A DNA stretch of 64,000 bases. It comes from an uncultured cyanobacterium (GTDB taxonomy: Bacteria; Cyanobacteriota; Cyanobacteriia; Cyanobacteriales; CAWCAG01). Below the pieces are notes generated by a model. That model worked only from the letters and a program-made list of their open reading frames with translations. It ran no database searches and was not told the origin of the DNA. The DNA lies in NCBI GenBank assembly GCA_963793425.1, contig CAWCAG010000007.1, positions 704,001-768,000 on the forward strand. Reading direction: 5' to 3'. Positions within the stretch are counted from its first letter, which is position 1; the number at the start of each line of letters is the position of its first letter. Below, piece by piece: positions 1 through 64,000 of the stretch. Position numbers and translations under genes: made by a program.

Positions 1-2
1 CA

Positions 3-2627
3 GGAGGTATTCAAACCAGCAATGGCGCAGTAAATGTCACCAATAGTACGATTAAAGATAGTGTTGGCAACTCTGGTGGTGGCAATGGTACAGGTATTAG
101 CGCTGGTGGTACGGTGACACTAAACAATAGTACTGTAAGTGGCAATCGAGGAACTGGTATCTACATCGGTAGCCGTGGCAGTACAGTAAAGTTAACTGAT
201 AGTAACGTAACTGGCAATCAAGGAGGAGGCATTTACAGTGCTGCTGGAGTTGAATTAACCAACAGCACTGTAGCTAATAATGTAGGAAGCGGTATTTTGA
301 GCAATATTTTCAACAATGATATCAGCTTAGTAAACATCAACAACAGCATTATCAGTGGTAATATTTCCAATAGCCGCGCCAGCATTGTCAACAAGGGGAT
401 AATAAATATCAACGACAGTATCGTTAGTAATAATTCAGGAGGCATTCGAGGTGAGGATACAGTAAATGTCACTAATAGCACTGTAAGCGACAATCTAAGA
501 ACTGGTATCTCCATCACTAGCGGTAGTGGTACACTAAATTTGACCAATAGTAGCGTGACTGGTAATCAAGACGGCGGTATTCTCAGTCGAAAGCCAGTAA
601 CTATTATTAACAGTACCATAAGTGGTAACACAACAAGAGGTAGCGGGAGTGGTATTAGAAGCTACGCTGGTGGCACTATTATTAATAGTACTATCACCAA
701 CAACACAGCAGACTCTAATGGCGATGGTATCGGAAGTGGTGGCGGTATTTATACAAGGTTGAATACGACACTCAACATTAGCAACAGTATCATTGCTGGT
801 AATTTTGCTCTTGGAGGTACTATTAACTCCGACTTTTCCGGCAGAGGTACAATCAATGGCAACGCTAATAACCTTATCGGCGATACAACCGGAGCAAACG
901 GTACAATTGGTACAGGAAGCGATCTCACCTTTGCTAATTTGGGCATCACAGACATTAATCAAATCCTGACTCCCTTAACTAACAATGGTGGGTCAACTCT
1001 AACCCATGCACTCATCCCAGGTAGTCCTGCTATTGATGCTGGTAACAACAACAACGCCCCGGCAACTGACCAAAGGGGAGTAATCAGAGATGCTAAAGTT
1101 GATATCGGTGCATTTGAATTTACTGATGCAAACACTGGTGTAGTATCGAATCCCGTCTTAACTCCTACTACTTTAGCAGCCGTCAACAATGTTATCACCT
1201 CAAACCCAACTCTAAATCCGACACAAACCCTCACACCTACAACTACTTCTTTTGATAATTCCTTCGTTTCAACTGAAGCCGGAACAACTCTAGCAGAAAT
1301 AAAGCCACTGGAAGAAGACCCCATCCTTAAAATAAATCCTCTCGAAATAGAACCTATTGAGAGACGTTTTACAGGCGCTTTCACCAACTATCTAAAATTA
1401 GATGAACCTAATATTAATGACCTCAAACAAGCCCAGAATATTCTTACTCAAGTAGAACAAGAAACAGGTATTAAGCCTGCTCTCATCTACGTTGTCTTCG
1501 CCCCCACTTCCGCAGAATTGCCTGTAGCGACAAAAGACTATCACCTCAAAACTTCCCAAGTACTGGAAAATCTTTCTCAGCAAGACTCTCAAGATAACTA
1601 CCAACTAGAATTAGTTGTTGTGACAGCAGAAGGAGAAGCCTTCCGGCGTGTGTTACCAGAAACTACTAAAGCAGAGGTGATCCGCCAAGCTAAACACTTT
1701 CGCCGTACCATCACCAATCCTTTCCGGGAAGCAGCTTATATTAAACCCGGCCAACAATTTTATCAGTGGTTAGTTGCCCCGTTAGAAGCAGATTTACAAG
1801 AGAGAGAAATTGATAACCTTGTTTTCATTCTTGATGAGGGTTTGCGTGGTGTTCCCCTGGCTGCAATGCTAGATGGCAACCAATTTGTCATCGAAAAATA
1901 TAGCGTTGGTTTGATGCCCAGCCTCAGTTTAACTGATACCAACTATGTAGATGTCAAAAAACTTAAAGTACTAGCAATGGGTGCTGACACCTTCACTGAA
2001 CAAAATCCTCTCCCGGCTGTCCCCAAAGAGCTATCTTTAATCACCAAGCAATTATGGTCTGGGAAGTCCTACCTCAATGAAAACTTCACCTTAAAAAATC
2101 TCAAACAAGCTAGAAATCAAGACCCCTTTGGTATCATTCACCTAGCTACCCATGGTGAATTCAAACCCGGTGAACCTAGTAACTCTTATATTCAACTTTG
2201 GGAACAAAAGCTATCTTTAGATAGTTTGCGAACTCTGGATTGGAATAATCCCTCTGTAGAATTATTAGTTTTGTCTGCTTGTCGCACCGCCTTGGGAAGT
2301 CGGGAAGCAGAATTAGGTTTTGCTGGCCTTGCGGTGCAAGCTGGGGTAAAATCTGCCTTGGGTAGCCTCTGGACGGTCAGTGATGATGGGACTTTGGGTT
2401 TAATGAGTAGTTTTTACCAACAACTCAAAACTGCACCTATTAAAGCTGAGGCATTGCGTCAGGCACAACTGACAATGTTACGGGGAGAAGTGTATTTAGA
2501 AGATGGGCAACTCGTTAGTGGCGATCGCCGAATAGCTTTACCTGATGCTTTGGCAGATTTGGGTGACCAAGATTTAACTCATCCCTATTACTGGAGTGGT
2601 TTCACTATGATTGGTAACCCTTGGTAG
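3..2627 (+). CDS. Beta-helix (right-handed, choice-of-anchor-Q-like) exoprotein with C-terminal CHAT caspase-like protease domain; 5' end lies outside the window
   Basis: The frame is open from base 3. It has Asn/Gly/Ser-rich 'NSTVSGN' repeats and the 'THALIPGSPAIDAG..DQRG..DIGAFE' motif. CHAT motifs HLATHGEF, LVLSACRT and HPYYWSGFTMIGNPW are present. Confidence 0.9.
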   Translation, partial: GGIQTSNGAVNVTNSTIKDSVGNSGGGNGTGISAGGTVTLNNSTVSGNRGTGIYIGSRGSTVKLTDSNVTGNQGGGIYSAAGVELTNSTVANNVGSGILSNIFNNDISLVNINNSIISGNISNSRASIVNKGIININDSIVSNNSGGIRGEDTVNVTNSTVSDNLRTGISITSGSGTLNLTNSSVTGNQDGGILSRKPVTIINSTISGNTTRGSGSGIRSYAGGTIINSTITNNTADSNGDGIGSGGGIYTRLNTTLNISNSIIAGNFALGGTINSDFSGRGTINGNANNLIGDTTGANGTIGTGSDLTFANLGITDINQILTPLTNNGGSTLTHALIPGSPAIDAGNNNNAPATDQRGVIRDAKVDIGAFEFTDANTGVVSNPVLTPTTLAAVNNVITSNPTLNPTQTLTPTTTSFDNSFVSTEAGTTLAEIKPLEEDPILKINPLEIEPIERRFTGAFTNYLKLDEPNINDLKQAQNILTQVEQETGIKPALIYVVFAPTSAELPVATKDYHLKTSQVLENLSQQDSQDNYQLELVVVTAEGEAFRRVLPETTKAEVIRQAKHFRRTITNPFREAAYIKPGQQFYQWLVAPLEADLQEREIDNLVFILDEGLRGVPLAAMLDGNQFVIEKYSVGLMPSLSLTDTNYVDVKKLKVLAMGADTFTEQNPLPAVPKELSLITKQLWSGKSYLNENFTLKNLKQARNQDPFGIIHLATHGEFKPGEPSNSYIQLWEQKLSLDSLRTLDWNNPSVELLVLSACRTALGSREAELGFAGLAVQAGVKSALGSLWTVSDDGTLGLMSSFYQQLKTAPIKAEALRQAQLTMLRGEVYLEDGQLVSGDRRIALPDALADLGDQDLTHPYYWSGFTMIGNPW

Positions 2628-2696
2628 CGAAGTTTGTAGATTCAGTTCTACAAACCATTGCTAATTAAAATGAGCTATTTTCCTTAACTTTAAACT

Positions 2697-3821
2697 TCAA
2701 TAAAATAAATGGGGAACAAACAAACTTGAATCTTGAGTGATAATACTTCTATCTTCGCGAATACCAATTCCTGCTGCTTCTTCGCCAACAATCCAAGAGC
2801 CAATTACTGGGTAATAATTAGTAAAGTTAGGTAAAGGGTAATAATCTTGAAAGATTAAAGTTTCTTGAGGAGTTGTATTAGGCATCTGACGATAACCTTC
2901 GTTGCGATAAATAGTAATGTTTTCCCCTTCACGAGAAAAAAGAGGCTTACTAATATAAGGCGGTTCTAAATGGGCAGAATCAAAATAACTTGGTAGGAGA
3001 TATTTATGGTTAGGAAACATCTCCCAAAGTAAGGGTAAAATACCTTTATTGCTAAGAATCATCTTCCAAGGAGGTTCAAAAATGCTTTGGGGTTCTTTGA
3101 GGAGATATTGACCAAAATCTTCCTGAATCATCCACTCCCAAGGATAAAGTTTAAAAAGCAACTCGATTGGTTGGTTTTGTAAGTCACAAAATTTCTCTGT
3201 TTCGGCATCCCAACCAATCTCATCAATAAAGATATGCTGAGTTTTAAACTGGGCTTGAATTGCCAAGTCTCTGAGATATTCCACCGTCCCCACATCTTCA
3301 TCTGTATTGGCTTCACAAGCGAAGTAAAAGGTTTTTTCCCTAGTAGGATGTAAACTTTCAAACTGGGCTAATAGTTTTTCATGTAGAGAATTAAACTGGT
3401 CTGCTTCAGGAAACATTTCTTCTAACCAAGCCCATTGCACTACACTCGATTCTAATAAGGCTGTGGGTGTATCGGCATTATATTCTAATAGTTTGGGAGG
3501 ATGTTTACCATCATAAGCCAAATCAAAACGCCCATACAAACTTCTATCTTTTCTTTGCCAAGATTGTTGACATAATTGAGCAAATTGCGGAGGAATATCT
3601 AATTGAGAAAATAGGCTTTTGGCGATTACTCTCTCTACTAATTCTAAACACATTTGCTGGAGAGTTTCTGTTGCTTCTTCTAATTCATCTATTTCTGCGG
3701 CAGTAAAGCAATAACAAACTCCTTCATGCCAATAAGTTCCTTCAATATCATAAAAAGAAAAACCTACTTCTTCACACTTTTGCTGCCAATTTAAACGACG
3801 CTCAACTAAACGGCGTTCCAT
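2697..3821 (-). CDS. Glutathionylspermidine synthase family ATP-grasp ligase (YgiC-like)
   Basis: Motifs LYGRFDLAYDG, KLLEYNADTPT, QFNSLHEKL, FKLYPWEWM, EPPWKMILSNKG, KPLFSREGEN and GIGIRED. ATG at 3821 was chosen over TTG at 3830. Confidence 0.92.
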   Translation of the reverse strand: MERRLVERRLNWQQKCEEVGFSFYDIEGTYWHEGVCYCFTAAEIDELEEATETLQQMCLELVERVIAKSLFSQLDIPPQFAQLCQQSWQRKDRSLYGRFDLAYDGKHPPKLLEYNADTPTALLESSVVQWAWLEEMFPEADQFNSLHEKLLAQFESLHPTREKTFYFACEANTDEDVGTVEYLRDLAIQAQFKTQHIFIDEIGWDAETEKFCDLQNQPIELLFKLYPWEWMIQEDFGQYLLKEPQSIFEPPWKMILSNKGILPLLWEMFPNHKYLLPSYFDSAHLEPPYISKPLFSREGENITIYRNEGYRQMPNTTPQETLIFQDYYPLPNFTNYYPVIGSWIVGEEAAGIGIREDRSIITQDSSLFVPHLFY

Positions 3822-3859
3822 AACTTCCAAACCTACACTTATAAAATGTTCAATTGATA

Positions 3860-4309
3860 TTAACTTTTGCCCCCACCCTTAGCTTTGCCCGTTGAACCAA
3901 AGCCGCCTCGTGAGGATTTTTTCCCTGAGGTATTAGACTTCGCAGACCCAGTTTGTGTCTGCACTGTTTTAAGCGATCGCGCGGAATTCTTGGGGCCGGT
4001 TTTCTGAATTGGTACAGTATTAGGAACAGCTTTGGCTTTACTACTACCCTTCGGTAAGTAATGCAATCTTCGGTTAATATAAAGATAGCGAGGCCCCGAA
4101 TAATAGGTTGCACCAGTTGAAGAATTACTAGCCCCTGAATATTTGTAAAACTGTTCACACTCCTCAAAATAACCCCAGTCTTTTTGACAGTCTTGCTTGG
4201 TGCGATAGACGTTACGAGAATAAGTTCCTTGGTTAGCTTGACAAGCCACTAGAGAAACTGAGGCAATCCAAACTAAGGTAATAATTTTACTTCTCTTATT
4301 ATATTTCAT
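3860..4309 (-). CDS. YgiB/DUF1190-like lipoprotein
   Basis: Lipobox SLVAC, 'Y.TKQDC...C' motif, basic low-complexity tail ending SSRGGFGST; directly upstream of the YgiC-like gene. Confidence 0.7.
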   Translation of the reverse strand: MKYNKRSKIITLVWIASVSLVACQANQGTYSRNVYRTKQDCQKDWGYFEECEQFYKYSGASNSSTGATYYSGPRYLYINRRLHYLPKGSSKAKAVPNTVPIQKTGPKNSARSLKTVQTQTGSAKSNTSGKKSSRGGFGSTGKAKGGGKS

Positions 4310-4506
4310 AGGTTTATAAAGTTTGAGTAGCTTTTAATTGTTTCTTAATACTAGCCAAATTTCTAGGTGAAATTCTCCCCATTTTTCTGATCTTCCTGCT
4401 TAATGCTAGATGACCATTAATTGCGATCGCCGACAATTCCTTAACTCCATATTGCTCCTATTTAATGGTGGGCAAATCTTGACTATAATTTTAATCAACA
4501 AATAGA

Positions 4507-6015
4507 CTATTTTTTGCCCACCCTACTTGGAAATTCACTTTGCGTAGGGAGATTTTTCGCTAATATCTTCCTGGCTAATTGCTTCTTAATTAGCATCCCT
4601 AAAACTTGCATTGCTTGCTCAATACGTTCTGACCAAGGTAAGGCACAATTGAGCCGCAAACAGTTGCTGTAGCTACCTGAAGGGGAAAAAATTACTCCAG
4701 GTGCAATGCTAATTTTTTCTTGCAATGCTTCCTGGTAAAGTTCCATAACCTCAAACTCTGGGGGCAATTCAAGCCACAAAACATGACCTCCTTGGGGACG
4801 AGTAACGCGGGTTTCCCCAGGGAAATGTTGACAAATTGCTTGGGTTATATGATTCATTTGCAACTGATAGGTGCGACGTAGTTGGCGGAGATGGCGTTCA
4901 TAACCTCCATTGCTCAGAAATGCTGCTACAGTAAGTTGAGGTGCAACGGCTGTAGTCATGTTGATAACTAACTTAGACTGCTCTATCCTGCCTTGATAAA
5001 GCCCTGGTATACACCAACCAACCCGCAACCCAGAAGAGAGGGTTTTGCTGACGGAACCGCAGTAAAGAACTCGGCATTGGGTGTCAAAGGCTTTGATGGC
5101 TTTGGGTCGCACTTTGCCGAAATAAAGTTCTCCATAAACATCATCTTCTACCAAAGGGCGATCGTAGCGGTTGAGGAGTGCTACTAGTTCCTGCTTATGG
5201 CGATCGCTCATAGTATGACCGAGAGGATTGCTGAAGTTGGAAACGACAATGCAGGCAGCTATTTGTTTTTTCACTAATGCTGCTTCTAAATGGGCCAAAG
5301 AAATACCTTCACGGGGATGAGTTGGTAGTTCCAAAGCCTTGAGATGTAATGCTTCTAAGGCTTCAAGTATGCCATAATAACAAGGAGATTCAATAGCTAC
5401 AGTGTCCCCTGGTTGGGTGACAGCTTTGAGGGAAAGATAAACAGCCTCGCTAGCACCGTTAGTAATGACAATTTGCTCAGGAGTTAAAGAACAACCTGCA
5501 TCTATCAGCCGCTTAGCTATTTCGCGCCGTAGGGTAGCACAACCAGGAGGAACATGGTAAGCATGGACTAATTCTGGTTCAGCACGAATCACTTTAGCCA
5601 TTAGTCGGTTCAATGCCTTGGTGGGAAACAGTTCCGGGTCTGGCACTGCTGCCCCTAACTTTAAAGTTTGGTGATTGCGGATGTCGCTATGTACCTGGAA
5701 AGCTAAGGAATTATCAAGGGGTAAAATTTTGAAGCAAGGGGCAGAAGGATTAGGTTCGTGGGGAGACAGCGAGGGGTTTGGTTTGACGTAATAACCAGAT
5801 TGAGGACGGGCGGCGATCACTCCCCCATCTTCAAGCAAACGGTAAGCTTCTAAGACTGTGGAAATGCTTACTCCTAGCTGCTGACGAAGCTTGCGAACAG
5901 AAGGAAGGCGATCCCCCGGTTGTAAAGTGCCTTCGTTGATTAAAGTCTGAATACTATCAGCTACCTGTTCATAAAGTTTACGCCCTAAAGTTTTGTCAGG
6001 AAGAAGAAGTTTCAT
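4507..6015 (-). CDS. MocR/GntR-family PLP-dependent transcriptional regulator
   Basis: N-terminal winged HTH (LYEQVA..PGDRLPSVR..VSISTV..AY). Aminotransferase-like domain with EDDVYGEL and SVSKTLSSGLRVGW. Confidence 0.95.
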   Translation of the reverse strand: MKLLLPDKTLGRKLYEQVADSIQTLINEGTLQPGDRLPSVRKLRQQLGVSISTVLEAYRLLEDGGVIAARPQSGYYVKPNPSLSPHEPNPSAPCFKILPLDNSLAFQVHSDIRNHQTLKLGAAVPDPELFPTKALNRLMAKVIRAEPELVHAYHVPPGCATLRREIAKRLIDAGCSLTPEQIVITNGASEAVYLSLKAVTQPGDTVAIESPCYYGILEALEALHLKALELPTHPREGISLAHLEAALVKKQIAACIVVSNFSNPLGHTMSDRHKQELVALLNRYDRPLVEDDVYGELYFGKVRPKAIKAFDTQCRVLYCGSVSKTLSSGLRVGWCIPGLYQGRIEQSKLVINMTTAVAPQLTVAAFLSNGGYERHLRQLRRTYQLQMNHITQAICQHFPGETRVTRPQGGHVLWLELPPEFEVMELYQEALQEKISIAPGVIFSPSGSYSNCLRLNCALPWSERIEQAMQVLGMLIKKQLARKILAKNLPTQSEFPSRVGKK

Positions 6016-6033
6016 CGGTTATTTATTATGGGG

Positions 6034-6088
6034 GTACAGTTAAAGCAATAAAGCTCCAGTACAGTTACTAAAAGAGCAACTGTACTGG
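6034..6088. promoter_or_regulatory. Probable MocR operator: two direct copies of GTACAGTTA plus an inverted copy
   Basis: GTACAGTTA at 6034-6042 and 6059-6067. Perfect 11-bp inverted repeat CCAGTACAGTT (6056-6066) / AACTGTACTGG (6078-6088), immediately upstream of the MocR start. Confidence 0.7.
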
Positions 6089-6175
6089 TGATAATTTAAC
6101 ATTATTGACTCTGATAAGTAGTAGAAAAGTTTTAGATAATTGAATTAAAGATAGACAATCAACAATGAGAGGGTG

Positions 6176-6325
6176 ATGATGTTAAAAACCAAAAATCGCG
6201 TCTTACCAAACACAAAGCTTCAAGAATCTACTCAGTCAAGCCGCAATTATCTTAATTTGCCACGGAAGTTTGCTCGTTTTTGTGTTTATTATGGAAAGTA
6301 TGTTTCTCATTCTTTGGATGAGTAA
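6176..6325 (+). CDS. Putative 49-aa small protein divergent from the MocR gene
   Basis: ATG at 6176 preceded by GAGAGGG; reads MMLKTKNRVLPNTKLQESTQSSRNYLNLPRKFARFCVYYGKYVSHSLDE, TAA at 6323-6325. Not in the ORF track. Confidence 0.5.
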   Translation: MMLKTKNRVLPNTKLQESTQSSRNYLNLPRKFARFCVYYGKYVSHSLDE

Positions 6326-6405
6326 TACTAAATCCGTGCTTATATAGCACAGGTTATTTGTGAGGGTGGGGAGTAGGGAGTGGGGAGAGGGGAATAGTAA
6401 TATAA

Positions 6406-7806
6406 ATGACAAATGCTCAATATTTATCTGCAAGCCAAACTCAAGGAGAAACCATAGCAGCGATCGCAACGGCAGTAGTTCCTAGTCAGGGTAGTATTGG
6501 TATTGTTCGTTTATCAGGGGCAACAGCTTTAGAGATTGGGAAAAAGATTTTTTTTGCCCCAGGAAAGCAGCAATGGGCAAGTCATCGTCTCCTCTATGGT
6601 TATGTTCGCCATCCCCATAGCCAAGAAACCATTGACGAAGCTTTACTTGCTATTATGCAAGCACCTCGCTCTTTTACTCGTGAGGATGTCATTGAATTTC
6701 ACTGTCATGGAGGGATTATTCCAGTACAGCAAGTATTACAATTATGCTTGGAAGCTGGGGCAAGACTGGCTCAACCGGGAGAATTTACCCTCAGAGCCTT
6801 CCTGAATGGTAGAGTTGATTTAACCCAAGCAGAGGGCATTGCTGACCTAGTTGGGGCAAAATCTCCTCAAGCAGCAAAGATTGCTTTAGCCGGGTTGCAA
6901 GGTAAACTGGCTCAACCAATTCAGAATTTACGGAGTCAGTGCCTGGATGTTTTGGCAGAAGTGGAAGCGAGGATTGACTTTGAAGATGACTTGCCTCCTT
7001 TAAATGAAGAAGAAGTAGTTGCCAGCTTGCAAAGAGTGTTAGAAAAGGTGAAAAGCATCCTCGCTACTTCCCAGCGAGGAGAATTACTTCGCAGTGGCTT
7101 AAAAGTTGCTATTGTTGGTCAACCTAATGTAGGAAAATCTAGTTTATTAAATGCTTGGAGTAGAAGCGATCGCGCCATAGTTACTCCCTTACCTGGCACT
7201 ACCCGCGATGTGGTAGAGTCTCAGTTAGTGGTGGGGGGCATACCTATCCAAGTTTTGGACACAGCAGGAATTCGTGATACAACCGACACTGTAGAACAAA
7301 TTGGGGTGGAGAGATCCCGTCAAGCAGCACAGAATGCTGATTTAATCTTACTTACCATTGATGCACAAGCAGGTTGGCGAATAGAAGATGAAGCAATATA
7401 CCAACCAGTGCAGAATTTACCTGTCATTTTGGTAATTAATAAAACTGACTTAGCTGCTTGCAATCAAGTTGATTATCCTTCCTCAATTAAAATCGTAGTT
7501 AATACCACCGCAGCCCATAACCAAGGTATTGAAGATTTAGAAACAGCAATTCTCCAATCTATCCAAACTGAAAATATCGCTGCCGCCGATACAGATTTAG
7601 CTATTAATCAGCGTCAAGCTGCTGCCTTAATTCGTACTAAACTAGCTTTGGAACAAGTTCAAACAACTATTGACGACAGACTCCCCTTAGATTTTTGGAC
7701 TATCGATCTTAGAAGTGCAATCCAAGCTTTAGGGGAAATAACCGGAGAAGAAGTAACAGAATCAGTATTAGAAAGGATTTTTAGCCGTTTTTGTATCGGT
7801 AAGTAA
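6406..7806 (+). CDS. mnmE: tRNA modification GTPase MnmE
   Basis: [47 protein letters not shown]-terminal FSRFCIGK. Confidence 0.98.
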
Positions 7807-7862
7807 ATTAAACTCTTTAGAATAGGTAATAGATAAAGAATGCACTGTTCCCTTATTTCAGC

Positions 7863-8630
7863 TTAACGGAAATTATCAGGATTCAAAGTACGGCCAGGAG
7901 AAGACTCTTGGGAAGTGCCAGGACGTAACATTGTACCTGTACCGCCATCGTTGTAATCTAGATAAGGCTTAAGGTTAATGCCTCTACTGCCTGCATTGTT
8001 GTTACCCCCCAAAGTAGATAAATCTACACCAAGAAGATCCCCGACAGGGTTCAACCAATCGTTATTACCATTTCCTGTATAGGTATTCACTCCTTGGGTT
8101 GACTGGCCGCTATCAGCAACCGTAAGGTTTTCAAAAACCAAATCCCGCACTACTTCAGGATTTTTGCCAGGAGGTACGGTTAAGACAATGCGACAATCTG
8201 GTTCTACTTCTGTGGTGATACAAAGAACATCATAGTTGTTTTCTACCCCTGTGGTTAACTCCACTAAACCATCAGGGCGGTAAGACTCCAAACGACTGGT
8301 AATTGCTTCGCAGCGTTTTTGAGGACTCCAACCCCCTCCCATTTGGGCAGGAATAGCCCAAGAATAGGATTCTCCGGGTTGACTTTCAGGGTTATACATA
8401 ACTGTATACTGCCCCTGGTAAACTTCACAGGTAAAACGAACCCCAGTTGTATTGCTTCCGGATTCCGTCGTTTGAGGATCAGTGTCAATAACCACATCAG
8501 GAGGGGCTTGACTAAGAAGCATTTCTGCACCTGTACTACCACTTAAAAAAGCAATGCCACCAACAGAGAAAGTAATGGCTTTTAAGCTAAGGAGAAATAT
8601 TTTTTTTGTTTTAGATATTAATAGCAACAT
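7863..8630 (-). CDS. COP23 domain-containing secreted protein
   Basis: RFTC...WAIP..MGGGWSPQKRCEAITSRLESY..DGL..L.TG.EN.YDVLC pattern; N-terminal signal-like segment. Confidence 0.8.
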   Translation of the reverse strand: MLLLISKTKKIFLLSLKAITFSVGGIAFLSGSTGAEMLLSQAPPDVVIDTDPQTTESGSNTTGVRFTCEVYQGQYTVMYNPESQPGESYSWAIPAQMGGGWSPQKRCEAITSRLESYRPDGLVELTTGVENNYDVLCITTEVEPDCRIVLTVPPGKNPEVVRDLVFENLTVADSGQSTQGVNTYTGNGNNDWLNPVGDLLGVDLSTLGGNNNAGSRGINLKPYLDYNDGGTGTMLRPGTSQESSPGRTLNPDNFR

Positions 8631-8923
8631 AGGAATTATTTTTTTAGTGAAAAGATTAACTTGTAAGTTCGACTAACTAAAAACAATGGCAATCTCTGGT
8701 TTGATCAAATCAAGCCTTAAAATCTCCAAGACTTTTTTTACTCTGAATTGTTCCTTTCTAGATTGGTTTTTTCGATTGCTCAGTAGATACTTAGCGACTA
8801 AAAGCGACACTATTCGGGAATCACTCTCCAAAAAGAAGTCTATCGATAGGTATAAATTCTTACCCTTTACAGAAAATTTAATTAAGAATAGGACAGTTAC
8901 TTAAACAATCAAGATACCTGTAA

Positions 8924-10660
8924 ATGAAAAATTTGACTGTCACCAACACAGCAGATAAAGGAAAAGGTTCTCTGCGAGAGACAATCAACAACGCTAAATC
9001 AGGAGATACAATTATATTTGCTTCTAGTTTGGCTAACAAAACAATTGAGATTGGCAGGCTTAGGTTTAATATTGATAAGGATCTAATCATAGATGGAAGC
9101 AATGCCCCTGGCTTAACTATTAGTGGTGGGAAAAAGAATCAAATATTTCGTTTGCAAGGAAATAACAGAGAATTTAACCTGCGTAATGTTTCCTTGGTTG
9201 ATGGCTTTGCTAATGGCCCTGGGGCCGCTATTTGGGCCTCTAATTCTCAAGCCAAAATAGAAGTAGAAAATGTTGTTTTTGCTAACAATGTTTCCCGTGT
9301 AGGAAGTGCTATTTGGGCTAAGGATGGGGCTAAAGTTACGGTAATTGATAGTCAATTTAATGGTAACAAAGCTACCAAGACAGCCTCTGATATTGCAGCA
9401 GGAGCGATCGCAGTTTTTGATAAAAGTGAACTGGTGGTTGAAGGTAGCAAGTTTGTTAACAATCAAGGAGATGCTGGAGGGGCGATTAGTACTGTCTTTA
9501 CGGAAGTAACAATTGAAGACTCTCAGTTTATTAATAACAAAAGTAGAAGATTTAGTGGTGCAGTTAATATTGATGGGGCTAGTATTCCTAAGCAAGGGCG
9601 CTATAACCCAAGCAAGCGAAGCGGAGATGGAGAAAAAGGGACTATTGTCCTAAACAATAACTTATTTGAGAGGAACCAGGCTACAGGCTCTGGCGGCGGT
9701 TTAACAGTTTGGGGTTACGATCAAGATTTGGTTTTAATTAATAACAATACAATTGTTAATAACAAAGTCTATAAGAGTTCTAGCGGGGAAGCAAGAGGAG
9801 GAGGATTACGGGTAACCGGTTTTGTTACTATCAAAAACTCCACCATTGCTAATAATGAGTCGGAGCAAAATGGTGGGGGTTTATGGTATCAAGGAGAAGT
9901 TCCCATCAAAGTCATTAACAGCAAATTTGATGGCAATAAAGCGCAGCAATTCGGTGGAGCTATTTATAACGGACAATGGGGTAGCGAAACTACCATTGAA
10001 GATACAGAATTTACAGGAAACTGGGCAGGGCAAGAAGCAGGAGCTATTTATACAGTAAAGAATCAACCTATTACCATTGAAGATTCTATTTTTGAGGATA
10101 ATGAAGCCAGCATAGCTGCCACGAAAAACTCGAACTATGAAGTTATCCGGAAAGCTAGCGATAAGTTTTTGCTAACAGAAGAAAATATTCTTTATCAAAG
10201 CGATCGCCGAGAAGATAAATTTACTGGAGGGGAGGGGGATGATTTTCTTATAGGAAGTGGTGGCAATGATACCTTGCTTGGGCAGGGAGGTAACGACACC
10301 CTCAAAGGAGATAGCGGTAAAAATATTCTCAATGGCGGCTCAGGTAATGATCGCTTCATCGGTGGTACAGGAGAAGATATCTTTATTGGAGGTTCAGGCG
10401 CTGACAAGTATATCCTTGGTGATCGTGGGGGTAGTTTTTACAGCAAGACTCGTAACCAAGATCAAGCTGTTATTAGGGATTTCGATCTCGATGAAGATAC
10501 CATTCAACTCAGTGGCAAGCCTTCTGATTACAGTTTAGGCTCTATTACTGTAGGTAAGCACTCAGGTACAGGGATTTTCGGTAAAAATCTCATTGCTGTG
10601 GTAGCAGATGTAGCCCCCAAAGATTTTAATCTCAAAGCTGATTATGTTGATTATGTTTAG
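8924..10660 (+). CDS. Beta-helix exoprotein with C-terminal RTX (hemolysin-type) Ca-binding repeats
   Basis: VTNTAD.G.GSLR N-terminus, repeated GGAI/F..N motifs, GGxGxD nonamers and IRDFD..EDTIQL; no Sec signal, so a type I secretion substrate is likely. Confidence 0.85.
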   Translation: MKNLTVTNTADKGKGSLRETINNAKSGDTIIFASSLANKTIEIGRLRFNIDKDLIIDGSNAPGLTISGGKKNQIFRLQGNNREFNLRNVSLVDGFANGPGAAIWASNSQAKIEVENVVFANNVSRVGSAIWAKDGAKVTVIDSQFNGNKATKTASDIAAGAIAVFDKSELVVEGSKFVNNQGDAGGAISTVFTEVTIEDSQFINNKSRRFSGAVNIDGASIPKQGRYNPSKRSGDGEKGTIVLNNNLFERNQATGSGGGLTVWGYDQDLVLINNNTIVNNKVYKSSSGEARGGGLRVTGFVTIKNSTIANNESEQNGGGLWYQGEVPIKVINSKFDGNKAQQFGGAIYNGQWGSETTIEDTEFTGNWAGQEAGAIYTVKNQPITIEDSIFEDNEASIAATKNSNYEVIRKASDKFLLTEENILYQSDRREDKFTGGEGDDFLIGSGGNDTLLGQGGNDTLKGDSGKNILNGGSGNDRFIGGTGEDIFIGGSGADKYILGDRGGSFYSKTRNQDQAVIRDFDLDEDTIQLSGKPSDYSLGSITVGKHSGTGIFGKNLIAVVADVAPKDFNLKADYVDYV

Positions 10661-10715
10661 GACTAGAGAATGAAGCGATCGCCCCAGTCTTAAACTATAA
10701 GAAATACTTAGTATC

Positions 10716-10756
10716 AAAAGTCAGTATAAGAAAAGACTCTTCACTGACTTTTTTTT
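10716..10756 (+). terminator. Rho-independent terminator candidate
   Basis: AAAAGTCAGT...ACTGAC followed by T8, 55 nt after the stop of 8924..10660. Confidence 0.6.
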
Positions 10757-10846
10757 GCTTCTTAGTTTTCTGATGTCTTATGATCTTCTACCTATCTTGG
10801 CAGAAGAGATGATTACAGACCTTAGCCTAGAGGAAAACAAAATTTG

Positions 10847-10855
10847 TGTTATAAT
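10847..10855 (+). promoter_or_regulatory. Extended -10 promoter element
   Basis: TGTTATAAT (TGnTATAAT) upstream of the structured region. Confidence 0.45.
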
Positions 10856-10894
10856 AATCTCAGCAGATAAAATTCAATCTCAACTAAAAAAAAT

Positions 10895-11067
10895 ATTCTT
10901 TCGGAGCGGGGTAGGGAGCTTTCTTAAAACGGGCATGGAAGGCAAACATCTACCCTGAGAACTTTTAGCCAGAATTACTCAATAGATATCTCCGGGAATC
11001 AAAAACCAAATCAATTCTTACCACCGTAGCCTAACGGCAATCATAAGCGCTAACCCTCTTTTCCACC
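10895..11067 (+). ncRNA. Candidate structured non-coding RNA or 5' leader
   Basis: GC-richer island in an AT-rich intergenic region with nested helices: 10901-10906/10990-10995, 10908-10915/10949-10956, 10918-10923/10938-10943, and hairpin CCGT-AGCCTA-ACGG at 11024-11037. Family not identified. Confidence 0.45.
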
Positions 11068-11206
11068 AGATATCTAACAATTCATCACTCAATTTAGCAA
11101 CGCCAATTATAATTTTTTTGTCATCTCAGTAACAAACTCCAATTCTTAGCGCATACTTAAGCAACATTGTTTCATTTTTGCTAGAAATTTTAGTAGTAAC
11201 TTAGTC

Positions 11207-14200
11207 GTGGCAACCAAATCTCTATCTTCATTAATTCCTTGGATTAAGTCTCTATGCTTAGGCATAGCCTTCACCTCGTTTACCTTTCCTACTTTTGCTC
11301 AACCGATTACTACAGCAGAAGATGGTACGGGAACAATCATTAATATTGAAGGTAATTTGATCACCATCCAAGGTGGCTCTCTTTCCGGAGATGGACAAAA
11401 CTTATTTCACAGTTTTCAAACTTTTGGGCTTAGTGCCGAACAGATTGCCAATTTCCTCACTAATCCTCAAATTAATAATATCTTGGGTCGGGTTGTTGGG
11501 GGTGATCCTTCTTTAATTAACGGTTTAATTCAGGTTATGGGGGGCGACTCTAACTTATATTTGATGAATCCAGCCGGAATAGTTTTTGGTGCAGGGGCAA
11601 GTTTGAATGTACCTGGAGACTTTACCGCTACTACGGCAACGGGTATTGGTTTTGGTGATCATGGCTGGTTTAACACTTTCGGCAGCACTGATTACAGTAG
11701 TTTAATTGGCAATCCTGGGGATTTTGCTTTTGATTTAGCCCAACCTGGAACCATTATTAATGGTGGGGATTTGAGAGTTAGTGAAGGCAATAATATTACC
11801 CTTTTGGGTAACAATGCCCTTAACACCGGAACCATAACTGCACCGGAAGGCACTATTACCATTGCGGCTGTACCAGGAACAAGTCGCATCCGCATTTCTC
11901 AACCAGGACAGTTATTAAGCTTAGAAATTGAACCACCCAGAGATACTAACGGGGCTGTTATTCCCTTCACTCCTTTAGATTTGCCAGGATTATTAGCGAC
12001 AACTCCGACTAACTTCGCTACAGGGTTGACGGTTAATGGAGATGGACAGGTTATTCTGCAAGGTATTAATGTTGCTGATGCTAGTACAAAAGAAACAACC
12101 ATTGTTTTTGGGCAGCTTAATGCAGCCTCGGCAACAGGGCAAGGTGGGGAAATCAACTTGTTGGGGCAGCAAGTAGGAACTATTGATGCAGAGATTGATG
12201 CTTCAGGAAGTGAAGGTGGTGGGCAAATACGCATTGGTGGAGATTATCAAGGTAAAGGGACAATCCCTAATGCTCAACAAACCTTTGTTAATCAAAATAC
12301 TAACATCCTTGCGGATGGAACACAAACGGGAAACGGGGGGCGTATTATTGTCTGGGGGGATGATAATACCCAATTTTGGGGAAACATTAGCGCCACTGGA
12401 GGAATGCAAAGTGGTGATGGTGGATTTGTTGAAGTTAGTGGCAGAAAAAATCTTCTTTTTCAAGGTACAGTAGATACTTCAGCAGAATTTGGAGAGAATG
12501 GCACTTTATTATTAGATCCTACAGATATTAACATTGTTGCGGGAGCAACTAACCCAGGTAACGCTGGGGATGGGATTTGGGCTTTTGCAGAAGATGCCAT
12601 GGGAACTCAAAGTATTGGTGCGGATGCCATTGCAACTCTCCTCAATAGCAATGACCTTATTTTACAAGCTACCAATGATATTAATGTTGATAGTTCCGTT
12701 AACTATACAGGCCCAACTAATCGGGCTTTAACTTTAGAAGCTGGTAACTCAATTATCTTTGCTAACAGTGCCATCATTGCATCTACATTAGCAGCTTTGG
12801 ATGTTACTCTTGATGCTGGGACAGGAGAGATTTCTTTAGGTACAAGTGCTAGGGTGAGTTCTAACGGGGGTAACATCACCTTAGATAGCGACAACACTAT
12901 CGATACTAGTAATGGTATACTCCTCAGTAATTCTCGTACTGGCGGTGGTAATATTCTACTTAATGCAGTTGGCAATATTGATGCAGGTACTATTCTAAGT
13001 ACAGCTAGTGTTTCTGGGCAATCTGGTTCCATCACCTTAAATAGCACTGGAGGAAGCATTAACGCTTCAGGAAGGATTGATGCTTCTTCTCTTGATACAG
13101 CAGATGCTAATAATATTACTATAACTGCTAACAATGATGTAAATATATTATTAGGATCAGCCTTTGTTGATAGTTCCGCGAATGGATCTGGTGCAGCAGG
13201 CAATGCAGGAAATGTTGCAATTAGGAGTCGAACCGGGCAAATTGATACATTGGAATTAGTGCTGAGTCTTTACGGGATAATAGTTCAGGAGGCGATGTTA
13301 CCCTTACTGCGGCTTTTGGTATTACGACAACAAATATCTTCTCCTCAACAGACTCAGATACTTCTGCTGGGCAAGGAGGGGCTGTTGCCTTAAGTACAAC
13401 CAATGGTAGCATTAACTTAACATCAATAATATCTCGTTCCCGCTCTAGACCCGGGAATGCCAGGGATGGTGGTTCAGTTACAGCAGTAGCTAATAATGGT
13501 GATGTTAATATTAGTAGTATCCTTTCAGGTTCTTATACACCAACATCTTCAACAGGAACTTCTGGTGACGGTGGTTCAATTCGCTTACAAAGTGGCAGAG
13601 AGATTAGCATTGCCAATAGAATAGACTCATCATCCTTTGCTGCTACTAATGCTGGGACTGGCGGAGAAATTATTCTCCAAGCTCCTGATAGAATTACTGT
13701 TCAGGAAGTTAATACTATTATAAATGATGTCGATCCTGCGGTTAGGGCTTCAGTCACTTCCAACTATGGCGATATCAGCTTAACAGCCGATGAAATTGAC
13801 TTCACTGGGGGCAATAATCAAGTTATTGGCGAAGGTGCAATCACCTTGCAAACTTTTAATGCTACTCAAGCAATTGCTGTCGGCAATGCCGCAGACACAG
13901 CAGCTTTAGACATAACCCAGCAAGACTTAGATGCTTTAGCCACTGGTTTTAGTTCCATCACCATCGGTAGGGATAATGGTAGCGGCACTTTAACTGTCCC
14001 CGGAGATATTGAATTTTCTGACCCTATTACCCTGCGATCGCCCTTGGGTACAATCAATACCACAGGTACAACTCTATCAGGTACAGACGATGCCACCATT
14101 AACCTAGAAGCAAATCAAATACTACTGGGTAATTTGGTTAATCCTGGTCGCGATATTTCCCTAACTAGCAACGATGCTATTAACATCAACACTAGCACCG

Positions 14201-16175
14201 TTGATAGTAGTTCTGCCAATGGGGGAGGTGATATTAATATTAATACTGTTAATGATATTACCGTTGGTGATCTTAACTCTAGTGGCGGTGTGGATGCAGG
14301 AGGAAACATCAACCTAACCAGTAGCAATGGGGGGATTACTACAGGCAATCTCACCTCTTCCGGAAATAGCGCAGGGGGAGATATTAATGTTAGAGCTAGC
14401 ACTCAAATCACCACCCAAGCAATCGACTCTAGTAGCAATTCTGGTAAAGGAGGAGACGTTCTTCTCGATCCTAGTGGCGACATTCAAGTTGGTTCCATCA
14501 ATACCCAAGGAGGCACTGTAGGAGGTTCTGTAGATATTACTACAGAAAGCAACTTCCGAGCCACAGATACCTTTACGGCTAATGGTTTGCCCACAAGTAT
14601 TTTCAGCTATGGCCCCACCCAAAGCGGAGATATTACCATTCGCCATGGTGGTGACGGTGTTGTACCTTTTGTGGTGGGAGATGCGATAACCAATGGCACA
14701 GCAGGGGCTATATCTAGTGGGGACTTTGCCATACTTCCGCCCCAGTCTTACCTCTTTACCCAGCAACGGGGTAACATCCAAATTATTAGTACCGATGCCC
14801 CTAATCAAAATCCTCCAAATCTGGATCTTGCTGCTATCGACTCTTTGATTAGGAATCTGTTTGGTTTTGATCCTAATCTGCGTTCCTTAGAAGGAGTAGT
14901 AATTAACTTTCCCTTGGAAAAAGGTAAAATTCTGAATCTTCCCATTGAAAACACAGTCACAGAATTAGAATCTCAATTAACCGAGGAGTTTGAGCAACAT
15001 CTGGGTTTAAGTGGTACTTCTACCCTGAATTTAGAAAAGATTCAAGCTACCCTCAAAGAAATTGCCGCAACTACCAAAAGTCAACCCGCCGTTATATACG
15101 TTTTTTTTGCCCCAGTACATTAGCCTCAACAGGCAGTAAGCAATTCACCAATCAATTAGAACTAATTTTGGTCACTGCTTCCGGGCAACCCATTCGTAAA
15201 CAAGTGAGTATTCCTCAAAAAGAAGTTTTGCGAGTAGCCAATGAATTACGAAGTAGCATAACCAATTTTAATCGACCGAAAGGTTATCAGATTCCTGCCC
15301 AAAAAATGTATAACTGGTTAATTACTCCCTTAGAAGCAGACTTACAAGCGCAAGGACTGGATCATCTTGTGTTCATTATGCCAACCAACCTGCGTTCTAT
15401 CCCCTTGGCAGCCCTCCATGATGGTCAAAATTTTGTGATCGAGAAGTATGGGGTTAGTTTAATGCCTAGTCTTTCTTTAACAGACAGTCGCTATAGAGAT
15501 ATTAGTAATGCTAATGTTTTGGCTATGGGGGCAGCAGAATTCACCAATGCTCAACCCCTCCCAGCGGTTCCTGTAGAATTAAAAGCGATCGCCGGAAATT
15601 TATGGCCAGGGGATTTTTTTCTTAACCAAGATTTTACCCTCAAAAGTATGCAAACTGCCCGCCATCGCAAACAGTATGGCATTGTCCATTTAGCAACCCA
15701 CGGCGAATTTAAACCGGGAGAGTTGAAAAATTCCTACATTCAATTATGGGATAGGAAACTCTCCCTTGCTCAATTATCTAGCTTGGAATTACATAAACCT
15801 CCCCTTAACTTGCTAGTTTTAAGTGCCTGTAACACTGCTTTAGGAGATGCTCAGTCTGAATTGGGTTTTGCTGGTTTAGCGGTTTTAGCTGGGGTGAAAT
15901 CTGCCCTTGGCAGCCTCTGGTATGTTAGTGATGAAGGTACTGTAGCTTTGATGACAAATTTCTATGGTCAACTGCGGAATACCTCAGTTAAAGTAGAAGC
16001 CTTGCGCCAAGCCCAGTTGGCGATGGTGCGGGGAGAATCGAGAATAGTTAATGGGCAAATCACAACCCCTCAAGGTAATTTTTCCCTGCCCCTAGAGTTA
16101 GCCAAGATGGGAGATACAGATTTAACTCATCCTTACTATTGGAGTTCATTTACTTTAATTGGTAGCCCTTGGTAA
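11207..16175 (+). pseudogene. Filamentous-haemagglutinin (TpsA)-type exoprotein with C-terminal CHAT domain, split by two 1-nt deletions (real or sequencing error)
   Basis: Signal peptide plus TPS motifs ([28 protein letters not shown]). The reading frame shifts near 13250 (ACA TT GGA) and near 15110 (GCCCC AGT). The frames are otherwise open and join to about 1656 aa ending in a CHAT domain (HLATHGEF, LVLSACNT, HPYYWSSF). Confidence 0.85.
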
Positions 16176-16189
16176 TCATCTTGTGGGCA

Positions 16190-16441
16190 TCACTGTTGAA
16201 ACGGTTCTTGCCCAATTCCTAATTGCTTCTTAGTTCGCTTAAGCTCTTTCCAAAGTCCCTTAATTTTTTTATAAGACTCTTCTGGGGAAATTTTCCCCCC
16301 TGTTTCTAAGTTACAAATTACATTCACTTGTTGAGAAAACTCTTGTAAATTAGCGTTGAATACTAAATTTTCTGGCTTTACTTGACCGTAATAACGACTA
16401 CGCGGATTGAAAAAATTATATTTATCTGTTCTTTTAGCCAT
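16190..16441 (-). CDS. Conserved cyanobacterial small hypothetical protein
   Basis: PRSRYYG..KPENLVFNANLQEFSQQV..ICNLETGGKISPEE motif; AGGAG RBS upstream. Confidence 0.8.
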   Translation of the reverse strand: MAKRTDKYNFFNPRSRYYGQVKPENLVFNANLQEFSQQVNVICNLETGGKISPEESYKKIKGLWKELKRTKKQLGIGQEPFQQ

Positions 16442-16780
16442 ACTAAAAATCTCCTTATTTAGTTTATATAAAAGTTCTGAATCTATTTTTTCGTGAAGAG
16501 AGTTAGTCTTATCAACCTTTATAACCTAATTGGGATCGCTATTTTGTGATCAAGGAGCAGACTAGCTGTAAGATAGCTACGGCAAAAGGAAAATTTCGGT
16601 AGGGAAGGAGCGAGAATTCAGATAATTCTTGCTTCTGGTTGAATAGTCTATCTACTATCATCTTAACCTGAGCTTAACCAAAAACCGCAATAAGTCCAGA
16701 GAGGGATATTAAATTAATAACATTAGAGCAAGTCGTGAAGAGGGATAATCATACAGATTGTCTGAAGCAGTGTTTATTTT

Positions 16781-17518
16781 ATGTCACCAGCAAAAAAACT
16801 TTATGAAGGCAAAGCCAAAATCATTTACTCTACTGAAGAACCAGAAGTTTTGCTGACGTTTTTCAAAGATGATGCTACGGCCTTTAATGCCCAGAAAAAA
16901 GGACAAATTCGCGGCAAAGGCGAAGTTAACTGCTCTATCTCTGCGGCTTTGTTCAAATATCTCGAAGAAAAGGGCATTCCTACCCACTATATCGAACAAG
17001 TTTCTCCTTTAGAAATGCGAGTCCGGGCTGTAAAAATCATTCCAGTGGAAGTTGTAGTTAGGAACATTGCAGCAGGTAGTCTCTGTCAACAGACTGGATT
17101 GCCTTTAGGCAAAGTATTATTATCTCCCTTGGTAGAGTTTTATCTTAAAGACGATGCTCTAGGAGATCCTTTATTAACCAGAGATCGCTTGCTGCTTTTG
17201 GAACTAGCAACTCCTGAACAGCTAGAAGAACTTAAAACTATGGCTTTGGCAATTAATCAACATCTTCAAGAGTTCTTTCAAGGTTGTGACCTAACCTTAG
17301 TCGATTTCAAACTGGAATTTGGCTGGGATTCCCAGAACAAATTGCTATTAGCAGACGAAATTAGTCCAGATACTTGTCGTCTTTGGCAACAAGGCGAAAA
17401 AGATCCCCAAGCTAGGGTCATGGATAAAGATAGATTCCGCCGTGATCTTGGTCAAGTAGAATCTGCCTATCGCCAAGTTTGGGAGAGAGTCAAAAGTAGG
17501 AGTAATGTTGATGGCTAA
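16781..17518 (+). CDS. purC: SAICAR synthetase
   Basis: LYEGKAK, FKDDATAFNA, IPVEVVVRN.AAGS, LVDFKLEFG, LADEISPDTCRLW, DKDRFR. Confidence 0.98.
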   Translation: MSPAKKLYEGKAKIIYSTEEPEVLLTFFKDDATAFNAQKKGQIRGKGEVNCSISAALFKYLEEKGIPTHYIEQVSPLEMRVRAVKIIPVEVVVRNIAAGSLCQQTGLPLGKVLLSPLVEFYLKDDALGDPLLTRDRLLLLELATPEQLEELKTMALAINQHLQEFFQGCDLTLVDFKLEFGWDSQNKLLLADEISPDTCRLWQQGEKDPQARVMDKDRFRRDLGQVESAYRQVWERVKSRSNVDG

Positions 17519-17617
17519 TAGTGGGCATGACAACTAATCCCAAACAATTTACCCTTAACAATTAACCCAATTAGTTTTATTCGGTGTGTGGCAGTGCAAA
17601 AAAAAGCTTTTAATTGT

Positions 17618-19777
17618 ATGCGTTTATCTCTTTTAACAACCTTTCTCACAGCCTCAGCTATTCTTGGTCTTTTAGAACCGGCCAGAAGTCAGATTGAGGA
17701 AACAGCAATATCTCAAACAGAAACTGAATTACAGCAGGTTTCACCAACGCCAGATTTATTAGTAAGTTCCGATAACTTAGTGATAGAAACTGTAGATAAG
17801 CCAGAATTTTCTACCACAGGAACACAAGTAGAAACAAATTCAATTAACCCAGAAGTTTTACTCAGTAATTTATCTGTAGGAGAACAGTCGGGGCAAATTA
17901 ACCTACCTCTGATTGCTCAGCAAGACACCACTGAAACCGAGAATAATCAAGATGATCCTACTGAAGCAGAAGAAGCACGGGTTTTAGTAGGAGAAGTACT
18001 GGTTGTAGGTGCAGAAGGCATAACCGTTACTGATGATAATGGGCAACAAGTCCCTCTCGAAAATCTAGTTTACGATAATATCAGCACCAAACCAGGTCGA
18101 ACCACAACTCGCTCTAAACTTCAAGAAGACCTCAACGCTGTTTATGCTACTGGTTACTTTGCTAACGCGACAGTAGTTCCTGAAGATACACCTTTAGGGG
18201 TAAGAATTGTCTTCAACGTTGAACCAAATCCTGTATTAAATAATATAGCTGTCCAAACCCTTCCTGATGATGCCCAAACCCAAGTATTGACTCAAGATGT
18301 AGTTAATGATATCTTCGGCGAACAATACGGTTCTATCCTCAATCTGCGGGAATTACAGGATAATATTGAAGAACTCAACGAATGGTATAGAGAACAGGGT
18401 TATGAACTTGCCCAAGTAATCGGCACTTCTGATATAAGTAGCAATGGTTTACTTACCTTGAGAGTTGCAGAAGGGGTAATTGAAGATGTCCAGGTCAGAT
18501 TTTTTAATGAAGAAGGGGAAGAAGTTGACGGACGAACCCGCGACTTCATTGTGACGCGAGAAGTTGAACTGAAAGCAGGGGATGTATTTAACCGGGAAAC
18601 CGCCTTAAGAGACTTACAAAGAGTCTTTGGTTTGGGTTTATTCGATAACCCCCGTTTTACCCCCCAACCGGGAGAAGACCCCAGTAAAGTAGTGCTGAAC
18701 GTCGATGTGGTAGAAAGAAGCACAGGTTCTATTGCGGCTGGGGCTGGTCTTAGTTCCGCTAGTGGTTTATTTGGTACTGTAAGTTATCAACAACAAAACC
18801 TGGGGGGAAATAACCAAACCGTTGGCGCAGAACTCCAATTGGGTACAAGGGAATTTCTTTTTGATCTCCGCTTCACCGATCCTTGGATCGCCACTGACCC
18901 TTACCGTACTTCCTACACTGTCAATGCTTTTCGCCGCAGATCAATTTCCCTAATCTTCGATGGGGGAGAAACTGAAGTCGATTTAGCCAATGGCGATACC
19001 CCACGGGTCTTACGTACAGGTGGCGGTATTACCTTCTCTCGTCCTTTAGAACCTAATCCTTTCAGGAGATCGGATTGGCGACTTTCGGCAGGATTCCAAT
19101 ACCAGCGGGTCAATATTCGGGATGCTGACGGAGAAACAACTCCCTTAGATGAATTGGGTAATGATCTGAGTTTTAGCGGTTCTGGTCAGGATGACTTATT
19201 TAGCTTCCGTTTGGGGGCTGTAAGGGATTTACGAGATAGTCCTTTGCAACCGACTCAAGGTTCCTTACTGCGTTTAGGAATGGATCAAACCGTACCCATC
19301 GGTGAAGGAAGCATTTTCTTTAACCGGGTTAGGGCTAGCTACAGCTACTATATCCCCGTAAATTACACCAATTTTAGCGAAGGAGCCGAAGCTCTAGCTT
19401 TCAATATTCAAGGGGGTACAATCCTGGGAGACGTACCACCCTACGAAGCCTTTGCCATGGGGGGGACAGACTCTGTTCGTGGTTATGAAGCAGGAGATGT
19501 GGGTAGCGGTCGTAGTTATCTTCAAGCCACAGCGGAATATCGTTTCCCGGTCTTTTCTGTCATCGGCGGTGCGTTATTCGTTGATGTCGCCAGTGACTTA
19601 GGTACAGGGGATAATGTCCTAGGTAACCCAGCAGGAGTAAGGGATAAGCCAGGTAGTGGTATTGGTTATGGTCTTGGGGTTCGTATCCAATCTCCCTTGG
19701 GACCAATCAGAATTGACTATGGCCTTAACGACCAAGGAGACAGTCGTATTCACTTTGGCATTGGAGAAAGATTTTAA
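17618..19777 (+). CDS. bamA: BamA/Omp85 outer membrane protein assembly factor
   Basis: POTRA domains, GG.DSVRGY, C-terminal GLGVRIQSPLGPIRIDYG..HFGIGERF; sits upstream of lpxC. ATG at 17618 preferred. Confidence 0.93.
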   Translation: MRLSLLTTFLTASAILGLLEPARSQIEETAISQTETELQQVSPTPDLLVSSDNLVIETVDKPEFSTTGTQVETNSINPEVLLSNLSVGEQSGQINLPLIAQQDTTETENNQDDPTEAEEARVLVGEVLVVGAEGITVTDDNGQQVPLENLVYDNISTKPGRTTTRSKLQEDLNAVYATGYFANATVVPEDTPLGVRIVFNVEPNPVLNNIAVQTLPDDAQTQVLTQDVVNDIFGEQYGSILNLRELQDNIEELNEWYREQGYELAQVIGTSDISSNGLLTLRVAEGVIEDVQVRFFNEEGEEVDGRTRDFIVTREVELKAGDVFNRETALRDLQRVFGLGLFDNPRFTPQPGEDPSKVVLNVDVVERSTGSIAAGAGLSSASGLFGTVSYQQQNLGGNNQTVGAELQLGTREFLFDLRFTDPWIATDPYRTSYTVNAFRRRSISLIFDGGETEVDLANGDTPRVLRTGGGITFSRPLEPNPFRRSDWRLSAGFQYQRVNIRDADGETTPLDELGNDLSFSGSGQDDLFSFRLGAVRDLRDSPLQPTQGSLLRLGMDQTVPIGEGSIFFNRVRASYSYYIPVNYTNFSEGAEALAFNIQGGTILGDVPPYEAFAMGGTDSVRGYEAGDVGSGRSYLQATAEYRFPVFSVIGGALFVDVASDLGTGDNVLGNPAGVRDKPGSGIGYGLGVRIQSPLGPIRIDYGLNDQGDSRIHFGIGERF

Positions 19778-19794
19778 TCAATGAGCAATGATCA

Positions 19795-19853
19795 GTAGGG
19801 GCAACCCGTTTTCAAAGTATTATCAATTAACCAAAATCTTGATTGGGTTGCCC
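19795..19853. repeat. GTAG-type REP-like palindrome
   Basis: GTAGGGGCAACCC...GGGTTGCCC; a related half-copy is at 54206. Confidence 0.55.
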
Positions 19854-19937
19854 ACCTCAGCGCATGATTTTGAACAGGGACTTCTTACCTCATCTAATGA
19901 GAAAGCTTACGAATCATGATTTTTGAGTTGATAAATT

Positions 19938-20792
19938 GTGGATAATTTAGTATTAACAGAGCAAAGTGGTTTGCATTCCGCTTTTACCATTACGGGAGTA
20001 GGACTCCATTCTGGAGTTGAAACCCAAGTAAAAGTACTGCCAGCCCAACCAGGAGAAGGGCGTTATTTTGTGCGAGTAGATTTGCCAGAACAACCCATAA
20101 TTCCTGCTCAAATTAACGCTGTAGGGGAAACGACCTTATCTACAGAACTAAAAAAAGAAAATGCCTCTGTAAGGACGGTAGAACATCTCCTAGCAGCCTT
20201 AGCTGCTAGTGGGGTAGAAAATGCTCGTATTGAAATCAACGGCCCTGAAGTGCCTCTTATGGATGGTTCAGCCAAGGTTTGGGTTGAGGCTATTGAAAAA
20301 GCTGGATCAACCCCCATCTCCCCATCTCCCCCTCTTTCTATTCTTTCTTCCTCCATTTGGGTTAGAGAAGGAGACGCTTTCGTGGCTGCCCTACCCTCTC
20401 CAGAAACCCGTTTTACCTACGGTATTGATTTTTCCCTCCCGGCCATTGGTAACCAGTGGCATAGTTGGCATCCGGCTTCAGAAAAATTTGCAGAGGCGAT
20501 CGCTCCAGCCAGAACTTTTTGTTTGGCGCATCAAATTGAGCAATTACGGCAAATGGGCTTAATCAAAGGTGGTAGTTTAGATAATGCCCTCGTTTGTGAT
20601 GAAAAAGGCTGGCTTAATCCTCCCTTGAGATTTGCAAATGAGCCAGCTCGTCATAAACTTTTAGACTTAGTGGGAGATTTAAGTTTGTTGGGGAGTTTTC
20701 CCCAAGCCCACTTCCTAGCTTATAAAGCTAGCCATAAACTGCATATTCAGTTGGGCAGAGAGCTTTTTGCCCTCCAGTCAAGACCGTTATAA
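19938..20792 (+). CDS. lpxC: UDP-3-O-acyl-N-acetylglucosamine deacetylase
   Basis: [50 protein letters not shown]. Confidence 0.98.
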
Positions 20793-20815
20793 ACTACCAC
20801 CTTTTTGAAAAGCCT

Positions 20816-21319
20816 ATGTCCGCAATTGCTGATGTTAACCAATCAGATCATAAATCCGGCGAGGATGAGCAAAAACCAGTTATCAAAACAACTTTCAATG
20901 TCGAAGAAATTCGTCAATTATTACCTCACCGTTATCCTTTTGCTTTAGTGGATAGAATTATTGATTATGTCCCCGGAGAGAAAGCGGTAGGGATTAAAAA
21001 TGTCACCATCAATGAGCCTTTTTTCCCTGGACATATTCCTGAACGTCCTTTAATGCCTGGGGTACTAATTGTTGAAGCAATGGCTCAAGTAGGTGGCATT
21101 GTTTTAATCCAATTACCTGATATGGCAGGGGGCTTTTTCGCCTTTGCTGGTATTGATAAAGTACGCTTCCGTCGCCCAGTTATTCCTGGAGATCAGTTAG
21201 TGATGACAGTGGAACTCTTATCTTTCAAACTGCGTCGTATCGGTAAGATGCGAGGACGCGCTCTAGTAGATGGTAATTTAGTTGCAGAAGGAGAATTGAT
21301 GTTTTCCTTGATAGACTAA
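20816..21319 (+). CDS. fabZ: 3-hydroxyacyl-ACP dehydratase
   Basis: [38 protein letters not shown]. Confidence 0.98.
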
Positions 21320-21482
21320 AAATAATTTAAGTCTTGCTGAATAAGAGCGCAAGCAAAGTATCAAATTGAGCTTTTTTGTTAACTTCTTTCTCTTATAAAT
21401 AGAAAGTAATCTAGCAACCCTCACACGGGTTAAATTTTGCTTACCAAAATCCTTTATGCCCTTGCTTTATAATCATCGCGAC

Positions 21483-22277
21483 TTGAAGACATTGATTCAC
21501 CCCACTGCTGTCATTAATCCTCAAGCTCAATTGCATCCTACAGTTGAAGTAGGCCCCTATGCAATTATTAGCGAAGGGGTGACAATTGGCGCTAATACAA
21601 AAGTTGGACCCCATGTTATTCTTGAAGGCCCTGCTGAAATTGGCGAAGATAATAAGATTTTTCCTGGGGCAGCCATTGGTTTAGAACCCCAAGATTTGAA
21701 GTATCAGGGGGCCAAAAGTTGGGTCAAGATCGGCAACAAAAACAAAATTCGCGAATATGTCACCATCAACCGCGCTACAGGAGAAGGGGAAGTTACTCAA
21801 ATTGGTAACAATAACCTTTTAATGGCCTATGTCCACGTAGCCCATAATTGTGTGTTAGGCAACAATGTCATCATCGCCAACAACGTTGCTTTAGCCGGTC
21901 ACGTTCAAATCGAATCGAGAGCTATAATTGGTGGGGTATTAGGGGTTCATCAATTTGTCCATATCGGTCGCCTCGCTATGGTAGGAGGTATGAGTCGTAT
22001 AGATAGAGATGTACCTCCTTATATGACTACAGAAGGTAATCCTGCTAGAGTTCGTTCCCTTAACTCCATTGGCTTAAAACGGGCTGGTTTGACCCCAGAA
22101 GAATTTAGTTCCCTGAAAAAAGCTTTCCGAGCTATTTATCGTTCTGGGCAGCCGATTAATCAAGCCCTAGAACAGTTAGATTTACTCCCGAATAACGAAT
22201 ATATCCAACACCTACGACGTTTTGTACAATTGTCCATCTCTCCCAAAAGAAGAGGTTTGATTCCCGGTAAGCTATGA
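21483..22277 (+). CDS. lpxA: Acyl-ACP--UDP-N-acetylglucosamine O-acyltransferase
   Basis: IHPTA, hexapeptide repeats, PQDLKY, HVAHNC, VHQFVHIG. TTG at 21483 is the likely start; ATG at 21456 is the alternative. Confidence 0.97.
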   Translation: MKTLIHPTAVINPQAQLHPTVEVGPYAIISEGVTIGANTKVGPHVILEGPAEIGEDNKIFPGAAIGLEPQDLKYQGAKSWVKIGNKNKIREYVTINRATGEGEVTQIGNNNLLMAYVHVAHNCVLGNNVIIANNVALAGHVQIESRAIIGGVLGVHQFVHIGRLAMVGGMSRIDRDVPPYMTTEGNPARVRSLNSIGLKRAGLTPEEFSSLKKAFRAIYRSGQPINQALEQLDLLPNNEYIQHLRRFVQLSISPKRRGLIPGKL

Positions 22278-22298
22278 GAACTAATTGCTCTTTTCCTA

Positions 22299-22342
22299 CT
22301 ACTCCCTACTCCCTACTCCCTACTCCCTACTCCCTGCTCCCT
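22299..22342. repeat. STRR-type heptamer tandem repeat (CTACTCC)n
   Basis: About six copies between lpxA and lpxB; the same unit occurs near 24585, 30820, 32130 and 49346. Confidence 0.85.
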
Positions 22343-22356
22343 GTTAAAGTGACAAT

Positions 22357-23526
22357 ATGCGTATTTTTATTAGTACTGGTGAAGTTTCTGGTGACTTACA
22401 AGGTGCTTTGTTAGTAGAGGCCCTGAAACGTCAAGGAGAATTGTTAGGTGTTGAACTAGAAATTGCTGGTACAGGGGGGAAACGCATGGCAGAAGCCGGT
22501 TGTAACCTGATTGGTGATACAACTCAAATTAGTTCTTTGGGTATTTTAGAGGGCATACCTTTTGTTTTGGCAACTTGGCGAATGCAGGATCTTGTCAAAA
22601 AATATGTGCAGCACAATCCTCCCGATTTGTTGATTTTAATCGACTACCTTGATCCTAATTTAAGCATTGGTTCTTACATTCGTCGCCACTGGCCCCAAGT
22701 TCCCATAATTTATTACATTGCCCCACAAATGTGGGTTTGGTCACCTCTAACTCGGCAGAATAGCAAAATCTTAGAGATAACTGATCGATTGCTGGCTATC
22801 TTTCCAGGGGAGGCTACTTACTTTGCGAAACAAGGGTTATCTGTTGGCTGGGTAGGGCATCCTCTGTTAGATCGTATGGCGAAAGCACCTAATCGGGAAA
22901 ACGCCCGCAGGTTATTAGGCATTGACCCCCAGAAAACAATTATCACCCTCTTACCAGCCTCTCGTAAACAAGAACTTACTTACTTACTTCCAGCAATTTT
23001 TGCTGCGGCACAACAACTCCAAGAAAAGTTGACTGAGGTAGAATTTTTAATTCCTCTTTCGGTAGAAAGTTTCGCTGAACCTATTGCTAAGGCGATCACA
23101 ACCTACAATTTAGCAGCAACTATTGTAGAAAACAAAACTTTAGAAGCACTCGCGGCTGCGGATTTAGCTATTACTAAGAGTGGTACGGTTAACCTGGAAT
23201 TAGCCTTGCTAAATGTACCTCAAGTAGTTGTTTACAAACTTAATCCTTTGACTATGTGGATTGCCAGGAAAGTATTTAAGTTTGATGTACCTTTTGTCTC
23301 TCCTGCTAACTTAGTATCTATGCAGTCTGTTGTACCAGAATTATTTCAAGAAGAAGCGAATCCTCAAAGAATTGTCCAAGAAGCAATGGATTTATTATTT
23401 AACCCCAAAAGAAGAGAAAAAACCATCGCTGACTATCAACAATTGCACCAAGATTTAGGGGAAGCAGGGGTTTGCGATCGCGCTGCTAAAGAAATACTTG
23501 AGTTTGATAAGAAGAAAGTGAAGTGA
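22357..23526 (+). CDS. lpxB: Lipid-A-disaccharide synthase
   Basis: STGEVSGDLQG, YYIAPQMWVW, VGHPL, LLPASR.QE, KSGTVNLE, VPELFQ. Confidence 0.97.
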   Translation: MRIFISTGEVSGDLQGALLVEALKRQGELLGVELEIAGTGGKRMAEAGCNLIGDTTQISSLGILEGIPFVLATWRMQDLVKKYVQHNPPDLLILIDYLDPNLSIGSYIRRHWPQVPIIYYIAPQMWVWSPLTRQNSKILEITDRLLAIFPGEATYFAKQGLSVGWVGHPLLDRMAKAPNRENARRLLGIDPQKTIITLLPASRKQELTYLLPAIFAAAQQLQEKLTEVEFLIPLSVESFAEPIAKAITTYNLAATIVENKTLEALAAADLAITKSGTVNLELALLNVPQVVVYKLNPLTMWIARKVFKFDVPFVSPANLVSMQSVVPELFQEEANPQRIVQEAMDLLFNPKRREKTIADYQQLHQDLGEAGVCDRAAKEILEFDKKKVK

Positions 23527-23841
23527 ATAAGCTTTATTAATTCGATTCCACAATTCAGGTTGCTGCTTTAATGCCAATCAATTTTCTTAATATGTGTGTC
23601 AATTTCTTGTCTATGGGCAAAATTGATGTCTTGATAAATCTCTAGTCCTAGAGACTCTAACGGTTGAGGGGCAGGAACTTTCCAACGACGGCTTGTTCTA
23701 ATATTTCCTGGGGCAACCTAATAGAGGGATAAATGGTTGTGTCCATTCCAGGGTTGGTAAAGATAGGGCTGGCAACCAATCACTACTGTATGAATCGTCC
23801 CAGGGAGATATGAGTACCATATGCAAAAAGCTAATTTTGTA

Positions 23842-24456
23842 TCAACCCCATACCCGAAGCAAACTTAAGATAAAACCTGGTAACACCTCTTCACCAGATA
23901 ACTCAGAAGGATTTTTTCGTACTTCGACTGCCAGCCCTGGTCGATAAATTTCCACTTGCCGATGTTGCGGGTCTAACAGCCAGCCTAACCTTGCCCCATT
24001 ATCGATATACTCTCTCATTTTATCTTGCACAGATTTGAGGCTATCGGAACTAGAGCGTAACTCAACCACAAAATCGGGGCAAACATTAGCGAAAGTTCCT
24101 TTTTGCTCTGGGGTAAGCGCCTGCCAACGTTCTGGGCTAACCCAAGAGGCATCAGGGGCGCGAATTGCTCCATTTGGTAAAATGAAGCCAGTGGAAGAGT
24201 CAAATACTTCACCAGGTTCCCCTGCCTTACGCCACCATAAATACAACTCTCCAGAAAGGCTGGAGTTACGTTTTCCAGTTTGCCAGCCGGTTGGCGGATT
24301 CACAATCAACTCTCCTTGTGCAGTTCTTTCCATTCTCAAATCTCGGTTTGCTACTGTTAAGGCAACAAACTGTTCTGGGGTTACATATAAGCTAATCGTT
24401 TTCGGTAACTCAATCAGTAAAGTTTCAGTTTCCGGTCTAACAGGTATCTGTACCAT
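23842..24456 (-). CDS. Uma2 family endonuclease (DUF820)
   Basis: ERTAQGELIV, FDSSTGF.LPNGA.RAPDASWV, CPDFVVELRS, GARLGWLLDP. Confidence 0.93.
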   Translation of the reverse strand: MVQIPVRPETETLLIELPKTISLYVTPEQFVALTVANRDLRMERTAQGELIVNPPTGWQTGKRNSSLSGELYLWWRKAGEPGEVFDSSTGFILPNGAIRAPDASWVSPERWQALTPEQKGTFANVCPDFVVELRSSSDSLKSVQDKMREYIDNGARLGWLLDPQHRQVEIYRPGLAVEVRKNPSELSGEEVLPGFILSLLRVWG

Positions 24457-24594
24457 CTCGCTCTAAAATCCCCTTGAATAGTTGCAATTTATTGAAAATT
24501 ACGATCACAGAAGTTGACATCATACTAAATCCACTTCACGAAACGCCCTTATAAAACTCAGAAAAAAGTTCTCACTCTGCCTATTCCCTACTCC

Positions 24595-25863
24595 CTACTC
24601 CCTACTCCCTGCTCCCTTCTTAATATTAGAATAAGCCCCCTTAACCCCAGGGTTAACCCCACTTTGCCAGTTAGGATCACTAATAAGTTGCCAGGTTAAG
24701 TTAGCAGGTAAAGCAGTGGGATTCGGGGCATTGGCAAAACTAACATTAACTCGACTAACAGCAATAGGAATAATTTGTACTTGGGCTAATTCAAAAGTTT
24801 CCAAATCAAACAAAGCCCTACCAATTAAATTTTCTGCTTTAGGTAAAAGGGCTGGGTGAATAAAGTTACCTAAACTTTCAAACATAACTCCTTTTTTGCC
24901 GCGAGAAGATTCAACAATACGTACAGGTTTCCAAACGTGAGGCCCATGACCAAAAACGACATCGCCATCGTAATATTGAATAAATTCTACTCCTGTATTA
25001 ACTAATTCCTGTTGAGTTTCTGTCGTCCAACTATGAATAGAGAGAATACGAATATCTGCATCAGCATCTCGTAGGGAACGTAAGACAGTCTTTTTGTCAG
25101 CCCGACAAGTAACGTAGGTACAATCTCCGTCGGCTAAATAAATGTTAGCAAAGGCAACTTTGATAGGGCGACCTTTAATATTCAAAGTTTTAACTTGTGC
25201 TTCTTTTTGAGTTCCCACACCATGCCAAAGCCATTCCGTACTGCTTTCTTGACTCAAAAATTCTAAATTGTCAGCCGAAACCTTTGCACCGTTTTCTCCA
25301 TCTTCAGCATTAGGGCAATCCCTAGCATGGTTGTTAGCTAAACCAATGAGGTTAAAACCCCTTTGATACAAATCCACTATATTGTCGGGATGGGACATAA
25401 AAGCAAAAGAACTTGGTCCTAAAGCGGCCCAAAATTGATTACAACGAGTTCCTACGGTAGTTTCCCAATTAATAAAAGAGAGATCCCCCCGATAAGATTT
25501 GCCTGTGGGGTCGAAGGCATCAAGTTTTTGACCAAAACTAGCGGGTAAGGGCTGTTGATGAGTATCCGCCATTGCTGCGTCGCCGACTCCTCGAATATCC
25601 AAAAATTCAGTAGCTTCATCTTTATCTAAGGCGACTGGAGCTACTGAAGCATTGACATCACTTTGGTTGGCTTCTTCTCCTAGACTCACAGCAACAATAG
25701 GAGTTTCCGGTTCCGGTAGAGGAGTAGGAATAGCATTTGTGACATCTACTACATTTTCATCAGGAGACTCTTGGTTTACTTCTGAAGTGCTACATCCTGT
25801 AACACTAGCTAGCAAGCTGATAAAAAGTAAGCTAGCCGGCCAAAAGCGATTTACGTATATCAT
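24595..25863 (-). CDS. CapA family (metallophosphatase-fold) lipoprotein
   Basis: Lipobox VTGC; GVGD, NWET, LANNH..D, SIHSW, GHGPHV, SLGNF motifs. Confidence 0.85.
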   Translation of the reverse strand: MIYVNRFWPASLLFISLLASVTGCSTSEVNQESPDENVVDVTNAIPTPLPEPETPIVAVSLGEEANQSDVNASVAPVALDKDEATEFLDIRGVGDAAMADTHQQPLPASFGQKLDAFDPTGKSYRGDLSFINWETTVGTRCNQFWAALGPSSFAFMSHPDNIVDLYQRGFNLIGLANNHARDCPNAEDGENGAKVSADNLEFLSQESSTEWLWHGVGTQKEAQVKTLNIKGRPIKVAFANIYLADGDCTYVTCRADKKTVLRSLRDADADIRILSIHSWTTETQQELVNTGVEFIQYYDGDVVFGHGPHVWKPVRIVESSRGKKGVMFESLGNFIHPALLPKAENLIGRALFDLETFELAQVQIIPIAVSRVNVSFANAPNPTALPANLTWQLISDPNWQSGVNPGVKGAYSNIKKGAGSRE

Positions 25864-26109
25864 AATAAGAGTGTTTTTGCTTCTAGAAAAAGGTCTAAAG
25901 TTAATATGGAGAAGTACCTTTGGTAACTGATTAAGCCACGAAAACTAAAACAATATGGTAGTTTAGTGTCACAACAGGTTATATGTAAATGCACTTAATT
26001 ACAGAGCTATTAATTTACTTCTGTAGAAAGTTTGTTCTTAAGCGGGATATTTTGTCGGAAACAATCTACTTGTTCACCATCGTAAAAAGCGCGATCGCTC
26101 TCTCTTCTA

Positions 26110-28650
26110 ATGGTAAAAATAGGCAATTCTAATTTTTCTCCTACGGAACTTAGAGTTTTTGACATCCTTCAGACACCAATCTGGATTATTGATATTTCTC
26201 AAATGAGAATATTTTGGGCTAATCGAGCGGCTCAAAAGTTATGGCATACCTCTAGCTTAGAAGAGTTTGTTAACCTTGATTGGGGCAACTATATCCGTGC
26301 TGTTCAAGCCAATCTACAACAGTATTTAGCTAAGTTCCGGCAAGGGGATTGTGTAATCGCACAACAGAGGTTTGATAATTTTGATAAACCGATAACTTTG
26401 CCTTGTTTATCTTCTGGTATTGAATTAAATGCTGGACTAGGTATTGTGGTAGAAGTTGTGGCTAAGGCTTTACCACAGCTAAATACAGATACTTCTCTAT
26501 TTTTAAATAGTAACAACAGTAATTTTTTTCTTTCAATAATTAGAAACATCACTGAACGTAAGGAAGCGGAAATTGCTTTGCAACAAAGTGAAGAGCGCTA
26601 TCGGCTTCTCGCAGAAAATGCTACAGACATGATTTCTCGCCACCAACCTAGTGGAGCTTATGTTTATGCCTCTCCTGCTTGCCAAAGTTTGCTAGGATAC
26701 GAACCAGAAGAATTAATTAATACTGATGCTTATGATCTATTTCATCCCGATGATATAAAAAATATTAGACGCTCTCATAAAACTATTCTCAAAAATTTAG
26801 TTACCGACACGGTTAGTTATCGAATGCGCCATAAAGCAGGTCACTATATTTGGCTAGAAAGTAAGTCCAAAGCAGTTCAAAATTCTCTGGGAAAAGTTAA
26901 AGAGATTATTGCTGTTTCTAGAGAAATTACAGAACGTAAAAGAGTAGAAAATGCTCTGCGAGAAACGGAAGCTAAGTATCGCAATATTTTTGAAAATATA
27001 ACTCAAGGTATTTTTCAAACTACACCAGAAGGACGGTATATAAGTGCTAACCCCGCTTTAGCTAATATCTTAGGTTATGATTCGCCAGATGAACTAATTA
27101 CTAGTATTAATGATATAGCCCAGCAGATTTATGTAGAGCCTCAACAGCGTTATAAATTATCTCAATTAGTAGAAAAGTACGGTTCTGTATCCGGTTATGA
27201 ATATCAAGCTTATAAGCGAGATAGAAAGAAAATTTGGGTTGCTGAAAATGTTCGTGAAGTTCGCAACAAAGCAGGAAAATTACTTTGTTACGAAGGCAGT
27301 TTAGAAGATATTACTTCTCGCCGTCTCACAGAAGAAAAACTCGTTTATCAAGCTTTTCATGATAGTTTGACTGGCTTACCAAACCGCGCTTGGTTTATTA
27401 AACATCTAGAAAAAGTGATGCAGCAAGCTTCTCAAAAAGAGGATTGTAACTATGCTGTACTTTTTATTGATTTAGACCGCTTTAAGTTAGTTAATGATAG
27501 TTTTGGACATCTTGTTGGTGACGACTTAATTAAAAGGGTCGTCTTTCGTTTACAGGATTGTCTTCAAGCTGAGGATATTCTTGCTCGTTTAGGGGGAGAT
27601 GAATTTGCTATCCTGTTAGAGGGAAAAATCAGAGTTGAGCATAGTATTTTCGTTGCCAAAAAAATTGAAGAACAACTCAAACATCCTTTCCTTTTAGAAG
27701 GGCATGAAGTATTCGCTACTGCTAGCATTGGCATCACCTATAGCAATATTGGCTATCGAAAAGCCATAGATTTGCTCAGGGATGTAGATACAGCAATGTA
27801 TCATGCCAAAGCTCAAGGTAAAGCTCGTTACTCTGTCTTTAAACCAGCCATGAAAACTGGTGCAATGGCTCGCTTAAAATTAGAAAATGATTTGCGTCAT
27901 GCTTTGCGAAGAAAAGAGTTTCATCTTTATTATCAACCTATTGTTTCTCTGACAAATGGCTGTCTGCATGGTTTTGAATCTTTGTTACGTTGGCAGCATC
28001 CCTCTGGGCAGTGGATTTCTCCTCACAAAATTATTCCTGTAGCAGAAGAAACTGGGTTGATTAATCCTCTTGGTTTGTGGATATTTAGAGAAGCTTGTTA
28101 CCAATTAGTAGAGTGGCAAAACAAATTTACTCCAGCTTTCCCTTTAGTTATTAATGTTAATATTTCTGGAGTACAACTGAAACAGATAGATTTAGTAGAG
28201 CAAATGGCCAGCATTTTGCAAGAAACTGGTGCTGATGGTTCTTTTATCAAGCTAGAAATCACAGAAAGCTGTTTTTTAGAAACCATTTCTTTTGCTGCTT
28301 CTATGGTTAAAGAGTTAAAAAACTTAGGTATAAAAATTTGTATTGATGATTTTGGTACAGGTTACTCTTCTCTCAGTCGTCTCCACGAATTTCCTATTGA
28401 TACATTAAAAATAGACCGCTCTTTTGTTAGTCGTTTAAGCTTAAATAGTAGTCATACGGCTATTGTTCAAACAATTGTTACTTTGGCCCATAGTTTAGGG
28501 ATGGATGTAGTTGCTGAAGGTATAGAAACTGATGCTCAAAAAGAGAAATTGCAACAGTTGAGTTGCAATTTTGGCCAAGGTTATCTTTTTGCTAAAGCTG
28601 TAGATAGAGAAACTGCTTCTCAAATGGTTGATAGCTGTATTAGCTGTTGA
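26110..28650 (+). CDS. PAS-PAS-GGDEF-EAL c-di-GMP signalling protein
   Basis: PAS/PAC repeats, HDSLTGLPNR, RLGGDEF, EAL variant ESL, DDFGTGYSSL, VVAEGIET. Confidence 0.95.
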   Translation: MVKIGNSNFSPTELRVFDILQTPIWIIDISQMRIFWANRAAQKLWHTSSLEEFVNLDWGNYIRAVQANLQQYLAKFRQGDCVIAQQRFDNFDKPITLPCLSSGIELNAGLGIVVEVVAKALPQLNTDTSLFLNSNNSNFFLSIIRNITERKEAEIALQQSEERYRLLAENATDMISRHQPSGAYVYASPACQSLLGYEPEELINTDAYDLFHPDDIKNIRRSHKTILKNLVTDTVSYRMRHKAGHYIWLESKSKAVQNSLGKVKEIIAVSREITERKRVENALRETEAKYRNIFENITQGIFQTTPEGRYISANPALANILGYDSPDELITSINDIAQQIYVEPQQRYKLSQLVEKYGSVSGYEYQAYKRDRKKIWVAENVREVRNKAGKLLCYEGSLEDITSRRLTEEKLVYQAFHDSLTGLPNRAWFIKHLEKVMQQASQKEDCNYAVLFIDLDRFKLVNDSFGHLVGDDLIKRVVFRLQDCLQAEDILARLGGDEFAILLEGKIRVEHSIFVAKKIEEQLKHPFLLEGHEVFATASIGITYSNIGYRKAIDLLRDVDTAMYHAKAQGKARYSVFKPAMKTGAMARLKLENDLRHALRRKEFHLYYQPIVSLTNGCLHGFESLLRWQHPSGQWISPHKIIPVAEETGLINPLGLWIFREACYQLVEWQNKFTPAFPLVINVNISGVQLKQIDLVEQMASILQETGADGSFIKLEITESCFLETISFAASMVKELKNLGIKICIDDFGTGYSSLSRLHEFPIDTLKIDRSFVSRLSLNSSHTAIVQTIVTLAHSLGMDVVAEGIETDAQKEKLQQLSCNFGQGYLFAKAVDRETASQMVDSCISC

Positions 28651-29016
28651 GTTATCTTTTGATTCATTTAGTTAAGGTTATTTGATCATCATCTATTATC
28701 TGCACCCAAGTGATTTTACCCAACTTCTCTACTAGTTTATTGCTCAACAAAACCTAAACACTATATCTAAAAAGCTAAAAACAGTTATTTTTGCTGGTGA
28801 ATTTTTCGGAACATTTGCTAACTAGACCCGTCACCACCATCAGAGTTATACTAAGGAGCTAGATTATTACTTAATTTAAACTGTTTATAATCTTTGGAAA
28901 TAGTTCAAATTCCCTTATTATTAAGAAACAAAATAATTAACTTCATTTGAAAATTTAAGCATTGTTTAAGGTACTGGGGTTAAAAGTCAATAGCTTAGTC
29001 ACAAAAATTAATTAAA

Positions 29017-30819
29017 ATGAGCGAAAAATTTAAGTTCTTTTGGCAAGTAGCGATCGCCGCTCAAAAAGCCTCAAGAAACTTTTCTAATCAGGGCTATAAA
29101 TTAGCTTTACTTACTTGGGTTATACTTTGTTTTTGTTCCCAGACAGTCTTAGCTAAACCATCTACTACTACTTCTTTTTACTTAGCTCAAAAACCTGACC
29201 CCAATGAAGAGCGTTTTCTCCAACCTCAGCCTCCTGTATCTCCTTTACCGGAAGAAGAAGAAGACACTCCTTCTCAACCTCCAACTCCTCCTCAAGCTTC
29301 CCCTCAAACTGAAAACTCAGAAACAATTGCTGTCAAAACAGTTATTGTTAGTGGCACAAGCATTTTTACAGAAGACGATTTAGCCAATATTATTCAACCT
29401 TTACTAAACCGTAATGTTACCTTACAAGAACTCCAAGAAGCTACTGATGCCATTACCCAGCGCTATTTAGAACAAGGTTATATTACTTCCAGGGCCATCT
29501 TAGATCAAAACAATATCACTCCTGATGGCACGGTCACAATTCAAGTGGTTGAAGGTAGCTTAGAAGCGATTGAAATCCAAGGCACTGAACGCTTAAAGGA
29601 AAGTTACATACGGAATCGCGTGGAATTAGGAACCGGTAAACCCTTAAATACTGGCGACTTAGAAGATCAACTACGCTTGCTCCGGGCTGATCCTCTTTTA
29701 GATAATGTCGAAGCCAACCTCCGTACGGGTAGCAATGCTAGCCAATCTATTTTAGTAGTTAGAGTAACCGAAGCCAATCCCTGGTCAGGGGGTTTAAGCA
29801 TTGATAACTATTCTCCCCCTAGTGTCGGTTCAGAAAGAATAGTCGGCAATCTTAGTAATGCCAACCTCACAGGTAACGGAGATAACTTAGGAGTTGCTTT
29901 TAGCCATACCACCAGAAGCGGTGCAGACACTTTAGATTTCAACTATCGCTTGCCTGTCAACCCCATGAACGGCACGGTACAGTTGAGGGCTTCTTTTAAC
30001 CGTAACGAAGTAGTAATAGACGATTTTAAAGCATTAGGTATTAGGGGAGAATCAGAATTATATGAAATTAGCTATCGCCAACCTTTAGTTAGAACACCCC
30101 GTGAAGAACTAGCTTTATCTTTAGGTTTTAGCTACCAAGACGGGCAAACTTTCACCTTTGCTGGGCCAACTCCTTTTGGTTTTGGTCCTAATGATGAAGG
30201 TATCACTACCACTAGCGTTTTTAAATTTGGTCAAGATTATTTGTTACGTCAACCCTCTGGCTCCTGGGCTTTTAGATCACAATTTAGCATTGGTACAGCA
30301 CTGTTTGGAGCCACAGAAAACTCTGAACCTAGAGTTCCTGACGGTCAATTCTTAAGTTGGTTAGGGCAAATTCAAAGGGTACAGGTAATCAATGAAAACA
30401 ACTTTCTGATTGGTTCAATAGATATACAACTGGCTGGAGATGGCTTACTTTCTTCCCAACAGTTTGTCATTGGTGGTGGACAGTCAGTACGGGGTTTTCG
30501 CCAGAATGTCCGTGCTGGAGATAGTGGAGTACGCTTTTCTTTAGAAGATAGGATTACTCTAGAAAGGGATGAAGCGGGAATTCCTACCTTTCAATTTGCT
30601 CCCTTTTTGGATCTTGGTTGGGTTTGGAATTCTGCACAAAACAGCAATCCATTACCAGACCAAACCTTTATCATGGGGGTTGGGGCCGGCATTCTTTGGA
30701 CACCGCTACCGAATTTTAATATCCGACTCGATTACGGTGTACCTTTAATCGATCTAGAGGATCGCGGGGAAAATGCCCAGGACAATGGTTTTTATTTTCG
30801 AGCAGGTTATCAGTTTTAG
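29017..30819 (+). CDS. ShlB/FhaC/HecB (TpsB) two-partner secretion transporter
   Basis: POTRA (Y..QGYITSRA), DNYSPPSVG, GG.QSVRGFRQN..GD.G, C-terminal RLDYG.PL...NG.YF...YQF. Confidence 0.92.
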   Translation: MSEKFKFFWQVAIAAQKASRNFSNQGYKLALLTWVILCFCSQTVLAKPSTTTSFYLAQKPDPNEERFLQPQPPVSPLPEEEEDTPSQPPTPPQASPQTENSETIAVKTVIVSGTSIFTEDDLANIIQPLLNRNVTLQELQEATDAITQRYLEQGYITSRAILDQNNITPDGTVTIQVVEGSLEAIEIQGTERLKESYIRNRVELGTGKPLNTGDLEDQLRLLRADPLLDNVEANLRTGSNASQSILVVRVTEANPWSGGLSIDNYSPPSVGSERIVGNLSNANLTGNGDNLGVAFSHTTRSGADTLDFNYRLPVNPMNGTVQLRASFNRNEVVIDDFKALGIRGESELYEISYRQPLVRTPREELALSLGFSYQDGQTFTFAGPTPFGFGPNDEGITTTSVFKFGQDYLLRQPSGSWAFRSQFSIGTALFGATENSEPRVPDGQFLSWLGQIQRVQVINENNFLIGSIDIQLAGDGLLSSQQFVIGGGQSVRGFRQNVRAGDSGVRFSLEDRITLERDEAGIPTFQFAPFLDLGWVWNSAQNSNPLPDQTFIMGVGAGILWTPLPNFNIRLDYGVPLIDLEDRGENAQDNGFYFRAGYQF

Positions 30820-30897
30820 TAGGGAGTAGGGAGCAGGGAATAAAGACTTCTTCAAACTACCTAGCAAGTTGCTAATTATTCTAGCTCCCCAGCTCCC

Positions 30898-32031
30898 TCA
30901 ACCTCGCCCTGGTATCAAACTACTTTTCAAGCGTTGCATCGCCTTTTCTGTAACATCAGAGTAACGCAATTCTCCACAAAGGACTTTACTCATTAATTGG
31001 CCTGCGCTAGGTCTTTTCACCCCTACTTTATAAGCAATTTTAGGAAACTTATAAAACAATCCCGCCAAGCGTTGAGCAAGAACTAGATCAGAACCCCATT
31101 CTTGTTCAATAATTTTCGTATACTCCCCTAAAGCGTCCCTTTTACCTCCTAAAGCCTCACTAATCGCCTCCGCTGCTTTCATGCCGCTAAACATAGAAGG
31201 GCGAATTCCTTCAGCAGTGAGAGGGTCAACGAGACCAGCAGTTTCTCCTGCTAAAAGAGCATTTGAGGTATGTAGGGTTTTGTTTTCGCTCCATAGGTTC
31301 ATACAGCTTTGGTGATATTCACTTTTGCTGGTATCTAAACCTAATCCGGTGGCAAAATTGTTTAATTGCTTCTCTAATTCCTTTTCCTTACCTTTCCCCC
31401 CTAAAAATCCGGCACTAATTGAGTAACCATTGGCTTTAGGAAAAAGCCAAATCTGGCCGTTTTTCAGGGAACCAAAGTCAAAATGAGCCGTTTGACTATT
31501 TTCTGGGGAAACAGCAGTTTCTATTTCTAAAGCAGCAGCTAAGCATTGCTTGCTTGGTTTTAAACCTAACCAAGCAGCTAAAGGGCCACTAGCTCCATCG
31601 GCGGCGATTAAATAACGAGCATCGAAACTCCCGGTGGAAGTTGTTACGGTAACCCCATTTCCTCTTGCTTCAACCCCGGTAACTTCTGTTCCTTGTTTAA
31701 CCTCTGCTCCTTGCTCCTTAGCCCGCTCGATCAGAAACTGGTCAAATTCTCCCCGTTGTACCATCCACATAGGCTGAGGGCTGTTTAAAGGGACTTCCAC
31801 CACATCCCCTGATTTCCAGCTATAGCGTACTTGATTAACCGTAGTATTAATAACTGGTTGAAAATCAAAATCAAACCACTGAGCAACAGCAGGAGAAACC
31901 CCGCCACAGCATGGTTTATAGCGAGGTAAGGTTTCTTTTTCTAAAACTAAGACCGAGTGTCCTTTTTTGGCCAAATGATATGCGGCTGTACTTCCGGCCG
32001 GACCAGCACCCACAATAAGGCAATCAAGCAT
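30898..32031 (-). CDS. Geranylgeranyl reductase family FAD-dependent oxidoreductase
   Basis: IVGAGPAG, PRYKPCCGGV, R.EFD, IAADGA, AGE.AGLVDP..AEGIRP. Confidence 0.9.
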   Translation of the reverse strand: MLDCLIVGAGPAGSTAAYHLAKKGHSVLVLEKETLPRYKPCCGGVSPAVAQWFDFDFQPVINTTVNQVRYSWKSGDVVEVPLNSPQPMWMVQRGEFDQFLIERAKEQGAEVKQGTEVTGVEARGNGVTVTTSTGSFDARYLIAADGASGPLAAWLGLKPSKQCLAAALEIETAVSPENSQTAHFDFGSLKNGQIWLFPKANGYSISAGFLGGKGKEKELEKQLNNFATGLGLDTSKSEYHQSCMNLWSENKTLHTSNALLAGETAGLVDPLTAEGIRPSMFSGMKAAEAISEALGGKRDALGEYTKIIEQEWGSDLVLAQRLAGLFYKFPKIAYKVGVKRPSAGQLMSKVLCGELRYSDVTEKAMQRLKSSLIPGRG

Positions 32032-32164
32032 TTTATTTATTTTCGTTGTTGTTTTTTCCTTTGCAGGATTAAAGAAGGAATTGACCTTATAGGTTAGATA
32101 AATGAGCGGGGATTAAGTTTTGTTTTCCTTGCTCCCCGCTCCCTACTCCCTAGTCCCTTCTTCT

Positions 32165-32713
32165 TTAAACAGAAGTAATGTCTTTTTCTTTTTCGGCTAG
32201 TGAGGCATCAATCTTACTAGTATATTTGTCAGTAACTTTCTGAACGTTATCTTGATAATCTCTAGACTCGTCTTCAGAAATTTCGCTATCTTTTTCCTGC
32301 TTGCGAACAAAATCAATAGCATCCCGACGAATATTCCGCAAAGACACTTTCCCCTCCTCAGCTAATTTACTGGTTAACTTCACCAATTCTTTGCGCCGTT
32401 CGCTGGTTAACGGGGGAATATTTAAGCGAATCAGGTCGCCGTCATTGTTGGGGGTTAAACCCAAATCTGACATAGAAATGGCTTTTTCAATTTGAGCTAA
32501 ACTACCTTTGTCATAGGCTTGAATAGAGATAGTACTGGCATCAGGAGTGCTGATATTAGCCAGGGATTTTAATGGTGTCTCCGCACCATAGTACTCAACC
32601 ATGATCCGGTCGAGTAAGCTGGTACTAGCACGGCCAGTACGGATAGTATTAAAAGACCTTTGAGTAGATTCAATGGTCTTTTGCATTTGTTGTTCAACTT
32701 CACTTAACTTCAC
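32165..32713 (-). CDS. frr: Ribosome recycling factor
   Basis: [39 protein letters not shown] start at 32713 overlaps the end of pyrH. Confidence 0.97.
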
Positions 32714-33422
32714 AGAAACCTCCCACAATTGTTCCTATGGTTTCTCCTTGTACAGAACGGATAATATTACCCTGAACTGACAAGTCAAATATTACAATAG
32801 GAATGTCGTTCTCTTTGCATAGGGCGATCGCTGTGCCATCCATTACCCGTAGGTCTTTAGCTAAAACATGACCGTAGGTAAGGCTAGAATAGCGTTTAGC
32901 TTTGGGGTTTACTACAGGATCTGAATCGTAAACCCCATCTACTTTTGTACCTTTAAATATAACCTCTGCATCAATTTCTGCAGCTCTTAGAGCGGCTGTA
33001 GTATCAGTGGTGAAGAAAGGGTTCCCTGAACCTGCACCAAAAATCACTACTCGCCCTCTTTCCAAATGGCGAATTGCTCGCCGTCGGATATAGGGTTCAG
33101 CTATTTCTTGCATGGCGATGGCGGTTTGTACCCTTGTGGGTATGCCAATTTGCTCTAGGGCATCTTGCAAGGTCATGGCATTCATTACCGTAGCAATCAT
33201 ACCAACATAATCAGCCGTTGCTCGATCCATGCCAGCAGCAGAAGCTTTCACGCCACGAAAAATGTTGCCACCGCCAACGACGATTGCCATTTGAACGCCG
33301 CTTTTAACGACTTCTGAAATTTCTTGAGCGATGTCGGCTACAACTTTGGGATCAATGCCATAACCCAAGTCACCCATCAAGGCTTCGCCGCTTAGTTTTA
33401 ATAATACCCGGTGGTAAGTCAT
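32700..33422 (-). CDS. pyrH: UMP kinase
   Basis: [34 protein letters not shown]. Confidence 0.98.
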
Positions 33423-33521
33423 CTAGGAAAAATGCGACTAATAATTGTTGTTTTTAGTTAGCCTCCACATTAAGATACCAGTTTTTCGCCATTCAATCTT
33501 TTTAAAGTGATTGTGATGACT

Positions 33522-34070
33522 TTAGCGCCACTTAAGAGGGCTACCGATAGCTTTTGTGGAGGTTGTTACCAGGTTTTCCCCACTTAATAAAGTGGTGATC
33601 GCTTGATATAAATATGACTTCTGCACCCTGTCTGGGGATTCCGGATTGTTCTTGATTCCCCCTGTGTATCTTAGTATGCCCTGTTTGTCAATCAGAAATG
33701 CTTCTGGTGTAGTTTGGGCTTGGAAACCACGAGCAACATCTTGGTTAGGATCTCGTAGATAAGGAAAGTTTAATTGATTTTGGTTGGCAAAATTTTTCAT
33801 TTCCTCAAAACTATCTTCAGGAACTTGTTGGCTATCGTTAGGGTTGATGCCAATGAGGGTAAAGTTTCGGGGTTGAAATTGGGCTTGAATTTCTTTTAAG
33901 TCAGGGAGGGCAAGGTCAACATATTGACATTGATTACTGAGAAAAATTACTCCTACCAAAGCAAATTGTTCTAAGTAACGGGCTAGGTGGTGGACTTGGC
34001 TGTCAACTCCTGGAAGTTCAAAGTCCGGGGCATACTGACCAATAGGGCTGATTTGCGGCTCGACGATCAT
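33522..34070 (-). CDS. Thioredoxin-fold AhpC/TSA family protein
   Basis: APDFELPGVD, IGINPND, DSFEEMK, FPYLRD..QDVA..F.A..TPE. Confidence 0.85.
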   Translation of the reverse strand: MIVEPQISPIGQYAPDFELPGVDSQVHHLARYLEQFALVGVIFLSNQCQYVDLALPDLKEIQAQFQPRNFTLIGINPNDSQQVPEDSFEEMKNFANQNQLNFPYLRDPNQDVARGFQAQTTPEAFLIDKQGILRYTGGIKNNPESPDRVQKSYLYQAITTLLSGENLVTTSTKAIGSPLKWR

Positions 34071-34124
34071 AGGTTTTTCCTTTTATCCGTCATTCGTTAT
34101 TTATTGATTTAGAAGCTAAATTTA

Positions 34125-35033
34125 TTAGTTGTTTTGATAGAAAGCGTGATAACCAATTAGTTTATAAACTAGTTTAGCGGCACTAAATTGGGAAACAACG
34201 GAGTCACTAAGCGGGGCTAACTCCATTACGTCGCAACCAATGACTTCATGAGTTGCAAATATTTGCCTTAAAAGACTAGTTAAAGAGTACCAGTTTAGCC
34301 CCCCAGGTTCTGGGGTTCCCACCCCTGGTATTAAGCTGGGGTCTAAACCATCTAAATCAATAGTAATAAATACTTTGGGGGTAGAAATTTTGGCGATCGC
34401 CTCTTCTAACCAATTTTCTTGGGTCGCTATTTCCCTAGCCCAAACTACAGGAATTTGTTGTTCTTTAATTAATTGGGCTTCTTCGGCACAAATGCTACGA
34501 ATGCCAACACCAAGAGTCGGTAAACCCATGTCTTTTATACGTCGCATTACACAGGCATGGTTATAAATAGAACCTTCATATTCGTAGCGTAAATCTCCGT
34601 GGGCATCAATTTGGACTACGGTAAATGGTTCTGGAAGTATTTCTTGGTAGCCTTGGACAATGCCCGCCGTTATGCTATGTTCTCCTCCTAAAGCAATAAC
34701 GAACTTACCATCAGTCATAAAGGATGAAATAATCTCTTTGGTTACTCGTAACATCTCTTCTGGAGTAATTAAAGGACTACCACGACTATCAGCTATAGGG
34801 GGGTGGGTATAGATGCCCACATCCCAGCAAATCTCCCAGTCTAGTTCAATGTCATAATATTCCAGTTGGTCTGAGGCTTCGAGAATGGAGGCGGGGCCAT
34901 GTTTACAGCCTTTTCGATAGGTAGTAGTTGCTTCATAGGGGATAGGCAAAATAACTGCCTGGGCTTGGTTGTAGGGTTTATTTACCTCCGAACCAATAAA
35001 AGGAAGCACCGCTGAAGAAGATTGCAAAAGCAT
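34125..35033 (-). CDS. speB: Agmatinase
   Basis: LGGEHSIT, IDAHGDLR, IDLDGLDP..PGVGTPEPGG. Confidence 0.93.
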   Translation of the reverse strand: MLLQSSSAVLPFIGSEVNKPYNQAQAVILPIPYEATTTYRKGCKHGPASILEASDQLEYYDIELDWEICWDVGIYTHPPIADSRGSPLITPEEMLRVTKEIISSFMTDGKFVIALGGEHSITAGIVQGYQEILPEPFTVVQIDAHGDLRYEYEGSIYNHACVMRRIKDMGLPTLGVGIRSICAEEAQLIKEQQIPVVWAREIATQENWLEEAIAKISTPKVFITIDLDGLDPSLIPGVGTPEPGGLNWYSLTSLLRQIFATHEVIGCDVMELAPLSDSVVSQFSAAKLVYKLIGYHAFYQNN

Positions 35034-35168
35034 TACTAAGAAAGGTTCGCGCTAGATTAAATCAATCTTAGAGGATGTTTACGAAAATGCGGTTAAATCT
35101 TGGTAATGAGAGTTTGTTCAGTATGTTTAATATATATAAAGTAATGTAACATTAATCTCCAGCCCAAA

Positions 35169-36068
35169 ATGAATTTAACCATAAGTGACCTAAGTAAGGA
35201 AAAAAGTTGGACTTGGTGTAATTATTCCATCACTTACCAAAGTAGCGGCACAAAAGGCCCAGCAGTGGTTTTGCTCCATGGTTTCGGGGCTTCTTGGGGA
35301 CATTGGCGGAAAAACTTACCTGTGTTAGGACAAACTTGTCGCTGTTATGCCTTGGATTTAATTGGTTTCGGTGGTTCAGCAAAACCAACCCCAGGAACTG
35401 ATATCAACTATGATTTTGCTACTTGGGGAGAACAGGTTGCGGATTTTTGCCAAGAAGTAGTGGGGGAACCCGCTTTTTTAGTTGGTAATTCCGTTGGTTG
35501 TATTGTGGCGATGCAAGCAGCAGTAGACAATCCTAATTTAATTTTAGGGGTAGCTTTAATTAATTGTTCTTTGCGTCTCCTTCATGATAGTAAACGAAAA
35601 GAAATAGCTTGGTATCGTCGTTTGGGCGCTCCTTTATTACAAAAAATATTAAAGCAAAAGTTGGTTGGTGATTTCTTTTTCCAACAATTAGCAAAGCCGA
35701 AGGTTGTACGGAAAATCCTTTTAAAAGCTTATAAGCGTCCGGAGGCTGTGAGCGATGAATTAATTGATCTGCTGATGAAACCTGCGGCTGATCCGGGGGC
35801 TGCGGACGTTTTTATCGCCTTTACTAGTTATTCCCAAGGTCCCTTACCAGAAGAACTTTTACCTCAGCTTAAATGTCCTGCTATTATTCTCTGGGGGGAA
35901 GAAGATCCTTGGGAACCTATGGAGTTGGGTAGAGATTTTGCTAAGTTTCCTGCGGTAGAAAAGTTTATTCCTTTGCCAGGGTTGGGGCATTGTCCTCAAG
36001 ATGAAGCACCGGAAATAGTTAATCCGATTTTACAAGAGTGGCTGTTGGAGAAAAGTTCCTACAGTTAA
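35169..36068 (+). CDS. Alpha/beta fold hydrolase
   Basis: LLHGFGAS, DLIGFG, GNSVG nucleophile elbow, WGEEDPW, GHCPQDE. Confidence 0.92.
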   Translation: MNLTISDLSKEKSWTWCNYSITYQSSGTKGPAVVLLHGFGASWGHWRKNLPVLGQTCRCYALDLIGFGGSAKPTPGTDINYDFATWGEQVADFCQEVVGEPAFLVGNSVGCIVAMQAAVDNPNLILGVALINCSLRLLHDSKRKEIAWYRRLGAPLLQKILKQKLVGDFFFQQLAKPKVVRKILLKAYKRPEAVSDELIDLLMKPAADPGAADVFIAFTSYSQGPLPEELLPQLKCPAIILWGEEDPWEPMELGRDFAKFPAVEKFIPLPGLGHCPQDEAPEIVNPILQEWLLEKSSYS

Positions 36069-36145
36069 GGTTTCCGCTTTCTACCAAACCAACTCCACCA
36101 ACCCCCTATAAAATTAAGAAACAAACCCAAAGAGGAGATATTTCT

Positions 36146-36937
36146 ATGGTTTCCCCTTTTCCAGGGATGAACCCTTACCTAGAACATCCAGAAGTTTGGC
36201 CAGGAGTACATCTATTACTTATTGGCGAGATGACTAAGTTTCTATCTCCCCAACTTCGTCCTAAATACCGAGTTGCGGTTGAGGTGCGTATGTATGAAAC
36301 CATTGGAGAAAAATCTTTACTCGTTGGCATTCCTGATTTAGTTGTTAAAAGTTCACAGGGAACAACTAAAAAACCAGCAGCTAATGTTGCGGTAGCCCAA
36401 GCCCCCACTAAACCCCAAACAGTGGAAGTTCCTGTACCGGAAACAATTAAGCAAGGTTATTTGGAAGTACGGGAGGTAGCTACTAATGAAGTAGTAACAG
36501 CCATTGAAATACTTTCTCCGGTTAATAAACGTTCTGGAGAAGGGCGTAAACAATATGAAAGTAAACGCCGTAAAGTTTTGGGTAGTTCAACTAATTTAAT
36601 AGAAATTGATTTGCTGCGTAAGGAAAAACCAATGGTAGTTTATCGCAGCAATATTCAAACCCATTATCGAATTTTAGTCAGTAGAGGGGAGCAACGTCCT
36701 TTAGCTGATTTGTATGGATTCAATTTACCAGAGGTTATTCCTCCATTTCCCCTGCCTCTGAAACCGGGAGATACTGAGCTATTGATAGATTTACAGTTGT
36801 TGTTGAATAATGTCTATGACCAAGCTAGTTATGATTTATTGATAGATTACAATCAAGAGCCAGTACCACCATTGTCGGAAGAAGAGCAAGTTTGGCTTGA
36901 TATGTGGTTAAAGGAGCAAAAACTGCGATCGCTTTAG
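36146..36937 (+). CDS. DUF4058 family protein (PD-(D/E)XK-like)
   Basis: SPFPGMNPYLE, IPD, IEILSPVNK, LIEIDLLR; GAGGAG RBS before the ATG at 36146. Confidence 0.88.
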   Translation: MVSPFPGMNPYLEHPEVWPGVHLLLIGEMTKFLSPQLRPKYRVAVEVRMYETIGEKSLLVGIPDLVVKSSQGTTKKPAANVAVAQAPTKPQTVEVPVPETIKQGYLEVREVATNEVVTAIEILSPVNKRSGEGRKQYESKRRKVLGSSTNLIEIDLLRKEKPMVVYRSNIQTHYRILVSRGEQRPLADLYGFNLPEVIPPFPLPLKPGDTELLIDLQLLLNNVYDQASYDLLIDYNQEPVPPLSEEEQVWLDMWLKEQKLRSL

Positions 36938-36940
36938 TAC

Positions 36941-37091
36941 TAAGTATCTGGACAGAATTAATTTAAGTACTTAGACAAAATTAATTGCACATTTTGTTGG
37001 TGTCGGGAACAGGGTTCGCGTGGCGTTGCCGTAGGCTACAGATGTGTATAACCTAATAGTAAATATACAAACGATTTTGTGCGACTACTTA
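36941..37091. mobile_element. MITE-like element with TAAGTA..ACAAAATTAATT terminal inverted repeats
   Basis: Two tandem left ends (36941 TAAGTATCTGGACAGAATTAATT; 36964 TAAGTACTTAGACAAAATTAATT) and a right end ATTTTGTGCGACTACTTA (37074-37091). Confidence 0.6.
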
Positions 37092-37120
37092 ACATTCAAT
37101 TAGCCATTAGCAAATAGCAA

Positions 37121-37624
37121 CTAGCAATAAAGAACAGACCATTGCTCAGGATCAAGCTCTGATTTCTTAACTGTTTTCACACCACTATAGGTTTCAATCC
37201 ATAAACTCGCCCCACAATCTCTGGCATTATAGGGTTGATAAATAATGCGGCAATAGCCGAATATCTCTAACTCATGGCAACGAATCACCCGACGATGCCC
37301 ACTTTTATCAACACTGACTACTGTCTTTAAAGGAATCTCCGCACCACCGCTTTTCTTAATCTCTTTCACCTTTTTCTCGTTGGTTTTGATGCAGTTCTTA
37401 TCCACATAAATAATCTTTCTCCCTCCAGCACCGAGCTTACTCCAACGTGGTTGGGGGCCGCGATGACGACGAAAAACCTTGGGTTTACCACGATATAAAG
37501 GAATAACCCAACTTCTATCTTTTTTATAAGCACCTTTGATCCGTTTTTGATGAAGGAGATAAAGAACTCTTCTCTGTCCTACTCCCAACATTTGTGCCGC
37601 AACAGCAGTATCGATATATTCCAT
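37121..37624 (-). CDS. Basic HTH DNA-binding protein (excisionase/MerR-like N-terminus)
   Basis: T..AAQMLGV..RRV..LL...RIKGAYK...W.IP; C-terminal CHELEI.G.CRIIY.P....CGA.LWIET domain. Confidence 0.75.
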   Translation of the reverse strand: MEYIDTAVAAQMLGVGQRRVLYLLHQKRIKGAYKKDRSWVIPLYRGKPKVFRRHRGPQPRWSKLGAGGRKIIYVDKNCIKTNEKKVKEIKKSGGAEIPLKTVVSVDKSGHRRVIRCHELEIFGYCRIIYQPYNARDCGASLWIETYSGVKTVKKSELDPEQWSVLYC

Positions 37625-37842
37625 GGTAAATCAGGCTAATTAACTTATCCGAACAGTAGTTTATAACCAAAAGGGGCTTTGAAGCAATACTTTTTTGCTG
37701 AAAGAGAAATATTTCTTTAAAGCTGACGACTAGGCAATTTGCCCTTTTGCTTGAGTTGTTGCACGAGGCTGATACGAAGATTAACTGGCATTAATTTTGA
37801 TATCATTTGATCATTAATTTTTTGATGGAGCGGAGAGCAACT

Positions 37843-38325
37843 TTGTTAGACGAACAAGCTAAAAAAACTATCTTACGGAAAATTCCCCACGGTTTATATA
37901 TTTGTGGTGTTAAAGATGGTGAAGAACTTAATGGTTTTACTGCTAGTTGGGTAATGCAGTCTTCTTTTAAGCCGCCTTTGGTGGTTAACTGTGTTAACCA
38001 AAGTTCAGGTTCCCACGAGATGATTAAAAAGAGTGGTGTTTTTGCCCTTAGTTTTTTAGATAGTAACCAAAAAGATGTCGCAGCTAAGTTTTTTAAACCC
38101 CAAAGTCGCGTGGGAGATAAGTTAGCGGATGTGGAGTTTTATTTAGGAGAAGAAACTGGTTGTCCGATTATTTCCGATTCCCTGGGTTATATAGAATGCA
38201 AGGTTGTTGGTACAGTGGAAGAAGGAGATCATACCGTTTATGTTGGTGAGGTTATTGCGGCTGGGGTTCATCGCGAAGGGGAACCTCTTCTGTTAGAAAA
38301 GACAGGCTGGCAGTACGGGGGCTAA
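37843..38325 (+). CDS. Flavin reductase family protein
   Basis: LRKIPHGLY, NGFTASWV.Q.SF.PP, GDHTVYVGEV; GGAG RBS before the TTG at 37843. Confidence 0.92.
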   Translation: MLDEQAKKTILRKIPHGLYICGVKDGEELNGFTASWVMQSSFKPPLVVNCVNQSSGSHEMIKKSGVFALSFLDSNQKDVAAKFFKPQSRVGDKLADVEFYLGEETGCPIISDSLGYIECKVVGTVEEGDHTVYVGEVIAAGVHREGEPLLLEKTGWQYGG

Positions 38326-38538
38326 ATGATGCAGCGATAATATGTTTCTGAGAATCTGACCCTAACTCAGTCAAGCTATATAATCTTTGGCTATCATTTT
38401 AAGCATCTGGTAGTAGTGCGAAGGTAATGATATTGCTACGATATGATAGGTTATTTGCTTAGGTTTATCGTCACCTCTTTAGGGCTACCAAACATTTGTT
38501 GAAATAGCTGTCTTTCTTACTGAATAGTCAAAGTTACT

Positions 38539-40173
38539 ATGTGTGATCGCGATTTAGGTGATTTGGGAGAATCAAACTTTAGGGGTTGGTGTAATGCTGC
38601 TGGCTTAACAGTAAACCCCTCTGAAAAAGATAGGACAGGATGGGACTTCATTATAGAATTCCCGTGGAAGAAGGAAAATTATCTTCCGAAAGATATGCTC
38701 CCAGCACCTATAGAGTGCAAGGTTCAAGTTAAATCAACTGATAAAAAAGACAAGAGAGAGTCTATAAAGATATCTAATTTAAGTAGGCTTGTGAAAGCAC
38801 CACTGCCTACATTTTACTGTTTTATCGAATTTGACGGCAAAGATGAAGCACAAGCAGTATATTTAGTTCATGTTGATAGAAAAATTATTGGAAAAACTCT
38901 CAGAAGGATTAGACAATTAGAGGCGAAAGGCGAAGGAGATAACCTAAATAAGCATACAATAGATGTTTGTTATACAAGTGAAGAGCGCTTGCCAAATATA
39001 ACAGGGAAAAGCTTAAAAAATACGATTGAAAAATACATTTCTAATGGCTTAGAAAAATATATTGCAGATAAGAACCAGCTACTAGATACGTTAGGTTTTG
39101 AAGAAGGTAAAGGAACGTTGATTCTGACCTTTCCTCGTAGTTGTTCTGGGAAGGATATAGTTGATTTATCATTAGGTCTTCATCAAGAAATTTGTATAGA
39201 TAAAAGTGTTTATCATGACAAGAGATTTGATGTTCTATCTTACAATCCGTCTTTAAGCGGAGAAGCAGCCTTAATAGACATTAAAGCAAAACCTAAGCCA
39301 GTAATTTTAAAGTTCAAGGAGCATAATTTCTCATCAGCAATATTGCTGAATGCAGAACTATATGTATCTTTCTTGAATGAATTATTAGCTGAGCAATATT
39401 TTAAATTTAGAGTCACCTCTGAATTGATTGATTTTGTTGTAGAACCATTCCAAAGAAAAGGAAAATTTTCACTTAGCTTGCGAGATGAGCAAAAGATTTC
39501 TTTAGATACTCTCAAAAATCACTTGAAGATTTTGAAGTTGCTGAAAAAAGCATCTCATCCTGTCATTTTAGAAATAAGCGATGAGGCTAAGAAACCTCTT
39601 TCGCTTGCTTTCGACATCAGAGTTAATGATGAAATAAATGACTTTTCTGATGTTTACAAGATAATAGAAATGGTTCTGTCGATATGTCAAAGATTTTCTA
39701 TCGTAGAAAATGATATTTTAGTAACTATAAACGAATTAAGAAAAGAGTCGCGAGCTATTGAAAGTCTTTATAATGTCCTACATATAGATATAAAACCTAG
39801 TCATATTGACTTGTGCAAGAGTTTAAATGCAGATCATGGAACTGTTTCTCTTAGTTTACCTACTGACTTTTTAAAAGACCAAAAGGATAAGAGATATGCC
39901 TGTAGTCTATTTATAAGGGCTGTTATTGGAAACCACGAGATTTGCTGTTTTTGGGCAATAGTTGGGTCTTTGTCTGTAGTCAGCGAAGATAAGTATAGAC
40001 TAAATCCAAACGAAACATTTGTTGGCAACGAACTAATTTCTGTTAACAATCAGATTATAGAACAAGATGTAGTAGATGAAAGATTTAATGAATTTGAACA
40101 AGAACTACAAAAGATGGGAATATTGGTGATTTCTCCACTTCTATCCCTCTGCGGAGACTTTTGCCATGCCTGA
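38539..40173 (+). CDS. Solitary protein with N-terminal PD-(D/E)XK (DUF4365-like) nuclease domain
   Basis: LG.LGE..F..W, D..GWDFIIEF, KVQVKST; about 400-aa unrecognised C-terminal region; AT-rich with frequent AGA/ATA codons. Confidence 0.65.
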   Translation: MCDRDLGDLGESNFRGWCNAAGLTVNPSEKDRTGWDFIIEFPWKKENYLPKDMLPAPIECKVQVKSTDKKDKRESIKISNLSRLVKAPLPTFYCFIEFDGKDEAQAVYLVHVDRKIIGKTLRRIRQLEAKGEGDNLNKHTIDVCYTSEERLPNITGKSLKNTIEKYISNGLEKYIADKNQLLDTLGFEEGKGTLILTFPRSCSGKDIVDLSLGLHQEICIDKSVYHDKRFDVLSYNPSLSGEAALIDIKAKPKPVILKFKEHNFSSAILLNAELYVSFLNELLAEQYFKFRVTSELIDFVVEPFQRKGKFSLSLRDEQKISLDTLKNHLKILKLLKKASHPVILEISDEAKKPLSLAFDIRVNDEINDFSDVYKIIEMVLSICQRFSIVENDILVTINELRKESRAIESLYNVLHIDIKPSHIDLCKSLNADHGTVSLSLPTDFLKDQKDKRYACSLFIRAVIGNHEICCFWAIVGSLSVVSEDKYRLNPNETFVGNELISVNNQIIEQDVVDERFNEFEQELQKMGILVISPLLSLCGDFCHA

Positions 40174-40262
40174 GTTCTAGAGTTTTTGCATATGAAGAAT
40201 CGCTTCATTTTTTTCCGATCAACAGATTATGATAAATACGTTTCTGTACTACGGCAAACTGA

Positions 40263-42590
40263 CTATAATTCAGTGACTATCGGCAACCAAACACTGAAAG
40301 TTGTACATCCTGGTTCACTTTCTACTTCAATTTTGCCTTGATGCTTATCAATAATCTTACTGACAATATCTAACCCTAAACCGCTTCCTTCTCCTGCACC
40401 TTTGGTTGTAAAAAAAGGTTGGAAGATTTTATCTTTATTTTCTGGAGCAATGCCACAACCGGAATCAGTTATGCTAACCACCACATAACTATCTTCAGCA
40501 GCTACGGTTATGTCCAACTTACCCTTATTGTCCATTGCTTGGGCTGCATTGTGAATTAGGTTTGTCCAAACTTGATTAAGTTGTTCAGGATAGCAAGGAA
40601 TTTCCGGTACTTCTTGGTAAATTTTACTAACTTCAATGCCTTGTCTAAGTTGGTTACGATAAATGGTTAAAACAAGTTCAATTCCTTCTGTCACTTGCGC
40701 TTGAACTTTCTCGCTATATTGATCTTGGCGGGCATAACTTTTGAGGGCAAAGACAATTTTGGCTGCCCTATCTACTGCTAGCTGAATGTTTTCGGTGTTG
40801 TTTTGCTGCATAGTGAGGTTATAAGCGGTTTCCAAAATCAAGCCGCTATAATCAGATTGCAACAAAGGTAAAAAGGCTTCTACTTCTTTGGTGAAGCCTA
40901 TTCTAACTAAATTAGCTGCGATTTCGTCAGCATCATCAATACCCAAGGCTGTTAATTGCTTTTTCAAGGCACGTTTAATTTTTCTTTCTTCCCGGAAAGA
41001 AAGGGTGGTAGATTCTTCAGTGCTAACTGCAACTAAGTTAAAGAAATCATTTTGCTGTTGAAAAGAAAGTTGCTTAAATAATTTGGGCAGTTGTTCTAAG
41101 GAGTTAGTTAAAGCAGCAGAAATATTACTTACTGAGGCTTTTATTGCCCCTAAAGGAGTATTGACTTCGTGGGCAATACCCGCGACAAGTTGTCCAAGGG
41201 CAGCCATTTTTTCTGATTGAATTAATTCCTGTTGAGTAGATTTTAAATTTTCTAAGGCTTCGGAAAGTTCTTGGGTTCTTGCTGCTACTTTAGTTTCTAA
41301 AGTACGAGAATAATCAGCTAATTGTTCGTTAGCGACGGCTAGCTCTTCATTGGCTGTTTTTAACTGCTTTTGATTATGATAATTAGCAATGAGAATTGCG
41401 GTTACTGTTAGGGCTAGGAAAGGAGAAAAGATGGGAATTACCCAACCAGAAATAAAGGCGACATAGCTGATACCTACGAGGATAGTAGTACCTAAAATAA
41501 TGTAGCTAATCGTTCCTATTAAAAAGAAATTTTTCTTAAAAAACTTAATTTCTAATAATAACCAACTGCCCCCTGCCCCCAGAAAAGACCAAAGTGAAAT
41601 CCATAGCCAGTTTGAGGTTTTGTGCCAAGTCCGGAACATAGTACGCCCTTCTAGGGCAGCACTCATCATTTGACTGGCTAAGTTAGCATGAATTACTACT
41701 CCTGGCATCATATTAGTATTACCAAATAAGTTGCTATTATAAGGAGTTAAGAAAATATCTTTAACGCTAGATGTATTTGTTCCTAAACCAATAAAAACCA
41801 AGCGATTCCGGAATAAATCTGTTGGTATTTTATCCTCAAGAACATCCGTCATAGAAACATTTCTGAAGCGATTTATTTCTCCCCGGTAGTTTATTAAAAT
41901 TTGGTATCCTCCCGTATCTCCCCTAACATAACCTCCTTCTTGACCCGTTAAAGGAACAAATCTTGCTTTTCCTAATTGATAGATTTGTTTTTCTTCATTA
42001 ACAATTTGCTGCTCAAGCCCTTTGTCTTCTAAGTAAGTTAAAGCTAATTTAGCCCCTAATCCTTCAATGAATTCCCCTTCTTCTGTACCAGTGATAATTA
42101 AGCCGCGACGCACTTTACCATCACTATCAACTATTAAATCCGAAGCCCCTACTTGCCCTTTTGCTGCTAAAATTGGTGGCGGAGCAACTGTTTGTGGTGT
42201 AACTTTTTCTACACCAATTAAATTAGGGGTAGACTCAAATACTTCTACTAATTCTGAATGTCCTGGTTCAGTGACTAAATCTCGATAAATATCTAAACCG
42301 ATACCCGTTGGTTTTTGTGCTTTAATTTTATTGAGTAATTTGGCCATAACTCGATCTGACATAGGCCATTGACCAAGTTTTGTAATATCTTCTTCTTCAA
42401 TTGCCACAATAACAATACGCGAATCAATTGTTTCTTGAGGGCGGAGGAGAAAAAACTGATCCAAAGTTGCCCATTCTAGCAATTGGAACAAACCTACTAA
42501 GTTACCAACAATAATCACTCCCGCTACACTAGGAGCGATCGCTAATACGCCACGCCATTGAGTGATTTTTTGTTTAAATTTTTGCCACAT
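40263..42590 (-). CDS. CHASE2-domain sensor histidine kinase
   Basis: CHASE2 ([25 protein letters not shown]), three TM helices, H-box [11 protein letters not shown] boxes ([25 protein letters not shown]). Confidence 0.95.
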
Positions 42591-42690
42591 TGAGCATTTA
42601 TTATCAATAGCGTTTGGTAAATTCTCTCATTGCTTCCAAAGGAGAAGTAAATAAAAGACAGCGTTTTAACAATTCTAGATATATATTAAT

Positions 42691-43581
42691 CTACATCCTT
42701 CTCACATTAAAACAACACCAATCTTTGCGTTTCCAAAGTGCAGCTACAATCCAACCATGCTGTTCTAAAGTATCAGCAATTGGCTTAACTTGATCTAACA
42801 AAATACCGCTTAAAATTCCCCAACTTGTAGGTTTTGCCATCTCTGTCATAGAGGGAATTAACTCAATAATTACTTCTGCCAAAATATTGCAGAGAATACC
42901 ATCAACTGCTGCTTTTTTTTCTTCTTTTAATAGTTCAACGCTACCCTTAGCAACTTTGAGACGTTGGGGTGTGATGTTGTTCAAATCTCGGTTGCTGCGA
43001 GTTGCCCGTACCGCGAGAGGATCGACATCTACCGCATAAACCTGTGCCGCACCCAATAAAAGAGAACCAATAGAAAGGATACCCGAACCGCAACCAATAT
43101 CGGCCAAAACTAATCCTTCCGTACCTTCTCCTAAACGCATTTCCAAGGACTCTAAACATAACTGAGTGGTAGGATGAATTCCTGTACCAAAGGCAGCACC
43201 AGGATCAAGCCGGACAATTAATCTTTCTGTATCCGTAGGGGGAGTTAACCAAGCTGGGTAGATGAGAATGCGATCACCAATTTTTTGGGGTTGCCAATGT
43301 TCTTTCCAACTACTAGCCCAGTCTTCTTCATCAATTAAATCCCATTTCGTAACAGGGGGTTGCAATCCCATTACTAAAGCATCCTGGCGCAACCACAAGG
43401 ATAAGGCAGCTAAGTCTAATAAACCAACACTAATTTGCGGAATGTAGCCCTGTACTAACAAAGCAGCACCCTGAACCTGAGTTACTGTTCCCCGACAGCC
43501 AAATTTGTCCAACCGCCAAAAGATTATATCTTCTAAGGAAGGATCGCCTAAAGTTGTGATTTCCCACCAACTATTGACCAT
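42691..43581 (-). CDS. prmA: 50S ribosomal protein L11 methyltransferase
   Basis: [42 protein letters not shown]. Confidence 0.96.
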
Positions 43582-43663
43582 GATTTTAGTTGCTAATTGC
43601 TAGTTGCTAGTTGCCAAAAAAGTCATCCCCCTAAATCCTACTCCTTGCTTCTGGAAATATAGA

Positions 43664-43685
43664 GACGCAGTACTACTACTGCGTC
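43664..43685. terminator. Hairpin (REP-like or terminator) downstream of serA
   Basis: GACGCAGTA-ctac-TACTGCGTC, a perfect 9-bp stem. Confidence 0.45.
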
Positions 43686-43696
43686 ATCTCATTACA

Positions 43697-45277
43697 CTAA
43701 AGCGTTACCGTATAGGCATCCCGTATACCAGGAACTTTAGTGATTTCTGCTAAAATGCCCTCTGGTAAAGGATCATCCAAGCTCAAAGCCATCACAGCAT
43801 CCCCTCGGACAATTTTTCTGCCTACTTGCATACTGGCAATATTGACATTAAAACTGCCTAATAAAGAGCCGATCTTACCAATAATTCCTGGCATATCTCG
43901 GTGCAATGTGAACAACATATTGTCGCTAGGAGGAACATTGATGGGAAATTCATCAAGATTAGTAATTCGCATTTCTCCATCAGCTAATAATACCCCAGTA
44001 ACGGAATGTTCCCCTAAAGAGCCAAGGGCAGACAAATGGAGGGAACCAGAATAGTCTCGCACTTCAGCATCTCTGGTTTCAATAATTCTAATGCCTCGCT
44101 CTTTAGCTTCAATGCCCGCATTAACGTAGTTTACGCGCTCTCGCAAAGCTTGGGATAATAAACCTTTGAGAGACGCTATAACTAGAGGCTGACTTTGATT
44201 AGAAGCTAATTCTCCTTGCAAGTTCACCTTCAAAGATTCAATCCTGCCCCCGGCTAATTGTCCTACCAATTTACCGAGAGTTTCTGCTAATTGTAAGTAA
44301 GGACGTAACTTTTCCAGGACATCAGGGCTAAGTCCAGGAATATTCACCGCAGAACGGGCTGGAAGCCCCAAGAGGACATCGCGAATTTGCTCTGCAACAT
44401 CCATAGCTACGTTTACCTGTGCTTCTGTTGTTGAGGCTCCTAGATGGGGGGTGAGAATAACGTTAGAACTAAATTCCCTTAAAAGAGATTCTCCTAAAGG
44501 CTCTTCCTCAAAAACATCCAACGCTGCCCCAGCAATCGTTTCTGCCCTCAAAGCTTCCGCTAAAGCCACTTCATCAATAATACCGCCACGGGAACAGTTA
44601 ATGATCCGAGCATTAGGCTTCATTTTGCCTAAAGTTTCAGCGTTGATTAAATGAGTAGTTTCTTTGGTTTTAGGAACATGGAGAGTTATATAGTCCGCTT
44701 CAGAGAATAATAAATTCAAATCTACCAAACGGCAATTTAACTGTTCTGCTCTTTCAGCAGAAATAAAGGGATCGAAAGCCAGTAATTTCATGCCCATCGC
44801 CCGCGCAGCAGCAGCTACATGGGAACCAATTTTGCCTAAACCAACGATACCCAAAGTCTTTTTGTAGACTTCCGAACCAATAAAGCGTTTACGTTCCCAC
44901 TTACCACTTTTAACGGATTGGTTAGCGGAGGGAACCATCCGCGACAAAGACAGCATCATTGCTAAGGCGTGTTCAGCAGCAGCGATAGTGTTACCTTCTG
45001 GGGAATTAACTACCACAATACCTTGACGAGTTGCCGCAGGAATGTTGATATTATCAACCCCAACTCCGGCACGCCCAATAATTTTGAGGTTATTACTAGC
45101 TTCGATAACCTCTTGGGTTACCTTTGTGCCAGAACGAATCATTAAAGCATCATATTCTGGAATAGTTTTAACCAATTCTTCCGGAGATAAACCAAGTTTG
45201 ACATCAACTTGGGCAACTTGGGAGAGAATATCAATTCCAGCTTGATCGATTGAGTCAGAAACAAGAACCTTCGACAT
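43697..45277 (-). CDS. serA: D-3-phosphoglycerate dehydrogenase
   Basis: IRSGTKV, GRAGVGVDN, GLGKIG, TPHLGAST, C-terminal ACT domain; ATG at 45277 preferred. Confidence 0.97.
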   Translation of the reverse strand: MSKVLVSDSIDQAGIDILSQVAQVDVKLGLSPEELVKTIPEYDALMIRSGTKVTQEVIEASNNLKIIGRAGVGVDNINIPAATRQGIVVVNSPEGNTIAAAEHALAMMLSLSRMVPSANQSVKSGKWERKRFIGSEVYKKTLGIVGLGKIGSHVAAAARAMGMKLLAFDPFISAERAEQLNCRLVDLNLLFSEADYITLHVPKTKETTHLINAETLGKMKPNARIINCSRGGIIDEVALAEALRAETIAGAALDVFEEEPLGESLLREFSSNVILTPHLGASTTEAQVNVAMDVAEQIRDVLLGLPARSAVNIPGLSPDVLEKLRPYLQLAETLGKLVGQLAGGRIESLKVNLQGELASNQSQPLVIASLKGLLSQALRERVNYVNAGIEAKERGIRIIETRDAEVRDYSGSLHLSALGSLGEHSVTGVLLADGEMRITNLDEFPINVPPSDNMLFTLHRDMPGIIGKIGSLLGSFNVNIASMQVGRKIVRGDAVMALSLDDPLPEGILAEITKVPGIRDAYTVTL

Positions 45278-45496
45278 ATTACCTAGACGGGTTGAGAGCA
45301 AGTTGTGTACAGTTTTTTTCAAGTTACTCTAATAACTTGAACAAGAGAAAGCCAAAATGTAAGTTGAAGATCAAAAAACCGCAGCAATAGCACATTTTCC
45401 CATCTCAATGCCCCCTTGAGATGAGATGATAGTCCTTGTTATGCTTCTAACACAATATTTTCTCGTCGTTGGGCTTCTCAAGGATTATTAAAAAGT

Positions 45497-46000
45497 ATGA
45501 ACTATCTCGTTGCTGTACTACCAGATCGCTTGGAGGCAGAAGAAGCCTACACTGTCTTAGAAAAAGCTGGTTTTTCTTCCCAGGCAGTTAGTATCTTGGG
45601 GAGAGGTTACAAAAGTGCTGATGAATTTGGCTTTCTTAACCCCAACACTCAAGCAAAAAAAAGAGCGCGGCTTATGGCAGTTTGGGTAGTGCCTTTTGGC
45701 TTTGCTGCTGGCTTTGCTTTTAACTCCATCACTAAAATTGATATCGTCAGCGGCATTGGAAATTTAGGCAATCATGTTATCGGTGGCATCTTCGGTGCGA
45801 TCGCCGGAGCAATGGGTAGCGTTTTCGTTGGCGGTGGAGTAGGTTTATCATTAGGAAGCGGCGACGCACTACCCTACCGCAATCGTCTTAATGAGGGCAA
45901 ATATCTCATTGTTGTCCAAGGTACAGAACAAAAAGTCGATGGCTCAGTATCTATTTTGCAGAAATTTAACCCAGAGGAGATGCAGGGATATAGTGATTAG
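45497..46000 (+). CDS. Conserved cyanobacterial membrane protein (glycine-zipper)
   Basis: Two Gly-rich TM segments; YRNRLNEGKYLIVV. Confidence 0.75.
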   Translation: MNYLVAVLPDRLEAEEAYTVLEKAGFSSQAVSILGRGYKSADEFGFLNPNTQAKKRARLMAVWVVPFGFAAGFAFNSITKIDIVSGIGNLGNHVIGGIFGAIAGAMGSVFVGGGVGLSLGSGDALPYRNRLNEGKYLIVVQGTEQKVDGSVSILQKFNPEEMQGYSD

Positions 46001-46005
46001 GAGAT

Positions 46006-46056
46006 GGGGATCTGGGGAGCTGGGGAGCTAGGGAGCTGGGGAGCTGGGGAGTTAGG
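46006..46056. repeat. Nonamer tandem repeat (GGGGAGCTG-like)
   Basis: About five degenerate copies in the intergenic region. Confidence 0.75.
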
Positions 46057-46120
46057 AAGAAAACTAACTACAATCATTGATAAATGTTAAATGTTAAATG
46101 AAAAGATGTTAAATGAAAAG

Positions 46121-46900
46121 ATGTTACCTAGAGAAGAACTATTAAAAGGAGTTGAAGATCGCGAGAGTATTGCTCGTGTTCTTGATTTAGCTGAACGTTC
46201 TGTTAAAAATTGGGAAATCTCCTTAACTAATTTTTTATCTCCTCCTGCTTTAGCAGAAGTAGAACGCATTTTTAATCGCTTAACAGAAGTACAAATGGTG
46301 GTTTGGGGTGGGTATCCTCAAGCAGAACGACAAAGAGTAGGTATAGCCCGTGAAGAAGTTCCCCCTGATATTAGTCAGGTTGAGCTACAAGTCCTCGATA
46401 TTGCCGGAAACTTCCTTTTTGACCCAGCTAACCACCGAGACTTTTTAGGAGCTATTTTGGGTACAGGAGTAGTTAGAGAAAAAGTAGGGGACATCATCGT
46501 TTTGGGAGAACGAGGGGCCCAAGTTGTTGTTGTACCAGAATTGGGAGAATTTTTGGAAACGGCTTTAATGCAAGTACGCTCTGTCCCTGTTAAAACGAAA
46601 CGGATTGAACTGAATGAACTTAAGATTAGACCCCCGAAAAAGAAAGAATTAACTACCGTAGAAGCTTCTTTGCGTTTAGATGCGATCGCCTCTGCGGGTT
46701 TGGGTCTGTCTCGTAGTAAGATGGCTGAAGCGATTAGTTCTGGAGATGTGCGGGTTAACTGGAAAGATATCAAACAACCCAGTCATAATGTCGAATCAGG
46801 AGACTTGATTTCTGTACGAGGTAAAGGGCGTTTGGAAGTGGGAGATGTGACGATAACGAAGAAAAAGCGCTATAGAGTTAATTTAGTGCGTTTCAAGTGA
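46121..46900 (+). CDS. Photosystem II S4-domain (YlmH/Sll1252-like) RNA-binding protein
   Basis: GGYPQAERQR, GNFLFDPA.HRDFLGA, EASLRLDAIASAG..SRSK, S4 domain. The upstream ATGs belong to a 15-bp duplication. Confidence 0.92.
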   Translation: MLPREELLKGVEDRESIARVLDLAERSVKNWEISLTNFLSPPALAEVERIFNRLTEVQMVVWGGYPQAERQRVGIAREEVPPDISQVELQVLDIAGNFLFDPANHRDFLGAILGTGVVREKVGDIIVLGERGAQVVVVPELGEFLETALMQVRSVPVKTKRIELNELKIRPPKKKELTTVEASLRLDAIASAGLGLSRSKMAEAISSGDVRVNWKDIKQPSHNVESGDLISVRGKGRLEVGDVTITKKKRYRVNLVRFK

Positions 46901-46923
46901 TAGATGCAACCAGCGGAACTTTG

Positions 46924-47520
46924 TTAAAAAACGTTTTCTTCCTGGAGAACTTTGTTACCCTGCATAACTGTTAAGGCTGCACCATTAACGATGTAAGTAT
47001 AATCTCCATTTTCAGCGACATAACCTGTTCCCTCTTCAGTGTAAGCAGGAAGATTGATGAAGCTACTATCCTTTTTGCTAACGCCGTGGTAATAAAGTCT
47101 ATCAATGTCACAAATATAAATGTAGAAGTTTTTCGTTTCATAGAAAGCAACTTGAGGCCCTCCTCCGGCTCGATCTGGGCAAAATTCCGAGCTTGCTGAG
47201 GCTGTTGTTTTTTGTGGGGTTACTTTTTGGGCTACTGGGGAGGGTATAGGGGCTGGTATAGAGGCTTTCTGAGGTGCGGGGGCAGATGCGGGTGCGGGCG
47301 CTGTTTGTGTGGCTGGTGTGGCTGGTGCGGGTACGGCTGCTTGATTAGTTGGGGAAGGAGATTCTTGGGCTTCTTGAACTTCTTGTGTTGCTTCTGTTGC
47401 TTCTGTTTGAATAGCAGCTTGTTGCGGAGCATCAGGTTTGCTCATTACAAAACCCATAATAACAGCAGCGCCGATTAATCCACCAGCGATGAGACTACCG
47501 AGAATGATATTTTTGTTCAT
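46924..47520 (-). CDS. Secreted or membrane-anchored protein with Pro/Ala linker and one C..YETK.F...C domain
   Basis: N-terminal hydrophobic segment, PAPA linker, domain shared with the adjacent gene. Confidence 0.75.
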   Translation of the reverse strand: MNKNIILGSLIAGGLIGAAVIMGFVMSKPDAPQQAAIQTEATEATQEVQEAQESPSPTNQAAVPAPATPATQTAPAPASAPAPQKASIPAPIPSPVAQKVTPQKTTASASSEFCPDRAGGGPQVAFYETKNFYIYICDIDRLYYHGVSKKDSSFINLPAYTEEGTGYVAENGDYTYIVNGAALTVMQGNKVLQEENVF

Positions 47521-47575
47521 TTTTTTGATTTAATTGAGTTACTTGGTGATTATGACTTGGGTTTTCCCCAAAAGC

Positions 47576-48355
47576 TTATAAGACAGGTTGAGAAAGGATT
47601 TCTTTACCATTATCTAGCACAGTTAAGGAAGAGTCGTTGATGATGTAAGTTATCTTGCCGTTAGCTGCCACGTAACCTGCACCATTGCGATAGGTAGCAG
47701 GTAAAGTTATGGCATTACCATTCTTTTTATCAACACCGTGGTAGAAAATTTCTCCATCCCCGCCACAGAGATAAACATTAAATCCTTTAGTTTCATAGGA
47801 TTCAATTTGAGGTGTTCCCCCAGCAGCATCGGGGCAATAAGCTTGAGTATTTTCAGTTTCTGAATCTGAGGCAGAAATGACAGCTTGGTTAAGGATTTCC
47901 TTGCCGTTATCTAATACAGTTAGGGAAGATTCGTTGATGATGTAAGTCGTTTTGCCATTAACTGCTACATAACCTGCGCCGTTGCGATAAGTTGCAGGTA
48001 AAGTTATCGCATTACTACTCTTTTTATCAACGCCGTTGTAGTAAATATCGCCATCTCTGCCGCAAATAGAAACTTCAAAGCCTTTGGTTTCATAATAAGC
48101 AATAGTTGGTCTTGCGCCCACTGCGTTGGTACAAACTTCTGTTTCTGTTTGGCTAACGCTGTTACTAGCAACATTTTCCTGTGCAGATGTAGAAGCAGCA
48201 GGGGCAGGAGATTCTTGAGTTGTGGTAGTATTTGCTTCTTCTGTAGTTGCTGGTTCTACTACCTGTTCCGAGGTTGTATTACCGCAACAAGTAAGCAAGG
48301 AAATACAAATGAATCCTCCTGCTAAGAGACTACCGAAAATAATCTTTTTGTTCAT
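47576..48355 (-). CDS. Lipoprotein with two tandem copies of the same domain
   Basis: LLTCCG lipobox-like; duplicated YETKGF...AITLPATYRNGAGYVA.NGK.TYIIN..SLTVLDNGKEIL. Confidence 0.78.
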   Translation of the reverse strand: MNKKIIFGSLLAGGFICISLLTCCGNTTSEQVVEPATTEEANTTTTQESPAPAASTSAQENVASNSVSQTETEVCTNAVGARPTIAYYETKGFEVSICGRDGDIYYNGVDKKSSNAITLPATYRNGAGYVAVNGKTTYIINESSLTVLDNGKEILNQAVISASDSETENTQAYCPDAAGGTPQIESYETKGFNVYLCGGDGEIFYHGVDKKNGNAITLPATYRNGAGYVAANGKITYIINDSSLTVLDNGKEILSQPVL

Positions 48356-48468
48356 ATGGATGAGCTTCCAGATTGATGATTCTTACTTTCAAGCTTCTAC
48401 AAAAACTCATAAGAGTTTTCCGCAAGTACTCTCCGAAATTGGCTGTATTGTTTCAGGTATTTTCAATG

Positions 48469-48762
48469 TCAAAAGCTTACAACTTCGTAATGTTCCACTG
48501 TTGGGAATGGTTCATAAAAATGATGTAGCAAAGAACGCCATTGTTGATACTCCGGCGACTGTCGAAAGCCAATTGTATGATCTTCCAACTTTTGCCAGCA
48601 TACAAGCAGAATATATCGGTTGGCTGTTTCTATACAACGCTGAAGTTCGTGGGAAATGTATCCCGGCATCGAAGCAATGATATTTGAGGCAGTTTTAAAA
48701 GCAGTTTCAAATTCAGCACTCAAACTGGGTTTGATATTGAGAATAGCAACTTCTAAGATCAT
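48469..48762 (-). CDS. Antibiotic biosynthesis monooxygenase (ABM) family protein
   Basis: MILEVAIL, GYISHEL.RC.E, Y.LLV.W..LEDH..GFR.S.EY..W..LLHHFY.PFP.VEHY; ATGA overlap with the upstream gene. Confidence 0.9.
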   Translation of the reverse strand: MILEVAILNIKPSLSAEFETAFKTASNIIASMPGYISHELQRCIETANRYILLVCWQKLEDHTIGFRQSPEYQQWRSLLHHFYEPFPTVEHYEVVSF

Positions 48763-49307
48763 GATTGAATATTCAATAAAAGTAACTGGCATAAAAACTC
48801 TGCGGCGGTGCAACGAGAGCGACATCCGGGGGCAGAAAGACACCATCCTTGAATCTTCTGGGGCGATCGCCAAAGTTCTAAATGTTCTACCCCTGGATCA
48901 GCATAAAAACTCTCTTCTCCTCCCCCCAACAAAGCAGAACTCCAGTGGGTAAAATAATCATGGCTAAGGCGATAAATTGGGAAATTTCCCCATAGGGGCA
49001 TCCCCCAGCCATCCAAGGCGATGAAAGCTTGTATTACCCCACCCTCATTTTGCCAGGTTTGAGCAGCCCCAAATGCTCCCACAACCCCGGCACTGAAGGA
49101 AATCAATACAATCGGTGAAGCGGTTTTAGGTAAACCGAAGTGAGTTTTTAAAAACTCCTCAATGTTTTTAGTTGAGTAAGCAGGATAGTTTTGGGTAGGA
49201 AAGACTACTGCATTTACCCATAAATCAGGTTTTGATTGCTCTAACCCTCGCAAAAAACTAGCTGTTAACTGAGGAGAGTGAATTCCTGGACAGATAGCTA
49301 TATTCAT
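48759..49307 (-). CDS. Cyanobacterial alpha/beta-hydrolase-like hypothetical protein
   Basis: CPGIH, ISFSAGVVGA, ALDGWG.PL, SHDYFTHWSS, HLELWRSP. ATG at 49307; the longer ORF runs through an STRR repeat. Confidence 0.75.
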   Translation of the reverse strand: MNIAICPGIHSPQLTASFLRGLEQSKPDLWVNAVVFPTQNYPAYSTKNIEEFLKTHFGLPKTASPIVLISFSAGVVGAFGAAQTWQNEGGVIQAFIALDGWGMPLWGNFPIYRLSHDYFTHWSSALLGGGEESFYADPGVEHLELWRSPQKIQGWCLSAPGCRSRCTAAEFLCQLLLLNIQS

Positions 49308-49345
49308 ACCAAATCGGTGTTGAGTCGCATAACTTAATTTATTAG

Positions 49346-49386
49346 GGTAGGGAGTAGGGAGTAGGGAGTAGGGAGCAGGGAGTAGG
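49346..49386. repeat. STRR heptamer tandem repeat (AGGGAGT)n
   Basis: About five to six copies. Confidence 0.85.
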
Positions 49387-49465
49387 CAGCAAGGGTTAAA
49401 AACTTTATTGATCAAATTCTCCAATAAGTAGTCCAATATTGGTAGGCTGTTAAACTGCAATTCCC

Positions 49466-51364
49466 TTACTTTCTCAAATCCCGAAACTGAGAATTTTTTA
49501 CTTTAGCAAGACTAAGATTAGTATCACAAAGATTTGTACCACTCAAATTAACTTCATCGAAGATTGTATCCTTAAGGTTTGCTTCAGCTAGGTTTGCACC
49601 AATCAGACTAGCTTTTTTGAACTTTGCTCCTGTTAAGTTCGCCCCCTTAAGATTGGCATAGTGTAGTTTAGTTTTGTACAATAGGGCATTTTCTAAGTTA
49701 GCCCCTTCAATGTTAGCGTTGCTTAAGTTAGCATTACTCAAATCTGCATTACTCAAATCTGCATTGCTTAAATTCGCCTTGCTTAAATCCGCAGCATCTA
49801 AGCTGGCATGATGCAAACTACTATGGTTTAAATTAGTGCCTAAGAGAGTGGCACGGCGCAGCTTGGCATTGTTTAATTGAGCATAACTCAAATTAGCCTG
49901 ATTTAGTTCCGCACGACGTAAGTCTGCACCGTTGAGTTTAGCAGAACTTAAATCAGTTTTGTGCATACGAGCAATGGTTAACTGAGCGCCTTCAAGCACA
50001 GCAAAGCTTAAGTTAGCTTCGCTTAATTTGCCCAGCCTCAAGTCAGCATTACGAAAGTCCTTTTCTCTTAAATCAGCTTTGCGATAGTCTCTACCTTTTA
50101 GTTGGGGAAAGATACGATAACTATTTTTTTCTGGATTAGTTTTTACTAAGTTATACTCAATATTTTCAGCATAAATAGCAAAGACAAGCTCAAAGGTTTC
50201 TAGGAAACGAATAAAGCTTTGACATTCTTCTTCAGGAAGGTATTCGTGGTACTTAATTAAACGAGCGATGTTAAGCTCAATTTTACTTTGTACTTGCTGG
50301 CAAATTAGAACTATTTTCAGCAGGGTAATGGTTATTGCCATACTGCCATTTTGAATGAGCAGCAAAGTAAAAAGATAGGAAGGTGTTTCTCCATCTTCTG
50401 TCATCAATAGAGCAACTAATTTTTCACAGGTACGCAACAATAACTGAGAATTCAAAGAGTCGTGATCGCGCCTTTCATAAAGCTTGTCTAAATAACTAGC
50501 AATTTTCTCTTCTAAGGTTTTTCCTGATTCTCCTTTTTTCAAAGAAAAATTGAGATATCTTTTCAGAGCTTGCTTAAAATTGTAATAGGTTAAATTTTGG
50601 GTTTGCTTTAAGAAGATACGAGCATAATTTTCATAGCTAAATTTAGCTTTGGTTTTAAAGAGTTTCTTTAATAGCCTATTTTTCCTCGCATCTTTTTTAC
50701 TTACATCAGTCTGAGTCTTTTTATGAAAACGGCTGGCGTAGCGAGAAAGTTCTAAATTGAATTTATTTTTTAAAGTAATTGCTAAATTCTTCGCCGCTTC
50801 CCTTTGTTCCTGAGATTTATTAAGATCGAGATATTGGGGAGCTAACAAATGAGCAGTATAATGGCTTAGCCAATGAGAACTATGCTCAGAAGTGAATATT
50901 TTTAGTTCTTGATAACTTTCGCTTTTGACAAACTCACCCAACCAAACCCTTAATAAATTCTGACTAGAAGAACGCGGGGCCGGTAAAGATTTTAAGTTTT
51001 CAAAAAGCTGCATCAACTGTTGTAAGCATTGATGTTTGTGATTAATGTTCCAGTTATTGACAATAATATAACAAACGCGCTTCAGAGTATTAATAAACTC
51101 TTCTTTGTGATAAGCATTAAAGATAATTTCCCGTAAAGAGGCTATTAAAGTTAAATCAGTAGTTTTTTCTCGATCTCCCCAAAAGAATAAATCCTCAAAA
51201 TACTGTAGGGTAGTTTCGGGAAGATCGTGGTTAACCGAATCGCGAAAAAACTGATAAATATATTTTTGAGCTTTGTCTAAATTTGCTGGAGTTGCTTTAT
51301 TTTGATTAAAAGTAGAATTATCCTCAACAGTAGCAGCATCAAACGGAAGATTATCTGGACTCAT
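49466..51364 (-). CDS. Pentapeptide-repeat protein with large helical N-terminal domain
   Basis: About 200 aa of A(D/N)Lxx repeats at the C-terminus; about 420-aa N-terminal region with F.NTLKR.CYI.VNNW. Confidence 0.88.
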   Translation of the reverse strand: MSPDNLPFDAATVEDNSTFNQNKATPANLDKAQKYIYQFFRDSVNHDLPETTLQYFEDLFFWGDREKTTDLTLIASLREIIFNAYHKEEFINTLKRVCYIIVNNWNINHKHQCLQQLMQLFENLKSLPAPRSSSQNLLRVWLGEFVKSESYQELKIFTSEHSSHWLSHYTAHLLAPQYLDLNKSQEQREAAKNLAITLKNKFNLELSRYASRFHKKTQTDVSKKDARKNRLLKKLFKTKAKFSYENYARIFLKQTQNLTYYNFKQALKRYLNFSLKKGESGKTLEEKIASYLDKLYERRDHDSLNSQLLLRTCEKLVALLMTEDGETPSYLFTLLLIQNGSMAITITLLKIVLICQQVQSKIELNIARLIKYHEYLPEEECQSFIRFLETFELVFAIYAENIEYNLVKTNPEKNSYRIFPQLKGRDYRKADLREKDFRNADLRLGKLSEANLSFAVLEGAQLTIARMHKTDLSSAKLNGADLRRAELNQANLSYAQLNNAKLRRATLLGTNLNHSSLHHASLDAADLSKANLSNADLSNADLSNANLSNANIEGANLENALLYKTKLHYANLKGANLTGAKFKKASLIGANLAEANLKDTIFDEVNLSGTNLCDTNLSLAKVKNSQFRDLRK

Positions 51365-51530
51365 TTCTCTATCTCAAGGTATAAATGCACCTTTTTCTTG
51401 TTAAGAAGCTAGCCTTTTTAGTCTAACTAAATTAGCAAATAATTAAATTGTGGTCAAATTTTGCTTGTTGTATAAAAACTTGTTTGTCTTGACTATAAGG
51501 CGATTCCCTTCTTCCTCAAATGCCACAAAA

Positions 51531-51800
51531 CTATTGATATGTTCTCCCGTTATGCTTAATCCATCCTCCCACATGACTCTGAGTCGGATCGTGATGAGTC
51601 CAGTGTATGATGCCGCCTTGAGCATTCCACTCATATTCACCAAAGAAGATAACAGAATCACCAACTTGAAGTGAGTTGATTCTAGAAGCTATGTCAATAT
51701 TATGGGCAATTAATAAGGTTTGTCCAGAACTAAGCTTAATAATAAATCGCTGGTGTTTACTACCATTAAGATCATCTGCAAGAAGTTTAGTAACAATTCC
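51531..51800 (-). pseudogene. 5'-truncated DUF3465-like gene
   Basis: Reads GIVTKLLADDLNGSKHQRFIIKLSSGQTLLIAHNIDIASRINSLQVGDSVIFFGEYEWNAQGGIIHWTHHDPTQSHVGGWIKHNGRTYQ*; in-frame TAA just upstream and no start codon at its 5' end. Confidence 0.75.
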
Positions 51801-51832
51801 TAACCTTTATTGTTCCCAGCGAAAAGCAATTT

Positions 51833-51988
51833 TTAATTAAGTTCTGCTTTAGAGAAAGCTTCTTCTGGTGAGTCGGCACGAACGAGAGTAATGTTAACAT
51901 GAATAACATTGCGTGAATCTCCCTCAATTTTGCACTCCATTATTAGTTCGGCAAGATACCATTTAGCATCTTGGGGAATGTAGGTCAT
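51833..51988 (-). pseudogene. 3'-truncated DUF4288-like gene (51 aa)
   Basis: MTYIPQDAKWYLAELIMECKIEGDSRNVIHVNITLVRADSPEEAFSKAELN* ends right after the LVRA.S.EEA..KA motif. Confidence 0.6.
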
Positions 51989-52062
51989 TTTGGTTGTTGT
52001 CAGTGTTCAAGTTTATGAGAATTGATTTTGGTTGTTATTTTAGGAGGTGTCTATACTAACAG

Positions 52063-54171
52063 CTAAATAGTAAATACTACTCCCGCACTTTCTTGAGAAA
52101 CTCTATTAACAGCACAAACAGCATAAGTACCAGAATTTAACTTGATTTCAGTAATTTGTAATGGTAAAGTTTGCTCTAATTTCCAATTGCCAGAAACTTG
52201 TTGATAAAGAGTCCAACCTTTTAAGTTTTGTGTGCCTCGATTCCAACTAACTCTACCATCTTCTACCTTAACTCCTGTAGGAATTTCGGGGGGAGTTAAC
52301 TTAGTATCTGGTAAAACAGGAACTAAGGTAGGTTGAGCATAAATAGCTGTTTGAAAACGGTCATTGACTCCTTGCAAATTCCTGGCAAAGGGTTTCATGT
52401 TGTAGTAAATATTCCCTGTAGCTTTTTGCAGAAAAAAGTCACGAGTAAGCTTGATTTGCTGTTCAATTTCTGTTACTGACCAAGCATTACCTTCTAACTT
52501 CGCCAGGTTATTACCCACATAAATATCTTTACCTCTGGGGTTATTTTCCGTCCACCATTTTAATAATACCGGATAGCTTTGTTGTCTTTGGGCAATTGAC
52601 CAATAGAGTTGCGGGGCAATATAATCTACCCAGCCTTCTGCAAGCCATTTTTTCGGGTCTGCATAAAGATCACCAAACTGATCTAGCCCGCTAATACCGG
52701 GAGGTTGTCCGGGACGATAGATGCCAAAAGGACTAATACCAAACCGGATATGAGGTTTGGCAGCGTGGATGCCCTCTCCAAGGCGTTTAACCATTTGGTT
52801 GACATTATCCCTACGCCAATCATCCCTAGATAAATTTCCCCCCTTGCCTTTGTAGGTGTTGTAGCTGTTATCGTCGGGGAAAGGTTTGCCGGAAATGGGA
52901 TAGGGATAAAAATAATCGTCTAAATGAATGCCATCCACATCATAACGTTGCACCACATCGATAATCACATTGTAGGTACGATCTTGCACTACCTTCAAAC
53001 CTGGGTCCATCCAACGTTGAGTTCCGTACTGATAAACTGCGCTAGGATAAACTGCATCGAGGTGTGGTTTAACATTAGGGGAAGTTTGAGAAGAAGTTTT
53101 AGCCCGGTAGGGGTTAAACCAAGCATGAATTTCAATACCCCGTTTGTGACCTTCTGCTACAGCGAATTCTAAGGGGTCATAATAGGGATTAGGGGCTTTA
53201 CCTTGAGTCCCCGTTAACCAAGCACTCCAGGGTTCTAATTGGGAGGCATAGAAGGCATCTCCCTCCGGACGTATTTGGAGAATGAGGGCGTTGAGATTGA
53301 GGCTATCGAGGCGATCTAGGATCGTAATTAATTCTTGCTTTTGTTCATTACTAGAAAGTCCTCGTTGAGAAGGCCAGTTGATATTCCAAATACCTGCAAC
53401 CCAAACCCCACGAAACTCCCGGCGATGTTGCAATTTAACGGTTTGGGGTAGGGGCTTTTTTGGGGGATAGGTAACAATCAAATCTGAGTTAATTGTGGGT
53501 ACGCCCCCCGCCAGGGTTAAAGCTTGGTAAATAAAAGCAACAACTTCGGCCCTCGTTGCTGGGGAATTAGGTTTGAGATTTTGTTGCCCTTGCCCATCTA
53601 CCACTAAACCTTTTAATGTGGCGATCGCAACTTGCTTTTTGGCGTAGTCAGGAATTTCTGTCCAATCTTGATAAACTTGCCATAACTGCACATCTTCTGC
53701 CCCAGCAGCTTGAATTCCTAAACCATTAACTAAAGAGAGAATTATTTGTACTGCCGTAACGGGTTCATTGGGACGAAATTCTTCTCCAGGGAAACCAGAA
53801 ATAAAACCCATCTCATAAGCTTTTTCGATGCCAGGTACAGCCCAATAACCGACAGGTACATCCTTGAAAGTAATCTTCTCTCGCTTACGGGGTAAACTAA
53901 AAGCAGTTCCCACCACCGCCGCAAATTGCGCCCGACTCATGGTTGCATCAGGGCGAAATGTACCATCAGGAAAGCCGTTAACAATTCTTTTTTTGGCCAA
54001 CCCTTCTATAAAAGGTTTTCCCCAATGATTCGCCAGATCCGAAAAAGTTCTTGGGGGAATATCTTCAATAATAATGGTAACTTTATGTTCCCCTGGGGGC
54101 AAACCCGGAGGCCATTGTACTGTTACCTTACCATCGGCACTAACAATAGCTTTTGTTTCAATAGTTCTCAT
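52063..54171 (-). CDS. SLH-domain protein with family-10-like (GHL10, YddW/DigH-type) glycoside hydrolase domain
   Basis: SLH repeats (FSD...HW, GFPDGTFRP, ATRAEV), REFRGVWVA..WNINWP, YDVDGIHLDDYFYPYP, DYIAPQLYW. Confidence 0.92.
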   Translation of the reverse strand: MRTIETKAIVSADGKVTVQWPPGLPPGEHKVTIIIEDIPPRTFSDLANHWGKPFIEGLAKKRIVNGFPDGTFRPDATMSRAQFAAVVGTAFSLPRKREKITFKDVPVGYWAVPGIEKAYEMGFISGFPGEEFRPNEPVTAVQIILSLVNGLGIQAAGAEDVQLWQVYQDWTEIPDYAKKQVAIATLKGLVVDGQGQQNLKPNSPATRAEVVAFIYQALTLAGGVPTINSDLIVTYPPKKPLPQTVKLQHRREFRGVWVAGIWNINWPSQRGLSSNEQKQELITILDRLDSLNLNALILQIRPEGDAFYASQLEPWSAWLTGTQGKAPNPYYDPLEFAVAEGHKRGIEIHAWFNPYRAKTSSQTSPNVKPHLDAVYPSAVYQYGTQRWMDPGLKVVQDRTYNVIIDVVQRYDVDGIHLDDYFYPYPISGKPFPDDNSYNTYKGKGGNLSRDDWRRDNVNQMVKRLGEGIHAAKPHIRFGISPFGIYRPGQPPGISGLDQFGDLYADPKKWLAEGWVDYIAPQLYWSIAQRQQSYPVLLKWWTENNPRGKDIYVGNNLAKLEGNAWSVTEIEQQIKLTRDFFLQKATGNIYYNMKPFARNLQGVNDRFQTAIYAQPTLVPVLPDTKLTPPEIPTGVKVEDGRVSWNRGTQNLKGWTLYQQVSGNWKLEQTLPLQITEIKLNSGTYAVCAVNRVSQESAGVVFTI

Positions 54172-54257
54172 TTCATTTAACATTTAACGTTTAACATTTA
54201 TCAACGTAGGGGCAACCTGTTTTTCCCGTATCATCAACAAACTCATTTCCTTAATTA

Positions 54258-55583
54258 ATGAATAACAACAAAAAACAAATCTTCGGTTGGGTAATGTACG
54301 ATTGGGCTAACTCTGCCTATGTTACTACGGTATTAGTTGCTGTACTACCTGCTTATTTCGCCTCTGTAGTAGTTCCCGAAGGTGGAGTAACTATTGGCAA
54401 TACTGTCTATAGTGCTACTAGTCTTTGGGCTTTAGCGATTAGTTTTTCTGCTTTTTTGGTTTTACTTATTGCTCCAATTATGGGGGCGATCGCAGATTTT
54501 TCTGCGGTGAAAAAGAAGTTTTTACTAGCTTTTTGTTATCTTGGCAGTTTAGCTGCTTGTTTACTTTTTTTCTCCGGTGCAGGAGATGTTTGGCAAACTT
54601 TAGGCTTATTTATTATTGCCCAAATTGGCTTTGTTGCGGCCAACATTTTTTATGATGCTTTTTTACCAGAAATTGTTGCTGAAGATAAAATAGACTGGGT
54701 TTCTGGCCAAGGTTTTGCTTGTGGTTACATAGGAGGAGGTTTACAGTTTGCCCTTTCATTAGCATTAATTTCTCTCCATGAACAAATTGGTATTTCTGCT
54801 GCTTTAGCAGCTAAGTTAGCTATTTTGATGGCAGGTTTATGGTGGGGAGGTTTTGCTGTCATAACTTTTCTTTATTTAAAAGAATCTCCTACCGGCCAAA
54901 GTTTACCCCAAGAATATCGCAACTCTCCTAAATGGCAAGCTTATACCAAAGTTGGTTTATTACGAACTTTGGTAACTTTAAAAAAGGTCAAATTATTCAA
55001 ACATCTACTCTTATTTCTCATCGCCTATCTTATTTATAACAATGGTATCCAAACTGTTATCACTATGGCAACTATTTATGGTACAGAAGAATTAGGCTTT
55101 ACTACCAATGTCTTGATGGTAACGCTTCTAGTAATTCAGTTCGTTAGTATTATTGGAGCATTAGCTTTTAGTAAGCTAGCAGAATTTATTTCAGCAAAAA
55201 ATGCTTTAATGGTAACTTTGGTTGGTTGGTCATTTGTTGTTATCTATGCCTATTTCTTACAAACTCCCACCGAGTACTTTATTTTAGGAGGAATAGTTGG
55301 TTTAGTGCAGGGTGGTTCCCAATCCTTAAGTCGTTCTTTTTATGGTTCCTTGATTCCTCCTCAAGCTTCGGCAGAGTTTTATGGTTTTTATTCTGTATTT
55401 AATAAAGGTTCAGCTATTTTTGGCCCTTTATTGTTCGCTATTATTCGTCAGGTTACAGGTAGATCAAGAACTGCAATTATTTCTTTAATTGTTTTCTTTA
55501 TCCTAGGTTTGCTTCTTCTCGGTTTAGTTGATGTCAAAAAAGCTAGAGAAGCGAAGGACTCACCTTTATTTAGGAAGGCTTAA
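54258..55583 (+). CDS. MFS transporter (UMF1/ATG22-like)
   Basis: WVMYDWANS, FYDAFLP, QSLSRS, EFYGFY; about 12 TM segments. Confidence 0.9.
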   Translation: MNNNKKQIFGWVMYDWANSAYVTTVLVAVLPAYFASVVVPEGGVTIGNTVYSATSLWALAISFSAFLVLLIAPIMGAIADFSAVKKKFLLAFCYLGSLAACLLFFSGAGDVWQTLGLFIIAQIGFVAANIFYDAFLPEIVAEDKIDWVSGQGFACGYIGGGLQFALSLALISLHEQIGISAALAAKLAILMAGLWWGGFAVITFLYLKESPTGQSLPQEYRNSPKWQAYTKVGLLRTLVTLKKVKLFKHLLLFLIAYLIYNNGIQTVITMATIYGTEELGFTTNVLMVTLLVIQFVSIIGALAFSKLAEFISAKNALMVTLVGWSFVVIYAYFLQTPTEYFILGGIVGLVQGGSQSLSRSFYGSLIPPQASAEFYGFYSVFNKGSAIFGPLLFAIIRQVTGRSRTAIISLIVFFILGLLLLGLVDVKKAREAKDSPLFRKA

Positions 55584-55709
55584 AATTTCTTATGCTTCAA
55601 AGATTAATAGATATTCCTAATACTTTAGCAAGTAGAGTAGATCATGTTCGCTTGAGTTCATGTTACCTAATATATTTTCCCTGACTTTGCGATCGCTCAA
55701 TAATAATCT

Positions 55710-56252
55710 TCAATTATGAGGGGAGTTTGAATAGCTAACTTGATAATGTAGCAAAACCACACCATTTTCATAAATTTTACTCTCAGTCAACTCTAAAGTA
55801 GTTTGCTTAACAACCCCAGAAAAAAGAGGAATACCTGAACCCATAATAAAAGGATTGATTTTCAAAACTATCTGATCAACTAATCCTTCTGTAAATAAAC
55901 TTGTTGCTAACTTTGCACCACCGCAAAGATAAATATCCTTGCCAGCTTTTTGCTTTAAACTTCTTACCATATTGGCAAATTTTTCCGAGACAATCTCCAC
56001 TTTAGGGTCAGGACTTGACCTCATTGTACGAGAAAAAACATAACTCTTCATGGTAGGGTAAGGATTAGTTTTACCTTCTTTCAAACCCATCTCATAAGTT
56101 TTTCGCCCCATCAAAACAGTATCAAACTGCTTTAGAGATTCGATGTAATCAGTAACAGGTTTCCCTTCAAAGAGAAAACCATCCCAGGAACCATCTTCAT
56201 GGGCTATAAAGCCATCAACACTACAGGCAACGTAATATTTTAATTTGCACAT
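55710..56252 (-). CDS. Dihydrofolate reductase family (RibD C-terminal-like) protein
   Basis: YVACSVDGFIA, LMGRKTYE, DIYLCGGA.LA, P..MGSGIPLF. Confidence 0.9.
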   Translation of the reverse strand: MCKLKYYVACSVDGFIAHEDGSWDGFLFEGKPVTDYIESLKQFDTVLMGRKTYEMGLKEGKTNPYPTMKSYVFSRTMRSSPDPKVEIVSEKFANMVRSLKQKAGKDIYLCGGAKLATSLFTEGLVDQIVLKINPFIMGSGIPLFSGVVKQTTLELTESKIYENGVVLLHYQVSYSNSPHN

Positions 56253-56325
56253 TTTCTTGATTTCGTTATATTTTTTAATTATCTCCAAAATTTAAAACAC
56301 ATTACACCCTTCGCAAAGATAATTA

Positions 56326-56946
56326 ATGACTACCGTCAATCCTTGGATATACTCCCTGATCTTACCTATTCATCGCGTTTTTATTGCTCTTTACTTCGGT
56401 CAAATTCGTATTATTGGTGAAGAGAATTTACCTGTTAATGGCCCTGTCGTACTTGCCCCGAAACATTACAGTCGTTACGACCCTTTAATCGTATCTTGTT
56501 TAAGTACAGAACCTCTTTATTATATGACCCATCACCACGAATTTGAAGAGTCCTATAGTTGGCTTTTAGAAAGATTAGGTGCATTTCCCGTCAACAGGGA
56601 AAAACCTTCTATTTCTAGTTTACGTTTACCCATAGAACTATTACAAGCAAAGAAAAAGTTGGTAGTTTTTCCTGAAGGCGGTATTGTCCGCGACCAACCT
56701 GTGAGAAAATTAAAATCAGGTTTAGCTCGCTTGGTTATGCAAGCAGAAACTTTAGCTCAAGATGATTTAACTATCCCTATTGTTCCTATCGGTTTAAGCT
56801 ACAAACCAGAAGCAGAAAAAGGAGCTAAGGTAATCATTAAAATTGCCCCTTCTTTGTTGATTGAAGAGTATCGTCAAGGGAAAGATAAAGAAACTGCTTC
56901 GGCGTTGACTCAGGCTTTAGAGGCAGCTTTGTTGGCTAATTGTTAA
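56326..56946 (+). CDS. Lysophospholipid acyltransferase family protein
   Basis: HxxxxD (KHYSRYD), LGAFPVNR, VFPEGG, PIVPIG. Confidence 0.9.
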   Translation: MTTVNPWIYSLILPIHRVFIALYFGQIRIIGEENLPVNGPVVLAPKHYSRYDPLIVSCLSTEPLYYMTHHHEFEESYSWLLERLGAFPVNREKPSISSLRLPIELLQAKKKLVVFPEGGIVRDQPVRKLKSGLARLVMQAETLAQDDLTIPIVPIGLSYKPEAEKGAKVIIKIAPSLLIEEYRQGKDKETASALTQALEAALLANC

Positions 56947-56973
56947 TTAATGTTTTTGAAAGATAATGAAGGG

Positions 56974-57084
56974 TCTAGTGGTCTGTCAATCTCGATAATA
57001 TGGGTTACTCGCTTTTTTATACCTTGTCCTAAAAGAGTTTTAGAGATTGTTAACGCACAAAAGCAAAAATGACAGACCACTAGA
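56974..57084. mobile_element. 111-bp MITE-like element
   Basis: Perfect 15-bp terminal inverted repeats TCTAGTGGTCTGTCA / TGACAGACCACTAGA, with CTAG at both ends and an AT-rich interior. Confidence 0.75.
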
Positions 57085-57196
57085 AGATAGGATAAAAGCA
57101 GGCTATAAAACGGAAAACCCTTGTTCCACACAAGTTATCGCTAATTTTGCCTATAATGAAGTTCCAAGTTAGGTTAAAATAGAATTAGGTTAAAGG

Positions 57197-58012
57197 ATGC
57201 GATCGCTGATGAAACTGCCTGACTATGAGCGAGTAATTTATAAGCGTAACCCATTGATAGAGGTTGTGTGTCAAGTTCGCTTTCCTACTATTTTGAAAAT
57301 TAGTAATCAAGATCCTGTTGAATTTCAAGATAGAGTACGTTTTGAATATCCTCTGTATGAAGTCCACAAATCTGTTAGTATTCCAGGAAATCAAAATGAG
57401 ATACTTCAGTTAGTTCAAAAAATAGGTTTACCTTTAAACTTTCAAGACACTACTTACAATTTCAGATCGGAAGATTCAAAGTGGCAAGTGTCATTAAATA
57501 AAGACTTTATTGCTCTAGCAACGACTAAATATGAAAGGTACGAAATATTCAAAGAAAAACTTCAAGAGGTAATAACAGTTTTTGATGACACATACAAGCC
57601 ATCTTTCTATTCAAGAGTTGATTTAAAGTACCAAGATTTAATTATTCGCTCTAACCTTAAACTCGACCAAAAGACAGACTGGAAATATTTAATTCCAGAG
57701 CATATTGCTCCTGAGTTTTATACACCAGAAATAGCGGACTCAGTAAAGGCATTTATGAAAAATGTGGAAATCGATGTTGAGTATGGTAGATTGCAATTTA
57801 AGCATGGCTTGGTGATGACACAAGATCCTGAAAAGGGAAAAAGCGAACCTGGATATTTGCTTGATGCTGATTTTTTTGTAGACCAAAAAACAAGGAGAGA
57901 AGATGTTTGGAATGTCCTCGATAAATTCAAGGAATCAGCAGGAAGATTGTTTAAATGGAGTATTACCGACAAACTCCATAATGCAATGGAACCCGAATCA
58001 ATCCACTCCTAA
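57197..58012 (+). CDS. TIGR04255-like sporadically distributed protein
   Basis: Y.RNPLIEVVCQVRFP, F.SED..W.V.L..DFIAL.T..Y.RYE.F, R..L.Y.D, YLLD.DFF, F.WSIT..L. The start may be the ATG at 57209. Confidence 0.8.
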   Translation: MRSLMKLPDYERVIYKRNPLIEVVCQVRFPTILKISNQDPVEFQDRVRFEYPLYEVHKSVSIPGNQNEILQLVQKIGLPLNFQDTTYNFRSEDSKWQVSLNKDFIALATTKYERYEIFKEKLQEVITVFDDTYKPSFYSRVDLKYQDLIIRSNLKLDQKTDWKYLIPEHIAPEFYTPEIADSVKAFMKNVEIDVEYGRLQFKHGLVMTQDPEKGKSEPGYLLDADFFVDQKTRREDVWNVLDKFKESAGRLFKWSITDKLHNAMEPESIHS

Positions 58013-58355
58013 ACTAGACAGACTGAAACTAAGCCAAGGCGATATCTCTATTGTAGTCAGGCATTCATACAGTGAGCCTGAGCAACAAGCAATATCACCT
58101 ACGTTAGAAGTGAAGTTTTCCTACGAGAATTCAACAGAGTGTTTTGACTTTCTGAAATGTTTTCTTTTGCTTATTAAAATCACTCAACTTCCTTCGGAAG
58201 CAATTCAGGAATCTATAGAAACTTTAGAACAAATTGCAGATTTTTATAGCTATGATTCTTCTGAAGATTTATCATCAATAGTTACTTCAGAAATAGTATC
58301 AGGTGAAATTGTTACTACGGAAACTAAATCTCCCTTAGTTTTAAGTTGGGATTAA
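57981..58355 (+). CDS. Small acidic hypothetical protein (about 124 aa), overlapping the end of the TIGR04255-like gene
   Basis: ATG at 57981 in the frame of the track ORF 57903..58355; helical core LP.EAIQE..E.L..I.DFY and acidic tail ending SPLVLSWD. Confidence 0.65.
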   Translation: MQWNPNQSTPKLDRLKLSQGDISIVVRHSYSEPEQQAISPTLEVKFSYENSTECFDFLKCFLLLIKITQLPSEAIQESIETLEQIADFYSYDSSEDLSSIVTSEIVSGEIVTTETKSPLVLSWD

Positions 58356-58362
58356 TTTATTC

Positions 58363-58971
58363 ATGTCAGCAGATTTAATTTATAGGGTTTCTACTAAGGA
58401 ATCAGCACTAAGACAGGGAGAAATCTTAACAGGAGTAGTTCAATACAAACCTAAAATCGACCAGATAAATACTTCTGGATCAAGTAACATACCTTTTCAA
58501 AAGATAGTCCATCCTTATGCAATTATCGTCAGCCAAGACTGCGATTTAGATTGGGATTACGATGCTAGGCGCAATACCAAAGAAGATAAGTCTAAAGAAC
58601 ATAAACGACTTAACTCAATACTCCTATGTGAAGTTGATACAGCCAAAGCCATTAAAGACAACAAAAACAACAATATAAATAGTAAAGACTGGAACTATAT
58701 TAAGACAAATCGTCATCAGAGATATCATTTTTTTCAAGCAGTTACTTCAGAAATTGACTTAGACAAAAAAGGGTTACCAGAACTAACTTCGGATTCTAAG
58801 CAAGTCTTTGGAATAGACGCGGAGAACCTTTACTCTCAAATTAGAAACGGTCTGTCTAAACGACGGAGTATCCTTATAAGTCCTTATTTGGAACATTTCT
58901 CTGTCCGCTATCATTTCTTTCATCAAAGAGTAGCTTTGCCATCACCGATTACAAGTATTAAAGAAGGTTGA
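58363..58971 (+). CDS. Hypothetical protein with PemK/MazF-like motif order
   Basis: LRQGEIL...PYAIIVSQDCDL...ILLCEV...D.KQVFGID...L.SPY.EHF...RVALP; starts 7 nt after the previous stop. Confidence 0.65.
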   Translation: MSADLIYRVSTKESALRQGEILTGVVQYKPKIDQINTSGSSNIPFQKIVHPYAIIVSQDCDLDWDYDARRNTKEDKSKEHKRLNSILLCEVDTAKAIKDNKNNNINSKDWNYIKTNRHQRYHFFQAVTSEIDLDKKGLPELTSDSKQVFGIDAENLYSQIRNGLSKRRSILISPYLEHFSVRYHFFHQRVALPSPITSIKEG

Positions 58972-59059
58972 CATAGTTACCCGGAGTAATACTCCATTGT
59001 CAGAATAGTAAAGGGTCATTATTGTTGAATAAGTATCAAATTTCTATATTGTAAAAAAT

Positions 59060-60406
59060 ATGTCCCTATTAAGTAGATTGCGTTTAGGTTTAGCCGTTGG
59101 TATTGCTAAAACTGTCACTTCCTTAGTAAGGTTATTAAACTTAGGTGCAGCGAGTGTCTTACCGGGTGAAATTGCCCTGCGTATTCAACCCAAACTACTT
59201 TCTAAACTTTGTGATCAAGTCAAAGAAGGAGTTATCCTCGTTGTTGGCACTAACGGCAAAACTACTACTTCCCTGCTGTTACGCACTCTCATTGAAAGTC
59301 AAGGTTACAAGGTAGTTCACAATGAAACTGGCGCTAACTTAATTAATGGTTTGGCTACTGCTTTGTTAGGAAATAGTAACTTAATGGGGAATTTGCAAGC
59401 AGATTACGCCATTTTAGAAGTGGATGAGAATATTTTACCGATTATTTTGCGTTCCTGTGAACCTAAATATATTCTGGCCTTAAATTTGTTTCGAGATCAA
59501 TTAGATCGTTACGGGGAAGTAGACAGTATTAGCCATCGCTGGCAAAAAGCGATTACACCTTTATCTTCTAATACTACCGTAGTTCTTAATGGCGATGACC
59601 CCACTCTTTCCTATTTAGGGCAAAATTTAGCACAAAAAGTCCTCTTTTTTGGCTTAAGTGAACCAAAATTTTATCTTGATGAAATTCCCCATGCGGTAGA
59701 TTCAATTTATTGTCCCAGTTGTGGTGCTTCTTTAGAATATGAAGGAGTTTATCTTTCTCATTTAGGAGAATATAAATGTCCTAGTTGCGACTTTGCTAAA
59801 AGTAAACCTGCTATTAATAGTCAAGATTGGCCACAAATTCTCATCGGTGTTTACAACAAATACAATACCTTAGCCGCCGGATTATTGGCCCAAGAAATTG
59901 GTATTGAAACCAAAGAAATTTACAAGGTTGTTAAAGATTTCCGTGCCGCTTTTGGACGTGCCGAAGAATTAACAGTTAAAGGCAAAAAGGTGAGAATTCT
60001 ACTCTCTAAAAACCCTGTCGGTATGAATGAAACCATCCGGGCGGTTAATGATGTTAAAGCAGCAGGAAAATCCTCCACAACTTTGATGGTACTTAATGAT
60101 CGCATCCCCGATGGTACTGATGTTTCTTGGATTTGGGATGTAGATACAGAAAAGTTAGTTTCTTTGGGGGGAAATATTGTCGTTAGCGGCGATCGCATCT
60201 ACGATATGGCTTTAAGAATTAAGTATAGTCAAGAAAAGTTAGACCCAGAAGGGAAAGATTTACAACTTATTATGGAAGAAAACTTAGCCACAGCCATTGA
60301 TAAATCCTTGAATCTAACTTCCCCTGAAGAAACTCTACATATTGTACCCACTTACTCAGCAATGCTGGAAGTGAGAAAGTTATTAACAGGAAGAGAAATA
60401 CTTTAA
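59060..60406 (+). CDS. murT: MurT-type Mur ligase (DUF1727 C-terminus)
   Basis: GTNGKTTT, GANL..G, EVDE, NLFRDQLDRYGE, CxxC zinc knuckles, KNPVG, DVSWIWDVD, TYSAML. Confidence 0.88.
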   Translation: MSLLSRLRLGLAVGIAKTVTSLVRLLNLGAASVLPGEIALRIQPKLLSKLCDQVKEGVILVVGTNGKTTTSLLLRTLIESQGYKVVHNETGANLINGLATALLGNSNLMGNLQADYAILEVDENILPIILRSCEPKYILALNLFRDQLDRYGEVDSISHRWQKAITPLSSNTTVVLNGDDPTLSYLGQNLAQKVLFFGLSEPKFYLDEIPHAVDSIYCPSCGASLEYEGVYLSHLGEYKCPSCDFAKSKPAINSQDWPQILIGVYNKYNTLAAGLLAQEIGIETKEIYKVVKDFRAAFGRAEELTVKGKKVRILLSKNPVGMNETIRAVNDVKAAGKSSTTLMVLNDRIPDGTDVSWIWDVDTEKLVSLGGNIVVSGDRIYDMALRIKYSQEKLDPEGKDLQLIMEENLATAIDKSLNLTSPEETLHIVPTYSAMLEVRKLLTGREIL

Positions 60407-60407
60407 A

Positions 60408-61313
60408 TCAATGATCAGCTATCGATTTTCTAGCTAAATTGATTAAGAAAGCTGTAATAGTCACAGCAGCTACTAATAATATAAATGTCACCACTACTAA
60501 TGCCGCACCATAACCAAAATCAAGGTAGCGCATAATTGTTGAATAAATATAAATAGAAACAGTTTCTGTTGCCCCGGCTGGCCCTCCTCCTGTCATCACT
60601 TGTACTAGGTCAAAAATACCAAATGATTGGGCAAATCTAAACAGTAAAGCAATGAGAATTTGTGGCATAATTAAAGGTACAGTAATTTGCCAAAAACTCT
60701 GCCAAGGAGTTGCCCCATCAATAGAATGAGCCTCGTATAAATCTCCAGAAATTGATTGTAATCCGGCTAAAAGCAAAATACTAATAAAAGGTGTTGTTTT
60801 CCAAACATCAGCAATAACTAAAGCTAACATCGCTAAAGTAGGATTGCCTAACCAACTAATTCCTTCCTCAATTAATCCTAAGCGAAAAAGAAGATCATTA
60901 ACAATACCAAATTGGTCATTGAAAATCCAAGCCCAAGCTAAACCCATAACCGCAGTGGGTAAAGCCCAAGGAATAATTGAAATGGTACGAACAATTCCCC
61001 TACCCTTAAAAGATTGATTTAAAACTAAGGCAACTCCCATTCCCAAAATCAATTCAATGGTTACACTAGCTAAGGTAAAGATGCTAGTATTCCACATACT
61101 TTGCCAAAAACGCCCATCCCCAACCATACGAAAATAGTTAGTTAAACCCGCAAAAACTGGCTGTAATTGCGTACCAAGATTTTCAGTAAATAAGCTTAAC
61201 CAAAAAGCGCGACCAATGGGATAAGCAAATACTAAAAAAAGCAAAATTAAGGCAGGAATAACTAACATCCAACCTATTCTTTGTTCCCTTTCACGAATAA
61301 TATCTCGTGCCAT
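60408..61313 (-). CDS. Carbohydrate ABC transporter permease
   Basis: DVWKTTPF..ILLLAGLQ.I..DLYEA..IDGA..WQ.F (EAA loop). Confidence 0.93.
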   Translation of the reverse strand: MARDIIREREQRIGWMLVIPALILLFLVFAYPIGRAFWLSLFTENLGTQLQPVFAGLTNYFRMVGDGRFWQSMWNTSIFTLASVTIELILGMGVALVLNQSFKGRGIVRTISIIPWALPTAVMGLAWAWIFNDQFGIVNDLLFRLGLIEEGISWLGNPTLAMLALVIADVWKTTPFISILLLAGLQSISGDLYEAHSIDGATPWQSFWQITVPLIMPQILIALLFRFAQSFGIFDLVQVMTGGGPAGATETVSIYIYSTIMRYLDFGYGAALVVVTFILLVAAVTITAFLINLARKSIADH

Positions 61314-61333
61314 TTCTCACCTGTTATCTACTA

Positions 61334-62638
61334 TCATCTTTTTAACAAACTCCGAGTCTCTCTAGCCGCAGCTTTCATCGCTTTTTCAGAACTCATTTTA
61401 TCTGTCAAAGCAGCACTAAGATAGCGTTGCAAAATATCAGATGCTTGGGCATATTGAGCAATAGGAGGGCGGAGTGCCGGATTTTCTAATACTTCTAATA
61501 ATTGAGGATAGTGGTCGTATTTCGCCACAATTGTCGAGTCATTGAAAAGGGATTTAATACTAGGTACATAACCCGTTTCCAGGACAAACTTACGTAAAAC
61601 ATCTTTACTACTGAAGTATTTCATTACTTCCCAAGCAGCATCGGGATGTTGACTACTCCTAGCAATGCCTAAACCCCAACCACCTTGACAAGCACCACTT
61701 TGGGCTTCAGGTTTACTAACCATAGGTTTGATGGCGAATTTGCCTTGAATGGGGGAATCTTCCGCAGAAGCCAAGCTGAAAACATAAGGCCAATTGCGAA
61801 GGAAAACCGCGTTACCATTTTGGAAAAGGCGGCGAGTTTCTTCTTCTGTATAAGTAGTAACACCAGGAGGAGAAACTCCTATATCGATGCTACGGTGAAG
61901 AAACTTTATTGCTTGAATAGCTTCTGGTTGATCTAGTCCTACTTCTAAACTTTCTGGGTTAACCCAAAAGCCTCCACTACCTTCAAGAATTTCCACAAAC
62001 ATAGCAGCAAGTCCTTCATATTGTTTGCCTTGCCAAACATAACCCCATTCGGCTTTACCCTCTTCTTGTAATACCTGGGAAATTCCTAAAAGCTCATCGA
62101 AGGTTTCCGGAGGTTGATAACCTGCCTCTGTTAAAAGATCCTGTCGGTAATAAAGCATTCCGGCATCGGAACGGAAGGGGAGGCGGTAAAGTTTTTCTTG
62201 GTAACGCCCACCTTCAATATCCCCATCAAGATATTTATTTAAGTCTAAGTTGTCTTGGTCAATGTAGTCGTCAAGTTCTTTTAACCAACCCGCAGCAGCA
62301 AATTTAGGAACCCAGACGATATCCATATAAACTAAATCATAGGGAGAGTTGCCTAATAAAAATGAAGAAGTATAAAGGTCTTCTACCTGGTTGGTGGGGT
62401 TGGGGCCTTCAATGATTTTTAAATTTATTTCCGAGTTGCTTTGATTAAATTCCTCAACCAACCCCCCCCAGCTAGAGGCTTCCAAAGCTTGCATCAATAC
62501 GGTAACGGTGATTGGTTGTTGGGTGAAAGCTGGCAAAATCAGCAATTGGATAGTTGCCAAAATCGCAACAATACCAAGAAAAAAGCGGAGTAGCTTAAGT
62601 TTTTTAGTTAATTTAGGAAGTTTTAGATTAAAGCCCAT
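61334..62638 (-). CDS. Sugar ABC transporter substrate-binding protein
   Basis: DLVYMDIVW, LYYRQDLL, PPETFDEL, WQGKQYEGL, FLRNWPY, GGWG. Confidence 0.92.
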   Translation of the reverse strand: MGFNLKLPKLTKKLKLLRFFLGIVAILATIQLLILPAFTQQPITVTVLMQALEASSWGGLVEEFNQSNSEINLKIIEGPNPTNQVEDLYTSSFLLGNSPYDLVYMDIVWVPKFAAAGWLKELDDYIDQDNLDLNKYLDGDIEGGRYQEKLYRLPFRSDAGMLYYRQDLLTEAGYQPPETFDELLGISQVLQEEGKAEWGYVWQGKQYEGLAAMFVEILEGSGGFWVNPESLEVGLDQPEAIQAIKFLHRSIDIGVSPPGVTTYTEEETRRLFQNGNAVFLRNWPYVFSLASAEDSPIQGKFAIKPMVSKPEAQSGACQGGWGLGIARSSQHPDAAWEVMKYFSSKDVLRKFVLETGYVPSIKSLFNDSTIVAKYDHYPQLLEVLENPALRPPIAQYAQASDILQRYLSAALTDKMSSEKAMKAAARETRSLLKR

Positions 62639-62747
62639 TGAAAAATGACAATTTTTTTAAGCAGAGGTTTGTTATCTCCTAACTATAGCGAGAGATTAAA
62701 CGTAGCTATGTCAACAAATGCAACAAACCTACTGGATTAGTTTGTTA

Positions 62748-62800
62748 GGGCAGGTTTAGTTAGTTTGAAGTTAACCCATGATTTTGCTTGAAACCCGCCC
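62748..62800. repeat. REP-like palindrome
   Basis: GGGCAGGTTT...AAACCCGCCC immediately after the DUF2288 stop. Confidence 0.55.
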
Positions 62801-63100
62801 TTACCTTTCTTGGCTAACTTCTTGAACCAAAACAAAAGGCTGGACAATAATAGTGCTAAATTGCTTATGGGGTTCTTGATTCCAAATTGCGAGTTGTTCA
62901 GAAGAAGGTTTAGCAATAAGTTGCTCAGCGATCCAATTTTCTACCGATGCTGCATCATTGGCTGCAACTTTAACTCCCACCTCAACTAAATCCAAGTGAC
63001 TTGTCACCACGATCAAAGCATCTCGCTTGGCATGGGGGGTAAGGTTTTGCCAATCTACCTCAGCTAAATTTTCTGCTAAGGTTGCTCTAACATCTTCCAC
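62801..63100 (-). CDS. DUF2288 family protein
   Basis: W..L.PHA.RDALIVV...LDLVEVG..VA.ND...V..WI....I.KP, IVQPFVLVQ. Confidence 0.85.
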   Translation of the reverse strand: MEDVRATLAENLAEVDWQNLTPHAKRDALIVVTSHLDLVEVGVKVAANDAASVENWIAEQLIAKPSSEQLAIWNQEPHKQFSTIIVQPFVLVQEVSQER

Positions 63101-63160
63101 AATCTTTTTTTCTCCAAATTTATTTATCCAAGTATTAACTTTAACTATTTCAGCTAACCA

Positions 63161-64000
63161 TTACTCACCTTCAACACGCAAATCTCGAACAGTTTCCAGA
63201 CTCAACCCGGTTATCTCAGCAATGGCTTCATCGTCAAGTCGAGCAAGTAATTTTTCTGCGATCGCCCGTTGTTCTTCCTTTTTTCCCTCTTCTCGTCCTT
63301 CTTCCCTACCAAGATTAACAGCCCCTTGTTGATCATAAATAAACATTTCTCGGCGTTCAAAATCATCAAGTTCATCGGGGCTTAAGTTGGCTTGATTAGC
63401 AATTTCAAAGGCTTGGTGGAGTTCTGGTGTATCATCCATATTTTCCGGTATACCAGTTAGGGAGCGTGCATATTTAATGAAGTAAATCCATTTATCAGTT
63501 ATAGTTTCGAGTTGTGCTTGTTCTTTGGTGAATTTTGGTAATTCCACAAACAACAGTTCGATATCGTTTTCACGATAAAAAGAACCATCAGACACTTCTC
63601 GATAAACAAAGCGAGAGGTAAAATGATCACGTTGAGGAAACATTTCAAAATCTGTTAGGGTTAAGGCAATAACTGGTTTTAGCATTCGATAACCTTCTCC
63701 CCTTTGTAGCTGAAAGGCGTAGGTTTTAGCCGCATTAAACAAGACTCTTTCACCAAAAGATTGCACATTCAAAACCTGCATTTCAATAATAATTATTGTG
63801 CCATCATTGAGTTTCGCTTTGACATCAAGGTAAGTATCTTTTAATCCCTCCACTCTTGGAGGCAAGTTAGGATTAATAATTTCTAAGTCTTCAATGGTAG
63901 AATTGCCTTCATAAATTAAGGCATTAAGAAAACTAATGAGAATGTTTTTGCTTTGTTCAGAACCAAAGATTTTCTTGAAAGCGTAGTCGGTTTTAGGATT
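63161..64000 (-). CDS. Rpn family / PD-(D/E)XK transposase-like nuclease; 5' end lies outside the window
   Basis: The frame is open from the window edge (NPKTDYAFKKIFGS); LDVKA, IIEMQV, FVELPKF, DKW.YF, GREEG repeats, IAEITGLS. Confidence 0.92.
   Translation of the reverse strand, partial: NPKTDYAFKKIFGSEQSKNILISFLNALIYEGNSTIEDLEIINPNLPPRVEGLKDTYLDVKAKLNDGTIIIIEMQVLNVQSFGERVLFNAAKTYAFQLQRGEGYRMLKPVIALTLTDFEMFPQRDHFTSRFVYREVSDGSFYRENDIELLFVELPKFTKEQAQLETITDKWIYFIKYARSLTGIPENMDDTPELHQAFEIANQANLSPDELDDFERREMFIYDQQGAVNLGREEGREEGKKEEQRAIAEKLLARLDDEAIAEITGLSLETVRDLRVEGE

What the first reader, a model, noticed from the sequence alone, without database searches (positions are those of the whole stretch)
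57197..58971. Three-gene TIGR04255 / small acidic / PemK-like operon: candidate tripartite toxin-antitoxin or anti-phage system
Seen: three tightly coupled, AT-rich + strand genes (overlap at 57981-58012, 7-nt gap before 58363). They sit between an acyltransferase gene and murT, directly behind a MITE. Gene 1 has the pattern of the uncharacterised TIGR04255 family. Gene 3 follows the motif order of PemK/MazF ribonucleases: LRQGEI resembles RGDI, AIIVSQDCD resembles the VVS strand, LLCEV resembles the VCPIT strand, and DSKQVFGID resembles DQIRSID. Gene 2 is a small helical protein with an acidic, probably disordered tail ending in a hydrophobic strand (SPLVLSWD). Inference: this resembles toxin-antitoxin-chaperone logic, with gene 1 as partner or sensor, gene 2 as antitoxin with a C-terminal recognition tag, and gene 3 as an RNase toxin. 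I know of no characterised system with this composition.
Basis: partly seen in the sequence, partly recalled or inferred. Interest (0 to 1): 0.85.

Follow-up and report, generated by a model that had tools for sequence, protein, structure and literature searches.

The report
TIGR04255-led three-gene MazF-fold toxin module
Three tightly packed genes in a cyanobacterial chromosome form a mobile toxin-antitoxin-like cassette whose last protein has the fold of MazF/CcdB toxins, and whose first protein is an uncharacterised partner that also leads cassettes ending in other toxin types.

Summary
The three + strand genes are real and intact. Gene 1 is a clear TIGR04255 member (160 bits, cut-off 30). 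Gene 3 matches no Pfam, NCBIfam or PADLOC model. It belongs to a large unannotated family of 2,081 clusters at 50% identity. A confident AlphaFold2 model (pLDDT 95.9) matches only CcdB/MazF/Kid/CptN toxins (Z 10.1 to 6.5; next unrelated chain 4.1). Gene 1, a gene-2-sized ORF and gene 3 travel together in 76 of 80 loci across five phyla, with unrelated flanks. The cassette is missing from the same-genus genome. Surveys of 702 genomes show TIGR04255 always leading short operons. Their last gene is this MazF-fold family, a canonical PemK toxin, HEPN, PIN or an unknown family, and the middle gene co-varies with it. Gene 2 most likely starts at 57903, 110 nt inside gene 1. Best reading (0.6): a tripartite toxin-antitoxin or defence-like module with gene 3 as toxin, gene 2 as its neutraliser and gene 1 as a constant controller. 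Toxicity, binding and gene 1's fold are untested. I found no paper naming TIGR04255.

The parts
56973..57087 (.). MITE-like element in the spacer between the acyltransferase gene and gene 1
   Evidence: 34-nt terminal inverted repeats at 56974-57007 and 57051-57084. Four other copies of ~111 bp at 98-100% identity elsewhere in the genome.
57197..58012 (+). Gene 1: TIGR04255 family protein (271 aa; alternative start at Met5 = 57209)
   Evidence: NCBIfam TIGR04255 at 7.9e-47, 160.2 bits against a cut-off of 30. Upstream of gene 3 in 76 of 80 loci. Atlas record starts at residue 5. Met5 is invariant in alignment A6.
57892..57897 (+). Shine-Dalgarno-like AAGGAG inside gene 1, 5 nt upstream of the gene 2 start at 57903
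   Evidence: Read from the sequence. SD-like motifs precede the equivalent internal start in 46 of 69 loci (19 strong), against 9.9% and 2.3% at random positions in gene 1.
57903..58355 (+). Gene 2: small acidic protein (150 aa from 57903, or 124 aa if started at 57981), in the +1 frame relative to gene 1 with a 110-nt overlap; proposed neutraliser or adaptor
   Evidence: ORF. No Pfam, NCBIfam, PADLOC or PHROGs match. +1 frame in 74 of 74 loci, open for at least 30 codons upstream of the gene 1 stop in 69 of 74, against 3 of 74 in the control frame and about 7 of 74 expected. pI 4.28.
58149..58247 (+). Gene 2 conserved helix region (residues 83-115, FLKCF...LPSEAIQESIETLEQIADFY)
   Evidence: Family consensus llKCl..lP..aL.Ea.E.Le.i..fY over 79 distinct sequences. 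E103 is at least 90% conserved in A4. Retained in the loci that lack gene 1.
58299..58352 (+). Gene 2 conserved C-terminal tail (residues 133-150, SGEIVTTETKSPLVLSWD)
   Evidence: Consensus G......vRPP.vl followed by acidic residues. The tail type occurs only with gene-3-type last genes.
58363..58971 (+). Gene 3: 202-aa protein with a CcdB/MazF-type fold and about 85 residues of helical insertions; proposed toxin or effector
   Evidence: AF2 pLDDT 95.9, pTM 0.89. VIA-align: the 12 chains with Z>=5 are all CcdB/MazF/Kid/CptN, Z 10.1-6.5, and the next chain scores 4.1. All listed Foldseek PDB rows are MazF-type toxins. Top viral rows are PemK-like. The family has 2,081 representatives at E<=1e-3.
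58534..58545 (+). Gene 3 signature Q58-D59-C60-D61, directly after the strand at residues 45-55
   Evidence: C60 and D61 are invariant and Q58 is at least 90% conserved in 150 sequences that share at most about 50% identity.
58795..58797 (+). Ser145 codon (TCT) in gene 3, where the family has Phe
   Evidence: Phe in 99% of 149 representatives and in all 38 close relatives.

Best explanation
The three genes form one self-contained, horizontally mobile module of the toxin-antitoxin kind, with a third constant component.

Shown: gene 3 encodes a protein with the CcdB/MazF toxin fold, enlarged by helical insertions and carrying its own invariant residues (C60, D61, R120).

Inferred: gene 3 is the growth-arresting effector. 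It is most likely a nuclease-type toxin like MazF, Kid, ToxN or CptN, and less likely a gyrase poison like CcdB.

Inferred: gene 2, translated from a start inside the 3' end of gene 1, is its cognate neutraliser. Its conserved helix and proline-hydrophobic-acidic C-terminal tail bind gene 3, much as the C-terminal parts of MazE and CcdA bind their toxins.

Shown: gene 1 (TIGR04255) is the constant lead gene of a broad class of such operons, whose middle and last genes are exchanged as pairs. The last gene can be this MazF-fold family, canonical PemK, HEPN, PIN or one of several unknown families.

Inferred by analogy with SecB-type toxin-antitoxin-chaperone systems: gene 1 controls the pair, either by stabilising or holding gene 2 or by sensing a trigger such as phage infection. 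It does not itself neutralise gene 3.
For: Gene 3 fold. The AF2 model has pLDDT 95.9. All 12 chains with Z>=5 out of 48,161 compared belong to the CcdB/MazF superfamily and cover nearly the whole target (for example 112 of 115 residues, rmsd 3.3 Å), and the next unrelated chain scores 4.1. Foldseek PDB and viral rows agree.

Unit. Genes 1, 2 and 3 occur together in 76 of 80 loci from Cyanobacteriota, Chloroflexota, Acidobacteriota, Planctomycetota and Gammaproteobacteria.

Mobility. Flanks differ among 29 loci and include IS1595, IS4/5, an integrase and type I R-M. In L074 the cassette plus an IS1595 transposase splits an MFS gene. Gene 3 is in 4 of 31 related genomes and not in the same-genus genome, where window ~56950-58979 has no counterpart. 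TIGR04255 is in 36 of 301 and 32 of 401 genomes, with 4 copies in each of two genomes, and on 8 plasmids, 5 of them conjugative.

Toxin swapping. The last gene is a canonical PemK_toxin in L153 (1.1e-18, 67.9 bits against a cut-off of 23.1), HEPN in L131 (4.7e-8) and PIN in L136 (6.8e-11). A divergent gene-3 type matches at 99.6% hhalign probability.

Cognate pairs. Middle-gene and last-gene clusters coincide, and the tail motif tracks gene-3-type last genes.

Gene 1 is not the neutraliser. L006 and L012 keep the gene 2 core and a full-length gene 3 without any TIGR04255.
Against: There is no functional data of any kind. Toxicity, neutralisation and protein contacts are all inferred.

Gene 3 fails every sequence test for PemK: no PF02452 match at E<=1 and hhalign probability of about 1%. 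The residue that the motif mapping puts at MazF's Arg position (H50) is not among the >=90% conserved positions of the wide alignment. An RNase activity therefore cannot be assumed. CcdB, which is not a nuclease, matches almost as well (Z 9.0).

The acidic-antitoxin and basic-toxin pairing seen in the window (pI 4.3 and 9.1) does not generalise. Family gene 3 has a median pI of 5.9 and only 5 of 77 members exceed 7.5.

Clear defence-gene neighbours occur in only about 4 of 29 loci, and no background control was run. Gene 3 relatives were not found in viral contigs, phage records or plasmid records.

The window's own gene 3 has Ser at position 145, where 99% of relatives have Phe. This copy may be attenuated.

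Gene 1's fold and activity are unknown, so its role is an analogy only.
Confidence: 0.6

Rival explanations
1. Genes 2 and 3 are an ordinary two-gene type II toxin-antitoxin pair. Gene 1 is only an accessory, for example a transcriptional regulator as in paaR-paaA-parE, or a passenger gene, with no role in controlling the toxin protein.
For: Genes 2 and 3 persist without gene 1 in L006 and L012. Gene 2 has no recognisable DNA-binding domain, so a separate regulator would make sense. Three-gene TA loci with regulators or accessory genes are described in passages read from PMC8832971.
Against: Gene 1 is present in 76 of 80 loci and is the best conserved of the three (mean column identity 51%, against 42% for gene 3 and 27% for gene 2). 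It has no HTH or other DNA-binding Pfam match. Gene 2's reading frame is kept open inside gene 1 in 69 of 74 loci, which indicates tight coupling. Several middle proteins in other TIGR04255 operons carry their own HTH, which makes a second regulator redundant.
Confidence: 0.15
2. Gene 3 is a CcdB-like poison of a protein target such as DNA gyrase, or a non-catalytic binder, rather than a MazF-like endoribonuclease. The module is still toxin-antitoxin-like.
For: CcdB aligns over its whole length (95 of 95 residues, Z 9.0, rmsd 2.5 Å). The family's conserved residues differ from those expected of MazF. Family pI is mostly acidic to neutral, unlike many RNA-binding toxins.
Against: MazF chains score highest (Z 10.1, 9.8, 9.5) and fill the listed Foldseek rows. 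Sister operons end in RNase-type folds (PemK, HEPN, PIN). Many conserved Arg residues (R17, R120, R167, R168, R182, R189) fit nucleic-acid binding.
Confidence: 0.15
3. The operon is a cellular, non-selfish RNA- or nucleotide-handling system. TIGR04255 is the enzyme, and the MazF-fold protein is a non-toxic RNA-binding subunit.
For: Most flanking genes are housekeeping genes. Defence neighbours are few. Gene 3 was not found on plasmids or phages. TIGR04255 has many conserved polar and aromatic residues that could form an active site.
Against: The distribution is patchy and crosses phyla. The cassette is absent from the same-genus genome, and some genomes hold several copies. Insertion next to or within IS elements and an integrase is typical of selfish modules. 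The last gene is replaceable by PemK, HEPN or PIN.
Confidence: 0.07

Closest known systems
MazEF / PemIK / Kid-Kis type II toxin-antitoxin systems (toxin family Pfam PF02452, CcdB/MazF superfamily)
   Same: Gene 3 has the same fold (Z up to 10.1 over 112 of 115 MazF residues). A small acidic protein is encoded immediately upstream (7-nt gap). The distribution is patchy and mobile. One sister operon (L153) carries a true PemK toxin in the same position.
   Different: Gene 3 is about 200 aa rather than about 110, with roughly 85 residues of helical insertions. It has no sequence-profile similarity to PemK and has its own invariant C60/D61/R120. Gene 2 has no MazE/PemI-type domain match. A conserved third gene, TIGR04255, leads the operon.
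Toxin-antitoxin-chaperone (TAC) systems with a SecB-like chaperone (HigBAC, CmdTAC)
   Same: The logic is similar: three genes in which one constant protein is combined with exchangeable toxin-antitoxin pairs. In TAC the constant protein stabilises the antitoxin and senses phage (abstract of 10.1101/2024.02.24.581848).
   Different: Gene 1 is not SecB-like by sequence (no Pfam match). It is the first gene rather than the last. The antitoxin-like tail co-varies with the toxin rather than with the constant protein. No binding has been shown.
Panacea (PanA, DUF4065) hyperpromiscuous antitoxin domain and the NetFlax network
   Same: One conserved protein family is paired with many unrelated toxin domains. 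MazF/PemK and PIN are among the recurrent folds (passages of PMC8832971 and PMC10440598).
   Different: TIGR04255 is a separate gene from the toxin-adjacent middle gene, and it is dispensable for keeping genes 2 and 3 together in 2 loci. It is therefore probably not the neutralising domain itself. TIGR04255 did not turn up in the passages of those papers returned by my term searches (three-gene/third-gene/accessory/MazF/PemK terms). I did not search those papers for the name itself, and I did not open their supplements.
CcdAB (F-plasmid gyrase poison and antidote)
   Same: Same fold (Z 9.0, 95 of 95 residues), and the antidote gene lies upstream.
   Different: No sequence similarity, gene 3 is much larger, and there is a third gene. 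The target is unknown.

Membership tests
TIGR04255 (NCBIfam) - gene 1 | Full-length match to the family HMM above the curated cut-off | tested here: met
   7.9e-47, 160.2 bits against a cut-off of 30, profile positions 2-252 of 252. Same result on the genome.
PemK/MazF toxin family (Pfam PF02452) - gene 3 | Sequence-profile match to PF02452 | tested here: not met
   No match at E<=1, while true PemK genes of this genome score 3.6e-24 and 3.3e-22. hhalign of the gene 3 profile against 20 PemK proteins gave probability about 1% over 31 columns.
CcdB/MazF structural superfamily - gene 3 | SH3-like barrel of about 7 strands with a C-terminal helix, superposable on MazF, Kid and CcdB | tested here: met
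   Model pLDDT 95.9. Z 10.1 (4mzm_A, 112 of 115 residues), 9.8, 9.5, 9.0 (CcdB, 95 of 95) and 8.3 (Kid), with the next unrelated chain at 4.1. Foldseek probability 0.92-1.00 with E 3.8e-3 to 4.6e-2, none at or below 1e-3.
CcdB/MazF structural superfamily - gene 3 | MazF-type catalytic residues (general acid/base Arg and Thr/Ser) in equivalent positions | tested here: inconclusive
   Model coordinates are not exposed, so no residue-level superposition was possible. By motif mapping, the Arg position corresponds to H50, which is not at least 90% conserved in the wide alignment.
Type II toxin-antitoxin system | Adjacent co-oriented small genes with the antitoxin upstream of the toxin, patchy mobile distribution, multiple copies per genome | tested here: met
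Type II toxin-antitoxin system | Toxin arrests growth, and the antitoxin binds and neutralises it | not testable with these tools
   This needs expression and binding experiments.
Toxin-antitoxin-chaperone (TAC) | SecB-like chaperone as the third gene | tested here: not met
   Gene 1 has no SecB or other Pfam match. The only hit is DUF4085 at E=0.043, below threshold. The fold was not determined, so distant structural likeness is not excluded.
Toxin-antitoxin-chaperone (TAC) | C-terminal chaperone-addiction element of the antitoxin recognised by the constant protein | tested here: inconclusive
   The C-terminal tail co-varies with the type of last gene, not with gene 1. No binding data.
Known anti-phage defence systems (PADLOC-DB 2.0.0) | Any component matching a defence-system model | tested here: not met
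   Genes 1 and 2 had no match. Gene 3 had only a chance-level hit (E=0.021, 30 residues).

The most novel reading that the evidence does not exclude
TIGR04255 defines a previously unrecognised, widespread class of tripartite toxin modules. In it, one constant sensor or holder protein is wired, through an exchangeable adaptor/antitoxin, to interchangeable warheads (an expanded MazF-fold family, PemK, HEPN, PIN and at least four unknown families). It would be a functional analogue of SecB-type TAC systems built from unrelated parts and would act in abortive-infection defence. The adaptor gene would be translated from a conserved start about 100-125 nt inside the TIGR04255 gene.
Probability: 0.3. 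Interest if true: 0.85.

Novelty: new variant of a known kind. Interest (0 to 1): 0.7.

Why it matters
The work assigns a fold and a likely role to a very large protein family with no Pfam match in the 150 members scanned. The family has 2,081 clusters at 50% identity. It also gives the first functional context for TIGR04255, which the annotated records I inspected label only as a TIGR04255 family protein. If the tripartite logic holds, it would be a second, independently evolved example of a constant third protein controlling swappable toxin-antitoxin pairs. It would also provide a guilt-by-association handle for several unknown candidate toxin families that occupy the same slot. The conserved long out-of-frame overlap between genes 1 and 2 is an unusual translational arrangement that can be tested directly.

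Tried and rejected
- First AF2 run on 39 close relatives gave pLDDT 47 and was unusable. It was replaced by the 150-sequence run.
- Complex prediction of genes 1 + 3 with gene 2 as partner returned "no answer" (score 0.15, mark 0.32). It is not evidence either way.
- No RNA holder was listed for the locus, so there is no expression evidence.
- PDB sequence and profile searches gave only noise: gene 3 best E=0.13; gene 1 best 0.24, then 0.0033 (a short stretch of a human bromodomain protein) and 0.29 with a broad profile.
- The ESM Atlas returned only unnamed or TIGR04255-named clusters and held no structure.
- PHROGs gave nothing below 1e-3.
- The synonymous-site test for dual coding in the gene 1/2 overlap showed no extra constraint (0.554 against 0.569). 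Gene 2's conserved Gly19 is forced by gene 1's Trp codon read in the +1 frame (my reading). The N-terminal motif of gene 2 is therefore not independent evidence.
- The charge-complementarity argument was rejected as not general.
- No gene 2-gene 3 or gene 1-gene 3 fusions were found among the 269 proteins held.
- No internal duplication was found in gene 1.
- No gene 3 relatives were found in viral contigs (2 patterns), phage records or plasmid records.
- Defence-island enrichment was not shown. PADLOC hits on neighbours are mostly generic domains.
- The upstream SbcD-like gene shared by four Chloroflexota loci was judged vertical synteny and not part of the module.
- Earlier-scan look-ups returned nothing.
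Full report
**Observation.** A 7-nt gap precedes gene 3. The flanks are an acyltransferase gene and murT. The spacer upstream holds a ~111-bp MITE (about 56973-57087) with 34-nt terminal inverted repeats and four other copies at 98-100% identity in this 5.28-Mb genome. Triad GC is 0.349, against 0.402 for the window and 0.365 for the 10th percentile of 35 long ORFs.

**Family assignments by sequence.** Gene 1 is an unambiguous TIGR04255 protein (7.9e-47, 160.2 bits, cut-off 30). Genes 2 and 3 match nothing in Pfam, NCBIfam, PADLOC or PHROGs at meaningful E-values. In particular, gene 3 gives no PF02452 (PemK) match at E<=1. True PemK genes of the same genome score 3.6e-24 and 3.3e-22. A profile-profile comparison of a 40-sequence gene 3 alignment with 20 genuine PemK proteins gave a probability of about 1% over 31 columns.

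**Gene 3 family and fold.**
- A word-indexed search found 437 relatives at E<=1e-3 among 480 candidates (best 120 listed). Every listed hit had no Pfam domain, and the listed names were all "hypothetical" or "uncharacterized".
- An exhaustive profile search found 2,081 cluster representatives at E<=1e-3, 1,182 at <=1e-10 and 478 at <=1e-30.
- Of 150 members scanned against Pfam, none carried a relevant domain.
- AF2 on 39 close relatives failed (pLDDT 47). With 149 diverse representatives it gave pLDDT 95.9 and pTM 0.89.
- Foldseek against the PDB listed only MazF, PemK, YdcE and MoxT toxins (probability 0.92-1.00, TM 0.50-0.63 normalised to the target). E-values ran from 3.8e-3 to 4.6e-2, and none reached 1e-3.
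- An independent all-against-representatives aligner gave 12 chains with Z>=5 out of 48,161. All are CcdB/MazF superfamily: S. aureus MazF 10.1 (112 of 115 residues, rmsd 3.3 Å), MazF-mt3 9.8, MazF-mt1 9.5, CcdB 9.0 (95 of 95), Kid 8.3 and CptN 6.5. The next unrelated chain scores 4.1.
- The viral structure library also puts PemK-like proteins first.
- The match spans model residues 14-191. Gene 3 is therefore a complete MazF-type barrel with about 85 residues of insertions, chiefly helices at 59-81 and the stretch 94-140.
- Its conserved set is its own: C60, D61 and R120 are invariant. Q18, E20, Q58, D65, N116, D132, D144, F145, R167, R168, H178, R182 and R189 are at least 90% conserved.

**The three genes are one unit.**
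- A scan of one genome per species gave 94 relatives of gene 3, of which 80 loci were kept. They come from Cyanobacteriota, Chloroflexota, Acidobacteriota, Planctomycetota and Gammaproteobacteria.
- tblastn finds gene 1 about 350-450 bp upstream of gene 3 in 76 of 80 loci. Two of the four misses are cut by a contig end.
- A same-strand ORF fills the slot between them in 78 of 80 loci.
- Gene 2 is poorly conserved overall (27% mean column identity). It has a conserved helix (llKCl..lP..aL.Ea.E.Le.i..fY) and a conserved tail (G......vRPP.vl followed by acidic residues).

**Where gene 2 starts.**
- In 74 of 74 loci gene 2 is in the +1 frame relative to gene 1.
- That frame is open for at least 30 codons upstream of gene 1's stop in 69 of 74 loci, against 3 of 74 for the other frame.
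- From each locus's own +1-frame stop density in the gene 1 body (0.075 per codon overall), only about 7 of 74 loci would be expected to have the last 34 codons stop-free.
- The first in-frame start lies 101-197 nt inside gene 1 in those 69 loci.
- It is preceded by an SD-like motif in 46 of 69 loci (19 strong), against 9.9% and 2.3% at random positions. That control is lenient, because up to 8 candidate codons per locus were allowed.
- In the window, AAGGAG lies 5 nt before ATG 57903.
- The annotation of a Rhizobium plasmid independently calls a middle gene that starts 104 nt inside its TIGR04255 gene.
- Against real dual coding, synonymous-site variability in the overlap is not reduced (0.554 against 0.569 in 52 sequences below 85% identity, out of 69). 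Gene 2's near-invariant Gly19 is forced by gene 1's Trp codon.
- I conclude that the start and the open frame are selected, but not the amino-acid sequence of the first ~35 residues.

**Mobility.**
- Pfam on 139 flanking ORFs of 29 loci shows unrelated, mostly housekeeping neighbours.
- Also present are IS1595 (L023, L074), IS4/5 (L080), an integrase (L065), type I R-M (L061), MmeI/Fic/T5orf172 (L013), PIN pairs (L021, L047), a DGR-type RT (L029), nSTAND (L052) and CHAT (L017).
- In L074 the cassette plus IS1595 lies between the two halves of an MFS gene.
- PADLOC confirms clear defence genes in about 4 of the 29 loci (L013, L017, L029, L061). The other hits are generic domains. I ran no background control, so I claim no enrichment.
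- Gene 3 is found in 4 of 31 related genomes, counting this one. Two of those four are weak matches (E=1.5e-8 and 3.2e-4). It is not found in the same-genus genome G001 (97% complete).
- G001 matches the acyltransferase gene and murT on different contigs, and has nothing for window ~56950-58979.

**TIGR04255 in general.**
- The family is in 36 of 301 genomes of the window's phylum (44 matches) and in 32 of 401 genomes of the phylum of a gammaproteobacterial carrier. Two genomes hold 4 copies each.
- In 29 of 29 loci from the first survey, one or two same-strand ORFs abut or overlap the TIGR04255 stop. In the second set, my greedy rule found such a chain in 34 of 37 loci. One of the three misses (L140) is a true triad whose overlap exceeds my limit.
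- Last genes identified so far:
  - the gene 3 family: 11 of 29 loci by my HMM, and 3 loci at E<=1e-75 plus one weak match (L156, 3e-4) in the second set;
  - a divergent branch of that family (hhalign 99.6%), plus L130 at 88.9%;
  - a canonical PemK_toxin in L153 (1.1e-18, above cut-off; hhalign 98.7%);
  - HEPN in L131 (4.7e-8), with a weak sub-threshold HEPN match in L137 (0.006);
  - PIN in L136 (6.8e-11);
  - at least four further clusters with no assignment.
- Some middle genes have weak Xre-type HTH matches. Two plasmid records annotate HTH or regulator proteins there.
- Clusters of middle genes coincide with clusters of last genes, as expected of cognate pairs.
- The proline-aromatic/hydrophobic-acidic tail is seen only with gene-3-type last genes. 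The PemK, PIN and HEPN operons have other C-termini.
- L006 and L012 keep the gene 2 core (HMM positions 62-161) and a full-length gene 3, but have no TIGR04255 even by a broad HMM.

**Interpretation.** The fold of gene 3, the cassette-like spread and the interchangeability of the last gene with classical toxin folds are shown. The following are inferences: that gene 3 is toxic, that gene 2 neutralises it through its helix and tail, and that gene 1 is a controller analogous to the SecB-like component of TAC systems (abstract of 10.1101/2024.02.24.581848).

**Weak points.**
- There is no functional or expression evidence.
- PemK sequence membership fails.
- The catalytic residues are uncertain, and CcdB matches nearly as well.
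- The window's acidic/basic pairing (pI 4.28 and 9.08) is not general.
- The window's gene 3 carries Ser145 where 99% of relatives have Phe.

**Literature.**
- Full-text searches for TIGR04255, IPR026349, CHP04255 and related strings returned 0 papers.
- I read passages, found by searching for three-component and third-gene terms, of the 2009 comparative TA survey (PMC2701414) and the Panacea paper (PMC8832971). I read passages found with those terms plus MazF/PemK in the NetFlax paper (PMC10440598). I read the abstract and outline of the TAC sensing preprint.
- None of the passages returned describes a TIGR04255-led module. I did not search inside these papers for the name itself; the library-wide searches for it were blank. 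I did not open their supplementary tables, which could list such clusters under other labels.
- On this basis I rate the finding a new variant of a known kind: a toxin-antitoxin-like module with a new constant third component and a new, very large MazF-fold family.

Noticed in passing
window 58795-58797 (gene 3 residue 145): The window's gene 3 has Ser (TCT) where 99% of 149 family representatives and all 38 close relatives have Phe. This is a one-base difference at a nearly invariant position and may attenuate this copy.
   Followed up: partly
window 57903-58012 and the equivalent region in 69 of 74 loci: A conserved out-of-frame (+1) overlap of about 100-125 nt (up to 197 nt) between gene 1 and gene 2, with an internal SD and start codon. 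The frame is kept open far beyond expectation, yet synonymous sites of gene 1 show no extra constraint.
   Followed up: yes
window 56973-57087; G000 C7:97887-97997, C5:1222885-1222995, C5:144271-144383, C5:481353-481464: A ~111-bp MITE family with at least 5 near-identical copies in this genome.
   Followed up: partly
L074:2089-6610: An MFS_2 transporter gene is split into two halves (profile positions 245-426 and 3-234) by an insertion that carries an IS1595 transposase plus the whole triad. This suggests transposon-borne spread.
   Followed up: no
L175 (Rhizobium plasmid pCB3060_2) 177-2474: A multiubiquitin / ThiF adenylyltransferase / DUF6527 cluster lies directly upstream of a TIGR04255 three-gene operon, and an IS110 transposase lies downstream.
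   Followed up: no
L109:762-1577 (- strand): A 272-aa middle protein shares only the N-terminal ~124 HMM positions of gene 2. It is followed by a 152-aa unknown ORF rather than gene 3. L147, L148 and L151 likewise have a gene-2-like N-terminus with a different 225-233-aa last gene. The middle protein therefore looks modular.
   Followed up: partly
alignment A3 member(s): One gene 3-family representative carries a YAcAr (SLOG-family) match at E=8.1e-5. I did not identify which member.
   Followed up: no
L060, L068, L076, L079 upstream of gene 1: Four Chloroflexota loci share an SbcD-like phosphoesterase (TIGR00619, 1e-33 in L060) and a ~130-aa ORF upstream of the triad. This is probably inherited synteny rather than part of the module.
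   Followed up: partly
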